DNA of 64,000 bases, from positions 1 to 64,000 of IMG/VR virus record IMGVR_UViG_3300011008_000016. One strand, 5' to 3'. Positions 1-64,000 of this stretch are shown in pieces. The notes beneath the pieces were generated by a model. That model was not told where the DNA came from. It searched no databases and saw nothing but the letters and a program-made list of their open reading frames with translations. A program made the position numbers and the translations under genes. Within the stretch, counting starts at the first letter, position 1, and each line of letters starts with the position of its first letter. The DNA is from a virus. Its lineage: Duplodnaviria > Caudoviricetes.

Positions 1-3000
1 TAACTACATTTCCACCAAGGTTCTTTGCACCATTCCAAAGATTTGATGCAGTATTGGATACACCTGTGACGACTGTCTTACCGGCATTCTTAGCGGCTTC
101 AAGTGCTTTGCCAGGAGCAGCAACAAGCCCCTTAACTGCACCAACTCCACCTTTAACAGCATCAAAACCACGCTTAAACAAGGACGGATTTTTCTTTGAA
201 TTATATTCTGAACGGGATGTAGCTAAATCAGAAGCCTTAAATTCATCAAGAGACATTGCTGTCTGACCAGCTTTTTCTGCGTTCTCTTTGTATGCATTGT
301 ATTCCTCTTCAACGTAATCATGGTATCCCTTGGTAAAATCATCTTGAGCAGCTTTAAGAGCTTCTTTGTCCTCCTCACTGGAGAATAGACCATATGTCCA
401 AGTTGCCGCAACTTTTATAAAATTAAACCCTGCAATTTCTGACGCTAACGTATTAATGAAATCAATAATTGATCCGGCTGTTGTCCCAAGTAATCCCTTA
501 AATACAGAAGCGATTACCCGCATTTTAATATCAGTGTCTTTTGCATCAACTTCAAATAAAGCAGCAGGGTTAGCAGCACCTTCGATAGCCCCATATACAA
601 CAAAGCCAATCTTTAAAACATTAGCAATTTTCTTTAGGAAATTACCAATATCCTTTGCTCTTGCCGCTAATTTTTGTGGATTAAGTAGTGTAGATTTTAT
701 GTTTCCAATGAGGTCTTTGAACATACCGGGTTTAACTTTGATACCAAGCTTCGCACCGGCGGCTGTCAATTTTCCTACCAAAAATTCGATAGCTCCAAGA
801 CCTTTGTCTATAAATGTTTTAATGACTTCATTATTACTAATGGCTCCTATGGCATCATTAGCATAAGATTTAGCAAGAATAGCTGTGTTCTCACCAAATT
901 CCTTTACACCCTGACCAAATGCAGAGTTTGCTATTTTTATACCAGCGGTTTTTACACCAGTAGTTACGGTAGCTGCTGCGTTGTCAACAACTCCCATTGT
1001 TGCACCAGCAATTCTTTGACCAATACCAGCTTCTTTTGCAAGTTCAGTGTAACCGGCAGCTTTTAATCCATTTAAAGCCCTTCCAGATGCAGCAAATCCT
1101 GCAATACCACGACCAATACCAGTAACTGTATCTATAGTTTTTCCGACAGCATTAAACCCAGTACCAGCAATTTTCAAACCGGGAACAACCGCATGTGTTC
1201 CTACAAGTTTAGCAGTTGCTCCAGACATCTGGGTCCAATCGTTACGATTTTCAAACTCTCCAGTTTTTGTATTTATTCTTGTCTTTGTCGGAGTTAAAGC
1301 TGTTTTTATACGATTCTGGTCAATTTGTTCATATATAGGTTTTCCGTTTTCATCAACGGCTAACGTACCATCTTCATTGATTACATGCTGAGTCTGTTTT
1401 CCCTCAACTACGTCATAAATCTGATTGACTTTTTCACCAACGTTATTAACTATTCCTGCGATACCGCCAACTTCTTCAGTTCCCTGAATTACATCTTCAA
1501 GAAGACCTCCCAGTAATCCACTTAACTTCAATTTCTGGGCAATAGTACTAATGAAGTTAGATATTTTGGGAAGATGTTTGATTATTAACGGTAATGCCAG
1601 TAATAACGCACCAGTAATCAAGCCTTTCTTACTGAATATACTACTGAATATATCCTTATGCTCAGTTTGAACTTGGGTTGATTGACCAATCTGTCCAAGT
1701 AACTTTGCACGGAATTCAGTTTCTGCTTTCTCTTTATCAAGAGCAGCAAATCTCTCAAGCATCGTAGCCCGAGAACCCTTATCTACTTGAGCCTGACGAG
1801 CTGCTATTTTCTCAGCAAATGGACTTGGATTATTTCCACCACCAGCTAAGTTTGTAGCAACAGAGGTTCTATTATCATCGTCAGCGAGTGAAGCATCTGA
1901 ACCAATAGCATCATCAGCAGAACCACCACCAGCAAGAGAAGCATCAACCGAAGTATCTCCTACATTGGTATCAACACCCGGCATGAATGCAGACTTAACT
2001 TTGTTAAACGTACTTCTTGCCTTATCACCAGCAGTTTGACCAAAATCAGCCAAATGAGACATCATATCCTTTATGGCACTACCGGCAAACGATTCTACTA
2101 TGACATGAACCGGACCTTCATCTCCAACACCAAATCCACCGGCTAAAGCAGGTCTTAATGGACGTACTGAACTAAATCCTCCAGAACCACCAAGTAGATT
2201 ATCAACAGGGCTTTCAGAACCACCCGTTCTTGGTATTTTCTTAACACTGGCAACGACTTTTACTAAGTCAAGTTTACCACTGTCAACAATGACATGCATT
2301 GGTCCTTTGTTAAAGAGACCGCCAGGTTTTCCAAGGTTTCCAAGGAGTTTAAATGGAGCAGAAACAACAGTACCTGCCGCATTTAATGCACCTTTTCCAA
2401 CAAATTTGGCACCTTTCCAAAGTCCTTTTAATACATCTCCACCAATAACACCAGCAGCAGATAATATACCACCAAGACCTTGCATAGCCCCACCAAGGAG
2501 TGCACCAAAGCCTTTAGAAGCCTCTACTAAAGTATTACCAACGGATTTTACACCATCGACAAGTAATATACCACCAGCTTTAATACCAGTTGTAATTAGA
2601 GAAGCACCAGCTTTAACAGCTTCTCCAAGTGCAGGTAACATAGACCGTACAGCAGATAATCCAGTATGAATGATATCGAGAGGTAATCTCACAATATCGC
2701 CAACCAGGTCGCCAATACCTTTAAGTGCTTTACCAAAACCTTTTACAATTCCAGTTACACCGGTTGCAATAGCTTTTCCAGCACCTTTGATACCATCAAC
2801 AACGCCTCTAACTGCATTTCCAACCATTCTAAATGGAGCAGTAATAATATCCTTAATGGCTTTAAACGGTCGATTAAGCATTGTACGAAGTTTTCCAAAG
2901 AATCCAACGTACTCCTTATTATTGTCACCCTTTATATCATCATCAGACATATTGTTGAGTTTCAACATCATCCGATAAATCTTGTTGACGTTACTACCAA

Positions 3001-6000
3001 CACCATTTAACTGACCATATACAGAATCCGTTATCTTACTAACGTCTTCATATATCTTCTGAACAAATGATTTCTTCTTGTCTCCTTCTTCACCAGCTTC
3101 GCCAGTAGAAGAAGAACCACCTCTTGCTTCTGCAATACGAGAAATCATATCATGAATTCTACTAAGAATTCCTAATGAACTATCATCGGACTCATCACCG
3201 ATAATTGGTCCAGAGGTTTGAGTTTCCTTTGTATTTACACGAGTCTGATTCTGATTAGCTCGTTTTTGTCTCTTCTTCTGCCTTCTACTAAGCTTAGTAC
3301 GTTTCTTCTTTTTCTTCGAAGAACCAGTTTGTGTACTTGTCTCAGTTTCATCCTCATCGGAATCAGTTTCAACTGGTTTTGTATTAACAGAAGAATTATT
3401 GTTAGATGAAGTATTTGCTCCTAACTTATTAGCTATAGATTCAACAAGCCCATTTATTGTATCAAGAACAGCAGTCTGTCTACTGATTTCTGTTGTCTGT
3501 TCATCAACGGCTTCAGTAACTTCAGTAGTAGGTTCTTCTGTAGCAGCTCCTTCAGCTTTTGTCTTTGCAGCTTCTTCTCTCTTGCGTTTCTCTTCTTCCA
3601 GTTTCTTACGTGGCGTAGTTAAAGAACGGAAAAATTCTCTTATACCACTACGTTTTCCACCTTCTGTATCTTCGCCATTTTGAATAGCTGCAATTTTAGC
3701 TTCACGTTCTGCTTTTCTCTTAGCTAACTCTTCATCTTCATCAAACCAATGTCCTTTGGTTTTGTCATACCAGGCACCTTTCTCACCAAACTGAGCATTG
3801 ACACGAGATTCCTGGTCTTCAAGTTTCTCTCGTCTATCTTTCCGTGCAGCAAGATAATCTCTACCCTTCCCCGGAAGTTGTTTAAGAGCACCTATTGCAT
3901 TTCCAATAAATCCCTTATTTGGATCTTTATCAAAATGCAAAATATTACCAACTTTGGTTTTATATTCGCCTTCTACCTCATCAACGTAACTCTGTTCACC
4001 ACGTTTCCTCTGATTATTATAAGCCCCACGAGCTGCGGCACCAATTACTTTGAAAGGAGCAGACAATACGCTACCAATGATTTTACCCAACCCACCAAAG
4101 AAACCATGTAGCATTTTCTTTAATGGATCAAGGAAATGTTCTTTAATAGCATCTCCAATAGGACCGGTTACATGAGTATGGAAAGCTTCCTTAATAGAAT
4201 CGAATACTCCCTTAATCTTATCTTTGACAACACCACCTATATATTTTGCTTCTGTAATAAGTGGCATCATTGCCTTCTTAAAAGGCGTGGCCATATGTTC
4301 ATCTACAAAACCAAGAATCTTAATTTGAGCGACTCTCGTAGCTTTTCCTAAAGGTTCAAAAATCTCTTTATCAATAAATCCAGTGAATTTACCAAGTACA
4401 CCACCTTGTCGTTTACCGTCTTCTTCCTTTCCAAAGAACCAATCCTTGAACTTATTAGAAGCCAAGCCAACAGAAGTAGCCGAACCAAGTAAAGCTCCAA
4501 GTATAGGACCACCCGGTAAAAAGAATGAACCTAATACACCAACACCAGCTCCAATACCAGCATCTATTCCGAGAGTCTTTAAGTCCTTATCTTTTCCAAA
4601 TAACTCTTTGAGCTTCTTAGCAATACCACCGGTAGGATTATCTTTATCACCACCATCACCATAGAGCAATTTATTAAACGACTCTGATTTGGTAGCAAGA
4701 CTTACTGCACCACCAATAAGTGCTCCACCGATTGGACCCCCTGGTACAAAAAATGAAGGAATAAGTCCAAAACCTGCGGCAAGACCAACACCGGCTCCAA
4801 TACCGATACCCATCTTATTCTGCTTAAAGAAATCTTGGAATTCTTTTGTAATTAAACCACCAGTACTTTCACCAGTTTCTGGATCTTCTGGTCCAAATAA
4901 CAGATTCTGAATTGCAGTAGACTTTGTAGCAATACCAATACCAGCGCCCAGGATAGCTCCACCGATTGGACCACCTGGTAAAAATAAAGAACCAAGTAAT
5001 CCCATATGTCCACCAAGTACCATAGTTCCAATAGAACCAAGTACAGCAGATGCACCGATAAAGCCTTTCTGACCTTTCATATCTTCTTTGAACTGGTCTA
5101 CAAATTCTTTTGAACCCGAATATTGTCCAAAAATTGTATCAGAAAACTCTTTTCCTCTCTCCTGAATACGATGATAGATTGCATCCATTCCAGTTGCAAG
5201 TCTTGTACCAAGAGATTCTTTTGGTTTACTGGCATCCAGACCAACAGCCTTTGCAATATTCTCAGTAGTGGTACGGAACATCCGTTTCATATTACCAAGA
5301 ACACTTTCATCAGGCTCTATAATCTTTCCGTTAGAACCACGTTTTCCAAGGATACCCTCTTTAACGTGAGTGCCAATATCCTTTAAAGAGTTTGCTGTCT
5401 CACTGAATAATCCGCCAGAATAAGTTCCGTTTTCATTTGTTCCGAGGAAAAATGTACTGGCTTTCTTTGTAATATCCTTAAATGTCTCTGAGATTTTCTT
5501 CCATAATTCGGTCTCTTTTATTTTCTTTATAAGACCTTCTTCTCCAAATAATGCTTCGTTCAAAGGTTCTAAGACCTTTGCATCAATGAACGATGAGAAC
5601 TTGATAAATCCAGCTTTCATCGTATTAACTGTCTTATCAAAAAGAGCTTTAACCCCTTTGTGACCATCAGTATTGCCAAAGACAATATCGAACAGTAAAT
5701 TATCTGCTGTTTGTACAACATCTTTTACTTTACCGGTACCCTGATTAACTGCATTCTGCATATTTTCAAGGAGTTTTCTGGCACCAGAATCTTTAGGTAG
5801 CCAATTTGTAAGTTTACCGATAAATCCAGCGTCATTCTTTACGTCATCAGTCTTCTGTCTATGGTAATCTTTGGCACGAGCCTCCATTTGAGCAATACCA
5901 GCTTCATCTAAATCCAGTTTGCCCTTAGCAATATCATTTGCTTTCTTCTCATCTGTATATGTAGTTACATTTGCTTTAGGGGTATCTCTTTTAACTTTAT

Positions 6001-8137
6001 CGGAATCATTAGTAAATTGACCCTTAACTGAATTAATTCTATCATTGATTGCATTTATCCGTGTAGTATCAGCATTTGTACCACCAGATAATGAACCACT
6101 GACCGGAACTACATATATACCAGTATTAAGTGTCTTGAGAATTTCACGAAGATAATGGTTCTGATTATGACCATATTTATCAATAACACCAGCACCAACT
6201 CCTCCAGTTACTCCACGAATTTTGGTTTTATCACCTTCATAGTAACTAAGATGAGAGTCTGTACCAATATTACCTCGTTTACCATTCCCCTTCGAATCGT
6301 GAGCCGATGCATGTGTTCCAAGTCCAGTATCGATATACTGAGTATTATATTTAATCCAATCCTGTTGTTCTTCTCTATTATGCTTATCAATGGCAGCTCT
6401 CTGCTCTTGTCTTGTGGAATTAAACCATCTGGTTAAATCAGAGTTTCTAACACCCCTCATTGAACCGAAAAATGCGGTAGCTAATTGTCTGAAAGTATCC
6501 TGTTCATTTTTACCGCCAGTAAGATACTGCATATCCTCGGATTTAAACGGATTTCTTCCACCGAATTCATCCAAGACAAGACGCTGAGTGAGTTTCTGCA
6601 TCTCATCAGCATATTTTTCAAGTTCTTCTTTTCCTATCGCTGCATTCTGAGATATGAACTCCTTGAAATCAGATTGCATATCAGAATACATTGAAGTTTC
6701 TCTTCGTAATTTATCCTTTTGATATCTTTCTTCTATCTCTCTAACTGTTTCCCATTTACCCGTATCATAATTGAATCCGATTTCCTCTGTTCCACTTATG
6801 GAGGCATTTATTTTCCGAAGTAGGGTGGGAATGACATTTGTAAGTGCCTGATGATCTGTACCAGACCAAGACATTGCTCCCTTATTATAGGCACTCTTAT
6901 CAACACTCTTCAAGGTAATTTTGTTATTTACACCGAATATCTTTCCGATTGCTGATAGTATAGGGTTATCTGAACGCTGTAACCCAGATAATTGACTGAG
7001 AAAACCTATTCCTGTTTCTTTGACCTGATTATCAAACTCTGTAAGAATCGATTTTACAGTCGCAGGAATCAACTGTTTTGTAACTGCTTTTGGTATGAAC
7101 GAAAGTGGATTCTGAGCCATCATTTTCAGAGTCTCTTTATTATCCGCCATGAATTTAAGCTGTGAAAGGAACATGTTGCTATCAACATACTGACCAAACT
7201 GTTTCTTTACTAAGCTCATGTAGCTATTTGCATCAACCGCACCACCAGATGAAAACATATCCATTACGTTATTATAATCTTTAAACGTTCTGGTATTCAC
7301 CTGAGTATTGGGAGCTTGCAGTTTAATTTGCTCAAGTATCTGCGTTTGAAGAGCAATACTATCTTCGTAGTATTTAGCAGATAAAGTAGAGAATCTTGAT
7401 AAAGTCTCTACACCAGTAGTCGATATGGTCGTAATATTATCGTTGATAGATGTTAAAGATGCATTGATTTCATTGCGAATATTACCAAGCATACCAAGGG
7501 TAGCTCTCGCATTCGCATTGTTATAATCCACAACAGTCTTACCAACATTGACCATTGTCTCTGTTTGATATGCAGTTGTTTGTACAAGTACACTATCAGG
7601 ACCAATATCAGTATTGACATTGATACTTGTTGTTTCATTGCCATGACCGGTTTTTCTACTAAATGTAGCAACCGCTGAACCATCAGAAGATTCTACTGAC
7701 GAATCAAACCCCATATCGTCTTCGCCGAAGTCGAAGTTTTCTTCTCCAAAATCTCCCATGTCCATCATGTCGTCATTCATATCATCGAAGAACTTGTCTG
7801 CTCGTTCTTTATTATAGAACTTACCAGATTTCAAATCTTCGAGTGAATTTTTGAAGACTTCACGACCAAGATTGAAATAATAATTTTTATCAATCGCCGT
7901 TCTTAACGCACGATCAGAAGCACGGGACTTTTTCATAGACTCTGCTATGTCTTTTCCCGTGGTAGCCGTTACTTTTGCCGCATCAATTGTTGACGGCAAA
8001 AGTTCTTGTAAAACGTCGAACGTTGAAAAGCCTATAGACTTTGCAACATTACCAAGCCATGAACCTGCTTTTTGCGGAACAGACTTTTTCTTAGAAGATG
8101 AACCTTTGACGTACTTACTAAGGCTATTCTTAGGCAT
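1..8137 (-). CDS. Giant tape-measure-like tail protein (>2700 aa), truncated by the window edge
   Basis: Absent from the ORF track, presumably because it has no stop in the window. ATG at 8137 after GAAAGGAGG (MPKNSLSKYVKG...); the same frame reads ...WNGAKNLGGNVV at base 2. Gly/Ala-rich repeats (PGGPIGGAILG-like) as in jumbo-phage tape measures. The frame was checked at both ends and at sampled internal points, not codon by codon. Confidence 0.75.
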   Translation of the reverse strand, partial: MPKNSLSKYVKGSSSKKKSVPQKAGSWLGNVAKSIGFSTFDVLQELLPSTIDAAKVTATTGKDIAESMKKSRASDRALRTAIDKNYYFNLGREVFKNSLEDLKSGKFYNKERADKFFDDMNDDMMDMGDFGEENFDFGEDDMGFDSSVESSDGSAVATFSRKTGHGNETTSINVNTDIGPDSVLVQTTAYQTETMVNVGKTVVDYNNANARATLGMLGNIRNEINASLTSINDNITTISTTGVETLSRFSTLSAKYYEDSIALQTQILEQIKLQAPNTQVNTRTFKDYNNVMDMFSSGGAVDANSYMSLVKKQFGQYVDSNMFLSQLKFMADNKETLKMMAQNPLSFIPKAVTKQLIPATVKSILTEFDNQVKETGIGFLSQLSGLQRSDNPILSAIGKIFGVNNKITLKSVDKSAYNKGAMSWSGTDHQALTNVIPTLLRKINASISGTEEIGFNYDTGKWETVREIEERYQKDKLRRETSMYSDMQSDFKEFISQNAAIGKEELEKYADEMQKLTQRLVLDEFGGRNPFKSEDMQYLTGGKNEQDTFRQLATAFFGSMRGVRNSDLTRWFNSTRQEQRAAIDKHNREEQQDWIKYNTQYIDTGLGTHASAHDSKGNGKRGNIGTDSHLSYYEGDKTKIRGVTGGVGAGVIDKYGHNQNHYLREILKTLNTGIYVVPVSGSLSGGTNADTTRINAINDRINSVKGQFTNDSDKVKRDTPKANVTTYTDEKKANDIAKGKLDLDEAGIAQMEARAKDYHRQKTDDVKNDAGFIGKLTNWLPKDSGARKLLENMQNAVNQGTGKVKDVVQTADNLLFDIVFGNTDGHKGVKALFDKTVNTMKAGFIKFSSFIDAKVLEPLNEALFGEEGLIKKIKETELWKKISETFKDITKKASTFFLGTNENGTYSGGLFSETANSLKDIGTHVKEGILGKRGSNGKIIEPDESVLGNMKRMFRTTTENIAKAVGLDASKPKESLGTRLATGMDAIYHRIQERGKEFSDTIFGQYSGSKEFVDQFKEDMKGQKGFIGASAVLGSIGTMVLGGHMGLLGSLFLPGGPIGGAILGAGIGIATKSTAIQNLLFGPEDPETGESTGGLITKEFQDFFKQNKMGIGIGAGVGLAAGFGLIPSFFVPGGPIGGALIGGAVSLATKSESFNKLLYGDGGDKDNPTGGIAKKLKELFGKDKDLKTLGIDAGIGAGVGVLGSFFLPGGPILGALLGSATSVGLASNKFKDWFFGKEEDGKRQGGVLGKFTGFIDKEIFEPLGKATRVAQIKILGFVDEHMATPFKKAMMPLITEAKYIGGVVKDKIKGVFDSIKEAFHTHVTGPIGDAIKEHFLDPLKKMLHGFFGGLGKIIGSVLSAPFKVIGAAARGAYNNQRKRGEQSYVDEVEGEYKTKVGNILHFDKDPNKGFIGNAIGALKQLPGKGRDYLAARKDRREKLEDQESRVNAQFGEKGAWYDKTKGHWFDEDEELAKRKAEREAKIAAIQNGEDTEGGKRSGIREFFRSLTTPRKKLEEEKRKREEAAKTKAEGAATEEPTTEVTEAVDEQTTEISRQTAVLDTINGLVESIANKLGANTSSNNNSSVNTKPVETDSDEDETETSTQTGSSKKKKKRTKLSRRQKKRQKRANQNQTRVNTKETQTSGPIIGDESDDSSLGILSRIHDMISRIAEARGGSSSTGEAGEEGDKKKSFVQKIYEDVSKITDSVYGQLNGVGSNVNKIYRMMLKLNNMSDDDIKGDNNKEYVGFFGKLRTMLNRPFKAIKDIITAPFRMVGNAVRGVVDGIKGAGKAIATGVTGIVKGFGKALKGIGDLVGDIVRLPLDIIHTGLSAVRSMLPALGEAVKAGASLITTGIKAGGILLVDGVKSVGNTLVEASKGFGALLGGAMQGLGGILSAAGVIGGDVLKGLWKGAKFVGKGALNAAGTVVSAPFKLLGNLGKPGGLFNKGPMHVIVDSGKLDLVKVVASVKKIPRTGGSESPVDNLLGGSGGFSSVRPLRPALAGGFGVGDEGPVHVIVESFAGSAIKDMMSHLADFGQTAGDKARSTFNKVKSAFMPGVDTNVGDTSVDASLAGGGSADDAIGSDASLADDDNRTSVATNLAGGGNNPSPFAEKIAARQAQVDKGSRATMLERFAALDKEKAETEFRAKLLGQIGQSTQVQTEHKDIFSSIFSKKGLITGALLLALPLIIKHLPKISNFISTIAQKLKLSGLLGGLLEDVIQGTEEVGGIAGIVNNVGEKVNQIYDVVEGKQTQHVINEDGTLAVDENGKPIYEQIDQNRIKTALTPTKTRINTKTGEFENRNDWTQMSGATAKLVGTHAVVPGLKIAGTGFNAVGKTIDTVTGIGRGIAGFAASGRALNGLKAAGYTELAKEAGIGQRIAGATMGVVDNAAATVTTGVKTAGIKIANSAFGQGVKEFGENTAILAKSYANDAIGAISNNEVIKTFIDKGLGAIEFLVGKLTAAGAKLGIKVKPGMFKDLIGNIKSTLLNPQKLAARAKDIGNFLKKIANVLKIGFVVYGAIEGAANPAALFEVDAKDTDIKMRVIASVFKGLLGTTAGSIIDFINTLASEIAGFNFIKVAATWTYGLFSSEEDKEALKAAQDDFTKGYHDYVEEEYNAYKENAEKAGQTAMSLDEFKASDLATSRSEYNSKKNPSLFKRGFDAVKGGVGAVKGLVAAPGKALEAAKNAGKTVVTGVSNTASNLWNGAKNLGGNVV

Positions 8138-8230
8138 TAGTAGCACCTCCTTTCTTAGAATTTACCTTATTGTGAAAATATAAAACCCTAAGAACAATCG
8201 TAAAAATCTATTTGGGACGGTAATAATTAC

Positions 8231-8238
8231 TATATTAA
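8231..8238 (+). promoter_or_regulatory. Early-type promoter motif TATATTAA (representative copy)
   Basis: Recurs upstream of at least 11 genes in the sense orientation. Confidence 0.6.
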
Positions 8239-8281
8239 ACATACAGATACAATGAAAACCATACATTAAGGAGGAATTACT

Positions 8282-8992
8282 ATGAAAGAATTTTCTGTTG
8301 TGGAGAACGTGGTACCATTAGTTGAGGAAACACTAACTAATGGAGAAGTCATCAAGCTTATCAAGATGGGTTTGTATGACACTCGGACAGGTCCAGTACT
8401 TTTGGACAACGTCGAATATACATCATGGGAAGGAAATATTCATTACGGTGTTTTGGTATCGACCAAGCACCCAGATGGGACAACAGGTGACGATTATTTC
8501 ATGGAACGGACTTGGACAAAGGTCAAGGACTGTGGGACTTATTGGTTATGCTCACCAACCTATCACAAGCTACTTCCCGTGATGCTTCACCACAAAGATA
8601 ATCCAGAGAAATTTGGCACCATCCCCTATCTTGTAGCCGATATTATCAAGAAATGTTACTTTGATAACGTATATATTGATGAGGTAAGGGGGCTGAGTGT
8701 CAACGATGTGATTGGATATAGGAGTTTCAAAAAGAGTGATAAGGAGTGTGAAGAATATCAGAAAAAGAAAGAGGCATTAAAGGAATCTTTTATCAGTGGT
8801 GACGGTGTCCCGGCTGGTGATGAACGTTGGGATAATCTTTTGCTTGGAGACAAGAAAGATATGTTATACGTATTCGATGTACTCAGGCTCCGTGGTCATA
8901 ATATTGGTCTTGATGGTGAAAAAGACTCCTTCGGATGGGTAACATGTGGTATTGTCATGGATGGAGAACTCATGACAACAATGTACTTTTAA
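8282..8992 (+). CDS. Hypothetical protein (236 aa)
   Basis: ORF with AAGGAGG RBS and TATATTAA motif upstream. Confidence 0.8.
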   Translation: MKEFSVVENVVPLVEETLTNGEVIKLIKMGLYDTRTGPVLLDNVEYTSWEGNIHYGVLVSTKHPDGTTGDDYFMERTWTKVKDCGTYWLCSPTYHKLLPVMLHHKDNPEKFGTIPYLVADIIKKCYFDNVYIDEVRGLSVNDVIGYRSFKKSDKECEEYQKKKEALKESFISGDGVPAGDERWDNLLLGDKKDMLYVFDVLRLRGHNIGLDGEKDSFGWVTCGIVMDGELMTTMYF

Positions 8993-9001
8993 GGAGAAAA
9001 T

Positions 9002-9181
9002 ATGACAGAAACAAAGCGAGTAAACCCCGTCTCATCTATAGAGTTGACTCATAATTCATTAGATGATCACGTCTGCGGAAATAAGAGACCCATAGAGGAA
9101 ATAAAGAAAAGAAAAACTGGGTTTCAAGCATTACTTGATTCCGAGATAGCAAAACTGAATAGTGGGGTAACTTTGCGATAA
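9002..9181 (+). CDS. Small hypothetical protein (59 aa, MTETKRVNPV...)
   Basis: AAGGAG RBS; follows 8282..8992 and precedes a terminator; below the ORF-track size cutoff. Confidence 0.55.
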   Translation: MTETKRVNPVSSIELTHNSLDDHVCGNKRPIEEIKKRKTGFQALLDSEIAKLNSGVTLR

Positions 9182-9205
9182 CATTCAAATAATCGCAAAG
9201 TTCGT

Positions 9206-9250
9206 ATGGAGGGCGACTGGTGAAAATCCTGCCGCCCTCCATTATTTTTT
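9206..9250 (+). terminator. Intrinsic terminator
   Basis: ATGGAGGGCG...CGCCCTCCAT stem followed by a T-run. Confidence 0.8.
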
Positions 9251-9274
9251 GTATGCTCCTATCAAGAAGTATAC

Positions 9275-9326
9275 AAAAAAGGAAAAGGGTAACCAGAAGT
9301 TTTACACTTTCTGGTTACCCTTTTCT
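9275..9326 (-). terminator. Intrinsic terminator
   Basis: GAAAAGGGTAACCAGAA/TTCTGGTTACCCTTTTC inverted repeat between convergent genes. Confidence 0.8.
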
Positions 9327-9388
9327 AACTGTGGCACCTTAACAACTAACTATTAGAGGTTTCTATGGCATATCAAACCGGCAGTCTG

Positions 9389-9910
9389 TTAGATATTCGT
9401 CCTGAGATTCTTAGGGCACGTAGACTTTGCCTTGAGCTTCTTATAAGCCCCCTGCCGCTGCTTGTGTGTCTCATTTGATCCAGGTACACGTACATCCTTA
9501 ACAGTAGCCGCAACGGTTTCCATACCAAGCGCTGCCTGGAAATCGTCCTGACGTGCAAACGGGAAGTTCTTGCCGAGTTCAAGATATTCACGCAGAGAGC
9601 TCTCGACATAATCGTACATAGGGAGCACCGGGAACTGGTGCTCATTCACGAGCCTCTCCTGCTCAGCCGAATCACATCCTGCACTCTTCGCAATCGATCC
9701 GATAATACTCTTCCGGAGATCCGCCACCGGAGTTGTTGTCTCTTCCTTCAGTTCACCGCCCTTATTCTTGAGTTCCTTCTTTTCGTAACCCGCATCGTTC
9801 AGCATTGCCGTACTGAGAACGTTGAAATAGGTTTCGTTGAAGGTCTTCTTCTGAGTGCTTGCGGAAATCTCGTCCACAAGCTTCTTTTTTGCTTCTGCAA
9901 ATTTACCCAT
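9389..9910 (-). CDS. Hypothetical protein, possibly HU-like DNA-binding
   Basis: 173 aa, good RBS; basic C-terminus VKDVRVPGSNETHKQRQGAYKKLKAK loosely resembles the HU/IHF beta-arm. Confidence 0.5.
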   Translation of the reverse strand: MGKFAEAKKKLVDEISASTQKKTFNETYFNVLSTAMLNDAGYEKKELKNKGGELKEETTTPVADLRKSIIGSIAKSAGCDSAEQERLVNEHQFPVLPMYDYVESSLREYLELGKNFPFARQDDFQAALGMETVAATVKDVRVPGSNETHKQRQGAYKKLKAKSTCPKNLRTNI

Positions 9911-10063
9911 GATTAGTTCCTCCTTTTAAAAAGAATTATTGGTTTTCGGGTTTACTACAATGTGAAATTGCGAAAAGTTATATCACACGTATTCAGCCCG
10001 ATATTTATTAAATAGTTATCGCCGTTTTCAAAATATATCCGAAAATAACGATAACAAATTTAA

Positions 10064-10654
10064 TCAAAAGTTCATGATGGTAAAATGACCAGATCCATAA
10101 TGGACATTATAATCTGGTCCACCATCAATTTCATCGAAAACTCGCTGGTCTTCTTCCCTGATTGTTACATCAACATCTGCATCATCCAACGAACCATAGG
10201 TCGTACCATTGAATGTAATACTGTATTCACAACCATCACATAATCCATTTATTCTGTCTCGACAGGATTCGCAATCTTCACAAACATCACACTCCTCAGG
10301 TTTATATTTGCTATCAAATCCTACTTTTACACAATACTCGCAGACATATGGTTCATCTGAATCATCTATCAAATCTTCGTCGTTATAAACGAAAATACCT
10401 CTTTCAATATTCGATAGATGTTTCTCACAATTTGCACATTTAGAACGATCGCCTGCTCCATACTCAGAAAGATCAACACCTTTAGCTTCAAGACGTGCTC
10501 TCCGGAACTTATTGATTCTCTCCTTTGTTTTAGAATCGAATAAAGCCTTTCTCATGTGAGTTTCTATACCGTTTTCTCGTTGAGCTTCGAGCAATGTATC
10601 AATAACGGCATCTACGTCTTTACTTCTTGCTTCGAATGCCTTCGATATTGCCAT
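10064..10654 (-). CDS. Cys-rich putative metal-binding protein
   Basis: CANC, CEYC, CDVCEDCESC and CDGC motifs; AAGGAGG RBS. Confidence 0.65.
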   Translation of the reverse strand: MAISKAFEARSKDVDAVIDTLLEAQRENGIETHMRKALFDSKTKERINKFRRARLEAKGVDLSEYGAGDRSKCANCEKHLSNIERGIFVYNDEDLIDDSDEPYVCEYCVKVGFDSKYKPEECDVCEDCESCRDRINGLCDGCEYSITFNGTTYGSLDDADVDVTIREEDQRVFDEIDGGPDYNVHYGSGHFTIMNF

Positions 10655-10760
10655 ATCATAAAACCTCCTTATTAGATTGATACAAGCTTAATATATAAGC
10701 CAAATAAGAACGGGAGTTTTGTCATTACTCCCGTTCCATTTTAATTAATAGCAACGTTTA

Positions 10761-11273
10761 TTATCTATATACTGTCGCTATGGTGTTATCATCGTTAGAA
10801 TCATTTGTATGGGATGGCTTTGCCTTAGCATACGGTTTCTTCCGGTTGGCAGTTTCTTTGATAGTTTCCACCAAACTTGTAATAGTACGATCAAACACCA
10901 GATGAGCATTCTCAGCTACGTGATGTGGATGAAATTCCCCTCGTCTAAATCGCTCCTTCTCCTCATCCGTTTCAAGAAAGTTCTCATACATATCGTGTAG
11001 TGCTGGAGTACGGACGATATACCTTACAATTTCATTCATTTGATCAAATGCTGTCTGGTATTTGTCACTATTGATATCAGAATCCGTCTTACAATTGCCA
11101 TTACAGACACAACCAAAACCATTGATAATACTTACATAGTAAGAATCTTCCGTACAATCTGTAACAACCAAATCAAACGGACTATTCTCCATCTCTCGTT
11201 CGAGTAAATCCATAACCTTTTGATATTGGTTTTTATACAGCCGAAATTCTCCTATTGCATGATGTATCCGCAT
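10761..11273 (-). CDS. Hypothetical protein (170 aa)
   Basis: ORF with GGAGG RBS, followed by terminator hairpin 10708-10737. Confidence 0.75.
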   Translation of the reverse strand: MRIHHAIGEFRLYKNQYQKVMDLLEREMENSPFDLVVTDCTEDSYYVSIINGFGCVCNGNCKTDSDINSDKYQTAFDQMNEIVRYIVRTPALHDMYENFLETDEEKERFRRGEFHPHHVAENAHLVFDRTITSLVETIKETANRKKPYAKAKPSHTNDSNDDNTIATVYR

Positions 11274-11527
11274 TGCTCCACCTCCCTCGATTGTTCATGA
11301 TTTGGAAGAAATTTAAAACGAACCCCATTAACAAGAACCCCATCTGAGTTATATGATGGTATATCTCTTACCTCAACATCTCGGTTGGATGACCGATCTG
11401 CTAAACGGTTCATCGTTACTGTCGTCGCCGTATTTTTCTTAGACAACGATAACAGATTCAGATACTCTTCCTCCGGTGTAAGCCCGCCTTTAATAATAAT
11501 CCTCTGTCCATTCATTGATGTCAACAT
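11252..11527 (-). CDS. Hypothetical protein (91 aa)
   Basis: AAGGAAG RBS; overlaps the start of the next gene. Confidence 0.6.
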   Translation of the reverse strand: MLTSMNGQRIIIKGGLTPEEEYLNLLSLSKKNTATTVTMNRLADRSSNRDVEVRDIPSYNSDGVLVNGVRFKFLPNHEQSREVEQCGYIMQ

Positions 11528-11578
11528 TGTCTCTTCTTCCTTTCTTTTAAAATTTATTTAGTTAAAATGTAAATAGAC

Positions 11579-11618
11579 AAATGAGAAGTAAGAACCCGGT
11601 ATTCTTACTTCTCATTTT
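11579..11618. terminator. Terminator hairpin downstream of the RNAP beta gene
   Basis: AAATGAGAAGTAAGAA/TTCTTACTTCTCATTT. Confidence 0.75.
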
Positions 11619-11639
11619 ATCCATCTATATAATATAGTA

Positions 11640-14600
11640 TTAAAGAACCAATCGTTCTCCGTAATATATCATATCTTTTGCCACGTAAGCATTTAACTCC
11701 TCATCTAATTCTATATTGGGAATATATCCTTCAGAAGATTTTGAAAGCCTTTGTTCAAATACTGCACGATTGACTTCATTCATGAAGTTCATTCCTGCAA
11801 ATACAATATCTCCTTTTGAATATTCTTGAGTAGCCTCATACTTATTGTCCGGACTCATCATGATATCAAATGCAGATTCCATTAATGCCAGATGTTCTTC
11901 TGCGAGTTTAACATTATTCATATCGAATCTCTCATATCCTGTAGATTCTTTTGTTGGAGTAACTGGTTTCTTTGTATGGACATCCATATATGGACGTTCT
12001 TCTCGCATCTTCTCATTCCAATCCTGTCCAGTAAGAATCTCAAAGCACTTACGTTTCAATTCAATAAGTACTTTATATCCCACTTCAACTGTAAGAACGG
12101 AAGGTGTCCCACGCTGTAATATAGCAGATGGTGCCAACGGTATATCAATCTCCTCATACGGACGAAATGATGTATAAGGTTCAAACCCACGAGGGACCAT
12201 ATAGCCATTCGTAGCCTTATTTGCCGACATATGAGCAAATTTATCACCATCTGATACTTCATCATGATATGTTACATATATCTCAAGTAACACTCCGTCA
12301 TGTACATCAATGCCTGCAATTTTACCATACTGATCAGGTTTTACTCTACCAACAGCACGATCAAAGAACACTCCGCTTCTATAAACAGAGTTTTTATTTT
12401 TATCAAACTTATCCATATAGGCTCTTCTGTCTCTTTCGTGCTTTTGGATACTATTGACCATTTTCTTGAGCGATGGAGACAGCTCTTCAAGTTCAACCGC
12501 AGGATAAACTCGAATATCTGCAATAATACCATCATGTTTCGATGTATACTTAGAGCGACCCAAGTTGATAACTTCCTCTTGTAAATCCTTTCGGATAGAA
12601 TTCATAAGTTCGCTCATTTCCGCATCTGTATATGATGTATCAAACCGAATCAAATCATCTCCATTCTTTACACGATCTCCCACTTTGCAGATATAGTCAA
12701 CATTAGAATTTTTTCCTATCACAACGGAAACTTCTTTCATTGTGATATCTGCTGACATAGCTCTACTTAAACGGTAAGTTGACCACATTGAATCTTCGTA
12801 AGTTGCCATATTTGATAAACAAGCGGTCTTAACCAAAGTGCCATAGGTAAGCTTATTTCCCAACACACCAGTATCTTTAAAGTAGTGCTTGTCGAATGCC
12901 AGAATCGCATCTTTCTTAAATTTATCTCCTTTCTTAAACGTACTATCAAGTTTATTTCCAAGATAGAAACCACCGCCACCGTTCTGGACAATTTTACTAT
13001 CCAAATCAATAGCTTGCGTAGTCCCATCTGCATACTTGATAATCATTATATTAGCATCATCATTCCGGTCAATTACTTCACCATCCTGTTTTGCTACATA
13101 AGAAAAATCATTTGATGTACGGTATTGGATTGTCGAATCAAATCCATTTGTGATAAGACAAGGACATTGATCTTGTACAGGAATTGCGTGACAAGATTGT
13201 TTACTTGTCATTGCTGTACGGTTCGGATCATCGTGTGCAACTCCCATCGGATAAGTCATTTCCTCTGTAGTCATCAACTTCGTTGCATCCAAATTCTTGG
13301 CATTATCACGACCTACAACTTCAAGCATACCATAAGCATTGATAACATTTGGCTCTACAACCAAATGCCTTTCTTTACCGCAATTACCAGAAATATCAGT
13401 AGATACACCGATTAATCCAACCATATTGTCATGATAATTACGCTTTTCTTCACTATAACTTCGGTCTTTATTCATACCGACATAACCCTTCATAGAAGTT
13501 ACACCAAACTGCTTCACTTCTACAATAGGCGAAAGCCGACTATACGAATCTACCGTAGGAAGTCCATTAAGTTCTTTTATAACACAGTCAGGGTCAATAG
13601 ATAACTTCATGGGGTTAGCATTATTTGCCGTCTTACGATATCTGCTGTAAGCCTTTGTCATTTCCTTATAGAGTATAGCAGGAATTATCTCAACATTACG
13701 TAACCGATAAAGTGTCGGGTCTGTATCTATTGAGAATGAACTATCAGCAAGCATATTACTTGCAAAAATCATCAGAGATACAATATCTTCCGGATATCCA
13801 AGCAACTTCAAAATATCAAGTGTTTTGAAGTCAATCATGAAATCATAGAAGTTAATAAAACCGCCTGCATAATATCCACTTCCGAGAAGCTGTTCGAATA
13901 TATCAATATAGGTGTCCCTATTGTCCATCTCTGCAATGGTAAAATCTTTCAAAATCAACTCTGTAAAACCGTTGAATAAAAGACAAGCTTCAAGATCATT
14001 CATAGCATATTTCAGATAACCATCTGCAAACTGTATATACATATAGTTATCCGAATTATCTTTTTTATCAACAAACTCTACTCGATTTTCTCCTGTAAGA
14101 GTATTGAACTTCTGGACAACTGTTGTTAATCCTTCAAAGAAAGTAACAGCAAATACTAACGGAAAATCTTTCTCAAGCATCTTCACGTTATTATGGACGT
14201 ATTTACGTCCTGAAGATAATCTCTTGAATGTATCATAATATACTGGCATAGATTCCCGAACCATAAGAGAAACCATATCCTGATGTTCAGGGTTTGTTGT
14301 ATTGTATACAATAGGTTCCTTCTTGGTTCCTTTATAACCAATGATAATTTCTTCAAGAGTGGAATCTTTATACTTGTCCCCAAGTTCCTCTTTTAACATA
14401 TCCACTGAGAAGACAAATGTACAATTATTAATGACAATCTTATTGTACTTAGATGCCAGTTCATCATATTCCAGGCAAGTGAGATAAGATCTATTGATAA
14501 CAGAGTTATCTCCTTTATACACACGAACTTTTACATTGTCAGGTCTCTTAGATTCATCTACCAGAATCTTCTTAAACCGTTCCATGTTTGGATTGAAACG

Positions 14601-16391
14601 GGTTCCTTTTCTGGTCATCCAAATCTTATTATAATTTGAAACAATCTGAAGTTCATCAGGACCTGTCTTAATGATAGGAAGTCCTACAAGCTGTTTCTCA
14701 ATTACACGACGTTTACCGTTGATGATCAAAAACTTATCGTCAACCAATTTCGGTATATTGACCTTGATGGTATGACGCCTCCTATTTTCGTCTTCCATTT
14801 CAATCGTATAGGTATCCTGATAAACCAACTCTGTTGAAGTATCTTCTACCTTTACATCAAGTACATTGACATTGATTCCTTTATCATTGAAGGAAGTGAT
14901 TGCACGAGCCATATCCCTATCAAACATTTCTTCGATATAAGCGGACTCGAAATTATAAAACCGAACATTCGTAAGTTCGGAATTATCGGTAACAACAGCA
15001 TCATTACTAATCTGATGCTCTGGGATTTTCGGAGGTTCCGGCATTTCGGCAATTAAATCACCAATCTTCTTATCATGGATTTTAAGAGTCATCTGTTTCT
15101 CACGAAGCATTTTATCTCTCTTCAAAGAAGCAGCGGTCTTAGTACCAACTCTTTTATCCGTAACAGATTTAATGAAAGAAGTTTTTAACTCGTCATCGGT
15201 CTCAATCTCTTCTATTGTATCTTCAATTGCCTCATCTTCCGAAATCTTTGTATCTGTATCTCTTTCTTCTTCATCACGAAATTCTGTTTCAGGATGAGAA
15301 GATTCTTCCTTCAATCGTTTCTTTTCTTCTTTCTTAGCCTCTTCTTCATCAGCTTCGACATCTTTTGTAGCAGCTACTTTCTTCTCCAGTTTCTGGATTG
15401 CAATATCCGCAGCGATTGCAGGTGCATCTTTTACCGTATCATCAAAACCTTGAGGACCAGTAGCGTTCTTTGTAATAACTGCCTTAATTTGATTATCCAA
15501 ATCAGCCTTTACGATACCCTCATAATGGTCGATTATGTCAGATACCATATATTTATCACCTTTCTGATTAACGGCTTCGTATCCAGCAGGCTGAATCCTC
15601 TTGACAAATCTAACAAGGCTTGTGAAATTCTCTCTCTTGAAATCTCCTAATGTATTGACTTTGACATATCCCTTAGTGGTATAAAAAAGAATCTCCATCT
15701 CCGGAACAGACACCATTACCTTGAAGATAATATTGTCGGATTTCCTCAAAAGAATCATCATGTAATCATAGAATTGAAAATCACCAAGGGGTGCATCAAT
15801 ATGAAAATCATCCAAATCAATAAAGATTGGAGCTTTCTTATACTTATCAAATTTCAAGCCTTCATAAAAAGAACCAATCGTATTGAAGTACATCTTCAAC
15901 CGTTCAACAAGAGGAATCCTCTCCAATTTTGGTTGCCTCTTTAATAACGCAGTAAGAGGTTCCATATCATATACAAAGTTCTTTCCTGCTAATGTAGCGG
16001 TTGAGATTGGTGTAATGATATTGGGTGCATTCTGCTGCATATCGCCATAAGCGAGAATTCTTTGTTGCTTTAACCCCATTTTGCTGATACCGGGATTTTT
16101 AACACGAGGAGACTTTATAGCACGGAATAAACGTATATGATCATAGTAATATCCTTTATATGCAGTCCCCTGATTCATGAGTTTTGGATGCTTATTGGTG
16201 AGTACCCTTGCAATTGATGTAGGTTGGGTATTCAGAAATGGTATAAACATCCCTTTATTTGAACTACCATCTTTTGGTAGTTGTAACTTATCTTTTGCAA
16301 CTGTAAAGTTTGATACAGTATCCAACTGTCTCATTTCAAGGATAGCTGACTTCTCAGCCCCATCGGGACCATCAAACATAACAAGTTCCAT
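11640..16391 (-). CDS. rpoB: Phage multisubunit RNA polymerase beta subunit (probably virion RNAP)
   Basis: RpoB motifs: IINGKRRVI (cf. IINGTERVI), HDDPNRTAMTSKQSCHAIP (cf. HDDANRALMGSNMQRQAVP), TYEDS (cf. NFEDS), GDKFAHMSANK (cf. GDKMAGRHGNKG); long charged N-terminal extension. Confidence 0.9.
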   Translation of the reverse strand: MELVMFDGPDGAEKSAILEMRQLDTVSNFTVAKDKLQLPKDGSSNKGMFIPFLNTQPTSIARVLTNKHPKLMNQGTAYKGYYYDHIRLFRAIKSPRVKNPGISKMGLKQQRILAYGDMQQNAPNIITPISTATLAGKNFVYDMEPLTALLKRQPKLERIPLVERLKMYFNTIGSFYEGLKFDKYKKAPIFIDLDDFHIDAPLGDFQFYDYMMILLRKSDNIIFKVMVSVPEMEILFYTTKGYVKVNTLGDFKRENFTSLVRFVKRIQPAGYEAVNQKGDKYMVSDIIDHYEGIVKADLDNQIKAVITKNATGPQGFDDTVKDAPAIAADIAIQKLEKKVAATKDVEADEEEAKKEEKKRLKEESSHPETEFRDEEERDTDTKISEDEAIEDTIEEIETDDELKTSFIKSVTDKRVGTKTAASLKRDKMLREKQMTLKIHDKKIGDLIAEMPEPPKIPEHQISNDAVVTDNSELTNVRFYNFESAYIEEMFDRDMARAITSFNDKGINVNVLDVKVEDTSTELVYQDTYTIEMEDENRRRHTIKVNIPKLVDDKFLIINGKRRVIEKQLVGLPIIKTGPDELQIVSNYNKIWMTRKGTRFNPNMERFKKILVDESKRPDNVKVRVYKGDNSVINRSYLTCLEYDELASKYNKIVINNCTFVFSVDMLKEELGDKYKDSTLEEIIIGYKGTKKEPIVYNTTNPEHQDMVSLMVRESMPVYYDTFKRLSSGRKYVHNNVKMLEKDFPLVFAVTFFEGLTTVVQKFNTLTGENRVEFVDKKDNSDNYMYIQFADGYLKYAMNDLEACLLFNGFTELILKDFTIAEMDNRDTYIDIFEQLLGSGYYAGGFINFYDFMIDFKTLDILKLLGYPEDIVSLMIFASNMLADSSFSIDTDPTLYRLRNVEIIPAILYKEMTKAYSRYRKTANNANPMKLSIDPDCVIKELNGLPTVDSYSRLSPIVEVKQFGVTSMKGYVGMNKDRSYSEEKRNYHDNMVGLIGVSTDISGNCGKERHLVVEPNVINAYGMLEVVGRDNAKNLDATKLMTTEEMTYPMGVAHDDPNRTAMTSKQSCHAIPVQDQCPCLITNGFDSTIQYRTSNDFSYVAKQDGEVIDRNDDANIMIIKYADGTTQAIDLDSKIVQNGGGGFYLGNKLDSTFKKGDKFKKDAILAFDKHYFKDTGVLGNKLTYGTLVKTACLSNMATYEDSMWSTYRLSRAMSADITMKEVSVVIGKNSNVDYICKVGDRVKNGDDLIRFDTSYTDAEMSELMNSIRKDLQEEVINLGRSKYTSKHDGIIADIRVYPAVELEELSPSLKKMVNSIQKHERDRRAYMDKFDKNKNSVYRSGVFFDRAVGRVKPDQYGKIAGIDVHDGVLLEIYVTYHDEVSDGDKFAHMSANKATNGYMVPRGFEPYTSFRPYEEIDIPLAPSAILQRGTPSVLTVEVGYKVLIELKRKCFEILTGQDWNEKMREERPYMDVHTKKPVTPTKESTGYERFDMNNVKLAEEHLALMESAFDIMMSPDNKYEATQEYSKGDIVFAGMNFMNEVNRAVFEQRLSKSSEGYIPNIELDEELNAYVAKDMIYYGERLVL

Positions 16392-16416
16392 AGGGTTATC
16401 CTCCTTTCATTATAAT

Positions 16417-16428
16417 TACAGTCTTGTT
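16417..16428 (-). promoter_or_regulatory. Late-type promoter motif AACA-N6-TA (representative copy)
   Basis: NACA-N6-TA found at 14 sites; resembles the AR9 nvRNAP consensus. Confidence 0.6.
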
Positions 16429-16532
16429 AAAAACGTTGATTTTGTATAAAAAATATAAGCCGGGAACCTGCGCAATGGCTAAGCCCCCGACCTATGTAAC
16501 GATACCGTAGTATCGTTTCAGTTATGTTTCAA

Positions 16533-17213
16533 TCAACGAACGTCGAAATTATAGAAATCTCGGACAGCTATAGCGTCCGTATTGAACAATAAATTATTTT
16601 TTACAACTTCAGAGGCAATGTAAAGCTCTAACTGGGAAGCCTGATCAATCACATCCCATAGCTTACATTGTCCATCTTCATTAAATCCTAACAGTGTTTC
16701 CGGACTATAAAATTCACCACTTGCCGAAACACCGTTGACTTTGTTAAGTGACCAAACCTCAAATATTTTCTTGAGAATTGATACAAATATTTCAGTTTCT
16801 GGTGTAGCTTTAAGATATCCATACAAATATTTCGTAGACATCTTACTACATAACCGATACAAATCTGAGAAAAGCTTATATATTTCACGTCCACCATAAT
16901 AAACTTCATTAAAATGTTCAAAGATGATATCTGTTACTACAACTACCTTTGGGACGATTCCCTTTCCTGTAATTGTAAATAGATTATTTCTACCAAAGAA
17001 CACACCGGTTGGATCAATCCCATTAAATGTCATTATACTCTTCATAGCTGACATACAATCACGTTTATTTTCATAACCTTCATTGGGTAACTCATTATGA
17101 ACATTGAATTTTTCCAATAATTCAATATATCTTTGAAATGTATAGGGGTTTTCTGTATATCCTGAGAATTGTAAGTTTAGATTTGGTTGATTAGGAACGA
17201 ATCCGTAATGCAT
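16533..17213 (-). CDS. Hypothetical protein (226 aa)
   Basis: ORF with AAGGAGGAG RBS. Confidence 0.8.
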   Translation of the reverse strand: MHYGFVPNQPNLNLQFSGYTENPYTFQRYIELLEKFNVHNELPNEGYENKRDCMSAMKSIMTFNGIDPTGVFFGRNNLFTITGKGIVPKVVVVTDIIFEHFNEVYYGGREIYKLFSDLYRLCSKMSTKYLYGYLKATPETEIFVSILKKIFEVWSLNKVNGVSASGEFYSPETLLGFNEDGQCKLWDVIDQASQLELYIASEVVKNNLLFNTDAIAVRDFYNFDVR

Positions 17214-17359
17214 TATATCATCTCCTCCTTTGAAAAATCCGGTTCACAGACTTTTTGTTTATATATTAACTCCTTAGATATAACGACAGCCATAAGTTAT
17301 ATCAATATCCTGAAAGGGGGTTATTGAACCTATAGTTGGCGTTAAGAAAGGAGGTCAAT

Positions 17360-17548
17360 ATGCCATTGACTGGAAATGTTGCGGACGATAAACTCATCCG
17401 CAATTTTAACCGTCTTGTTCTTGGTTGTCCGGATGGTGTTTATCGTCCAAATGCAACTAAAGTAAGAAGAGCACCGAATCAAAGCTTAACCGAGCAAACA
17501 ATTCGAAATGCTCAAAACAAAGTGGATTACGTTTACAGTTACCTGTAA
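17360..17548 (+). CDS. 62-aa microprotein, copy 1 (MPLTGNVADDKLIRNFNRL...)
   Basis: AAGAAAGGAGG RBS; 44/54 aa identical to 52588..52779, with many synonymous changes. Confidence 0.85.
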   Translation: MPLTGNVADDKLIRNFNRLVLGCPDGVYRPNATKVRRAPNQSLTEQTIRNAQNKVDYVYSYL

Positions 17549-17588
17549 ACTTTTCCATAGCCGAAAGGCTACACCCTAAATGGGTGGG

Positions 17589-17623
17589 TAATCGGGAGGC
17601 ACCAACTCCCGATTATTTTTTTT
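17589..17623 (+). terminator. Intrinsic terminator
   Basis: TAATCGGGAG/CTCCCGATTA followed by T8. Confidence 0.85.
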
Positions 17624-17635
17624 GTATATTCTTTT

Positions 17636-18334
17636 TTATCTTCTAAAAACTTCAAGCGAATCTACATAAATCTTACTAAGTCCAATTGGGTCAATATGCC
17701 ATCGTAAATCCGGATTGTAGAAATCATATGGTAATTCCATAAATTCGCTTTCAAATATTTTATACATTCCCTTCAAAGTTTCATCTTCATATAACGGTTT
17801 TACATACTTATTCAAGCAGATGAATAATCTGGCAATTCTAAATAAAATTTCGTATTCGCATTCAGTGAAATAAATTTCATTAAATACTTCTTGAGCTGCT
17901 GAATTAATAACATATGATTCACCATTTTCAAGAGGATATCTAAATAATACTGGCATATGAGCAGCTTCATAATTCCGTCCACTATTAATATTTCTATCAT
18001 GACTATTATACAGAGTAAGACCAATAGCCGACAATGTTTCATCATCTATTTCATCTTCTTTGGTTATATCAATTCCTCGTAATATTGGTGGTAAATCGTA
18101 TGAGGTCTTTATTTCATATTCGTGAACTATTAAGTCTACGTATTTGCCTATAAGATTTTGCATATCATCATAGTATGACTTCATAGTGATAAAATTATTC
18201 GTACAACCTCTTATGATATCCTTATGAAGCCATAATAACTCCGGTAATGTTTCTTCTCCATCATCAACTGGATGTACTTCACTGGGATTTACATAATCTT
18301 TCATTCCAGCTACGTCAATAATATAAACTATCAT
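17636..18334 (-). CDS. Hypothetical protein (232 aa), weak paralog of its neighbour
   Basis: ORF; ATGA overlap with the upstream gene. Confidence 0.75.
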   Translation of the reverse strand: MIVYIIDVAGMKDYVNPSEVHPVDDGEETLPELLWLHKDIIRGCTNNFITMKSYYDDMQNLIGKYVDLIVHEYEIKTSYDLPPILRGIDITKEDEIDDETLSAIGLTLYNSHDRNINSGRNYEAAHMPVLFRYPLENGESYVINSAAQEVFNEIYFTECEYEILFRIARLFICLNKYVKPLYEDETLKGMYKIFESEFMELPYDFYNPDLRWHIDPIGLSKIYVDSLEVFRR

Positions 18335-18975
18335 GAAGTTCTCCTTTCTATTTCTACGAATTTTCTTAATTCGTAATATATCGCATAATTACTGTCAATA
18401 TATGGATTGTCGAAAACATCATAATGATAATAATCCATTTGTTCTAATTCCTGAAACGCTTCATCATAATCGTACAGGATTTTCACCAAAGTGCATAAAA
18501 TTCTTCTTAAATCAAACTGAAGATACCTCGCTATAATCATAACCGCATCAGATAAATTATCATATTCAAATAAACTTGTCGCGGCTTGAGACATCTCCCA
18601 TTTAGTAACCCCATTAAACATCACCTCAAATGTACCAAAGAGATAATGCTTTCCTGATTGGATAATTAATTCGTGTTCAATCTCTATTTCGCTTGTCTCT
18701 GAGAGTGCATAATGGGTATTAATATAATCTGCCATAGCTCCAGAAGAATATGCAATATTATCCGGGTAGTCAAACTGTATAATTTTGAGATGTAATTTAC
18801 TGAAGACATTTTCATACCATTTATCCATATAATTCATATACATGATTATCATGTCTTTAGATTCGTGATAGACTTTAAATAAAAAGAAGTATTCAGAAAT
18901 GACATGACCAATTTCACCTGGTTTTGGTAATTTCTCATTGTAAATCATTGGTGAAATTGTATAAATACTTTTCAT
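18331..18975 (-). CDS. Hypothetical protein (214 aa)
   Basis: GAGGAGG RBS and TATATTAA upstream. Confidence 0.75.
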   Translation of the reverse strand: MKSIYTISPMIYNEKLPKPGEIGHVISEYFFLFKVYHESKDMIIMYMNYMDKWYENVFSKLHLKIIQFDYPDNIAYSSGAMADYINTHYALSETSEIEIEHELIIQSGKHYLFGTFEVMFNGVTKWEMSQAATSLFEYDNLSDAVMIIARYLQFDLRRILCTLVKILYDYDEAFQELEQMDYYHYDVFDNPYIDSNYAIYYELRKFVEIERRTS

Positions 18976-19189
18976 CCATTTAACCTCCTCTCCATTGTAT
19001 TCTTGTATCTTAATATATCAATAATCAGCTTTTCAGAAATTATATACGCAAAAAATGAGATAGTAGGTCCATCCATTTCCTACTATCTCAATGACTGATA
19101 CATGAAAAGTTAATAAAGAGGGGAGTAAATTTTTTGGTTATGAAAGTTTAGAACTTCCATTACTTGACTGTATATATTTTAACAAAAAT

Positions 19190-20120
19190 TAATGGAGACA
19201 TGTACATACTCTTAATGCAGAAAGTGGACATGTCACGCTGCTGTGGAGAAAGTAACGACTAACACTTGAAACTTTGATAGCAATATCAAGGTTGTTAGCA
19301 CGAGAGACCCGTGAAATCAAAATGGTGGCAAATGTGTACGAGTCTGTGAATATGCAGGACGTGGGGCCGCCAGTAGCAATATTGGTAACGAAGGCTGTAA
19401 GAGTCGCCACTTATGTTATACAATGCTCTCTCGACAATTGATACGTATGTTGTAGCAATCTACGTATTTTAGGTCAATGATTAGAAGAAAACATCCTAAG
19501 AGAGCGGGTGTTTAGTAGAAATAGCAACGCAATACACTGTGGCAGAACTACTATGGGTAACTGAAATAGAACTGAAACAAACTCCCATAGGAGGGACGGA
19601 GACCGTTGGAATCACCATGGAGTAGTGTAGCCCTATTCTATTAAATTACTGGATGCGGTCCTTTAAAGACAACTGCGTGAAAGCAAGAGAATATGACATT
19701 GTTAGTAGCGAACAGACAGTCTGGCTTGCAACTCCACTACTATGAATGCGAGAGTTGGGACCCTTGCCAATTTAATCGTGGGTGTCACAGGATGGCACAG
19801 ACGGTCGCTTAGGCTGCGACGAATAAATTTGCATCTCATATGCCTGGATTCGGCTGGTAGAAATAGAATCTCATTATGCTTATAGAATAAAAGAACCTAT
19901 AATGCTAAACTTCGTTATAGGATGCTACAAGTCTGGGGCACCGGACTTCTTAATGTAGGATGGTTGCAAACATCTTACCATATTTGCGGTATAATGGAAA
20001 ATAAGAGCTGTGTTAGGAGCACCATAGTCAATCCCTCTCATGAATATCTTATTATCGCGTATAGTTAATGTGAATTCACAGTAATGAACGGTTCTTCTCG
20101 TGGTGCCGTTCATTATCTCT
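19190..20120 (+). ncRNA. Candidate large structured non-coding RNA (~930 nt)
   Basis: No credible ORF; more GC-rich than its flanks; many nested stems with G-U pairs and GNRA loops on the + strand; closing hairpin 20081-20116. Confidence 0.65.
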
Positions 20121-20342
20121 TAAATCTAAATTGAGTCAAGCATTTTAGTCCACTCCGTAAAAGGTTAGTGGAGTACTCATTCAAGGAGCACTGAAAATCT
20201 TTTCCGTGCCCAGTTGTAGGCATTTAATCTATACAACATGGGGTAGTTAGGTTATACTCCAAATTACTTTTTAGGAAGTGGTCAACAAAATATAACTCAA
20301 ATTCAAATTTTGGAGCTTTAAAAATGAAAGAAACACGATATA

Positions 20343-20880
20343 GACGGATATCTGACAATTTATCAATCAGATATCCGTCAAAAAATTTCAAAATTTTCTT
20401 AAAAGAGAAAAAGAAAGAACCAAAGAAAAAGAGAAAAAATCAACCCCCTAAAAAATGGGCCGGGGTCCCACTACCCCCGGCCCATTTTTAATGGGGTGTT
20501 GTATGATTTATTTTTTCTCATATTTTTCGGGGATTTTTTCATTCTGAAAAAAGAAAATTTTTACATGAAAATTAGAATTTTAAAAAAGAAAAATTTTAGA
20601 AATGAAATTAAGTCATTGTTAGAAAATTTTTTAAAATCCGAAATTTTGAAAAGAGAAAAAGAAAGAACCAAAGAAAAAGAGAAATGTAAACCATTATAAT
20701 TTCTTGATTTCCGGTCATAACCCCACGAATGAAATCGCACTTTGTGCGATTTCATGAATTGTTGCTGCTTACGCAGCTATTGTTTCGTAATACGGTACAT
20801 CGTAAACCCTTATTTAGAAAATCCGAAATTTGAATTATATATTAAAAATTCGAATTTAAGAAACGAAATTTTAAGTAAGG
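20343..20880. other. Origin-like region: palindromes, 36-bp direct repeat, A-tracts
   Basis: 13-bp IR 20343-20379, 15-bp GC-rich IR 20451-20489, 12-bp IR 20729-20755, and extreme A/T tracts. Confidence 0.45.
20401..20684 (+). repeat. Perfect 36-bp direct repeat, two copies (20401-20436 and 20649-20684)
   Basis: AAAAGAGAAAAAGAAAGAACCAAAGAAAAAGAGAAA. Confidence 0.9.
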
Positions 20881-20892
20881 AGGATTTTCGAA

Positions 20893-21354
20893 ATGACCGA
20901 AATGATTTATTTAGCTTTCCGAGAATCGAACCTTCTTGGATATGCTTTCGAAATTGATATATTCTTTGAATTTTTGAAAGGATTTCTTTCTCAGAACCCA
21001 GCTATGAAAGTAGAAATTCAACGACTTCCCCTCGAAAAATGTGAATTAGATTATCAAGCCCTGTATCCAATGGATGAAATTATAGAATTCACAAAAAATG
21101 TATTTTTGACTTATAAACAATCGAAATTTTGGGAAGAGTACTTTGATGAATGTCGAATGGATGTTTGGGGTAAAATTACAAAGAGTGGAGAAGGAACCAG
21201 GCACTTAAATACAGACCTTTGTGATGTGAAGACTTTCTTAAACTATCTTGGTTCTGATATGGTTCGAAGTATTGTCTATAGTGAATCTATAGATACAATC
21301 AACGAAAAGTATGCGATGTATATGGACTACGCACAAAAAATCGAGGACAAATAA
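20893..21354 (+). CDS. Hypothetical protein (153 aa)
   Basis: AAGGAGG RBS and TATATTAA upstream. Confidence 0.8.
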   Translation: MTEMIYLAFRESNLLGYAFEIDIFFEFLKGFLSQNPAMKVEIQRLPLEKCELDYQALYPMDEIIEFTKNVFLTYKQSKFWEEYFDECRMDVWGKITKSGEGTRHLNTDLCDVKTFLNYLGSDMVRSIVYSESIDTINEKYAMYMDYAQKIEDK

Positions 21355-21385
21355 GTAAAAATCCGATAGAAAGGAGATTAAAACC

Positions 21386-23326
21386 ATGGTAGGATTTGAT
21401 TTATCTGAAATATTGGTATCGTCTGGTTTGTCGGTATCGTCTACTCAGATACAAGATTTATTATACCACCTCTCAATGCAAACTTCTGGTTATCTGGCGA
21501 ATGTCCAGAATATGAGAAGTGGTGTGAAGCCCTCTGAAGGGCAGTATGTTTCAAATTTACCGAGTGCTGAGCTTACTGCGAACTTTGTTAATCAAACGAT
21601 TCTCAGAGAGCAGGATGATGCAAATATATACCTGTCTAAAATATATTCTGATCAGATTTTTCAGGTTATGGTTGCATCTGGCTATATTCCAGTAGCTTGG
21701 CTTCAGAAAACATATCCGTTTGATGCGGATGTGATGTTTAATGTAATCAAGAATCTTTGGGATGCAATGTTGACTGACTATGCTGGTATGAAGACGAGGA
21801 GAGATTTGATTTATACTCATTTCAAATCCTTTGGAATGTTTACTTGTCGTATGCCAGGATATGAGAATGATAAACTTCTATATTTCGTAATGCCACATAG
21901 TCAGGCTGATGCAAGTTTCCTTACAAGATGGATTGCGGACAATAAGATTCATGAAGTTCTTGTTCTGGATGACCAGAACTATGCTGCGAAGCTTGTTGAT
22001 AAGAACTATAATTTTTTGTTCAAATTTGACAAGATTGTGGATGTGTACAAGGGAATTACGTTCCGAGTATCTACGGAATTGAAAGCGACTGTACCTGTAT
22101 ATATGGCTCAAATTGGTTGTGATCATATGTGCTATTTCCCTGATAAGAAGGATTCTGATAATTACATAGTTACGAGCAATCGCTTCAATATTCAGGAATT
22201 CCAGAGAGGAGAGTCTATTCAGGTTACAGTAGCTCTTCCGACAAATTATCAGATTAGCTTTGTTTGTATCAATGGTGTACCGCATTTCTTTGGTACTGCG
22301 GATATGGAAGCTGCTGGGATTATGCTTACGGAGATTGATTCTGGACTTGTCACTTCGTATAAAACTGTAAATGTTACGATTTCTGGTTTAAGAGAGTCTT
22401 CTAAGATTTATATTGATGCTTGTGAAGATTTGACCGGAAAGAGAACGACTAAGAAGATGATCTCTACTGTTCATTCTATGGTAGAATTCGGGGAAGAAGA
22501 TACTAAGATTCGGGTTACTTTCAATCAACCATTTATTTTCTTCAATACGGAGAAGGTAAAAGTTTATGCACGGAAGAATGAAGATTCGGATGAAGAATTG
22601 ATTGAATCCGTTGATGTCTTAGTTGACGGCTTCCAATTGGTTGAAAAACAGATGGTATTTGGAGAAGCCTATCTTGATAAAACTTCTTTGGCAGATGATC
22701 TTCTTTTGAATATGGAGCGTCCTTCGGAACCGTTGTATGGGACTCCTCAGACGAATAATTCTTCCAAAATGGGTTATATGTTAGGTCAATTTGGATTACC
22801 TTTGGATAGTCCGAGTAATCCTGATCCTATGAAGAGACATGATAATCCATATATTATTAGTCATCTCCCTAAGACTGGTTCCCCTCAGTATCGTCAAAAT
22901 GCTTCTATGGAGGCTGGTCCTGAGTCAAGAGCAATTTTGTTCAATGTAAATGAAGCAGGTTCTATTATCATTACATTTGACGGATATACAAATTATAAGT
23001 ATTTCCGTGTAACATTTGATGATAGAGCGATGATTGTTGTTTATAGAGTTGCTGGAAGCCAGAATGATATTGATGTCATTCCGGTTGTTGAAGATTATCT
23101 TATTACGAATCCAAACTATGTAGAGGAAACGGAGGAAGATAATACAGCAACTGGTGACACTGATGAAAATTCTGATGGTGAGTCCACGGGTGACAATTCT
23201 GGCTCTACAACAGATGAACCAAGCGGGAAAGATGATAGCTCAAAGACGGACAACTCAGAAGGTGAATCTGGAACAGATAATTCATCTACAGAGGAACCTG
23301 TACCAGATACTACAGGAGATGATTGA
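21386..23326 (+). CDS. Putative virion structural protein with an acidic low-complexity C-terminus
   Basis: 646 aa; late-type motif upstream; D/E/S/T/G-rich tail. Confidence 0.55.
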   Translation: MVGFDLSEILVSSGLSVSSTQIQDLLYHLSMQTSGYLANVQNMRSGVKPSEGQYVSNLPSAELTANFVNQTILREQDDANIYLSKIYSDQIFQVMVASGYIPVAWLQKTYPFDADVMFNVIKNLWDAMLTDYAGMKTRRDLIYTHFKSFGMFTCRMPGYENDKLLYFVMPHSQADASFLTRWIADNKIHEVLVLDDQNYAAKLVDKNYNFLFKFDKIVDVYKGITFRVSTELKATVPVYMAQIGCDHMCYFPDKKDSDNYIVTSNRFNIQEFQRGESIQVTVALPTNYQISFVCINGVPHFFGTADMEAAGIMLTEIDSGLVTSYKTVNVTISGLRESSKIYIDACEDLTGKRTTKKMISTVHSMVEFGEEDTKIRVTFNQPFIFFNTEKVKVYARKNEDSDEELIESVDVLVDGFQLVEKQMVFGEAYLDKTSLADDLLLNMERPSEPLYGTPQTNNSSKMGYMLGQFGLPLDSPSNPDPMKRHDNPYIISHLPKTGSPQYRQNASMEAGPESRAILFNVNEAGSIIITFDGYTNYKYFRVTFDDRAMIVVYRVAGSQNDIDVIPVVEDYLITNPNYVEETEEDNTATGDTDENSDGESTGDNSGSTTDEPSGKDDSSKTDNSEGESGTDNSSTEEPVPDTTGDD

Positions 23327-23330
23327 TAAG

Positions 23331-23489
23331 ATGGTCGGCAAAACTTTACAAGATTATCTGAACGAGGACCCTTCTTTAACAGAAAAGGTGACTCTCGAAG
23401 AAATCGAAAATCCTAAGTCTGGTTTTGATGATTCAGAAGTAGAGTCCGTCTTTTATACCTACAAACAGGTACTGGAAAATTCCAGATAA
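23331..23489 (+). CDS. Small hypothetical protein (52 aa, MVGKTLQDYL...)
   Basis: AGGAG upstream; lies between the 646-aa gene and a terminator. Confidence 0.5.
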   Translation: MVGKTLQDYLNEDPSLTEKVTLEEIENPKSGFDDSEVESVFYTYKQVLENSR

Positions 23490-23496
23490 AAAATAT

Positions 23497-23537
23497 GAGA
23501 GTGAGTAGAAAGTTTAACTTTCTACTCACTCTCTTTT
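23497..23537. terminator. Bidirectional terminator
   Basis: GAGAGTGAGTAGAAAG/CTTTCTACTCACTCTC between convergent genes. Confidence 0.85.
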
Positions 23538-23568
23538 GTATATGAAATACGGGAGGATGTAAGATGAA

Positions 23569-24201
23569 TTAAGCTGTTTCAACATCTACTGCCAGAGCTG
23601 CACTCTCTTCTTTCTTTTCTTCCGGAGTAAGCTCTTTGGTTTCCTCTACCTTTTCATTTTCCTGAACCGTCTGAGCAGCGGTTTCTGTTACATGTTCTTC
23701 AGATTTCACCTCTTCAGGGGTAACCTGCTCTGTCTCTATAGGAGCCTCATTTTTAGACTCGTTAGCGGGAGCCAGTTCATTGCTCCGAACAGGTGCCTGA
23801 TTGAACTGCTGCTGATACTGGTTCTGATTATTACCCTTGTTCTTCTTTTTGTTGTTCTTTTTTCCGTTCCCGAACTGATTCCCATTATTCTGGTTATTGT
23901 TCTGAACCTGCTGGGGTTGGGAATTTCTCTGAACTTCAGTATCCGAAACCGGTGCAGGGTTTGTTTCACTCTTCTGCTGATTGTTATCAATGTCAAAGTT
24001 CTGAACGGTAAGCTTCAAATCAGTACCGTTCTTCAACCTCTCATAGATTTCTGCTCTATCATTTGTGAGCATACTCCAGATTCTCTCAATATACTCACGA
24101 TATGGGGTGCGAATTGGAGCCATTACCATACCACGAGAGGTATGTACATAGCCACGGCTCTGCACCGTAATCATCTTGGAATTGTCATTGTTAAATGCCA
24201 T
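23569..24201 (-). CDS. Hypothetical protein with N/Q-rich and E-rich disordered regions
   Basis: 210 aa; RBS AAGGAGAG. Confidence 0.75.
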   Translation of the reverse strand: MAFNNDNSKMITVQSRGYVHTSRGMVMAPIRTPYREYIERIWSMLTNDRAEIYERLKNGTDLKLTVQNFDIDNNQQKSETNPAPVSDTEVQRNSQPQQVQNNNQNNGNQFGNGKKNNKKKNKGNNQNQYQQQFNQAPVRSNELAPANESKNEAPIETEQVTPEEVKSEEHVTETAAQTVQENEKVEETKELTPEEKKEESAALAVDVETA

Positions 24202-24224
24202 TGATATCTACTCTCCTTTCTTTA

Positions 24225-24530
24225 TTAATCAATCGGAAGATAAGCTTCACAAGCCTCTTCCAACTGTTCCAGATTGTCTTCGTCCATTTCATCCGAAGGT
24301 GGAATCTTAGATAGAAGCTTTTCCATCTCTTCATCGTCTTCTCCGATGCCGTCACCGTCCATATCGCTCTCGACGGAATCCACATCTTTTCCAGTTGCAA
24401 GCTTAATGACATCATCATCAATAGCTTCTTCGAACATAGCTGTCAGCTTATCGCTTTCATCGTTCGCTCTTTTACTCTGATTAATGGCTTCCATCAAAGT
24501 CGAAAGACCATGTGATACTATTCTAACCAT
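24225..24530 (-). CDS. Small acidic protein (possible head or scaffold component)
   Basis: 101 aa, very D/E-rich; late-type motif upstream. Confidence 0.6.
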   Translation of the reverse strand: MVRIVSHGLSTLMEAINQSKRANDESDKLTAMFEEAIDDDVIKLATGKDVDSVESDMDGDGIGEDDEEMEKLLSKIPPSDEMDEDNLEQLEEACEAYLPID

Positions 24531-24569
24531 AGCTTTATTCTCCTTTCTGGATTGGTTTAATTGCCTGTT

Positions 24570-25826
24570 TTACGAATAACTTTCATTTAGGTATTCGTTG
24601 TACGATATGAGTATGTATAGAATAATCGGAATTAGATAGAAGAATGTCTCACTATATCCCGGTTCTTCTATTACTCGTTGTAGTTCTTTTACCTCGTCTA
24701 AAGTCATAAACTTTTCAAAGGTTGGTTTCTGGAAATATCGTATGATAATATTTTCTATCATAGTAACCGTAGGTGATTCTGTTACGGTTTTGATATTGTA
24801 TAACCAGTTAAAATCCATATACGTGTTTCTTGAATAATGAGTTTCTTTATCCTCATATGCTCTAAGAAGATAGACACTCTCTTCACCCCAGTAAGTAAAT
24901 GGATTTGTCCATTGTCTCGTGAATGTTGTTAGATCATATAGTAATGACTTGATACGTCTTGATTCCCTCATTTCAACAGCTCGAAATACTGTCTTATTAT
25001 ACTCTGCCTTAAAGGTCTCATCTTGGTCAATCACAACGGGTTGAAGAATATCGTTATAATATTCCAGAATGTTATGCTTGATAATGAACTTTGTCAGATG
25101 TGGATCATAGACAATTAGTCCAGTATCCCCGTATCCTCTAAAAATGAAGGAATTGTATCTATGATTGAAGAATGTATCAACGTAATCCAAAACTGTTTGA
25201 CGAATAACTTTATCGATATATTTAATTTCGTCGAACGTTTTTGAGTTGATGATACATCTTTTATTTGAACCAACTCTGTCAAGATTTACTTCCAGTTCCT
25301 CTTCTACCTGATTGTCAATTTTGGTTTCATAATCATCTGAATCCATATCAACCAAGTGCATAGGAACTTTATAGAAGCCGTTGGTCATTGCTATCGCAGT
25401 AGATGTTTTAACATCATTGACTCTGAAGACTGCAACTCTACCAGAATCAAATTTGTAAATCATGTAATCATATGGACTTGGAATGACAGTATGAGGTGGT
25501 AGAACTGGTTCAATTTCCCAGTTCATATCCAGAACACCATTATCATCCAAAGCCATTTCAAGATTTTGAATATCCCTTGCAATCCCGTATGCTGGTTGGT
25601 TTTCAACCCGATTGTAACGAAGCGGGGAATTTTCTCCTAAGAGTTCATCCACCGTTTCTAATCCATTTAGAACATTACTTTTTTCATGGTTGACGTTAAT
25701 CCATGTAACCAGAATTGGCTCACCCATTCCAGTGATACTAATTGCTGCACCACTTTGGAGTATTTTGTCCAAAGCATTTTGGGAGTTTTTGACAAGGGTA
25801 TCTGCTGTTTTTAAGTAACCCATCAA
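24570..25826 (-). CDS. Hypothetical protein, possibly a virion structural protein (418 aa)
   Basis: Long ORF in a late-type operon; function is inference only. Confidence 0.55.
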   Translation of the reverse strand: MMGYLKTADTLVKNSQNALDKILQSGAAISITGMGEPILVTWINVNHEKSNVLNGLETVDELLGENSPLRYNRVENQPAYGIARDIQNLEMALDDNGVLDMNWEIEPVLPPHTVIPSPYDYMIYKFDSGRVAVFRVNDVKTSTAIAMTNGFYKVPMHLVDMDSDDYETKIDNQVEEELEVNLDRVGSNKRCIINSKTFDEIKYIDKVIRQTVLDYVDTFFNHRYNSFIFRGYGDTGLIVYDPHLTKFIIKHNILEYYNDILQPVVIDQDETFKAEYNKTVFRAVEMRESRRIKSLLYDLTTFTRQWTNPFTYWGEESVYLLRAYEDKETHYSRNTYMDFNWLYNIKTVTESPTVTMIENIIIRYFQKPTFEKFMTLDEVKELQRVIEEPGYSETFFYLIPIILYILISYNEYLNESYS

Positions 25827-26377
25827 TATCCCCCTTTCCTTGAATCAATGGAGTTTATATCTTGCTCTAAGAACCAATCAATGAAACCCCATAATACTTC
25901 ATAAGCTTGTCTAAGACCAGCTCTATCATCCAAGAAAACATTATAAAAAATTTTATGAATGTATTCAAAGTTCCACTTTTGTTTAATTGCATCACAATCT
26001 TCATTTATGTAGTCTAATTTGATACCAAGTTCGCTACAAGTTTGCTTTATCATTTCAATATCTTTTTCTTCTGTACGAGCCGTAAAGCATATCATAGTAA
26101 ATCCAAGTTGACTACATAATCGAAGTAAATCAATAACCAATTCGCATGATTTACTCTCTGGACGTTGTGGTTCCACTGTATCATCAAAATCGTATGCAAT
26201 GATAAGATTTCCATGCTCTTTATAGTCATTGATTAATACATCAATAAATCTCTGATTTGAGAAAATATCTTCATAGGTATCTCTTGATACCGAGCGATGT
26301 CGTTCGATAATTTGTCTAATTTCCATAGAGAGATCACCTTTAGAGAGATATTTCTCCACCGTATGTAAATTACTCAT
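25823..26377 (-). CDS. HAD-superfamily phosphatase
   Basis: Motif I IAYDFDDTV, motif II FTAR, motif IV FLDDR. Confidence 0.8.
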   Translation of the reverse strand: MSNLHTVEKYLSKGDLSMEIRQIIERHRSVSRDTYEDIFSNQRFIDVLINDYKEHGNLIIAYDFDDTVEPQRPESKSCELVIDLLRLCSQLGFTMICFTARTEEKDIEMIKQTCSELGIKLDYINEDCDAIKQKWNFEYIHKIFYNVFLDDRAGLRQAYEVLWGFIDWFLEQDINSIDSRKGGY

Positions 26378-26404
26378 TGGAATCCCTCCTTTAAGGACTT
26401 GTGC

Positions 26405-26595
26405 AAAAAATGAAATGTGTAAGGTAGTGGAACGCCCCCGACGCCCACTACCTTACACTCGAATATTTAAACCCCAGTACCATTAACTGATACATACACA
26501 AGTTCACATTCATTTTATATAAGGAGTTTGCAGCAAAAGTCACCAATGCACAAGAGGAACCGAGATACTGGGGTATTCCGATTTTCTAATCAATT
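26405..26595 (-). ncRNA. Candidate small RNA (~190 nt)
   Basis: Own CACA-N6-TA motif (26595-26606), 9-bp closing stem ACCCCAGTA/TACTGGGGT, 14-bp terminator stem 26417-26458, no RBS-led ORF. Confidence 0.45.
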
Positions 26596-26623
26596 AACTC
26601 TTTGTGTGAATTTTTACTAAAAC

Positions 26624-27682
26624 TCAGAAGCACTTACAAGCTTGCTTAATGGTTGGTATCCCATTATCAATGGAAATCTGATAGATTTCGAACTTGTTAT
26701 AGGTGTCGTCTGGATAGTATATATCCGCTCTGTATTCACCAACGAAATTCCCATCTGCATCATCAAGATAACTCTCGATGAATACGTCGACCGCACCTTG
26801 CCCTCCAGTTACCATCAATTTATTATAGGGGTCAGATTCATCCTTAAAGAAATTTTCATAACCCTTACCAAGAGCTATATGATTACCAGCGACAAAATTG
26901 TTGATAGCCGTCTGAATCATCCATTTTTGAGCATCTTCTAACTCCTTAAATACTGAAGGGGTATATTCACCTGACGGTGTATTATTTGTAACCACATAAA
27001 TGACTGTAGAAGTAGACTCAGTTTCCGTGGCAAACATGCTTTTCTCAAATATCTTTGAGATTGCATCTTTAAAGCTGTATTCTCTCGCTTCCTTTTTTAT
27101 GACATTATCCCAATATGCTTTATATGCTTTTGCATAATCAGGTACCTGGTGATTTCGAGGACGGTCACCAAATATAATATCCCCATCCTCAGTAATTTCC
27201 AGATCATATGGGTCGTTGCATACAAATATGGTGCCGGTAATCTGGTTGTTGAAAACTTTTATTGTCTTCCCATACCCGAATAACCGTGTTCGAACAATAT
27301 CACCAAGTAGAGTGCTTGACATCTGGTCAAATATACTGAACTTAATGATGGTACGGAAGTATTCATGAAGTTGACTTTCGTAATCATTATCCTCCACGAA
27401 CGTAATGGATTCGTCTTCAAGCAAAATCCTAATGCGAAAGAGTCCGCCGGTGTCAGGATTCACGATATCCATAAGATGGGAATCCATTCCGAAATGTCCA
27501 TTTCTCCACTCAGGTGTAATGACCCATTTGCCATCTTTAAGTCCCACGGGTGACATGTAACCGATTTTGTCGTTCTCATACAATTCCTTCGGAATTTTTA
27601 AGGACGGCGTAGCCCGTAACATTTTTACATCTACAATGAATGGAACATCCATTAATTTCTTCTGAAATACATCGTTGTTCAT
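26624..27682 (-). CDS. Hypothetical protein (352 aa)
   Basis: AAGGAGG RBS and TATATTAA upstream. Confidence 0.8.
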   Translation of the reverse strand: MNNDVFQKKLMDVPFIVDVKMLRATPSLKIPKELYENDKIGYMSPVGLKDGKWVITPEWRNGHFGMDSHLMDIVNPDTGGLFRIRILLEDESITFVEDNDYESQLHEYFRTIIKFSIFDQMSSTLLGDIVRTRLFGYGKTIKVFNNQITGTIFVCNDPYDLEITEDGDIIFGDRPRNHQVPDYAKAYKAYWDNVIKKEAREYSFKDAISKIFEKSMFATETESTSTVIYVVTNNTPSGEYTPSVFKELEDAQKWMIQTAINNFVAGNHIALGKGYENFFKDESDPYNKLMVTGGQGAVDVFIESYLDDADGNFVGEYRADIYYPDDTYNKFEIYQISIDNGIPTIKQACKCF

Positions 27683-27777
27683 AATGAAACCTCCTTAGTG
27701 TAGTAATTTATTGATACTAAGTGTTAATATATCAACGAAATATTTGGCAATGGGATTTATCTCCATTGCCAAATAAA

Positions 27778-28317
27778 TCAGCCGATATCATCTGCATCTT
27801 TGTACATTCTGGAGCCGGTTGCTCCTTTTTGTCCTTGATATTTCCCATTATACGGATTTTCTGCAACTGAATCCATCTCTGCGAAAACAAGCTGACCAAG
27901 TCTCTTATTCGATACAAGACGAATAGCTCTATTACTCGCATTGAAAAGCTCCAATGTTATGTTTCCTTCGAATCCTGGATCAACCCAACCAGCATTTTGA
28001 ATGAATAAACCGAGTCTTCCATAAGAGCTTCTCCCTTCAACAAATGCTGTTATGTTGGCTGGCAACTTGAAATACTCTATAGTTGATCCCAGTATGAACT
28101 GTCCCGGAAGTAGAATATATTCATCTGTTTTGATTGTTTTATAATTACATGGTCTACTTAAATCAATAACTTGACTAGCATAGTCATCAATCGTTGCAAA
28201 TGTATTATCCAATCGAATATCCACACTTGCTGGTTGAATCTGCTCTTCTTTTAATGGTGTAATGACAAGTTCACCAATTCCAAGAAGTCGTCTGATTGTT
28301 CTATCACTCAATATCAT
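27778..28317 (-). CDS. dcd: dCTP deaminase
   Basis: MILSD...[11 protein letters not shown]...[12 protein letters not shown]...[16 protein letters not shown]...KYQGQ; start moved to 28317 on the RBS AAAGGAG. Confidence 0.92.
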
Positions 28318-28825
28318 TAGTGGTTTCTCCTTTCTGATTTTCGATTTCCGTTTTTTCAAGATAGAGTTTTCGTCGAGTAAGACATTGTTTTACTATGGAT
28401 ATTTGTGAATCGTTATATCTATCGTCTATATCAAGATATCCATCTTCGATCGACTCCAACATCAAGACTATATCCTCAAGTTCTTCATATACTGGGATTT
28501 TGTACGTCTCGTCATAAGTTTCTGAAATATTTTCGAGTATTCTTAAATCTTGAATCTTTTTAAGAGCTGCGTCAAGAACTTCTTGGGTGGATTTTCCACT
28601 CGGAAATCCACCATCTTTGAATATCTCCTGTAGTAGTACGTTGTAATCCATAACAAGTTTTGATTGACCTGCCATAATTACACTACGTTGTTGATCGTTG
28701 AGTACTTCGTTGTCCTTTATTCTCTTTTTAGCCCATTTTACAATGCTCTTTTTGTTATGGTTGAGAATAGCTATAGTGACTCGTATTCCAACAATAACTC
28801 CAAGAGCAATCAATCCCTTATTCAT
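28304..28825 (-). CDS. Hypothetical protein with an N-terminal hydrophobic helix
   Basis: [18 protein letters not shown] segment; GGAGG RBS. Confidence 0.7.
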
Positions 28826-28946
28826 TAGGAACACCTCCCCTTATCAATAATTCGACGAACCTTTTCCACAATACTTTTATTTTTAGTTGGTTTAGATTGC
28901 TTAATCATCTTCTTCCAGTCCATGATAAAGTTTGAAGATTTCTTCA

Positions 28947-29993
28947 TTACATCCTCCTTTCTATTTCGAATTCATTTTTAGGGACTCCGAAATCTTTTCC
29001 AATTGCGTTTCCATACAATGAAAAATTCTTCGTATAAATCTTCATTTGATTTCGTAATAGTTGATAATCCATAATACTATCACTATCCTGATAAATATCT
29101 ATATATACATTGGAACCAACAATCCCTTTATTCATATAATAAAGCAAAGGATTATAGAAAGCCCCATGATTTGTACTCATAAAGATACAATTAGGAATAA
29201 TCCCACCATAAATATTATAGACTATCGACATGATATCAAATGGACCTTCTGCTGTAACAATTCGAATCGGGTCTTGTGTAATTGTATTAATTTGATTCTG
29301 AATTGTATAGAAAGAATGAGCATTTGATTCCATTCCAAATATATTGAATTTGATATATCGTTTTTCATGGTGGTTGGTTATATCTCTGAGTATAATATAC
29401 TCATTTTTCACAGATAACCACCCAATATAGTCTTTATCATAATCCCGAATGAAGTCTTGGTACTTTTTCAATGGAATCAATTTGTTTACATATAAGAACT
29501 CACTGACGTTGAAGATTAATTTAAGTTTTCCATAATCTTCTAATGGAACTGTATAACCAATTCGATTATTCATATACCGAATTTTTCGAATAGTGTCTTC
29601 TGTTTTTCTTGGTGGTGGTATTTCTACACTGATTTCTCTATTATTTTTATATTTATTGACTTTTTGGTTTCCACTGTCTCGCATTGCGTTTTTATTGATT
29701 CGTTTTAATAATGCAACTTCTTCGCTATTTAATTCACCACCAAATATTTCTGCTAACATGTCAACTGTAAGTAGACCACTCTCCCCACAGTTAAAGCATA
29801 TATACATTACTGGCTCAGAAACGTCCAGTGGGTCACATTTGATGTAAAGACGTTTCTTGTTTTGATCCTTTTTAGAATCTCCACAAAGAATACATTTTGT
29901 CTTTACTCGTATATCGCCCACTGGAACACACTCCCGGTTGTGTTGTAATATGCTTAGTAGTATTTCTTTATCGCTACTTCGCATTATCACCAC
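28947..29993 (-). CDS. DNA primase (T4 gp61/DnaG-like)
   Basis: Zn ribbon CILCGDS...CFNCG; TOPRIM AEGPFD and DSD; C-terminal KDFG. Confidence 0.85.
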   Translation of the reverse strand: MVIMRSSDKEILLSILQHNRECVPVGDIRVKTKCILCGDSKKDQNKKRLYIKCDPLDVSEPVMYICFNCGESGLLTVDMLAEIFGGELNSEEVALLKRINKNAMRDSGNQKVNKYKNNREISVEIPPPRKTEDTIRKIRYMNNRIGYTVPLEDYGKLKLIFNVSEFLYVNKLIPLKKYQDFIRDYDKDYIGWLSVKNEYIILRDITNHHEKRYIKFNIFGMESNAHSFYTIQNQINTITQDPIRIVTAEGPFDIMSIVYNIYGGIIPNCIFMSTNHGAFYNPLLYYMNKGIVGSNVYIDIYQDSDSIMDYQLLRNQMKIYTKNFSLYGNAIGKDFGVPKNEFEIERRM

Positions 29994-30164
29994 CTACTCT
30001 TTCATAGCTATTCTTGTAGCAATGATAATAAGTTTGATTGCAATAACGGATACCATGATGATTACCCCGGTAATTGCTAAACAAACTCTTTTGATTGAAT
30101 CACCGAACTCATAGAGTTCTTGTAATTCTGGGTCTATAGTTTCTCTCGTTTTCCATCCTAACAT
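29994..30164 (-). CDS. Small putative membrane protein (56 aa, MLGWKTRET...)
   Basis: GGAGGTGG RBS; one hydrophobic helix. Confidence 0.45.
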   Translation of the reverse strand: MLGWKTRETIDPELQELYEFGDSIKRVCLAITGVIIMVSVIAIKLIIIATRIAMKE

Positions 30165-30280
30165 TCATATCCACCTCCTCGTGATATGTTACTATTACTT
30201 ATGGGTTGGATGCAAATATTTTATTTATAAAAAACGATGCCAGATGGATGTAACCGTACCCATCTGGCATTTTGTTAATC

Positions 30281-31978
30281 TCAAATTTCATCGATAAAGT
30301 TCAACAGTTCATCGGAAATGATATCCTCATTAAAGACAATCGTTTCTCCTGTAAGCTCCGGTTGCTCGTACTCGACGAATGTATAGTTATTATTCAATAC
30401 CCTTGAAATGATCTTGAGGATTGGATCATCCTTAAATCCTTCAATCATAATCATATATTTATCGTCAATTAAGTGCGTATAGGTAGAAGCTGTTTTCAGC
30501 TTATTGATGAACTTACTATTCTGGAGTAAACGGTTACTCACCTTACCTTTCAGTAATGAACTGACAAACCACTGTAACTCTCTATAGCCACGAGAACTTA
30601 ATTCCCTCTTGGCTATTATTACGAACTTCATAACCTGCCGAATACTGGATGACTTTAATTCTGTAAACCCACCAAATTCTTTTGCAAAGTTATAGTTCAG
30701 CATATCATTATGGAATTTATCCATATTGAACAGATACTTTGTATAGAAAGCGATTTCATCATCAGAGATTTTCCCATAACGCTCCTCCAGTCTCTTAATT
30801 ACATCATCAAGAGCCTTATAGGAACGAACCGCTCTGGTTTCATCAACCTTCATTTGCATCTGTTCCAATTTATCTATACCAGATAATCCATCTGGACCTT
30901 TTTCTGCCGTTACCCTAACTGGGTCAAAGTTATACGATACCCGTTGTACCGTAAACGTCAACTGAGTTTCGATAATTGCCTTCAAGAATGCAGACAATGC
31001 ATTGTTGAACTGGAACTTGAAGAAATTATCACTAAGCAGGAACTTAACAAGAAGTCTATCAAGCTGAGATGCTTCCGTTGTTCCCCTAAGAGCAGCCTGC
31101 TGCTCCCAAATTACATTATGACCTTTACAATGTTTCCTTACTTTCTTTTCTGTAAAGATGTAAAGTTTCTCCTGAATTTCATCGGCTTCATATTCATCGT
31201 TCTGATCACCGACTTTATAGAACATATCCACGAATAAATCCAGCGTTAAATTATTGATAAGCGGATCATCGTTGGAATAAATTGTATTCGTAGCAATATA
31301 ATGCTCAACTGGTGGAATGATGATTTTAAGCATCATACTAACCGCCAGTAATCTCTTGATATCTTCGTTTGTAAAGTCATCCGGTCCATTAAAGACTCGA
31401 CCTGTTTTTCTATCAATTGTCGCATCAATATAATGGTTATCCTCAACCATCATATATATATTTTCTTTGATGCTATAATCTCGGAAAATCTTTCCCATCA
31501 AGTGTTTCTTAAATTCATAAACGGTCAACGAATTTTTACCGTCATCGATGATATTTTTCATGTACATATAAAGTCCTAATAATTCCTTTTCCGGATCATA
31601 GAACTCTGTAAAATAACTGAGATACTGACATAAGGGTATTAACTTATTCTGAAAAGCCTTTCTTCCAATCTCAAATGTCTCCGAATCACGTCTCTCCTCT
31701 TCTGTCTCAAACATCCCTGCCTTTGTAGATTTCGGCAAAGCCTTGTTAAAGTTGATTCGAATATTTGGAAGTTCCCCGATAACCCAAATGTCATCAACTG
31801 ATTTCGCAAAAGTGGATTTATCCATCGACTTGAAATACATCACGTCTTTGTCTTTACTCTCACTTTTATCTTTACTCTTCTTAGCGTTAGCAATGGCTTC
31901 AGCCAAAGCTTTGTCATACATGTCACGAGTAAGGGAACCTCCCCACTCGTCTATTCGTACAAACTCTTTTGCTGCCAT
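30281..31978 (-). CDS. Probable non-virion RNAP sigma-like specificity subunit (phiKZ gp68/AR9 gp226-like)
   Basis: 565 aa, helical; FTNEDIKRLLAVSMMLKIIIPPVEHY resembles the gp68-family core as I recall it; early-type motif upstream. Confidence 0.5.
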   Translation of the reverse strand: MAAKEFVRIDEWGGSLTRDMYDKALAEAIANAKKSKDKSESKDKDVMYFKSMDKSTFAKSVDDIWVIGELPNIRINFNKALPKSTKAGMFETEEERRDSETFEIGRKAFQNKLIPLCQYLSYFTEFYDPEKELLGLYMYMKNIIDDGKNSLTVYEFKKHLMGKIFRDYSIKENIYMMVEDNHYIDATIDRKTGRVFNGPDDFTNEDIKRLLAVSMMLKIIIPPVEHYIATNTIYSNDDPLINNLTLDLFVDMFYKVGDQNDEYEADEIQEKLYIFTEKKVRKHCKGHNVIWEQQAALRGTTEASQLDRLLVKFLLSDNFFKFQFNNALSAFLKAIIETQLTFTVQRVSYNFDPVRVTAEKGPDGLSGIDKLEQMQMKVDETRAVRSYKALDDVIKRLEERYGKISDDEIAFYTKYLFNMDKFHNDMLNYNFAKEFGGFTELKSSSIRQVMKFVIIAKRELSSRGYRELQWFVSSLLKGKVSNRLLQNSKFINKLKTASTYTHLIDDKYMIMIEGFKDDPILKIISRVLNNNYTFVEYEQPELTGETIVFNEDIISDELLNFIDEI

Positions 31979-32037
31979 TTACAAATCCTCCTTAGGTTCT
32001 GTAACTCTTCATGTATAATATATACTCTAAACACCTC

Positions 32038-32844
32038 CTACTTTTTTCGAATCGTTCCTCTCTTTTTCTTGACAGTATTTACCGTATGAGCAGCTTTCTC
32101 TATAGATGAATGTATCTTAGGTTGAGCCTTTTTCACATTAACGCCAGTTTCTTCATCCTTATCTACCCTCATAGTAGTCCGATGTTTTGGCATTGTTTTA
32201 TGAATATTGGAAGACTTCTTTTTCTTCTTTAGCTTCTCTTCTGCCTTTCGATATTGGTCCATTATCTCGTCTAATGTACGGATATGGGATACTAAGTATT
32301 TTTCATCATACGGCTTTGCTATCATTTCCAAAGTGACACGATTCATCTTCTTTGATTCTAGTATATACCTTGCTGCAAAGTAGATGTATTTGTCGTACAT
32401 AATGTTTTGATTACGGTTCCGAACATCTGGGGAGGAAGAGATAATTTTCCTCCCCAGTTTGGATGTAAGTTTCGGAATCATTAATCCATTCTTGTTGAAT
32501 ACATATGCAAAAGTATATGCGAATGAAGGTGTATTAGTGAATACCTGAAAATCATATTTGTAAATGGACAGATCTCGTCTGTGTTTCTTTTCTGGATCAT
32601 GAAACTTAAAGACTACATCATAAGTATTGTCACGCTCTGTTTCTGTCGGCATGACCAACCAGAAGTAATACGTATCACTACCGGCATTTCTGTAGACTTT
32701 CATTTCAATGATTTTATGTTTTCCTGTAGAACCATCTGTATAGCGGTCATACTTTGCAGATAAAGCTCCAAGGATAAGAGATTTGTTGGGAATGGATGCA
32801 TCCCCTTTTCCAACGGGATTTTCAAGGAATTCAGCTAAATACAT
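32038..32844 (-). CDS. Hypothetical protein with a basic C-terminus (268 aa)
   Basis: ORF closely coupled to the chaperonin gene. Confidence 0.75.
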   Translation of the reverse strand: MYLAEFLENPVGKGDASIPNKSLILGALSAKYDRYTDGSTGKHKIIEMKVYRNAGSDTYYFWLVMPTETERDNTYDVVFKFHDPEKKHRRDLSIYKYDFQVFTNTPSFAYTFAYVFNKNGLMIPKLTSKLGRKIISSSPDVRNRNQNIMYDKYIYFAARYILESKKMNRVTLEMIAKPYDEKYLVSHIRTLDEIMDQYRKAEEKLKKKKKSSNIHKTMPKHRTTMRVDKDEETGVNVKKAQPKIHSSIEKAAHTVNTVKKKRGTIRKK

Positions 32845-32845
32845 T

Positions 32846-34711
32846 TTATCCCTTCACCTCCCTCATACCTTCCAACTCCTCACCAGCATTATCATATGCT
32901 GCAAAAAGGAACTGGTTTGTCGTTGTTGTTGTAAGTACCAGATTGAGTACACCTTTTATGACCTCAATATCGACCCGAACCGGATGAACGATAGTTTCAT
33001 CAAATTCATTTGTAATAAGGTTCCAAGGTGTGTTCCTTCTCTCTGCTTCATAAATGACGTTCTTGGATAATTCATTGTCCTTATAATCCGGACACTTATC
33101 ATCGCCGTACTTGTTGTAGAACATCGTTAAAGCTGTCTTAACAAAGCTTTCATAAATGATGACGAGGAAATTCTTTCTGAGACTATCTTTCTCCTCACTC
33201 ATCAAATCACCAACTGCTTTTATGATAGCAATTTCGCCACCCGGAACGACACCTTCAGCATATGCTTTCTCACATGCTTTAATAGCATCGTCAAGAGCAT
33301 CTCTCTTTGCTTTTAATTGGCTGTCCCCAAACCCACCGACATTAATTGTTGCCATCTTGAGTTTGAGTTTACCGAGACGAATCTTTTTCAAACCGATTTC
33401 GTCTGTAATCATGCTCTTAGCACTCATATCCTTCTCAGCCTTGGTGATTTCTGCCTGAATTGTGGACATACGTTCTTTGATTGCATCGGAATTTTCAATA
33501 TCGCCAAATCCTTTTGCAACCAACTGCTTATCATCAACAGTCAGTTCATCACATACGCCGAGAAAACGCTGCATGTGTTCAATGAGTTCATCTCCTGCAT
33601 TAATTAGGGACTGCTTGAACTCTGATACTGCATTTTGGAACTGGGTATCTGTCTCAAACTGCTCCCTTGTAGGAGAAGGCTGTTTTGTAATCCGCGTAAA
33701 CTCATCCATGATTTCTTCAATTTCGTCATTTCCCTTGGCATTGATAGCCGCTCCGGTGAGGAAACTGAAGTCGATGAGCATCTCACGTTCAATATTGTAT
33801 TCCGCAAAATATTTCACCATAACCATACTCGGTAATGGAGCCTTATGCTTTGCCTGATAAATACAATACTGATTATATTTATCCCTGAAGTTTTTATCAA
33901 AGTCAGGTGCCAGAATGAATAATTCTGTACCAAGCCTTTGGTTCAGGAAAGTTGAAGTTGTGAGAAGTCTTTCAAACAGCTCTGTTCCGACTGTATATGA
34001 GAAAATCAGAATAATCGGTCTGTTTGATGTATATTTCTTCTCACCAACGTGATTGACTTTGAACTCGCTAAGGAGTCGAGCCGACATATCATAGCCTTCG
34101 TTATATTCGACAAAGCTATGCTCTGTGCCGGAGTTCTGTACTTTGATAATCGGATTGCCTGTATTGACATATATGTCACGAATAAACCCGGCAAACTCTG
34201 TATCCCAGTCTAATGAAACTAGAGCAACATTGTAGATGTATTCTGCCAGATTTTCTTCCGTAATCTTTGTAGAATTCTCGATAAGTTTATCACAAATCTT
34301 CTCGATACAATATTCGAGATTCTTTGTGATGGTTTTCGCATGAATCTTATTCTCTTTCTTCCACGCCATTAAAGCTTCGTTAATAGCGTTTGCTGCAATG
34401 ACACCGGTGGTAGTACCGTCACCTGCCCTAAGGTTAATAGCCGTAGAGACATCCACAGCCATCTTCCGAATAACACTTGCCATTACGCTTTTCGGATAAA
34501 TGAGAGACTGTTCTACGGACCAACCGTCCTTTGTAATTAAAACTTTATTGTTTACCTGATACGCAGTATTTGCACCATATGGTCCATATGTTCGTGAGAC
34601 ATATTTCGCCATCTGAGAAAATACTGTACTGAAAAGTGTCTCCAATTCCTCTCCGTCGATGACGTTGGGGGTGAGATTGAGTGTAATCTTGTTATCAGAT
34701 TCCATCGACAT
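32846..34711 (-). CDS. groEL: GroEL-like phage chaperonin
   Basis: TYGPYG, ITKDGWSV, AGDGTTT, ATINVGG, DDAIKA...EGVVPGGE. Confidence 0.93.
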   Translation of the reverse strand: MSMESDNKITLNLTPNVIDGEELETLFSTVFSQMAKYVSRTYGPYGANTAYQVNNKVLITKDGWSVEQSLIYPKSVMASVIRKMAVDVSTAINLRAGDGTTTGVIAANAINEALMAWKKENKIHAKTITKNLEYCIEKICDKLIENSTKITEENLAEYIYNVALVSLDWDTEFAGFIRDIYVNTGNPIIKVQNSGTEHSFVEYNEGYDMSARLLSEFKVNHVGEKKYTSNRPIILIFSYTVGTELFERLLTTSTFLNQRLGTELFILAPDFDKNFRDKYNQYCIYQAKHKAPLPSMVMVKYFAEYNIEREMLIDFSFLTGAAINAKGNDEIEEIMDEFTRITKQPSPTREQFETDTQFQNAVSEFKQSLINAGDELIEHMQRFLGVCDELTVDDKQLVAKGFGDIENSDAIKERMSTIQAEITKAEKDMSAKSMITDEIGLKKIRLGKLKLKMATINVGGFGDSQLKAKRDALDDAIKACEKAYAEGVVPGGEIAIIKAVGDLMSEEKDSLRKNFLVIIYESFVKTALTMFYNKYGDDKCPDYKDNELSKNVIYEAERRNTPWNLITNEFDETIVHPVRVDIEVIKGVLNLVLTTTTTNQFLFAAYDNAGEELEGMREVKG

Positions 34712-34763
34712 AACCTCCTTTGTTTTTAATTATTTCATTGTTACATAACATATTGTATTTCAG

Positions 34764-35531
34764 CTAAATGGGTGTAGCTATTGTATTGATAGAAAGATTG
34801 AAATTATCACGGTACCACTTTTCTTCATGGTCTAATTTCAGTCTTGTAATAGTAACTTGCTCTATTAACTTTTCTATGTTTGATCTATCTTCTATCAGAT
34901 TAAATTCATATGCTGGGATAATCACTTCTGTTAATCCTGCATATTTTACTGAGAGATATTTATCTATATCTCGTGCGTCTTCCAATACATAAGAATCTGC
35001 GATGAATTCTTTTGCTTTCTTTTCTTTTTGCCCTACGAATACAGATAATTTATCTAAGCTGTATCCATTAAAAGCATCTCTGATACTTTCATATATGATA
35101 TCTGAATCATATGGCATATATAGAGTTACTCTGGATGTATTATTGTCATTACATAATATCCGTAAGTTGTTTCCAAATCCGGTTAATTGTACGTATTCAT
35201 CACAGGTTGGATTCTGTAACATATCCTTTACTAAATTCTCTACGTATATAACCAGCATGTTTGGGTCATTCATTTCACAGAATTTTTCTTTGTTAATCCA
35301 GTCCAATAAGACATTCTTATTTATTTTATTGGATAATACTCGTACAATACCTCTATCGTTTTTTGGAATTGGTTCTATATCTGGAATATTATCGGAAAAG
35401 AAATATTGAAGACATGCATCTGTTTCCATTCGTTTTTTCATTTCATGATATAGAAATAAATCTACGTAGAGCATTACATTGAATACATCTACAAAAAAAG
35501 TAGACCGTTTGTATAATACACTTTTACGCAT
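34764..35531 (-). CDS. Hypothetical protein (255 aa)
   Basis: ORF with AAAGGAG RBS. Confidence 0.75.
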   Translation of the reverse strand: MRKSVLYKRSTFFVDVFNVMLYVDLFLYHEMKKRMETDACLQYFFSDNIPDIEPIPKNDRGIVRVLSNKINKNVLLDWINKEKFCEMNDPNMLVIYVENLVKDMLQNPTCDEYVQLTGFGNNLRILCNDNNTSRVTLYMPYDSDIIYESIRDAFNGYSLDKLSVFVGQKEKKAKEFIADSYVLEDARDIDKYLSVKYAGLTEVIIPAYEFNLIEDRSNIEKLIEQVTITRLKLDHEEKWYRDNFNLSINTIATPI

Positions 35532-35596
35532 ACATAGTCAACTCCTTTCAGTAAAACGGGTGGTTCTCATATTGTCTATGGAACCACCCTTAAATC

Positions 35597-36013
35597 TCAT
35601 CCATACATAAATACCTTTCGGTCTTTTTGTATGCCATTGTACTGTAAGACTCCCACATGGAATCCTGTAACTGTATCCATTGGTTTTCCAAATACATCAT
35701 AAGAAGAAAACCTGTATACAATAGCCATAGCTTTGTCATTACTGCGGATTGGCGGTATGAATCCTTTTATTCCAAACATCTCCATTCTATCATTGAACTT
35801 TAACATATCATCCCAATAATAGACATCGACATCGCTGAGAAGATAAATGGACCAAGAATTCTCCAGATGAACACTTTTCCGCAGAATAGCATCTCCAACC
35901 TTCTCCTGGAAAAATTCAGAATCTTCCTTTATCAGCAGTTGAAGCTCTTTATCGAGTGTTTTGATAAAGTCATTCACCGCTCCTATTGCTTTCATAGTAT
36001 CACCTCTTTTCAT
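35597..36013 (-). CDS. Hypothetical protein
   Basis: ORF; terminator hairpin 35557-35590 downstream. Confidence 0.7.
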   Translation of the reverse strand: MKRGDTMKAIGAVNDFIKTLDKELQLLIKEDSEFFQEKVGDAILRKSVHLENSWSIYLLSDVDVYYWDDMLKFNDRMEMFGIKGFIPPIRSNDKAMAIVYRFSSYDVFGKPMDTVTGFHVGVLQYNGIQKDRKVFMYG

Positions 36014-36339
36014 TCTAACTCAAGTTGTTTCTTAGTAATTAGTGTACCATCCTTATTATACATTGGCGTGATAGTTGCACCATATTCTGATTCGTATAGA
36101 AGATACACGACACCGGAAATATCATCAGTTATATAACGAAAATTAGCTTCGTATATAAAATCTTTTCCACCGAGAGTATCATAGATTGTAATATTTGGAG
36201 TTGTATGGGTAAATGACTTTGATATAGTGGTTATTTCAACTAAACCACTGTTTCCTCCACCAACTGACATTTGATACATCCCTAATACACCCATTGCTAT
36301 AAAAATACAGACTGCAATTATTTTCGAGCCCCTTTTCAT
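36010..36339 (-). CDS. Membrane-anchored small protein (DUF6440-like)
   Basis: N-terminal TM helix; DDISGVVYL...GATITPMYNKDG pattern. Confidence 0.55.
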   Translation of the reverse strand: MKRGSKIIAVCIFIAMGVLGMYQMSVGGGNSGLVEITTISKSFTHTTPNITIYDTLGGKDFIYEANFRYITDDISGVVYLLYESEYGATITPMYNKDGTLITKKQLELE

Positions 36340-36412
36340 TTTGTATCCTCCTTAAATTAAATGGAGAACAGAGGACATCATTGTCCCCTATTCTCCTCTC
36401 GTAATGTGTCTA

Positions 36413-37210
36413 TTACGCCTGCTCTCCTTCGAATTCGACATTCAAATCATCCAGTGATGAAATCTGTTCCACTGGTGCATTCATCGAATTACTGTCGAAC
36501 AGGGACTGTTGCCCATATCTGGCTCCGCCTCGCTGAGATGCATATCCTGTACTCATTTCTGCACCGACTTTATTGCCGATAGACCGGATGTCTGATACAA
36601 CCATATCCTTGTAGGTCTTGTCAACCACACGATTTGCATGATTCCATGCCTTCGAAGATCCTGCAATGAAGTTTTTCAAATCTTCGATAAACAACAGGAA
36701 CTCATTATCGGTGATATTACGCCCACCAAACTTCCCGCTTTCGTGATTGTAATCGACAATCAGTTCGCCTTTCCGGAACTCATACTCGATTGCCTCTTTG
36801 CTGGTGAGACTTGACGCATCAATGTTCTTGATAAGCTCAGCGTATCCACACATCTCGTCTTTATCGTTCTTCCGCACGCCGATTCCAAACTGATTTACAT
36901 CAGCGACCGGTACAGAGATAAACTTCTCCTGACCTTCCTTCATTGCTGGAAATACGATTTCCTTAAAGCCATTCCAAAGATCGACACACTTCACCCGGCT
37001 GATACATGTAATCCAGCTATGTTGATAATCGTACCGCCTCTTCTCAGTCTGTTCTGCTTCAGGAAGTTCCGGTGAGATAATAATCTTGAGCATATCTCCC
37101 TGAAATGACCATTCAAAAGCTGCCGGATGTCTCTGCATTCCATTTGTTGTGCGGAAGCATCGGGTCTGTACATCCCTCTGTTCATTTCCGTTATTTTCTC
37201 CATATGCCAT
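36413..37210 (-). CDS. Hypothetical protein, possibly ssDNA-binding
   Basis: Adjacent to the polymerase gene; beta-rich core, Gly-rich linker, acidic tail SSLDDLNVEFEGEQA. Confidence 0.45.
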   Translation of the reverse strand: MAYGENNGNEQRDVQTRCFRTTNGMQRHPAAFEWSFQGDMLKIIISPELPEAEQTEKRRYDYQHSWITCISRVKCVDLWNGFKEIVFPAMKEGQEKFISVPVADVNQFGIGVRKNDKDEMCGYAELIKNIDASSLTSKEAIEYEFRKGELIVDYNHESGKFGGRNITDNEFLLFIEDLKNFIAGSSKAWNHANRVVDKTYKDMVVSDIRSIGNKVGAEMSTGYASQRGGARYGQQSLFDSNSMNAPVEQISSLDDLNVEFEGEQA

Positions 37211-37278
37211 TTTACTATTCCTCCTTTATTAACTATTGACTTAGAATTTTTCTAAGATGTTACCTGTGATTTATAATA

Positions 37279-39243
37279 TTATACGTTGAGTATGTTAGAA
37301 GCATACTCATTATCGCCCGTACTAATAGTGATAAATGATAATGATTTTACTACAGGATAAAATGTTCCAATATTCCTTGTTACGATTCGCTCTTCATCCA
37401 GTACAGGATAAACCCATTCTGGAATCTTTGTATTGTCATTTGGTAACGCAAGATATTTACATCCGTTTTTCTCAAATTGAGGAATTCCACCATGGAATAT
37501 ATTTTTCCTTATGATATCCGCCTCTTTTGGGAATTTTGGAGCAAGCTTCTCGTCCAATATCTTTTCACTTGTAAGGTTAAGGAAAACCACATCACATTTA
37601 TCTGGCACCATAATAACATTATCTGGATTGATAAGATTCCAGAGGATTGGTCCAGTAAACGCTCCTTGTGAATACGGGTCTGCATAAGATTTTTCCACCT
37701 TACAGTTCATTCGAAGTAGATACGTCCGTTCTCTGTTATGGATAGATTCTCTTATTTCCCTTTCAAGAGCTGCCACATCTCGCATTAGTCCTACGACATT
37801 GATTAATGGGTCATTAATGATATCTTTTTTAATAATTCCCATTAATTTATCTTCGATATCCTTATTTACCCCAGCCTTTTTGAAGTCATGACCCTTCAAT
37901 TCAATCTTGCTAATTTGCTTTCCTTCCCTAAGTTTGATATGAGCAATATATCGTTTCTTTGCATTAGCAAGTAATACTTTAGAGAAATAAAATTCATTCT
38001 TTGTATTGAGTCGCTGATGGAACCTCGGAAGGACATTACAATCATCTGCATATCTATCCAATAACTCTCTTGCCATTCTGGTTACCAGATAAGCCAATGT
38101 ATTAACACTACAGAATTGCTTATCTTCCTCCCCCATAGATGTATGAGATTGTTCCCAGATATTATCCTTTGTCCAGTCTACCCAAGGTTTAATATTGATA
38201 ACGTTACTATCTGTATCAATCAGAATAACCCTTGACCTTGGATCATGTTTCAACCTATCAATCTGCTCAGTATAAGCATGATTATAGAATACAAATTCCC
38301 GACAATAATCCCAAATAAACTCTAAGTCTTCTTTGATATTTTCTGGTTGTTTATTTGGGTTACGGAAACTCTCAGTAACATTGAAAATTCTCTTGAGACG
38401 ACTACTAATCATATCGTTCTCAACAAACCCGAATAAATTGTTATTGTAGTAGAGTCTCGTTAAATCTTCTACGGAACAATTCCGAAGGATATTCCTAATA
38501 GGTCCATCGTATTCATTTTTCCATTCCCAGAAATTATTTTTCCATACAGCATAAACCATTTCTGGGTCTTGGATATAACGAAGACCATCAATTTTTAAAT
38601 TATGCGGATCTTTCCTGAGAACATTTCCAACCATTGTAAATAGTTCTCCAAGAGATTTGAATTTAACTGCGTTATTTAAGAAGGCTTCAAACGCCATTGC
38701 AGTTGTAGATATAAGCGATTGTGCTGTACCAGTTGTACTTGATGCTGTATAAATGTTATATAACTGGAAAGTTTTCGCCCCAAATGAACCATATATGGCG
38801 TTAATCTTAACCTTGGCTTCCATCTGCATCATTTCATAATATTGATATTCATAGGAATCCGTCTCACCATTTGGTCCAAGATAAGTATCTCGAATTTTTT
38901 GATACTGTTTACGAGCTGCAATACGGCCATCAATAACATTTTGTATTGGAGAGGACTTTACATCATGATTGTAGAAGAAAGTGCCGTGTCCCGCAGCAAT
39001 TGGTCTATTTTTATAATACCAATCGTATAACTTTAATAAGGTTGCCTGAACCTTCATATCATCTTGATAATCGTTATGCAAATATGCTTCATGATCTTCA
39101 ATATGTTCAGATGCTATATCATATAAGACTTTTCGTAGTATATTTTCATCTGCGTTCGGATATTGTAGCTTAAAGTAGACGACATTATCATCCACCCAAT
39201 CCTTTATAAATTTAGAACGCATTAGTATTTCGTTACTAATCAT
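37279..39243 (-). CDS. polB: Family B DNA polymerase, C-terminal part (motifs B and C, thumb)
   Basis: KVKINAIYGSFG, IDTDS, KKRYI...ELKG; no exonuclease domain or motif A. Confidence 0.88.
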   Translation of the reverse strand: MISNEILMRSKFIKDWVDDNVVYFKLQYPNADENILRKVLYDIASEHIEDHEAYLHNDYQDDMKVQATLLKLYDWYYKNRPIAAGHGTFFYNHDVKSSPIQNVIDGRIAARKQYQKIRDTYLGPNGETDSYEYQYYEMMQMEAKVKINAIYGSFGAKTFQLYNIYTASSTTGTAQSLISTTAMAFEAFLNNAVKFKSLGELFTMVGNVLRKDPHNLKIDGLRYIQDPEMVYAVWKNNFWEWKNEYDGPIRNILRNCSVEDLTRLYYNNNLFGFVENDMISSRLKRIFNVTESFRNPNKQPENIKEDLEFIWDYCREFVFYNHAYTEQIDRLKHDPRSRVILIDTDSNVINIKPWVDWTKDNIWEQSHTSMGEEDKQFCSVNTLAYLVTRMARELLDRYADDCNVLPRFHQRLNTKNEFYFSKVLLANAKKRYIAHIKLREGKQISKIELKGHDFKKAGVNKDIEDKLMGIIKKDIINDPLINVVGLMRDVAALEREIRESIHNRERTYLLRMNCKVEKSYADPYSQGAFTGPILWNLINPDNVIMVPDKCDVVFLNLTSEKILDEKLAPKFPKEADIIRKNIFHGGIPQFEKNGCKYLALPNDNTKIPEWVYPVLDEERIVTRNIGTFYPVVKSLSFITISTGDNEYASNILNV

Positions 39244-39426
39244 TCTATACACCTCCTAACTTTTCAAAGTTTAGATATTTGTCAACTACGGTATAAATAG
39301 CTACCACACCGTTGTACAATACATCTTAAACTCAATCATTTAATATAGTTGCAAGGTGTAAGTTGAACCATTACGATTTCTACGGCTCAACAAAACAATA
39401 ATGACTAAGATAAGGAGGTAAAAGAT

Positions 39427-40020
39427 ATGGCTTCTTACGAAAACATCGAAGAAGAAGAATCCGAAGAGCTTTTAGGCACACCCCTTAGGTCATCCGGAGC
39501 ACTACCTGTTATGAACATGCCTGTTGCCGTTGTTGGTGAGAACACATATCCTGTCGTTTTAGCCAATCTCGTTAAGGGAACAATGCCTGTTCAAAGAGGC
39601 GGCACCGGACTTAACGATCTTGACGGCGGGAAGTTAATTGCTTCAAGTGAAAATGGTATAATGCTGGAGGAGATCGATGTCCCTGTAAGTCATTTTGCAG
39701 GTCTCAGTGCGAATATTGAAGAGAGACTGAAAAAAGTTCGGTCTTACAATGTCGCCATACCAACAACTGGTTGGTCAGTTGCAAGTGGTGCTGGTGATGG
39801 TTTTCAACAAACAATATCCGTACCTGGGATGACATCATCGGACAATCCTGTTGTCGGGCTAAATTCTGCTGCGACAACAACTTCTGCTTTGGAAGCGGAA
39901 CGGCGGGCATACGATTGTATTGATCGTATTGACACAGGCAATGATAGTATTACAGTTTATTGCTTTAAAACTGCTCCGACTACATCATTTTCAATTAGGA
40001 TTCAATGTAATGGTTCGTGA
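39427..40020 (+). CDS. Putative tail fibre/baseplate-associated protein
   Basis: GTMPVQRGGTG fibre repeat; C-terminal domain GWS...QQTISVPGMTSSDNPVV...APTTSFSI of the type seen in Firmicute phage tail proteins. Confidence 0.6.
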   Translation: MASYENIEEEESEELLGTPLRSSGALPVMNMPVAVVGENTYPVVLANLVKGTMPVQRGGTGLNDLDGGKLIASSENGIMLEEIDVPVSHFAGLSANIEERLKKVRSYNVAIPTTGWSVASGAGDGFQQTISVPGMTSSDNPVVGLNSAATTTSALEAERRAYDCIDRIDTGNDSITVYCFKTAPTTSFSIRIQCNGS

Positions 40021-40079
40021 ACCATTTTTCAGTGACAAGAAGAATATTCTAAACCCATTAATGGAAGGAGGACACCAAA

Positions 40080-40649
40080 ATGTCTAACCTTAGTACATTG
40101 ATGCAGAGTGGTAATGTTCAGCTTGCGGAGAATGTTGAATATGTTAGCATGACCGAGAGTGACATGGCTAATCTGCTTGCAATCGCCATACAGGAAGCGA
40201 TTCTGGAAGGCGTATCCGAAGAGGTTTGCGACCCTGAAGAGGATAAGTCCGTAACAGAAGGAACGTTGCCTGAGGATATGGCTGTTTTGGAGACGTCTAT
40301 TGTACGTCTCGATAAGGCGGCTAAGAAACAGCGTGCATATAAACTCGCTATTCTTCAGACTGCAAAAGAAGCTGAGAGTAAAGATTACAAGAAGCTGGAG
40401 ACTCTGTGGCGTATGGAAAAGTACCTGTTCCGCAGACTTGAGAAGAAGTATCAGTCTAAGGCAAGGTCTCGTATGCATCAGACGGCAAAGAAGGCTTCTG
40501 GTAACAACGGCATTGTGCAGCGGGCGAAGTCGGTATTGACTCGTTCTCAGAAGGAGACTAAGAAGGCTCTTGCTGGGGATATTAAGCCCCCGTCACAGGT
40601 AAAGAGTCAGTTTAAGACCATCACTCAGAAACTGAGTTCTAAGGTTTAA
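40080..40649 (+). CDS. Putative internal head protein (acidic N-terminus, basic C-terminus)
   Basis: 189 aa; sharp charge switch at AVLE|TS. Confidence 0.5.
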   Translation: MSNLSTLMQSGNVQLAENVEYVSMTESDMANLLAIAIQEAILEGVSEEVCDPEEDKSVTEGTLPEDMAVLETSIVRLDKAAKKQRAYKLAILQTAKEAESKDYKKLETLWRMEKYLFRRLEKKYQSKARSRMHQTAKKASGNNGIVQRAKSVLTRSQKETKKALAGDIKPPSQVKSQFKTITQKLSSKV

Positions 40650-40849
40650 CTGACTATCCGGTTATTTAATTACAAAAGGTTTATACAGATAGATGCACTG
40701 AACAATTAGGAGTGGATGTCAAGGTTCATAGAAACTTTGGCATCCATTCTTTTATTGATATATTAAAGAATCGTGAGGAAAGGAGGATTTGAAATGTAAC
40801 AACAACGGTCACATTTTTATATAATACATGAAAAGGAGGATATTCGCTT

Positions 40850-43153
40850 ATGATTTTAGCAGAAGGCATCACAGTTGATGACGATGGGTTTGATCCCAGC
40901 AAAATCGAAGAGGGTCCTACCGAGAAAGCAAAGGAGATAATGGCAATGCTCAAAGATAGTATCTTTGTCATTGACGATATTATCAACAAAGGAAAGGAAC
41001 TCGGTGAGGAGAGACACGATCCTGATTATTATATGGAATATTATCAGGATTTTTACATGAAGATGGTTGTTATGGAGCTCCATGGATTTGAGCATAAAGA
41101 GTTCAGAGAGTTTCCAGTGTATTTTAAGTTTCATAATGACCCAGGTGAACCATTGAAACATTTGGAGTTTCGGTATTTTGTTCTGAATCTGGCATTTTGG
41201 TATCCACTTGTAACCGCTGATCCATCCAAACTCAGTGATGAGCATATTGTCACGCGGGATATGGGTTATCATATGAATGCAAAGTTCATTGCCGATTATA
41301 TGAATAAGTATTATGCGAAACCCTATGCAAGAAAGATTGATTATCGGAGAAGGAGTGAAACATTTGCCGATGTCAATTTCTTATTAAATAAGATTCCGTT
41401 GAAGTTCAATCAGTTTATTGGACTTTCAATTAATATAGAAGAACTTCGAGATATGGCAAAGAGAATGCCGGGATTCAAAGAAGGTCTCTATGTAAAATTA
41501 GACGAGACGAAGCAGCCAGCCGAGCAGGAAGCTCAGAAGAAAGCATATGATAAAGCTCAGATTGATAGAACTGAGCATGATGAAGTTCTTACGACTTATC
41601 GGGCTATGGTCGGAAGTCATTCTGCAAAGGTGGCTCAGTTATCTGAGTTTGTTTCTATCATTGGTGGGAAACCAGACGAAAATGGTAAGACTATTGCGAC
41701 ACCAATTAACAATAATTATGTTACAGGAAATCTTGGTTCCATTCCGAAATATTATATCAATAATATATCTGGACGAAAGGCAGCAGTAACAAACCATGAA
41801 TTTATGGGACCGGGTGGTTATGTATTGATTCTTGTAGCACTTCTTAGTGCTCAGGTAAAACTCAGTAAAACCGTGACAGATTGTCATAGTGCAAACCCTA
41901 TTCCAATCCTTATTCAGTCCGATGACCATCTATATCATTTGGATGGAAGACGTTATCGTTTTAATCAATCGGATTCGTATAAAATCATTGACTATGATAC
42001 GGATAAAGATTTGATTGGACAATGGGTTTGGTTGCGTTCTCCAGTTACTTGTTGTGCACCAGACGGCGTATGTAAAGAATGTTATGGAGAACTTTATCAC
42101 ACGAATAAGGATTTGTATTCTGCGGGTTGTTACGCAGCCTTTACAGAATTTAACCCTATCGTTCAGGGATTGTTGTCAGCAAAACATTTCCAAGGGACTT
42201 CATCTAAGATGATTAACTTTGGACCAGAATTTGACAAATATCTCATTATTGCCACGACCGATATCATGTTAAATCCGAATCTTGAAGATATGGAACTTTA
42301 TTCAATCGTTATCTTAATGGATGACTTAGAGTCATCTGATTATGCGAGTGACGATGATGATATTGAGAAGAATAAGAAGTTTGGTGGTAATAACAAGAAA
42401 AAGAAGAAGCGGAACAATGATGAAGACTTTGATGATTTTGACGGCGAATTTGGTAGTTCTTCCGATGATGAGGGGGAATATCGGTTGAATTATTATGTGC
42501 CAAAGTTTTATGTCGTCAAGAATCTTCACAGTAAGAAGAAAGAATATGTTGAGATTACGGAGTTTATTGACCCGAATACAAAAGAACTTTATATGCATGA
42601 AGACTTCTTGAAGAGAATGTCTGAAGGTGCATTGGATTTGTTTGACGGTCGACAGTATCTGTATCTTGATTTTGGTGATATATCGTTTGAAGAATTCATC
42701 TTTATGGTGGATGTGAAAAATAATGAGTTGACGGCTCCAATGAAGAAGATTCAGGCATTGATTCATAATCAGAATCATGCAGGTGCAACAACTTATGAAG
42801 AGATGGTTCAGATGATGCTCGATCTCACGATTGAATCAAAGATTGATGCGGCATCCGTACACGGTGAAATGATTATACGTCAATTAGTTAGAAGACCTAT
42901 GAATCAGCAGCTTCGTCCTGATTTCTCAAGGATTGTAATGCCTGAGGATTATGTACTTCTATCGGTTCTTGTTGCGTTAAAGCAAAATCCATCATTCACT
43001 GTATCTATGTCGGCATCTTATTTGAAATATCAGTTGGTTCAGCTTACGAGCACATTTGACAAATACGAATCATCTGATTTTGACTGGTGGTATCGCCGGA
43101 ACATTGAATTGGATGAGAACATGATTTATTACAGCGAGGAAAGTGAAGAATAA
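40850..43153 (+). CDS. rpoC: RNA polymerase beta' C-terminal subunit (probably non-virion RNAP)
   Basis: Zn site LRSPVTCCAPDGVCKECYG, trigger loop QGLLSAKH, VHGEMIIRQL (cf. KHIEVIVRQM); no DFDGD; SF2 helicase nearby as in phiKZ gp74-gp75. Confidence 0.85.
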   Translation: MILAEGITVDDDGFDPSKIEEGPTEKAKEIMAMLKDSIFVIDDIINKGKELGEERHDPDYYMEYYQDFYMKMVVMELHGFEHKEFREFPVYFKFHNDPGEPLKHLEFRYFVLNLAFWYPLVTADPSKLSDEHIVTRDMGYHMNAKFIADYMNKYYAKPYARKIDYRRRSETFADVNFLLNKIPLKFNQFIGLSINIEELRDMAKRMPGFKEGLYVKLDETKQPAEQEAQKKAYDKAQIDRTEHDEVLTTYRAMVGSHSAKVAQLSEFVSIIGGKPDENGKTIATPINNNYVTGNLGSIPKYYINNISGRKAAVTNHEFMGPGGYVLILVALLSAQVKLSKTVTDCHSANPIPILIQSDDHLYHLDGRRYRFNQSDSYKIIDYDTDKDLIGQWVWLRSPVTCCAPDGVCKECYGELYHTNKDLYSAGCYAAFTEFNPIVQGLLSAKHFQGTSSKMINFGPEFDKYLIIATTDIMLNPNLEDMELYSIVILMDDLESSDYASDDDDIEKNKKFGGNNKKKKKRNNDEDFDDFDGEFGSSSDDEGEYRLNYYVPKFYVVKNLHSKKKEYVEITEFIDPNTKELYMHEDFLKRMSEGALDLFDGRQYLYLDFGDISFEEFIFMVDVKNNELTAPMKKIQALIHNQNHAGATTYEEMVQMMLDLTIESKIDAASVHGEMIIRQLVRRPMNQQLRPDFSRIVMPEDYVLLSVLVALKQNPSFTVSMSASYLKYQLVQLTSTFDKYESSDFDWWYRRNIELDENMIYYSEESEE

Positions 43154-43168
43154 GGAGGTTTAAAGACA

Positions 43169-43558
43169 ATGGCAAAATCTGAAGAGCAGAAGAAGGTTTT
43201 TACGATTGCAAAGACCAAGAAAGGACGTACTGTACTTCGTATTAATGAAGGACAGTTTGTATTGGATGAGAAAGAACAATATCGATTAATCCGGTTCTTT
43301 AATCGAATTTGCGATCCACAGACGTTACCGTATCCGGAGAGTGGTTCATCTACTTATATCACATACGATAATGGTATTAATGCCGTTACGTTATCGGCTG
43401 GGCGGTTAGACAATGCTGTAACAAAGTTCTTCCTCAACGTAGTCTATATGACCCCTAATAATCAGGGGTATAATTCGGATGCCTTCTTCTTGAACAGGGC
43501 AACCGTGGAGAACTATATGCAGGTTCTGGGTACAGAATTAGGAGCCACCCAGTTGTAA
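43169..43558 (+). CDS. Hypothetical protein (129 aa)
   Basis: AAGGAGG RBS. Confidence 0.75.
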   Translation: MAKSEEQKKVFTIAKTKKGRTVLRINEGQFVLDEKEQYRLIRFFNRICDPQTLPYPESGSSTYITYDNGINAVTLSAGRLDNAVTKFFLNVVYMTPNNQGYNSDAFFLNRATVENYMQVLGTELGATQL

Positions 43559-43687
43559 AACATTTGAACGGACAGTTTTTATCGTTATAATATTGAGGAG
43601 GTAGATGGATGAACTACCTCCTCATTCTTTTTTACGTAGACTTTTACACGGTTATAACGATATATAAAATAAAGGAGTGATATAACA

Positions 43688-45142
43688 ATGCGGAAGAACA
43701 AGATATATGCGTTCAATACGCATTACGAAATATATGATTACTCATTAGGTGATAACGTTAGATTGGAACGCTCTCTTACGTATCATGATTATGCAGCATT
43801 TACGGACCATCCAAAATATCTTTATGACAAAGTAGAACGTATCCTTTATATTCCAAGAGGGTATGACGATGCATTTTTAGAAGAATGGAATGAAAAACCT
43901 GTTACAATAATAGATAATGAGACAAATGAGTTTCGAACGGATTATGTAATGGAAAAACCACCAAGGGATACAAATGAAGAAAAAGCGATTCGATTTTTAG
44001 TAGGAGAAGGAGAGTTTTCTGGTTTACGATTAAGTCCGCAGAAAGTATTGATTATGCCACCTGGTATGGGAAAGACATATTGTACAATAGCGGCTATCCA
44101 AAATCTCCATACAAAGTCTCTTATCATTATGAAAACTCAAACTTTGAAAGACCAATGGGTAGCAAGATTTAAAGAATATACGAATCTTGGTGGACCAAAT
44201 ATTGTAGACATATATTCATCAGATTTTCTTCATGGATATATGAGAAAAAAACCAAGCAAGAATCAAAAAGTATTCATTGTAACAAGGAAACTATTAATCT
44301 CTTATTGTGAAAGATATGGAGCAACGGCTTTACAAGAGGTGATCGAACGATTAGGAATTGGTGTTAAGGTATTTGATGAGGCTCATCAAGAATATGCGAT
44401 GACTCTTCTGATAGATTATTGCACTAATGTAAAAAGAACCTTCTATCTTACTGCCACATTCCAGTTATCAAATTATGGAGATAATAAAGTCTTTCAGACT
44501 GCGTTTTATAAAGTACCTAAACTCAAGTTAAAGCAAAGCGATGATGCAAGGCATATCACTTATATAGCAGTACTTTTTAATAGTCACCCTAACTCTGTTG
44601 ATGTAGCAAGAGTAACTGGTGGAAAACGAAAGTACAATAAGTATGCATACGTTGAGTATGAATTGAGAAAGGGTATTTTAGAGAAAGAAGTCCGTAGACT
44701 TATTAGTTTCTTTCTCAATGAAAAACAAATGTCTGGTAAAACTCTTATACTATCGTCCAAGAAGACGACTTGTGATTTCTTTAAAGAGGTTGCTAATGAA
44801 GAAACAGATGGTAGATTCAATGTATGCTCTTTCTATACAGGAAACAAAGTAGATAATTATAAAAGTTACGATATCATTACTGCTACGTCTGGTATGCTTG
44901 GTACGGGTGAAGACATTCCAGAATTAAGATTCATGCATAATACAGAACCTGGGGCATCTTTGCCAAATACAGATCAATTTTCTGGTCGATTAAGACCTTA
45001 TGAAGACGGTACAAAACCAACGTATTATATTGAGTATATTGATGTAGGTTTTGATAAGCTTTATGATTGGTACCAACATAGAGCAAGATTACTCAAGAAG
45101 AAGGTAAAAGAATGTAAAGAGTTGAACCACGTTATGATATAA
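43688..45142 (+). CDS. SF2 DEAH-box helicase
   Basis: Walker A MPPGMGKT, DEAH, LTAT, GTGEDIP, QFSGRLR. Confidence 0.9.
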   Translation: MRKNKIYAFNTHYEIYDYSLGDNVRLERSLTYHDYAAFTDHPKYLYDKVERILYIPRGYDDAFLEEWNEKPVTIIDNETNEFRTDYVMEKPPRDTNEEKAIRFLVGEGEFSGLRLSPQKVLIMPPGMGKTYCTIAAIQNLHTKSLIIMKTQTLKDQWVARFKEYTNLGGPNIVDIYSSDFLHGYMRKKPSKNQKVFIVTRKLLISYCERYGATALQEVIERLGIGVKVFDEAHQEYAMTLLIDYCTNVKRTFYLTATFQLSNYGDNKVFQTAFYKVPKLKLKQSDDARHITYIAVLFNSHPNSVDVARVTGGKRKYNKYAYVEYELRKGILEKEVRRLISFFLNEKQMSGKTLILSSKKTTCDFFKEVANEETDGRFNVCSFYTGNKVDNYKSYDIITATSGMLGTGEDIPELRFMHNTEPGASLPNTDQFSGRLRPYEDGTKPTYYIEYIDVGFDKLYDWYQHRARLLKKKVKECKELNHVMI

Positions 45143-45163
45143 TTGAAAGGAGATAGATTTGAT

Positions 45164-45460
45164 ATGGTAAATTCTGTTAAGTCAGATAAATTTCCATTGG
45201 ATGATGCCACATTAAAGCAACTTATCCTTGATGCTGCTTGTAAAGCAGAAGCGATAGCAAGGGCTTTAGATAAGCATACTCATCCTGTTCATGGGGGTAA
45301 AATAGTTCCATATGGGGATACAATGGCTGAAATGAAAAAGGTACAAGGGGAATCTCCGTATAAAAGTGGATATGCTGCGGCAAAGGGAGAAAGCGCTCCT
45401 GCGAATAGTGATGAAGCGTATCTCAGAATGTTTACAAGGAATCTCATTACTCCTTCATAA
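45164..45460 (+). CDS. Hypothetical protein
   Basis: AAAGGAG RBS; hairpin 45469-45509 follows. Confidence 0.65.
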   Translation: MVNSVKSDKFPLDDATLKQLILDAACKAEAIARALDKHTHPVHGGKIVPYGDTMAEMKKVQGESPYKSGYAAAKGESAPANSDEAYLRMFTRNLITPS

Positions 45461-45600
45461 CAAGAGAGGAAGAAGATGTATTGGATGACAGCTCCCAATA
45501 CATCTTCTTTAATGAGTAAATGATTCTTATTATTTTGTATATGTATATATTATTCACTATATACATCTATAAAACTTTATTTAAAAGAAAGGAGATAATT

Positions 45601-45846
45601 ATGTTAGATAGCGAGCGGTTTCAGAAGTTCTATAAAGAGGTTGAATTTTTCCTTAACAATGCTCCGTTTGAGGAAGATTGTTCTAATGAGGAAAACTCTA
45701 TTTATTGTGAACTTGCGAACTTAAAGGATGCCATTGAAGATTATCAACATAGCAAGAAAAAGAAACCTGTTGATATAAAGGTACAAGACTCCACTACCGG
45801 ATATGATAAAGAAATTTGGAAAGGGGCGGGAGTCGAAGTGAGGTGA
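45601..45846 (+). CDS. Hypothetical protein (81 aa)
   Basis: AAAGGAG RBS before ATG 45601; TATATTA upstream. Confidence 0.7.
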   Translation: MLDSERFQKFYKEVEFFLNNAPFEEDCSNEENSIYCELANLKDAIEDYQHSKKKKPVDIKVQDSTTGYDKEIWKGAGVEVR

Positions 45847-45850
45847 TACT

Positions 45851-46273
45851 ATGGGAAAATTTCAAGAAACACGTAATCGTTTTATGAAAGAAATGCAAGC
45901 AACTGGAAAAGATCCTGAGGAAGTTTCAAGACAAAATCTTGCAAATCAAATTATCATGGATCAATTGTTTCATTTCAATTCTGATGATGTGGATGATGAC
46001 GTAAGCTTATCACCAGAACAAGAAGCACGTATTGATGAAATATATAATGCGTGTTATGACTTTTGTAAAATCCTTGCCGATAAAGAAGATTTGGAATGGA
46101 GTATGTATTCCATAGGCGAGATTGTGGATACTGCCTGTCGCATGTTACTTATTGATCCTGCACTTGGAATAGATAAAATATATTTTCCAGCTTATGTTGA
46201 TAACGAATGCTATGGAGAAGAAACGATAGAAGATTATGTGACTTCAGAAGACTTTGAATACGGAGAATTCTGA
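45851..46273 (+). CDS. Hypothetical acidic protein (140 aa)
   Basis: GAGGTG RBS. Confidence 0.7.
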   Translation: MGKFQETRNRFMKEMQATGKDPEEVSRQNLANQIIMDQLFHFNSDDVDDDVSLSPEQEARIDEIYNACYDFCKILADKEDLEWSMYSIGEIVDTACRMLLIDPALGIDKIYFPAYVDNECYGEETIEDYVTSEDFEYGEF

Positions 46274-46280
46274 AGTTATG

Positions 46281-46327
46281 GAGAAGACTGGGATTTCCGT
46301 TTGGATTTCCCAGTCTTCTCTTTTTTA
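46281..46327. terminator. Bidirectional terminator
   Basis: GAGAAGACTGGGA/TCCCAGTCTTCTC plus T-run, between convergent genes. Confidence 0.85.
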
Positions 46328-46834
46328 TAGTAATACCAGTTTGTCAAGTTCCAATGATCTTCTCATATCAATTGTCCTCTGGTTAGAAGAACCTTTGAAC
46401 ACGAGCATCATATCTTTTTTGTCCATCTCGAATGGTCCATCCACTAAGACATCAATGTATGATAAGAATTCATATAGATTTAGAATTGTTTCCATTTTTT
46501 GTGTCATTATGGTCTTATACGTATAACCGCTAAAACACCACAAGTCTTTTGTATCTCCGAATTCCTTACGGAAACGTCGAGTCAATGGTAATAAACCTTC
46601 TACATTATCCAATGGTTCTCCACCAAGAATTGATAATCCTTGATACATCGGATTTCGTAAATCATCTATTATATACTCAATGTCATTTCTTGTGAATTCT
46701 TTACCATAATTAAAGTCCCAAGCAACTTTATTGAAACAATCTGGACAATGTATAGTGCAGCCAGATACGAATAAAGACAGTCGTATACCTGGTCCATTTG
46801 CCACATCAAAATGTTTTATGGTCGCAAAATTCAT
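46325..46834 (-). CDS. nrdG: Anaerobic ribonucleotide reductase activating enzyme (radical SAM)
   Basis: DVANGPGIRLSLFVSGCTIHCPDCFN (CxxxCxxC), GGEP, DVLVDGPF, GSSNQR. Confidence 0.95.
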   Translation of the reverse strand: MNFATIKHFDVANGPGIRLSLFVSGCTIHCPDCFNKVAWDFNYGKEFTRNDIEYIIDDLRNPMYQGLSILGGEPLDNVEGLLPLTRRFRKEFGDTKDLWCFSGYTYKTIMTQKMETILNLYEFLSYIDVLVDGPFEMDKKDMMLVFKGSSNQRTIDMRRSLELDKLVLL

Positions 46835-49545
46835 AGATGTAATACCCTATCCGCAATTTCTTGCGTCCTTCCTTGATTCCAGTACTGAGTTCCTATGTCA
46901 TTGCTTACCCTCGGTTTCCCGATACTTGCAAAGGGGATTAGAGTACACAATCCTTGTATTTCTACAAGTTGAGAATTATACTCGTTGAACGTCCTCCATT
47001 TTACAGGAGTTTCGCTGCGTCTGGGAGACTTGCACTCCCGGTTATCCCTATCCACACCAGTTTTTATGGTCTCTATGATTTCTCACTAATGAGCTTAAAG
47101 CTCGTGCCACCGTCACGTTTGTCGTTTCCAACTCCGTTGTGGTCGATGTGGGTTATGGGGATTTTCCCGCAATTTATCTCATTTAACGTGGCCGCATAGG
47201 ATTGTTCAGCCACAAGTACGTCTGGCTACAGACATTTTTGACTGGTCTCGATTTCCACAGTTAGGGCATTCCCAAACTAATTTACCATTATCATCTTTAA
47301 CTATCTTAATCTCGCCATCAAATCCGCAACAGGAACAATAGTCAGATTTAGTATTCAGTTCTGCGTACACGATATTTTCATATATAAATTTCATAACGCT
47401 TAATACCGCAGGAATGTTATTTTGAAGATTTGGTACTTCCACATAACTAATTGCTCCTCCAGGTGATAATTTCTGGAAATCAGATTCGAATTTCAGTTTC
47501 GAGAAAGCATCAATTTCTTCTGATACATGAACATGATAGCTATTAGTAATGTAATTTTTGTCAGTAACTCCTTTAATGATTCCAAACCGCTTCTGTAAAC
47601 ATTTTGCAAACTTATAAGTAGTTGATTCAATAGGTGTACCATAAACGGAATAACTGATGTTTTCTTCAGCTCTCCACTGGGCACACTTATCATTGAGCAT
47701 CTGCATAACTTTCAAACTGAATTCTCTACCTTCATCGGAAGTATGTGATTTTCCAGTCATCCTTACGCACATCTCATAGAGTCCGGCGTATCCCAATGAA
47801 ATTGTACTATAATTGTTATAGAGTAATCTATCAATGGTTTCACCTTTCTTTAGTCTTGCAAGGGCACCATGCTGCCAGAGAATCGGCGCAACATCAGATA
47901 CCGTACCCTTGAGCCTTTCATGTCGAATCCTTAGAGCTTTATGACAAAGTTCCAATCTTTCTTCAAGAATATTCCAGAATTTGTTCGTATCTCCGTAAGA
48001 AGAACAGGCAACATCAACCAAGTTAATGGTAACTACACCCTGATTAAATCTTCCATAGTACTTATGTTCTCCGTTTGGTCCAAGACCTTCTATATCTGGG
48101 GTAAGGAAAGACCGACACCCCATACATGTATATACATCGCCATTCTTATACTCTCTCATCTTTTTAGCTGAGATATAATCTGGTACCATCCTCTTGGCAG
48201 TACATTGAGCCGCAAGTTCTGTAAGATACCAATACTTGGAATCCTCTGTCACATTATCTTCATCTAATACGTAGATAAGTTTCGGGAATGCTGGTGTTAC
48301 CCATTGACCCTGTTCATTTTTAACACCCTGCTTCCTCTGAATAAGAACTTCCTTAATGATTGCAGCCAAATCATCTCTTGTTTGACCTTCTTCAACTTCA
48401 TCCAAATACATAAACATTGTGACAAATGGAGCCTGTCCGTTGCATGTCATCAGTGTAATAATTTGGTACTGAATTGTCTGAATTCCTGCTTTAATAACTT
48501 CCTTTAATCGCATCTCTGTAATTTTAGAGACCTTTTCCGAAATTGGCTCATCTCCACAAGCTTCAAATTCATCAATTACGCTTTGACGAATTTTCTGACG
48601 AGATATATCCACAAACGGTGCCAAGTGAGCCAATGAAAATGATTGACCACCATATTGATTGGATGCTACTTGTGCAATAATCTGAGTGGCAATATTACAA
48701 GCGGTTGTGAAACTATGAGGTTTCTCAATGAGAGTTTGTGAAATCACAGTTCCATTCTGTAACATATCTTCCAAGTTCAATAAATCGCAGTTATGACTTT
48801 TTTGCGCGAAATAATCGGTATCATGGAAATGAATAATACCTTCTTCATGTGCTTTTACAATATCCTCAGGAAGAAGCATTCTTTTAGAAATGTCACGGGA
48901 TACTTCTCCTGCCATATAGTCTCTTTGAGTTGAAATGATAACAGGATTTTTGTTTGAATTCTCCTGTTTCATTTCTTCATTATCATCATTGATGAGATTT
49001 AAAATGGCTTCATCAATTGTATTTGATTTACGAGACAATTCTCTTTTATAGCGATATCTGATATATGCCTGAGCCAGCTCTTCGTATCCTTCACGACGCA
49101 TCAATGCAATTTCTACTTTATCCTGTATATCTTCAACACTAACCGCATGAGTTGATTTTGAAACTGCTCCGCTGATTTCCTGAGCGATTCTTTGAACCTC
49201 TATACAAGGAAGTTTCCTGCTCACTGTATCATTTGCCTTTTTAATGGCATTAACAATTTTCTTCGCATCAAATTTAACTTCCTTACCATTTCGTTTGATA
49301 ACATTGATGTTGATATTTCCATTTGCTTCTTCGGGTGTTGCATAAAACATACTTTCGAACCAATCAACTTTGTTTGTTACTCTGTAATGAGTATAAGCAC
49401 CCTCTGTTTCCATACAAATTGCTTCTAATTCATCGTTCTTTTTGTAGTTATGGATAACCCTCTCTATTCTCATTTTGATAGGGTAACCCTCCTCTGCTAA
49501 CATATACCAAATAGTCCCGAGTGTAAACTTGTTATTGTTGTCCAT
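46831..49545 (-). CDS. nrdD: Anaerobic (class III) ribonucleotide reductase; two exons, join(47208..49545, 46831..46898), 801 aa spliced
   Basis: ATP cone VIKRNG, IHFHD, MGCRS, GRFNQGVVTINL, two CxxC; splicing restores RRTCG-YIGTQYWNQGRTQEIADRVLHL. Confidence 0.95.
46899..47207 (-). mobile_element. Group I self-splicing intron (309 nt, no homing endonuclease ORF)
   Basis: P1 GUGGCU/GGCCAC with U-G at the 5' splice site; P10 UCCUAUG/CAUAGGA; P4 UUGCG/CGCAG; P7 GAGUA/UACUC; P8 CUUGUA-GAAA-UACAAG; P9 UCGG-GAAA-CCGA; terminal G. Confidence 0.93.
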
Positions 49546-49581
49546 CGATGTGAACCTCCTTTTGGTAAAATTTGTATAAAA

Positions 49582-49633
49582 TAACTAACCAAGATGACCC
49601 GTTTTCTTATTACGTAATCATCTTGGTTAGTTA
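49582..49633. terminator. Terminator hairpin after the portal gene
   Basis: TAACTAACCAAGATGA/TCATCTTGGTTAGTTA. Confidence 0.75.
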
Positions 49634-49800
49634 CAATCTTTAATTGAGAGAAATCAATCAAACCCGCAAAATAATCTATTTTAATTTGGTTTTCGGTTGT
49701 TGAATTTCCCAATACAATAAGCTTTGTAGCTAAATCAGAACTGTTTCATAGAGTCATTTCGACCCATTAAGATTTTGTTAATAGAATGGTCAAAACCTAC

Positions 49801-52362
49801 TTAGGCGTTTTCTGATTCTTGCTCTTCTGCTAACTTCGTCTGTATCTTGTTAAAGAGGTTCGCTTGCCTTGCCTTGAGTAATGCCGTATTATACATATCG
49901 GGCAATAATTCCCAAGGTGCCGCAGGAGTTTGTTCAATGACAAGTTGTCTTGTCATATCTTCAATGATGAAATTTGTTATTTCTGGTGGATTCGTACTGT
50001 CTCCACCAACATAAGTCTTCACCATACTCTCACACATTCCGATGTTATCATTAAGTTGCTGATTTGTCATGTTATTATTGATAACCTTGGACTCTCTTAA
50101 CGTAATTTTCATCTTATCAAGAACATTATCCGGTATTGCGTGAGGATAACAATTCTTGACAAGAACCTTTGCAGTATCTGTGAGAGGACCATTGAAGTCT
50201 CTCTTAATACCATTACAACGAACCAGATGTTTGATATTTGCCATACCAAGCATCGTCGCATATTCGATTTCATCTACATAGTCAACCATAACAGCAGGAA
50301 CTCCAGTAGAACCAATCGCCATCTTCTTTAAATCCGTTAAAAACTCATTATGAACATCGATATTTTGTCCAGATACGACATCCATTTCAAATGGCTTGAT
50401 TTCGGATGTTCCCATATTGAGGAAATATCTCTTGTTGATGGCTCTGTTACCATGTAAAATGTTACCGTTTGCAATCTGAATAGGGTCTACATTGCTATCT
50501 TCAAGTTGGTCCATCATATCTGAAATCTGGTTGTTGATTTGTCCATCTAATGCAGATTCTTTCAGATAATAGAACTCGCTATCTGTTGATTTTGTAATGA
50601 TAGCAGTTGTATAAAAAAGCATAAGAGAAGTATATATCCTCGCATAAAGTAGTGAACGAAGCATAACTGGTTGCCCGTTGTCATGTTCATCCAGGTTTGT
50701 TTTCCAAGGAATAACGTATTCTGGTCGAACGAACTTTATCCTTATAGGGTTATCTCTCTTTTCCGCATAAAGTATGCAGTTAAGGATCATACTTCTAAGC
50801 TGTTTATCCCCTTTAACAATATCACCATAATTCAGATTCTTTAGAACTGAGTCAACAATACCGTCAATGACCATATTCCGCTGATTAAAATTCATCTGGT
50901 TAGACATAATGTCTGTTACAGATGTACCCATTTTAGCGAAATCGTAGTTTTCGAAGTAATAATATCCGATAACGTAATCGAATATTTTAATTGGAACAAG
51001 TTGTCTTGGGTCAACCAGTTTTACATGGCATCCAATCATATTTTCCGACTGTTTGAGTTGATTCATAGTGATAGAGTCATCACCCATTACAGCAGTTTCT
51101 GGTTGTTCTGAAGATGGACTTCTCCGATTTGCATTTTTCTGGGCAAGTTCATCCAATTCTTCATTACTCAGTAAACTTCCTACATCAATTTTTTCATCGT
51201 TTTGAAGCTTCTCATAATCGAGCATGACATTTCTGCCCGCGCCAATCTTTGAAGCTGTTCCTGCTTTTCCACCAACCGATATAGAAACTTTTGAGTTACT
51301 AAGAACTGGGTCTTCATCAGAGAGTTCTTTCTGAGCTTTCTTCATCGCATCCAGCAATGCATCCTGTACATGAGTATTAATTTTCTTATAGGTACCAAGT
51401 CCCTCAATGTCTGGAATAGATGTATCTTCACAGATATAAATTTGTTTTGCATTTTCTTTTATAACGTCGATTGTTTCCTGTACTTCTTTTGGGAAATTAT
51501 TTCCTTTATCTTGTTCTGTAAACGATTCAAATAACGTCGTTACACTCTCCATGCAACTATTGTATCCTTCTTCCCCGAATAATGCATGAGTATCTGTAGA
51601 TTCGTAGAACGGATGTCCACCATAACCCAAACCTTGGGAATTATGTAAAGACATAAGCTTGGGACCAATTTCACCATAAGGGATAATCATAATGTAATAG
51701 GTTCCATACTTTATTGCCTTTGGTGCAACATGGTCACGAATCTTAATCGTTGTATTCTGATATTCCAAAGCCTTCTTTACAATGGAAACATATGAACTCA
51801 CGTCATCTGTAATACCGGGAAAATCGACATCCATACTGATGTCTTCATTTACCTGTTCTGCACGAAGTACATTATCCCTTGTGATAAGATTAGCTTCTTC
51901 CAATTGATAGAAATAACTACATACAGAATCTATTTCGTCATATATATGAATGATATCAGATGATGTAGACAAAAAATATGTAGCAATCTGGGTATCACCC
52001 ATTGTAAAGAGTTTCTCAAGTTGGGCATTTCGAAGCAATTTATCCTGCATCGGATGACCTGTGGAGAAATTCTTTTGATTAAAAATCTTTTGTGCTTGAC
52101 CGTAATCTTTATGTCCAATCAAAGCATTTACCAGATATTCATACGTACTATCTGATGTATCTTTTGATGACCGGACTCCCTGATAATCCTGCTGGATTAT
52201 ATTATTATATCTATGATGTAGATTAAGTAGTTCATCAGACCTACCAACATCATCACCGTTTAAAGCAATAGATTCCGAACGAAGTAAATCAACAAGCTCT
52301 TTATTCATATCTTCCATACGGCTGATGTTGACAGAAGAACTATTGGACTTTGAGTCTGGCAT
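49801..52362 (-). CDS. Portal protein (jumbo-phage type)
   Basis: ~850 aa; ITRDNVL...IKYGTYY near the N-terminus and LKKMAIGSTGVPAVMVD...EIEYA near the C-terminus resemble T4-like/phiKZ-like portals. Confidence 0.65.
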   Translation of the reverse strand: MPDSKSNSSSVNISRMEDMNKELVDLLRSESIALNGDDVGRSDELLNLHHRYNNIIQQDYQGVRSSKDTSDSTYEYLVNALIGHKDYGQAQKIFNQKNFSTGHPMQDKLLRNAQLEKLFTMGDTQIATYFLSTSSDIIHIYDEIDSVCSYFYQLEEANLITRDNVLRAEQVNEDISMDVDFPGITDDVSSYVSIVKKALEYQNTTIKIRDHVAPKAIKYGTYYIMIIPYGEIGPKLMSLHNSQGLGYGGHPFYESTDTHALFGEEGYNSCMESVTTLFESFTEQDKGNNFPKEVQETIDVIKENAKQIYICEDTSIPDIEGLGTYKKINTHVQDALLDAMKKAQKELSDEDPVLSNSKVSISVGGKAGTASKIGAGRNVMLDYEKLQNDEKIDVGSLLSNEELDELAQKNANRRSPSSEQPETAVMGDDSITMNQLKQSENMIGCHVKLVDPRQLVPIKIFDYVIGYYYFENYDFAKMGTSVTDIMSNQMNFNQRNMVIDGIVDSVLKNLNYGDIVKGDKQLRSMILNCILYAEKRDNPIRIKFVRPEYVIPWKTNLDEHDNGQPVMLRSLLYARIYTSLMLFYTTAIITKSTDSEFYYLKESALDGQINNQISDMMDQLEDSNVDPIQIANGNILHGNRAINKRYFLNMGTSEIKPFEMDVVSGQNIDVHNEFLTDLKKMAIGSTGVPAVMVDYVDEIEYATMLGMANIKHLVRCNGIKRDFNGPLTDTAKVLVKNCYPHAIPDNVLDKMKITLRESKVINNNMTNQQLNDNIGMCESMVKTYVGGDSTNPPEITNFIIEDMTRQLVIEQTPAAPWELLPDMYNTALLKARQANLFNKIQTKLAEEQESENA

Positions 52363-52456
52363 AATAATTCTCCTTTCCTCTAAGTATTCATACAAAACCC
52401 TGTTAAGGGTTTCTTATTACTTATCTTGTGCAAATGGGGATATTTACAACAATTCC

Positions 52457-52864
52457 AAAAATCCGGTTCACAGAGATTTTGCAACTATATTAAATACTTA
52501 GATATGAGAAGTAGTCAATCCCATATCAATATTAAGAAAGGGAACAAAAAAAGAAATCGATGTGACTGTTAAGAAAGGAGACAGATTATGCCATTAACTG
52601 GTAATATCGTGGATGACAAACTCATTCGCAATTTTAATCGGTTAATCCTTGGTTGTCCGGATGGAATATATCGTCCGAATACAACAAAGGCAAGAAGAGC
52701 TTCGAATCAAAGCTTGATCGAGCAGACGATTCGAAACTCTTCTAACAAAGAAATGGTTTACCAGTATCATTCTTTGTAAGCCATTAACTGGTACCAACCA
52801 ATAAATGGTTGGGGTAATCGGGAGCCCACACACTCCCGATTACTTTTTTGTATATTCTTTTTTA
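52457..52864 (+). repeat. Dispersed cassette, copy 2 (paralog of 17233..17638)
   Basis: Same 18-mer, promoter motif, ORF, terminator and right end as copy 1. Confidence 0.85.
52588..52779 (+). CDS. 63-aa microprotein, copy 2
   Basis: AAGAAAGGAG RBS; paralog of 17360..17548. Confidence 0.85.
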   Translation: MPLTGNIVDDKLIRNFNRLILGCPDGIYRPNTTKARRASNQSLIEQTIRNSSNKEMVYQYHSL

Positions 52865-53317
52865 TTCTTTAATAGTATCAATGTACATTTCGATGTAAAG
52901 ATATCCGGTTTCTTTGTGTTTAAGTGGAGATTGATTCCAGATAATATCATATAAGCTATCATTCCCTATGAGTACAGTATCATTTTCTTTTCTGATTTCA
53001 CCATTGAATACATACTGCTCTTCTTTACAGATAGCAATTTCACTGAATAGTTGCTCAACCTTTTCAACACCGACTATTCTCATAGAAATTTTTCTTCTCT
53101 CATCATCTTCACAAAAGTGAATTTTCATATATTCATCAAGAAGTAATTCCGATGTATCGTGAATAATAATCTGTGGTTTATCAGATAGCAACAACTTATC
53201 TCCAGAATATTCTTCTACAAGAGTATGATTACCATAATCAATCTTTGTAAATACTCCCCCCAACACTACAATTTCTGTAGCCATATTTTCATCTCCTATT
53301 CTTTTAATATTGTCCAT
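52862..53317 (-). CDS. Hypothetical protein
   Basis: ORF; the true start may be 53284. Confidence 0.7.
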   Translation of the reverse strand: MDNIKRIGDENMATEIVVLGGVFTKIDYGNHTLVEEYSGDKLLLSDKPQIIIHDTSELLLDEYMKIHFCEDDERRKISMRIVGVEKVEQLFSEIAICKEEQYVFNGEIRKENDTVLIGNDSLYDIIWNQSPLKHKETGYLYIEMYIDTIKE

Positions 53318-53823
53318 GGGATGATATTCTTCGGAACATAGATAGCTTTCAATGGCATACTGAGATTATAGGATATTTCAGGAAGCATAGATTTGGTATC
53401 ATATATAGTCCCGTTGATATATGCAAACGCATGGTCGTTAAATGATACAATATAACTATTCGTCGTATGAGTGATGAGAAATGTACCAAGTTGTACGTTT
53501 TTAATTGGTACAACTAATTGGAATCCAAACTCTTCTAAAAACTCTTTGACAACCCAATAGTTATTCATTAAACGATGATGCTTTCGTCCGATGGAAGATA
53601 GTTTGTCATATACATATTCCCACGTATATGTGACATCTTTAGCTTTTTGGACATGATTTAATACCATAAGAATCGAACGAACTACACAATCTTCAGCTCG
53701 TTCATCACCATTGGGATTCAAGTTTCTTTCTTCAAATTTAATCCCAAGCATATTCAATAATCCATATTTTCCAGTTGGTTCATAACTGTTTCCAACAGGA
53801 ATCGTTGGTACTTTATCATTCAA
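53296..53823 (-). CDS. Hypothetical protein with a possible Cys-His-Asp triad
   Basis: NLNPNG...DCVVRSI...HAFAYINGTIYD. Confidence 0.55.
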   Translation of the reverse strand: MNDKVPTIPVGNSYEPTGKYGLLNMLGIKFEERNLNPNGDERAEDCVVRSILMVLNHVQKAKDVTYTWEYVYDKLSSIGRKHHRLMNNYWVVKEFLEEFGFQLVVPIKNVQLGTFLITHTTNSYIVSFNDHAFAYINGTIYDTKSMLPEISYNLSMPLKAIYVPKNIIPWTILKE

Positions 53824-53828
53824 TTCCG

Positions 53829-54617
53829 TTACCCTCCATACATCAGTACCAGATATTCATGCATACAATTTATCTTGAATGTCGTACTTTGACCGCATTT
53901 ATAATTTGCGTGACATCTGAAAATTGCTATATCTGATTGGTCTGAAGGTAAGAATGTATATTTCATGGATAACGCTATAGGAGTGCCTTTTCTTGTTACT
54001 CCTGCCAATATGAATAAGGACTTTGCAATTCTTGTCTCTGCTAAACGATCTCCCAGATCTCTTGTTACTGTAATAGCTTCACCATCTCTAATACGAATCA
54101 ACATATCCTCGTCCATATCAACCCATTTATCTCCCATCATATTATCGACAGGATTAGTTAAATCTTGATACATAGTTAATCCGTCTGCTGTTGATTTTAC
54201 GTGTTCCGGTATATTATCCGTAATGAGTTTTCCAAGTTGAATTACCAAGTGCTCTCCTTCGGCAGTTTCCATATAGAAACCAAAATACGTTTCCGATTTA
54301 ACATAAGTGATATTCTTTCTGTATTCTGATTTCTCTGTATTGATTTCTTTTATTTCTGCAATCAATTTATCAAGGTCATCCATTTGATAGATACCATCTT
54401 TTGTGTAGTAATTATCTTCTAAATTATAAGAATTAAAAAATGGATCTTTGATGATGTGTCGCCCTGGAATTTTTCCAGTGTCCCAATTATTCTTTTCAGT
54501 ACAAATATAGCAATCGTTCTTTACAATGTAACGATTACCTATTTTGATGAGTCTTCCTAAAAAGGATAAGTAAGAATCAAAATCCTTACACTTTATAGGT
54601 AGTCTATATTCTAGCAT
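53829..54617 (-). CDS. Hypothetical protein (~262 aa)
   Basis: AAAGGGGG RBS. Confidence 0.75.
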   Translation of the reverse strand: MLEYRLPIKCKDFDSYLSFLGRLIKIGNRYIVKNDCYICTEKNNWDTGKIPGRHIIKDPFFNSYNLEDNYYTKDGIYQMDDLDKLIAEIKEINTEKSEYRKNITYVKSETYFGFYMETAEGEHLVIQLGKLITDNIPEHVKSTADGLTMYQDLTNPVDNMMGDKWVDMDEDMLIRIRDGEAITVTRDLGDRLAETRIAKSLFILAGVTRKGTPIALSMKYTFLPSDQSDIAIFRCHANYKCGQSTTFKINCMHEYLVLMYGG

Positions 54618-54727
54618 GGTTAATCCCCCTTTCATTTATAGTTAAGTTTTATACAAAATAAGAAACCATTTTGCCAACCTCGGCAAAATGGTTTCTTTTA
54701 ATACCCCGCTTTAGACATGGTTATAGA

Positions 54728-55321
54728 TTAAGACCCGCTTTCATCATCAGATGCACAAGGACAATCTGATCCGTCTTCGGATTCACCGTCCCCTGAACAG
54801 CAATGATACTTAACTTCCGGCTGCTCGTCCTTAATAACTTTACCCGTAAGCATCGTAACGTCAATCTCATTCGAATAAATTGGTGAAAAGCTGATGTTAG
54901 ATTCAACTCCTACCAGTTTATAATCCCTGAGACATCCATAAATGAATGCATAGAGTGCTTTCAGCTTATGGGACATGAAGACTGCCGTATTCAGAATAAT
55001 CGCACAATCATAGAATTTGTCTTCAAGGGTGACTCCGAATATGGAATCCAGCATCTCTGCATAAGATTCGGAATCAATCTTGTTCAACGCAACATACAGT
55101 TCATACATAATGTTGCGATAGGATTCCTGTGAAGCCTTGGTGTTTTTGAATACAGCCATTGCATCCCTGATAGGCTTCATAAACAGGTTGAACTCTGTGT
55201 CATGGTCACAATGACCACTGTTTAACTGTGTCAGTTCGTTGTAAATATTGGCAAACGTATCGTGTATCCATTTGATATCGTTGTTTACCATATTCAACTG
55301 TATGACCTGAGTATAGCTCAT
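54728..55321 (-). CDS. Hypothetical protein (197 aa)
   Basis: ORF coupled to the upstream gene; Cys/acidic tail. Confidence 0.7.
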   Translation of the reverse strand: MSYTQVIQLNMVNNDIKWIHDTFANIYNELTQLNSGHCDHDTEFNLFMKPIRDAMAVFKNTKASQESYRNIMYELYVALNKIDSESYAEMLDSIFGVTLEDKFYDCAIILNTAVFMSHKLKALYAFIYGCLRDYKLVGVESNISFSPIYSNEIDVTMLTGKVIKDEQPEVKYHCCSGDGESEDGSDCPCASDDESGS

Positions 55322-55752
55322 AATTCAAACTCCTTTACATCATACCCATTGTCATTAAACCACTTTGCTAAGATATGGCGATGACAAAAATCTTCAGGTT
55401 TCTCGTAGCAACATAACAGAATGTTGATTTCATCGGTTTCCATGATGGAGCAGTCCATTTCCATCAATTTGTTATCCAAGGTGTCTGGAAGAAATGACTC
55501 CAGTTCGAGAATCACTTCTGCCGCAACAAGATCTCTCAATATATTATTCTGATAACGAGTGGTGTATCTCTGTTCGTCAACAACACCCGTTTTATAACTT
55601 GTAAGTAAATCGTAGTCGGGCATAAGCGATTTAATCCTTGGTCCATGGAACCACTTCGGTGTTGAGAATGCGATAGAATATGGTACATAAAACCTACCAT
55701 CTGTCAGCTTATCGATCTTCTTTAACTTCCCGAAATAAGATGTGTAAATCAT
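55318..55752 (-). CDS. DUF488-like protein
   Basis: MIYTSYF...LLCCYEKPEDFCHRHIL. Confidence 0.7.
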   Translation of the reverse strand: MIYTSYFGKLKKIDKLTDGRFYVPYSIAFSTPKWFHGPRIKSLMPDYDLLTSYKTGVVDEQRYTTRYQNNILRDLVAAEVILELESFLPDTLDNKLMEMDCSIMETDEINILLCCYEKPEDFCHRHILAKWFNDNGYDVKEFEL

Positions 55753-55845
55753 CCTTTACTTATTACCTCCTTATAAGTTTGTACACCGGAGTAACGAGCA
55801 AAAATTAATGCCCGTTACTCCTTTAATCAACAATCCCTATTTCTT

Positions 55846-56814
55846 TTACTTCTTATCAGTACTCGGAGTTCTCAACTCGGAAATGAACGCTTCAATCAAT
55901 GGGTTCTTATCGTATTTTCCACCTGTCCTTTCTGCCAGATATTTAGTGATATGAATAGCAAACTCGTTTGCTAAGTTCTTCTCTGTCTGCGGACCTCTTC
56001 CAGTCTTTAACATCAACCGGAAATATTCCTTATCCGCATCATACTGCAACATATCATTCAATGTATTGACGGCGCTTGCATACCGTTTAACAGCCTCTTC
56101 ATGACTAATGCCCAAGATGTAAACCATCTCACTTATGATATTTCCAATGGTGTATCCTGTAGCCCATTTCCTTTCCGATTCAACGTAAAACACGTTCGGA
56201 TGGAATACCGATGTAATCATGTCCCTGAGAACTTTACCAGCCTGGTTTATAGGAGCATGTTCAATAAGCATCCTTGAGAATTTCAGATAGGTCGGCATTT
56301 TCTTATTCTTCCTATCATAATTCTCAATATGTCTTGCAAGCTCTGTATTCATCTTCTCAAGTCGCTTAGATGTATCTTCCAGTTTAGCCAGTTCTTCTGG
56401 AGTTACATTAAAATGAATGACGGTGAGAATATTTTCCGATGTCCTCTTATACCATTCTGACGTTTCCTTCGGTAAAATTTTGCAAATTACCGATAAGTTG
56501 AATAAAATTCCATTGACCAAATCACTCATTGAAGTTTCACCGAGTAAACTAAGTTCTGCTACATTAGCTCCAGTTGGTAACTTATTGAGGTAGAACTTTG
56601 GTTCCCAGTGTTCCTTAATAAAACTGGTAATTTGATCCTCGATAACCTCGTTCACTGTCGAACGGGTAGACTTATAGTATTCTACCGTTGCTCCATTATC
56701 AATCGCATTGATAATGTCCTCTTCAGAAAACCCATCAACGATTTCTCCATTACAATAAATATTGAGTTCTGGATCGTTATAGATTTCTTTGAGGTTCTCC
56801 TTTGTCAATTGCAT
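55846..56814 (-). CDS. Hypothetical protein (322 aa)
   Basis: AAGGAGG RBS. Confidence 0.8.
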   Translation of the reverse strand: MQLTKENLKEIYNDPELNIYCNGEIVDGFSEEDIINAIDNGATVEYYKSTRSTVNEVIEDQITSFIKEHWEPKFYLNKLPTGANVAELSLLGETSMSDLVNGILFNLSVICKILPKETSEWYKRTSENILTVIHFNVTPEELAKLEDTSKRLEKMNTELARHIENYDRKNKKMPTYLKFSRMLIEHAPINQAGKVLRDMITSVFHPNVFYVESERKWATGYTIGNIISEMVYILGISHEEAVKRYASAVNTLNDMLQYDADKEYFRLMLKTGRGPQTEKNLANEFAIHITKYLAERTGGKYDKNPLIEAFISELRTPSTDKK

Positions 56815-57178
56815 TATGAATTTCCTCCTTCTATCGTTTCGATGACCCTACTAATTAGCTCATCTATCTTAGCCACATCGTCGATGTTGATATAGGCTAC
56901 AGATTTAGAAGCCATTGGGCAGTTATTCTCATAGTATCGTATAATCGACAGAGCTTCATTAAGATCATTAATTGCCGTTTCCATTATACTCTCCTTAATA
57001 TATCGACCCTATTTGGATCAAACTTTTCAGCCAGTCTTTTTTCAGTCTCCTTCCTCATTTTCTGAATAACAAGGCTCTTTCTGGCAGAACCTACCTTAAT
57101 ATACATTGCATGTGCGATTGCACCATCAACAGATGTTGTCGGGTTTATTGCTGTTGTAATCATATTGTGATACCTCCT

Positions 57179-57808
57179 TTATTTCCTCTCCAGTTTCGAT
57201 GCTATCATGTCTGCTGTATGTGTCCAAAATACATTTGGGCAGGTTTTGATGGCTTCGTCATAAAACCTCCATTCAGATGAATCTGTATACGCTCCCATAT
57301 GATACCGGATACATAATGCCTCTTCCTCTGTAAGCAGAATCTTTGATGAGAGCATAAGGATGCTCTTGGAACCATGTCCTGATTCGAACGTAGGTCTGTA
57401 CTCAATTGGACCTTTTCCTGTAAAGTATTTTTCTTGAATATCTATCTTACTATCAAAATCATAGTCGTATTCGTGCAATTTGCATACATCATGAAGTATT
57501 CCGATAATAATTGGAGAACCATTATCCATCCATTCTAACTGATATAACTCTGTTAAAAGAACTAACTGACGAGTCACTTCAAATGAATGAATAAATAATC
57601 CACCCCGACAAGCTCCGTGATGCCCTTTACCAGCCGGACAATTGTAATATCCACTAGCACCAAGCCATTTGAATAATCCCGATGCTGCTCGGTTTGTTAT
57701 AAAAGCTGCCATAATATACTTTGTAAATTCTCTCCTCTCAGCCGTTCCCATCTCAGATACATCTGTATCGATGATCCGTTCGTAAATTTGTTTTACCCCA
57801 TCATTCAT
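57179..57808 (-). CDS. HD-domain phosphohydrolase
   Basis: HHGA...GGLFIHS, ILHDVCK, GHG, IRYHMG, ADM. Confidence 0.85.
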   Translation of the reverse strand: MNDGVKQIYERIIDTDVSEMGTAERREFTKYIMAAFITNRAASGLFKWLGASGYYNCPAGKGHHGACRGGLFIHSFEVTRQLVLLTELYQLEWMDNGSPIIIGILHDVCKLHEYDYDFDSKIDIQEKYFTGKGPIEYRPTFESGHGSKSILMLSSKILLTEEEALCIRYHMGAYTDSSEWRFYDEAIKTCPNVFWTHTADMIASKLERK

Positions 57809-57890
57809 ATGATGACCTCCTTTTGTATGTTTAAATTATAAGTAGTGGGTTGAGATTTCTCAACCCACTACTTTAATATAGTTACTAATA

Positions 57891-59687
57891 TTACGCCGTC
57901 ATCTTCATGCGGTTATAAACCTCTGCACTAATGGTTTCATAGCTTGGAAGATTAAACCACTTCTCACCTAAGAACAGAGTGTTCTTTGCAATAAGATCTT
58001 CTACGAACTCCTTACCAGCGTCATCGTCGTATCGTTTCAGTTTATCTCCATCAATAATAAACAGCTTTCCTATCATTGTAGCCGCAAAGATATTAAAGGA
58101 ACATATAGAATTTGGATACATTGCTGAGAAGTCGAAATCTATAGAATCACCGAAGAGATATTTACTTGCTTTTCCAAACAGAATAATACCGTGATGTCCA
58201 TTTAATTCTGGGTCACCATTGATGGCACCTTCAAATGACTCTTGGGAATCTTCCAAATCTCTTTCGAACGAATCACTCTCAGCATCTTCATCGTAATATC
58301 CATTATCAGAGTCTACTCGTTTAGCCCCATTGTCAAAGTTGACGTTATGGCCGAGTATCAAATTATCGTTAATTAAGAATTCTCTATAGAAGAATGCCCT
58401 TAACGAAACAGTCTGTTTCATACCATCTTTATAGTTGCAGTATGAATGTAGACATGAATTGTATAGGTTATAGGCATCATTACATTTCTCATTAATTCCT
58501 GATTGTAACAAAGTATCGTTGACATTGTATACGTCATACAGCAGGAAATTATTACGAGAAAATAAAATAAAGTTGCCCTTCGTTTCTTCTCCGAATTTAA
58601 TTTTTCCTTCACCAACACCTTCTTTTGTTGCAATAGCATCCAAAGATACTTTTCGAAGAGCTGTCTGCGACCTACGAAGACCAGCGTATACAGCAGGTTG
58701 ATCGAGGTAACGTGTATAAGATGAACAATCGAAATAATTTCTCTTTGTATCCCAATCGAAGTTGTTATTATCTTCATGATAGTAAAGTGTTGATGTAGGG
58801 AAATCCGAATGGCAAAATAGGTTTGCTGGATTCATTTTAAGGTGTTCCGCACGTCCGATAATGTATGGAATATCGAAATCCATATTCCAAATAAAACAAA
58901 TGTCTCGTTTCAGTACATGAATTAATCGAAACGCCTGTGTTAATAAATCTCGTTCATCATCGAACGCATATTGTACATATTCAAACCCCGGAAATGACTC
59001 ATCGAATCGTTCATGTAATTTTTGTTGTAATTCCTCTTGTCTATTCTCAATAAATGGAATAATCTGAGGATTGTCTTTTGTTTTAAGATAAAACGTACTG
59101 ACTCTTCGTTTAACAGAGTCACAAATAGAAATCATATCAATGGGACATTCACCACGCCTTGGAATTGGACCATCCCAATGCATCTGGTCAACCTCGATAT
59201 CAAGGTATATGCAATCTAACCATTTTCTATCTTCATTGTCGAGTTCTTGTTCCCAGATAACCCGGTAATAAGTTTCAATAGGAATGTCTCCACCTAAACA
59301 ATAAGGCCACTTATAAAGTTGCCTACGCATCTTTTTTGTCTTATTTTCATAGTAGAATTTTTCGTATTCTGAACCAGCCATCTTTGCAATTTCTTTTAGT
59401 ACATCTTTATATTTTACCTCGTGCGGAATAAGTTTATCTTTTTCCATATAATGACGAGGTTTCTTAAATGTAGAACGAAGTTCTTCAGGAACCTCATACA
59501 ACATAATGGTTGGTTCAGTAATTGTATAAATTCCCTTCTGTTTCGTGATTAAGTCTTTATATACAAAATTCAGATAATCCTTCCATCCTGTTGTAGCATT
59601 ACCACTTTGATATATAACGTCGCATAACATTAATTTGCGACCGGCAAGTTCTTTAAATACTAAAGGTTCTGTTGCCATTGGAAACAT
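57891..59687 (-). CDS. polB: Family B DNA polymerase, N-terminal part (3'-5' exonuclease plus motif A)
   Basis: ExoI LDIEVD, ExoII WNMDFDIPYI, ExoIII YNVND, motif A DFDFSAMYPNSICSFNI. Confidence 0.88.
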   Translation of the reverse strand: MFPMATEPLVFKELAGRKLMLCDVIYQSGNATTGWKDYLNFVYKDLITKQKGIYTITEPTIMLYEVPEELRSTFKKPRHYMEKDKLIPHEVKYKDVLKEIAKMAGSEYEKFYYENKTKKMRRQLYKWPYCLGGDIPIETYYRVIWEQELDNEDRKWLDCIYLDIEVDQMHWDGPIPRRGECPIDMISICDSVKRRVSTFYLKTKDNPQIIPFIENRQEELQQKLHERFDESFPGFEYVQYAFDDERDLLTQAFRLIHVLKRDICFIWNMDFDIPYIIGRAEHLKMNPANLFCHSDFPTSTLYYHEDNNNFDWDTKRNYFDCSSYTRYLDQPAVYAGLRRSQTALRKVSLDAIATKEGVGEGKIKFGEETKGNFILFSRNNFLLYDVYNVNDTLLQSGINEKCNDAYNLYNSCLHSYCNYKDGMKQTVSLRAFFYREFLINDNLILGHNVNFDNGAKRVDSDNGYYDEDAESDSFERDLEDSQESFEGAINGDPELNGHHGIILFGKASKYLFGDSIDFDFSAMYPNSICSFNIFAATMIGKLFIIDGDKLKRYDDDAGKEFVEDLIAKNTLFLGEKWFNLPSYETISAEVYNRMKMTA

Positions 59688-59835
59688 CTCCTTTCTTTGT
59701 TTTTTAGTTTCTATCTTTTAGATGGTTGTCAATTTGGTCATACGAACTTAATATCGTTATAAAACAAAGAAAGCACTTGGGTAGAAACCTACCCAAGTGC
59801 TTTTATGAGTTCGTAATCTTCTCGGTTTGATCAGA

Positions 59836-60819
59836 TTAAGCATCCGCCCAACGACTTGTAACAACATCGTCAGAAGCTGAATCCGGGTTTGGATTATCTT
59901 TGAGAGACGATGCAGAAGGTCCAAACGGAGCCGCATAGTTATGACCGTCATCAAATGTCATCCAGTTGTTGATATGCGGAGTCTGAATTCTCTTACCGAT
60001 AAGTTCCTTATTGTATCCAGAGTACATATTCAGATAGTTCCTCAGGATATTGTACCTTGCCAGAGCAAGAGTCCCGATGTAGTTAATCTGTGCACTCATG
60101 TATTTCGATGCCGTAAACTCAATGCTGAGCTGTACGAGATCATGTGAACCAGACTCATAGACAAAGTGACTATGATCGCTCCCCTTCGGGAACATATTGG
60201 TCAACAGGCATACGTACTCAGGCTCCATACCCGTTGGGTCGGTAGCCACATAAAGCATCTCCATAGTATGATTGGACTGAGACAGATACAAATCGCCACG
60301 AGTTGTAACGTCGTATCCCTCATTTTCCAGTAACGTAGAACCGGTCTGATAATCGACATCTCTTGCACCATGATAGTGCGAAAGACCCGTAAACGGATCG
60401 ATTGTACCGGTAATCCAGAAGTCAAGATATGTACGAATCAGGGAACCCTGGGTTTCGTAAATCTTAACTGTAATAGCGGATGTATCATCCTTTACGTTGA
60501 TAGGGAGTTCAACCGTATTTCCAACGTAACCAACGGTAGCGCTGGTGAAATCAACGGTATAACCCTGAATTCCATCGATTCCAGTATTAGCAAACTGAAG
60601 TAAGTGACGGAACTTCTTTGTTTCATCCGGCAGCAGATACTGGACAAATTTCGGCATCTGCAAGATGAACATACGACCGTAACCTGTTCTCAGGAGGTCA
60701 TACTGTTTCAACGCAGCATTCGTTGTATCAGTGCCGCCAAGCCAGAATGCGTAATTCTCAAGATTATCCAGATTATCTTTATGGATATTATCCTGTAAAG
60801 TCGCAACTAATCTTGCCAT
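59836..60819 (-). CDS. Tail tube protein
   Basis: Directly downstream of the sheath gene; VKIYETQGS...DFW, LLTNMFP, VQLSIEFT pattern. Confidence 0.65.
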   Translation of the reverse strand: MARLVATLQDNIHKDNLDNLENYAFWLGGTDTTNAALKQYDLLRTGYGRMFILQMPKFVQYLLPDETKKFRHLLQFANTGIDGIQGYTVDFTSATVGYVGNTVELPINVKDDTSAITVKIYETQGSLIRTYLDFWITGTIDPFTGLSHYHGARDVDYQTGSTLLENEGYDVTTRGDLYLSQSNHTMEMLYVATDPTGMEPEYVCLLTNMFPKGSDHSHFVYESGSHDLVQLSIEFTASKYMSAQINYIGTLALARYNILRNYLNMYSGYNKELIGKRIQTPHINNWMTFDDGHNYAAPFGPSASSLKDNPNPDSASDDVVTSRWADA

Positions 60820-60837
60820 TTTAATTACCTCCTTTCA

Positions 60838-63252
60838 TTATGATGCCGCCGCCGCTGTCATAGACGTTGTACCGTCAACGACACGAGGGTCAAGATAAAG
60901 TTCAAGCTCACCTCTCTGAATAACCGTCTTGAAGGTAATGTGAATCTTCAGGCGGAGCAAGCTCTTCTTCTCATCGTTAGAAGTCATCTCGAACTGTAAG
61001 TAAGCACTTCTGACATATTTTCCAAGTTCGTACTGAAGGATATCAGAAGCATCCTCTTCATAACGAGCACGGTCAGAAGCCTCTCCAAGCTTGTAAATCT
61101 TGGAAGACAACAGCCGGTAACCAACCTCGATTGCTTTCTGAACGATGTACTCATTCATTTCAAGCAGACGGTCCGATTTACTCTGGCAGGAAGTAATAGC
61201 CGTAGACCTCTGTACAGAGTTATATGTCAGTGTCTCATAGACATTGACACGCAGCCTATACAGTGTATCTTTCAAATCATCCGAATCAGGATCAATAACC
61301 GGTAGGAATGTCCCACGGATATAATCCTTCTTAGTCCTCAGGATAGCCTTATCCCTTGCCAACGGCAGTCCGTAGATAGTCTCTTCGCTTGCCATATGGT
61401 TCGGAAGTGCTTTTGCAAGCCAGTGAGTAATTGTAAACTCACAAACTTTTCCAGTATAGAGAACATCACGTTTCTTGTAGCAATGACCTTCTTTAACGAC
61501 ATTGTATCCATATACACCACGCAGACGAGATGCAACGTTTACAAGACGGGAAGTCGTTCTGACAAGACCGCAATCAATGTAAGTCATCAGGTCATACTCA
61601 CGCATATTCGCAAGAGCCGCCATCTGCTTCTTGACAGGGAGGTCATATCCAGCATCCAGATTGAAGTTTGCAGGGGAAGAGAACCTCGACTTGATATAAG
61701 GGTCAATCTCACCAGCATAAGCCTTAACCAGAAGTTCAGACTTCGCCGTTGTAATCTCCTCAGTAGTCATGTCATCCCAACCATCATTACCACATTTCAT
61801 GGTAAATCCATCCAGTGAGAACAGATTCAGATAGTCATCTCTCGTAGTATCCTGCTCCAGACCTTCAACGGTCAAGCCTTCCAGCGTAAGTCCGGTAAGA
61901 ATATCCATAGTCCACGGAGTGAACTCAGAACCCGGCTTTACAAGGCTATTGTACATCTCGCATATAGCTTCGTATGTCTCGATGTAAACCTTAGAATTGA
62001 TTCTAAGAGAACCGGTCTCAAGATCGTTGATAACGTCTTCCAGATAAACTGAAGGACCATAATCAACACTCTTGTCGAAGCCATCAGGATCAAATGTACC
62101 GGTTCCGATTTCCCTTTTCACCAGTCCTTCGTCACCCGGCTCCATAACCGTAATTGTGTATTCATGTCTCTCCGGAAGTTCATAGCCAAGCCAGTTTCCG
62201 TAGAGATAATCACTCAGTCCATTGCCATTAATGTACTCAGTGATGTTAGCAAACTGAAGGTGAATGCTATCACCATATTTGCCACGTCCCTGTGCATAGT
62301 ACAGCATGAACGGCATATTGTAGAAGCCATTCTCATCAGGATCAATTTCCATCAGAGACAGAGCGGCTTCCTGAAGGGCATCAATCGTATGAGCACCTTC
62401 GATGTATTTCGGATAGAAAGAGTACACGAGTTTGTACTGAGTAGTCTCTTCCTCAGTCTCGCCACTTTCGTCTCCTGTTTCGTCTCCACCAGTGGTATCT
62501 TCACCGTCAACAATAGTTCCAGGGGTATCCCCACTATCATCAACATAGGTACCGTTTTTAATGGCAGTAAGTTTATCGGCAAGTTCCTCTTTGGAACTCC
62601 ACGTAACTTTCGTAAGGTAGCCTTCATCGATATTGATCTGAACCTCTTCACGAGAAGAGAATAACAGACTGGTATCTTCGAAAAGCTCGTCCGGATTCTC
62701 GCCCTTTACAGCCCTGAAGTCATTATCGCCTTCAAAGATGTAGATGATATCATCATCCTTATCATAGTATCCGGTCGTTGTAGTAGTTTCATCGGTTTCA
62801 TCAGGATTTTCAATAGTAGGAACAGAGCTTGACTCGTCTCCACTTGTAGATCCGGATGTATCGCCGTTGGTAGTATCTGTAGATGTATTATCATCGCCCG
62901 CAGTAACGGCCTCGACTTTAAATCTAACCATGACGACGATATTGGAGTATGTTGCGGTTTCCGGTCTGAGATTCATGACATACATGCCGCAATTCCCTGT
63001 CGCCAGAGCATTGTCAACATTATATGCTGCTTGACCCAGAAGCTTGTAATTCGGTTTACCGCATTCACGTAGATAAGCGGTCCGGTTCGCCATATACAAC
63101 AAGGTATTGTCACGGCCCCCCGTGAAGAACCCGACCTGCATTCCGTTAAAACTTTTACGAGTCTCGACAACTTCTTCTTCCTGGAACTCAGTATTGTCGT
63201 AGATCTGTATGGTAATATACGGATGCTGGTAATTTGTTGTACCAGTACTCAT
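60838..63252 (-). CDS. Contractile tail sheath protein
   Basis: HPYITIQIYDNT start, GKPNYKLLGQ, GRGKYG, LDAGY, C-terminal LKIHITFK; sheath-tube gene order. Confidence 0.75.
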   Translation of the reverse strand: MSTGTTNYQHPYITIQIYDNTEFQEEEVVETRKSFNGMQVGFFTGGRDNTLLYMANRTAYLRECGKPNYKLLGQAAYNVDNALATGNCGMYVMNLRPETATYSNIVVMVRFKVEAVTAGDDNTSTDTTNGDTSGSTSGDESSSVPTIENPDETDETTTTTGYYDKDDDIIYIFEGDNDFRAVKGENPDELFEDTSLLFSSREEVQINIDEGYLTKVTWSSKEELADKLTAIKNGTYVDDSGDTPGTIVDGEDTTGGDETGDESGETEEETTQYKLVYSFYPKYIEGAHTIDALQEAALSLMEIDPDENGFYNMPFMLYYAQGRGKYGDSIHLQFANITEYINGNGLSDYLYGNWLGYELPERHEYTITVMEPGDEGLVKREIGTGTFDPDGFDKSVDYGPSVYLEDVINDLETGSLRINSKVYIETYEAICEMYNSLVKPGSEFTPWTMDILTGLTLEGLTVEGLEQDTTRDDYLNLFSLDGFTMKCGNDGWDDMTTEEITTAKSELLVKAYAGEIDPYIKSRFSSPANFNLDAGYDLPVKKQMAALANMREYDLMTYIDCGLVRTTSRLVNVASRLRGVYGYNVVKEGHCYKKRDVLYTGKVCEFTITHWLAKALPNHMASEETIYGLPLARDKAILRTKKDYIRGTFLPVIDPDSDDLKDTLYRLRVNVYETLTYNSVQRSTAITSCQSKSDRLLEMNEYIVQKAIEVGYRLLSSKIYKLGEASDRARYEEDASDILQYELGKYVRSAYLQFEMTSNDEKKSLLRLKIHITFKTVIQRGELELYLDPRVVDGTTSMTAAAAS

Positions 63253-63434
63253 GGTCTTTACCTCCTATTTTAATTTTTCATTTTGTGAACGCACTGACTG
63301 GGATATGTGCATTTATATGGTTGTGGGACAGTAGAACGAGACGATTTGAAAGATTTATAATAATAAAACCATTTAATTTTAGATTAAATAAAAGAGAATA
63401 AGTGGTACGAAAACCATGTCCGTACCACTTATTC

Positions 63435-64000
63435 TCATAATTTTAGCAAATCCTCGATAGGGGAAATCTTCTGTTCCCTTTCCTCTTTTGTCATAGAAAG
63501 TGCAATGTCGACTGTAAAATTAAAGTCTTCGAATGATAGACCACCTAATACAGAGGATGCACTCATCTCACGAATATTGGCAAACCGATAGCCAATCATT
63601 TTTGGTTTCTTCATCTTAGCAATCACTTCGCACCATCTTACATCCATATTATTTGGGTCACGACATAAACTTGCCGTAATAGTAGATAGTGCAGTAACCG
63701 GAACATGCAGAGAAATATCATTCATAACCATGTTTTGAATCCAAGACGGAGTCAAAATATCGTATGGGATATTATCATCTAATCGTCCATCCAGATAAGT
63801 CTCTGCATATAAAGTTACACTATCCAAATCCCGAATAATTTCATTCTGGAAACATTTATATCCATCTCCAAATGTAAGAACGCAATATGGCTTTACATAA
63901 GATTCAGGATATATCAAGATGTTTTTATCACTATCTACATCCTGAGGATAGAAATTAATATAAGATGGTATACGAAGTGTACCTTTTTTAGCCACTTTTC
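63435..64000 (-). CDS. rpoC: RNA polymerase beta' C-terminal fragment (probably virion RNAP), likely truncated by the window
   Basis: SSVLGGLSFEDFNFTVDIAL resembles beta' SFISAASFQETTRVLTEAA; frame is open to the window edge. Confidence 0.5.
   Translation of the reverse strand, partial: KVAKKGTLRIPSYINFYPQDVDSDKNILIYPESYVKPYCVLTFGDGYKCFQNEIIRDLDSVTLYAETYLDGRLDDNIPYDILTPSWIQNMVMNDISLHVPVTALSTITASLCRDPNNMDVRWCEVIAKMKKPKMIGYRFANIREMSASSVLGGLSFEDFNFTVDIALSMTKEEREQKISPIEDLLKL

What the first reader, a model, noticed from the sequence alone, without database searches (positions are those of the whole stretch)
19190..20120. Candidate novel ~930-nt ornate ncRNA in a jumbo phage
Seen: the largest ORF-free block in a gene-dense genome, more GC-rich than its flanks and covered almost end to end by stems. 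Examples: GACATGT/ACATGTC at the 5' end; AACTTTGATA-GCAA-TATCAAGGTT (19270-19293); GTGGC/GCCAC (19325/19410) enclosing GCCAGTA-GCAA-TATTGGT; GCTCTCT/AGAGAGC (19425/19505) enclosing ATACGTA/TACGTAT; CTATGGG/CCCATAG (19551/19590); TGGAGT..TGTAGCC/GGCTTGCA.ACTCCA (19618/19736); GTGTCA/TGGCAC; GTCGC/GCGAC; CCTATAATG/CGTTATAGG (19896-19921); AAGTCTGG/CCGGACTT (19929-19948); a possible long-range pair TATTCTAT/ATAGAATA (19634/19889); and a closing 11-bp hairpin (20081-20116). G-U pairs and GNRA loops work on the + strand, which points to an RNA rather than a DNA cruciform. A near-match late promoter (AACA-N5-TA, 19181-19191) sits at the 5' end. Known: phages of Firmicutes carry large ornate RNAs such as GOLLD and ROOL. 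Inference: this is a divergent member of those families or a new class; it is my best candidate for an undescribed system here.
Basis: partly seen in the sequence, partly recalled or inferred. Interest (0 to 1): 0.88.

Follow-up and report, generated by a model that had tools for sequence, protein, structure and literature searches.

The report
New giant folded jumbo-phage RNA
A group of uncultured gut jumbo phages keeps a gene for an intricately folded RNA of about 900 nucleotides that makes no protein and matches no catalogued RNA family; it is probably made late in infection and may assemble into an RNA-only particle, but its job is unknown.

Summary
Confirmed, with corrected details. Window 19214 to about 20117 (+) is a single-copy gene for a ~905-nt non-coding RNA in a 244-kb AR9-like phage. 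Twelve further distinct homologues (45-87% pairwise identity) sit at the same place in one clade of phages, and the RNA tree follows the RNA-polymerase tree. Single-sequence folding is only modest (z -2.1), but covariation is strong: 91% of cells pair over 148 base pairs, 89 pairs show two-sided changes, and the best helices exceed all 40 tree-simulated nulls. It has about 25 helices, 5-6 long-range pseudoknots or kissing pairs, and an invariant pair of UGAAA T-loop-like motifs. It is not GOLLD, ROOL or RNase P (positive controls worked) and hits no Rfam family. Best reading: a late, RNA-only architectural RNA that works like GOLLD/ROOL (inferred, 0.45); tRNA-elbow binding is the main rival. 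No expression data could be obtained. The scan had not noted this family on other DNA.

The parts
19203..19214 (+). Late-type phage promoter TACA-N6-TA; predicted start at A19214
   Evidence: Motif and spacing kept in all 13 homologues; ACA-N6-TA occurs 50 times upstream of genes in this genome against 12-30 for other spacings and 19 antisense; AR9 late consensus is AACA-(6N)-TA/G with the last base as start site (PMC5312081)
19161..19172 (-). Back-to-back second late-type promoter facing the leftward operon (not part of the RNA)
   Evidence: Same motif on the opposite strand in most homologues
19214..20117 (+). The ~905-nt non-coding RNA gene (3' end approximate)
   Evidence: 13 homologues of about 860-950 nt; no shared ORF, 294 of 330 indels not multiples of three; covariation
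19216..19356 (+). 5' domain: closing helix P1 (19216-37 with 19333-56) with a loop-E-like GAA/AGUA-type internal loop; encloses a length-variable region
   Evidence: helices 1-3; the motif name is inference from sequence
19299..19305 (+). PK1 5' strand; pairs with 20096-20102 in the loop of the last hairpin, about 800 nt away
   Evidence: 6-11 bp in 11 of 13 homologues, with one two-sided change in this sequence
19355..19413 (+). Most conserved core: helix 19361-67/19403-10 enclosing hairpin 19369-86 and invariant single-stranded words
   Evidence: helices 5, 6; two-sided change in L044 and L050; the model finds held-out L050 at 47 bits
19424..19506 (+). P6/P7 domain; loop 19450-57 pairs with 19923-30 (PK2); 19492-96 pairs with 19651-55 (PK3)
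   Evidence: P6: 6 of 8 pairs with two-sided changes; PK2 cognate score 17.2 against 14.3 cross-species and 10.6 shuffled; PK3 13 of 13 paired
19507..19650 (+). Multi-branch domain P8-P12 carrying the double T-loop hairpin
   Evidence: helices 10-13
19548..19593 (+). Hairpin whose loop holds two invariant UGAAA pentamers (19562-66, 19573-77), 6-7 nt apart: candidate interdigitated T-loops
   Evidence: Invariant in 13 of 13 while the stem covaries; T-loop role inferred (motif described in PMC4810234)
19657..19768 (+). PK4 (19657-61/19758-62), hairpins P14-P16; loop 19739-44 pairs with 20023-28 (PK5)
   Evidence: PK4: 3 of 5 pairs with two-sided changes; PK5 core is invariant on both sides, so it is complementary in all 13 but has no covariation
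19777..19871 (+). P17-P19; P18 loop 19808-13 is self-complementary in 11 of 13 and can alternatively pair with 19842-47 (PK6)
   Evidence: the weakest of the long-range pairs
19872..19996 (+). P20-P24 domain with a GNRA hairpin and the conserved loop GUUGCAAA (19963-70)
   Evidence: P20: 8 of 9 pairs with two-sided changes
20000..20053 (+). P25 hairpin; loop holds the PK5 3' strand
   Evidence: helix 27
20082..20115 (+). Last hairpin; loop holds the PK1 3' strand; followed by pyrimidine/U-rich bases
   Evidence: 9 of 10 pairs with two-sided changes; end of conservation

Best explanation
Shown: a stand-alone, single-copy, vertically inherited gene whose product is selected as a folded RNA of ~905 nt, not as protein or DNA. 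Inferred: the phage's own non-virion RNA polymerase transcribes it late from 19214; it folds into about six domains that are tied together by 5-6 long-range loop-loop pairs and by T-loop, GNRA and loop-E contacts. Most likely mechanism: an RNA-only architectural molecule that works like GOLLD and ROOL, in which some of the kissing pairs and the self-complementary loop form between molecules and build an oligomeric shell or scaffold that holds or shields other macromolecules late in infection. Confidence that it is a real structured RNA is about 0.97; the number below is for the scaffold/oligomer mechanism.
For: Covariation far above nulls; non-coding; strand; invariant late promoter; conserved at 48-70% nucleotide identity while flanking proteins are 21-40% identical; RNA and RNA-polymerase distances correlate, rho 0.92; long-range pairs; no antisense match over 14 nt in its own genome. 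In ROOL a kissing loop first read as tertiary from covariation proved to be an intermolecular bridge of the cage (PMC12286853).
Against: Covariation cannot tell intra- from intermolecular pairs. No sequence or topological homology to GOLLD or ROOL, so cage formation is only an analogy; OLE forms only a dimer. No tRNA island nearby. Many invariant unpaired bases in the 19355-19413 core would also fit a ligand site or an active site. PK5 has no covariation and PK6 is weak.
Confidence: 0.45

Rival explanations
1. A tRNA-binding RNA: the two invariant UGAAA pentamers interdigitate into the platform that 23S rRNA L1 stalk, RNase P and T-boxes use to grip the tRNA elbow, so the RNA captures, protects, senses or processes host tRNA, or mimics an L1 stalk, for a phage that encodes no tRNAs.
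For: Both pentamers invariant in 13 of 13, with fixed 6-7 nt spacing on a covarying stem; the motif's role in three RNA classes (PMC4810234); no tRNA genes in the genome.
Against: T-loops also serve purely intramolecular contacts (raiA, supplement of PMC12286853). In the three known cases the two T-loops are separated by helices (own knowledge), here they share one loop. No anticodon- or CCA-pairing element was identified.
Confidence: 0.2
2. A morphogenesis RNA (packaging-motor or virion component, like phi29 pRNA in role) that acts with late proteins.
For: Late-type promoter; self-complementary and kissing loops; virion-protein genes nearby; a conserved DNA palindrome 155-345 nt downstream in 8 homologues.
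Against: Sister phages with 46-53% identical RNA polymerase and similar gene order lack it, which is hard to square with an essential assembly role; it is far larger than pRNA (own knowledge).
Confidence: 0.1
3. A ribozyme or a domesticated intron or RNase P derivative whose active site is the 19355-19413 core.
For: Dense invariant unpaired bases; a pseudoknot-like core with words loosely recalling RNase P conserved regions; several pseudoknots.
Against: No Rfam hit at E up to 10; profiles from 13 real RNase P RNAs score it at the level of shuffled sequence (best chain 4-20 against null 95th percentile 13-22; true RNase P 60-71); own promoter and no interrupted gene.
Confidence: 0.1
4. A replication-origin RNA (primer or activator, as proposed for origin-linked large RNAs) acting on the AT-rich palindromic region just downstream.
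For: It points at a conserved 15-18 bp palindrome and AT-rich repeats at 20343-20900.
Against: The distance varies from 155 to 345 nt; the palindrome is kept in L048, which lacks the RNA, and is absent or degenerate in L006, L040, L042 and L045, which have it; late promoter; the 3' end is closed by a hairpin tied to the 5' domain.
Confidence: 0.07
5. Not an RNA: conserved DNA signals or chance stems.
For: Single-sequence folding is only z -2.1 and the same on both strands; no transcript seen.
Against: G-U to A-C asymmetry of 210 to 26, two-sided changes in 89 pairs, long-range non-nested pairs, GNRA strand bias, invariant promoter.
Confidence: 0.02

Closest known systems
GOLLD RNA (Rfam RF02032; 14-mer nanocage, PMC12286853)
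   Same: Phage-encoded, very large (many over 800 nt), many helices and long-range pairs, variable region plus conserved core, unknown function; GOLLD rises during lysis.
   Different: No match to the model at E up to 10 in this genome while a control scores 165 bits; invariant words of this RNA absent from the held part of the GOLLD alignment; different helix order; no tRNA island; restricted to one AR9-like clade and driven by a phage late promoter.
ROOL RNA (Rfam RF03087; octameric nanocage, PMC12286853)
   Same: Gut/rumen phage context, several pseudoknots and kissing loops, no evident protein partner.
   Different: About 905 against 570-660 nt; no model match while the control scores 130 bits; no profile similarity; ROOL is closed by a long 5'-3' helix, this RNA by a loop-loop pair between the 5' domain and the last hairpin.
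RNase P RNA, T-box stem I and 23S L1 stalk (interdigitated T-loop RNAs, PMC4810234)
   Same: Two conserved T-loop-like pentamers close together.
   Different: Both lie in one hairpin loop; RNase P conserved regions not found above chance; not a leader of an amino-acid gene.
omega-RNA/HEARO of IscB
   Same: An IscB-like RRXRR gene lies 1.2-1.5 kb downstream on the same strand in three homologous loci.
   Different: Absent from this genome and from the other loci that extend far enough; separated from the RNA by AT-rich DNA; no HEARO hit.

Membership tests
GOLLD (RF02032) | Match to the covariance model of the conserved 3' region | tested here: not met
   No match at E up to 10; positive control Ccr34 165 bits
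GOLLD (RF02032) | Often in or near tRNA islands | tested here: not met
   No tRNA in 244 kb or in 12 homologous loci
GOLLD (RF02032) | Self-assembly into an RNA-only nanocage | not testable with these tools
   Needs cryo-EM or mass photometry
ROOL (RF03087) | Match to the covariance model and P1-P19 topology | tested here: not met
   positive control pMP118 130 bits
Large ornate phage ncRNAs (loose class) | Over 500 nt, non-coding, stand-alone | tested here: met
   About 860-950 nt in 13 homologues, own promoter, frame-breaking indels
Large ornate phage ncRNAs (loose class) | Extensive covariation-supported helices with several pseudoknots | tested here: met
Large ornate phage ncRNAs (loose class) | Abundant discrete transcript | not testable with these tools
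RNase P RNA (RF00010) | Conserved regions I, IV and V in order around the P2/P4 pseudoknot | tested here: not met
   Profile and three-block scans at null level; no match in relative G001 while 13 bacterial controls ring
tmRNA | tRNA-like domain and conserved tag frame | tested here: not met
   ARAGORN and Rfam negative; no frame kept across homologues
Group I / group II introns | Catalytic core (P3-P7, or domain 5) and an interrupted host gene | tested here: not met
   No Rfam hit at E up to 10; lies between divergent genes behind its own promoter; the derived pseudoknot order does not fit (inspection)
Interdigitated T-loop (tRNA-elbow) RNAs | Two conserved pentanucleotide T-loops that intermesh | tested here: inconclusive
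   Two invariant UGAAA; intermeshing and tRNA binding need a structure
OMEGA (IscB omega-RNA) | RNA directly upstream of an iscB gene and always linked to it | tested here: not met
   No iscB in this genome; where present it is 1.2-1.5 kb away

The most novel reading that the evidence does not exclude
A new class of ~900-nt phage RNA, as large as or larger than GOLLD, that both self-assembles and presents interdigitated T-loops to grip host tRNA (or acts catalytically on it): a fourth independent RNA solution to tRNA-elbow recognition and a function for an ornate phage RNA.
Probability: 0.15. Interest if true: 0.92.

Novelty: new variant of a known kind. Interest (0 to 1): 0.72.

Why it matters
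Only a handful of bacterial and phage non-coding RNA classes exceed 500 nt; those with known functions are ribozymes or core machinery, and GOLLD and ROOL were recently shown to form RNA-only cages of unknown purpose (PMC12286853). This adds an unrelated ~905-nt class with a well-supported secondary structure, defined ends, a predicted expression time (late, phage polymerase) and specific testable motifs. It offers a direct test of the open question that paper raises, whether cage formation is common among large natural RNAs, and a ready cryo-EM target. Limits: a narrow clade of uncultured phages, no expression data, function inferred by analogy.

Tried and rejected
Rfam at gathering threshold and at E up to 10 on the window and homologues: nothing. 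ARAGORN: nothing. blastn against cultured phages and plasmids: only chance fragments or nothing. DNA patterns: only 4 true records in IMG/VR, 0 in the metagenome collection, 0 true in GTDB genomes; 16 loose-pattern hits scored at most 23 bits with the core model. Core model on 18 more distant jumbo-phage records: no match; profile and model searches of sister loci L047, L048, L058, L059, L062: none. RNase P resemblance of the core: tested with real RNase P sequences, not above shuffled controls. A tmRNA tag after GCAAAC: frame not conserved. Group I P7-like words: they are the two halves of PK5 in hairpin loops, wrong topology. IscB link: incidental. Antisense action on phage genes: no match over 14 nt. 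Literature searches found no description; the library lacks most subscription journals. R-scape and structure-aware alignment were not available; the alignment is slightly out of register in PK1, PK2, P7, P10, P16, P22 and P24, so these were left out or cut short and the long-range pairs were checked per sequence. One regex picked the wrong loop for four sequences; I read those loops from the alignment.

Full report
Setting. The window is the first 64 kb of a 244,309-base virus record. The large gene at 11640-16391 is a phage RNA polymerase beta subunit whose best cultured relatives are Staphylococcus and Bacillus AR9-like jumbo phages at 30-33% identity. Ribosome-binding sites are of the strong AGGAGG type, which points to a Firmicute host (inference). 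The genome has no tRNA genes. The finding lies in the largest ORF-free gap, 18976-20892, between two divergent gene blocks.

Observation. Folding of the single sequence is weak evidence: z is -2.1 on either strand, and the strongest local scores lie downstream, in strand-symmetric inverted repeats at 20260-20800. The case rests on homologues.

Homologues. Through the neighbouring polymerase gene I collected loci from IMG/VR, ENA and Logan. Thirteen distinct full-length copies, this one included, lie at the same place and in the same orientation, at 45-87% pairwise identity. They are 48-70% identical to this sequence at the nucleotide level while the three flanking leftward proteins are only 21-40% identical. 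All carriers form one clade in the polymerase tree (65-79% identity to this phage); the next phages out (46-53%) lack the RNA at this place, and 18 more distant records have no match to the core model. RNA and polymerase distances correlate (rho 0.92), so it is inherited vertically, as a single copy. It was not found in GTDB genomes, plasmids or cultured phages.

It is selected as RNA. No reading frame is shared and 294 of 330 indels break frame. On a 148-pair model, 91% of cells form standard pairs and 89 pairs have two-sided changes, against 79.5% and 48.6 in shuffles and 38-43% when partners are slid. That model was derived from the same alignment, so I also ran a search-wide null: five helices of at least 6 bp with at least three two-sided columns are seen, against none in each of 40 alignments simulated along the tree; for at least 5 bp, seven against at most one. 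G-U cells outnumber A-C cells 210 to 26 and GNRA-capped hairpins favour the + strand 38 to 15, which fixes the strand and excludes a DNA cruciform.

Ends. All 13 copies carry (T/A)ACA-N6-TA directly before helix P1. The same motif and spacing is enriched upstream of genes in this genome and matches the AR9 late promoter AACA-(6N)-TA/G, whose last base is the start site (PMC5312081). A twin promoter on the - strand (19161-72) faces the leftward genes. Conservation ends after the hairpin 20082-20115.

Anatomy. A 5' domain (19216-19356) with a loop-E-like internal loop and a variable interior; a highly conserved core (19355-19413); a P6/P7 domain; a multi-branch domain whose central hairpin carries two invariant UGAAA pentamers 6-7 nt apart; P14-P19; a P20-P24 domain with a conserved GUUGCAAA loop; and two 3' hairpins. 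Non-nested pairs tie these together: PK1 19299-305/20096-102 (11 of 13, one two-sided change), PK2 19450-57/19923-30 (all 13, cognate partners pair better than cross-species ones), PK3 19492-96/19651-55 and PK4 19657-61/19758-62 (both with two-sided changes), PK5 19739-44/20023-28 (invariant on both sides, so no covariation) and a weaker PK6 19809-14/19842-47, whose loop is also self-complementary in 11 of 13.

How it most likely works. Shown: a stand-alone structured RNA gene. Inferred: late transcription by the phage polymerase and a compact tertiary fold. For function I favour an RNA-only scaffold or cage like GOLLD and ROOL (0.45): it has their size, lack of an associated protein gene and wealth of loop-loop pairs, and in ROOL such a covariation-predicted pair proved to be an intermolecular bridge (PMC12286853). 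This is analogy, not homology. The main rival is tRNA binding through interdigitated T-loops, the device that the L1 stalk, RNase P and T-boxes share (PMC4810234; 0.2), though T-loops also serve internal contacts; the two readings are not exclusive. Packaging (0.1), ribozyme (0.1) and origin-primer (0.07) roles are less likely. The origin idea is weakened because the downstream palindrome and the RNA occur without each other and at varying distance. A resemblance of the core to RNase P that I noticed by eye failed a test against 13 real RNase P RNAs.

Comparison with what is known. No Rfam 15 family matches at E up to 10. GOLLD and ROOL models give nothing here but 165 and 130 bits on controls, my profile does not match those controls, and there is no tRNA island. 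It is not a member of either family, nor of tmRNA, RNase P, group I/II introns or omega-RNAs. It belongs only to the loose kind 'large ornate phage ncRNA'. Literature searches found no description, within the limits of an open-access library. The scan's own index holds no look-alike on other DNA, although it lists several other undescribed large RNAs in other jumbo phages, which I did not compare by structure.

Verdict. A real and apparently undescribed class of ~905-nt ornate RNA, well supported as a structure, unproven as a transcript, function open. Novelty: new variant of a known kind. Interest 0.72.

Noticed in passing
window 20343-20520 and 20636-20690: A 15-18 bp perfect palindrome with a GGGNCCCC..ACCCC core, preceded by an AAAGWACCAAAG box, is conserved downstream of the RNA in 8 homologues and also in L048, which lacks the RNA; strand-symmetric, so probably a DNA site (origin or packaging signal).
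   Followed up: partly
L040:3752-5086 (-), L042:3880-5211 (-), L045:2684-4006 (-): An IscB-like RRXRR gene of about 440 aa sits 1.2-1.5 kb downstream of the RNA in one subclade; only the RRXRR domain scores in Pfam and nuclease motifs look degenerate by eye, so it may be a domesticated or decayed OMEGA element. Absent from this genome.
   Followed up: partly
L059:2400-3020 (+) and L062 about 6100-6700 (+): Two sister-clade phages share another conserved, largely ORF-free element (68% over 231 nt, further short blocks upstream) with no Rfam hit and no match to my models: a candidate second large structured RNA family.
   Followed up: partly
L047:8350-8650 (-), L048:8100-8600, L058:6480-7280: Sister phages that lack this RNA have other ORF-free, hairpin-rich stretches near the same gene block; L047 and L048 share about 70 nt at 74%.
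   Followed up: no
L037:6393-6887 and L053:4058-4546: In one subclade a ~163-aa gene directly abuts the RNA's promoter on the opposite strand; no Pfam hit for the L037 copy.
   Followed up: no
G000:C1:72131-73090: Second-largest ORF-free gap of the genome (960 nt), unrelated in sequence to this RNA.
   Followed up: no
genome-wide, G000: TATATTAA is enriched upstream of genes (24 against 8 antisense), probably the early promoter of the virion polymerase.
   Followed up: partly
window 27778-28359: A 193-aa ORF that looks like dCTP deaminase by eye; AR9-like phages have uracil-containing DNA, but this was not tested here.
   Followed up: no
L057:1968-2286 (+): The Caulobacter phage Ccr34 control locus also holds a permuted tmRNA (71 bits) that the record does not annotate, and a tRNA inside its GOLLD.
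   Followed up: no
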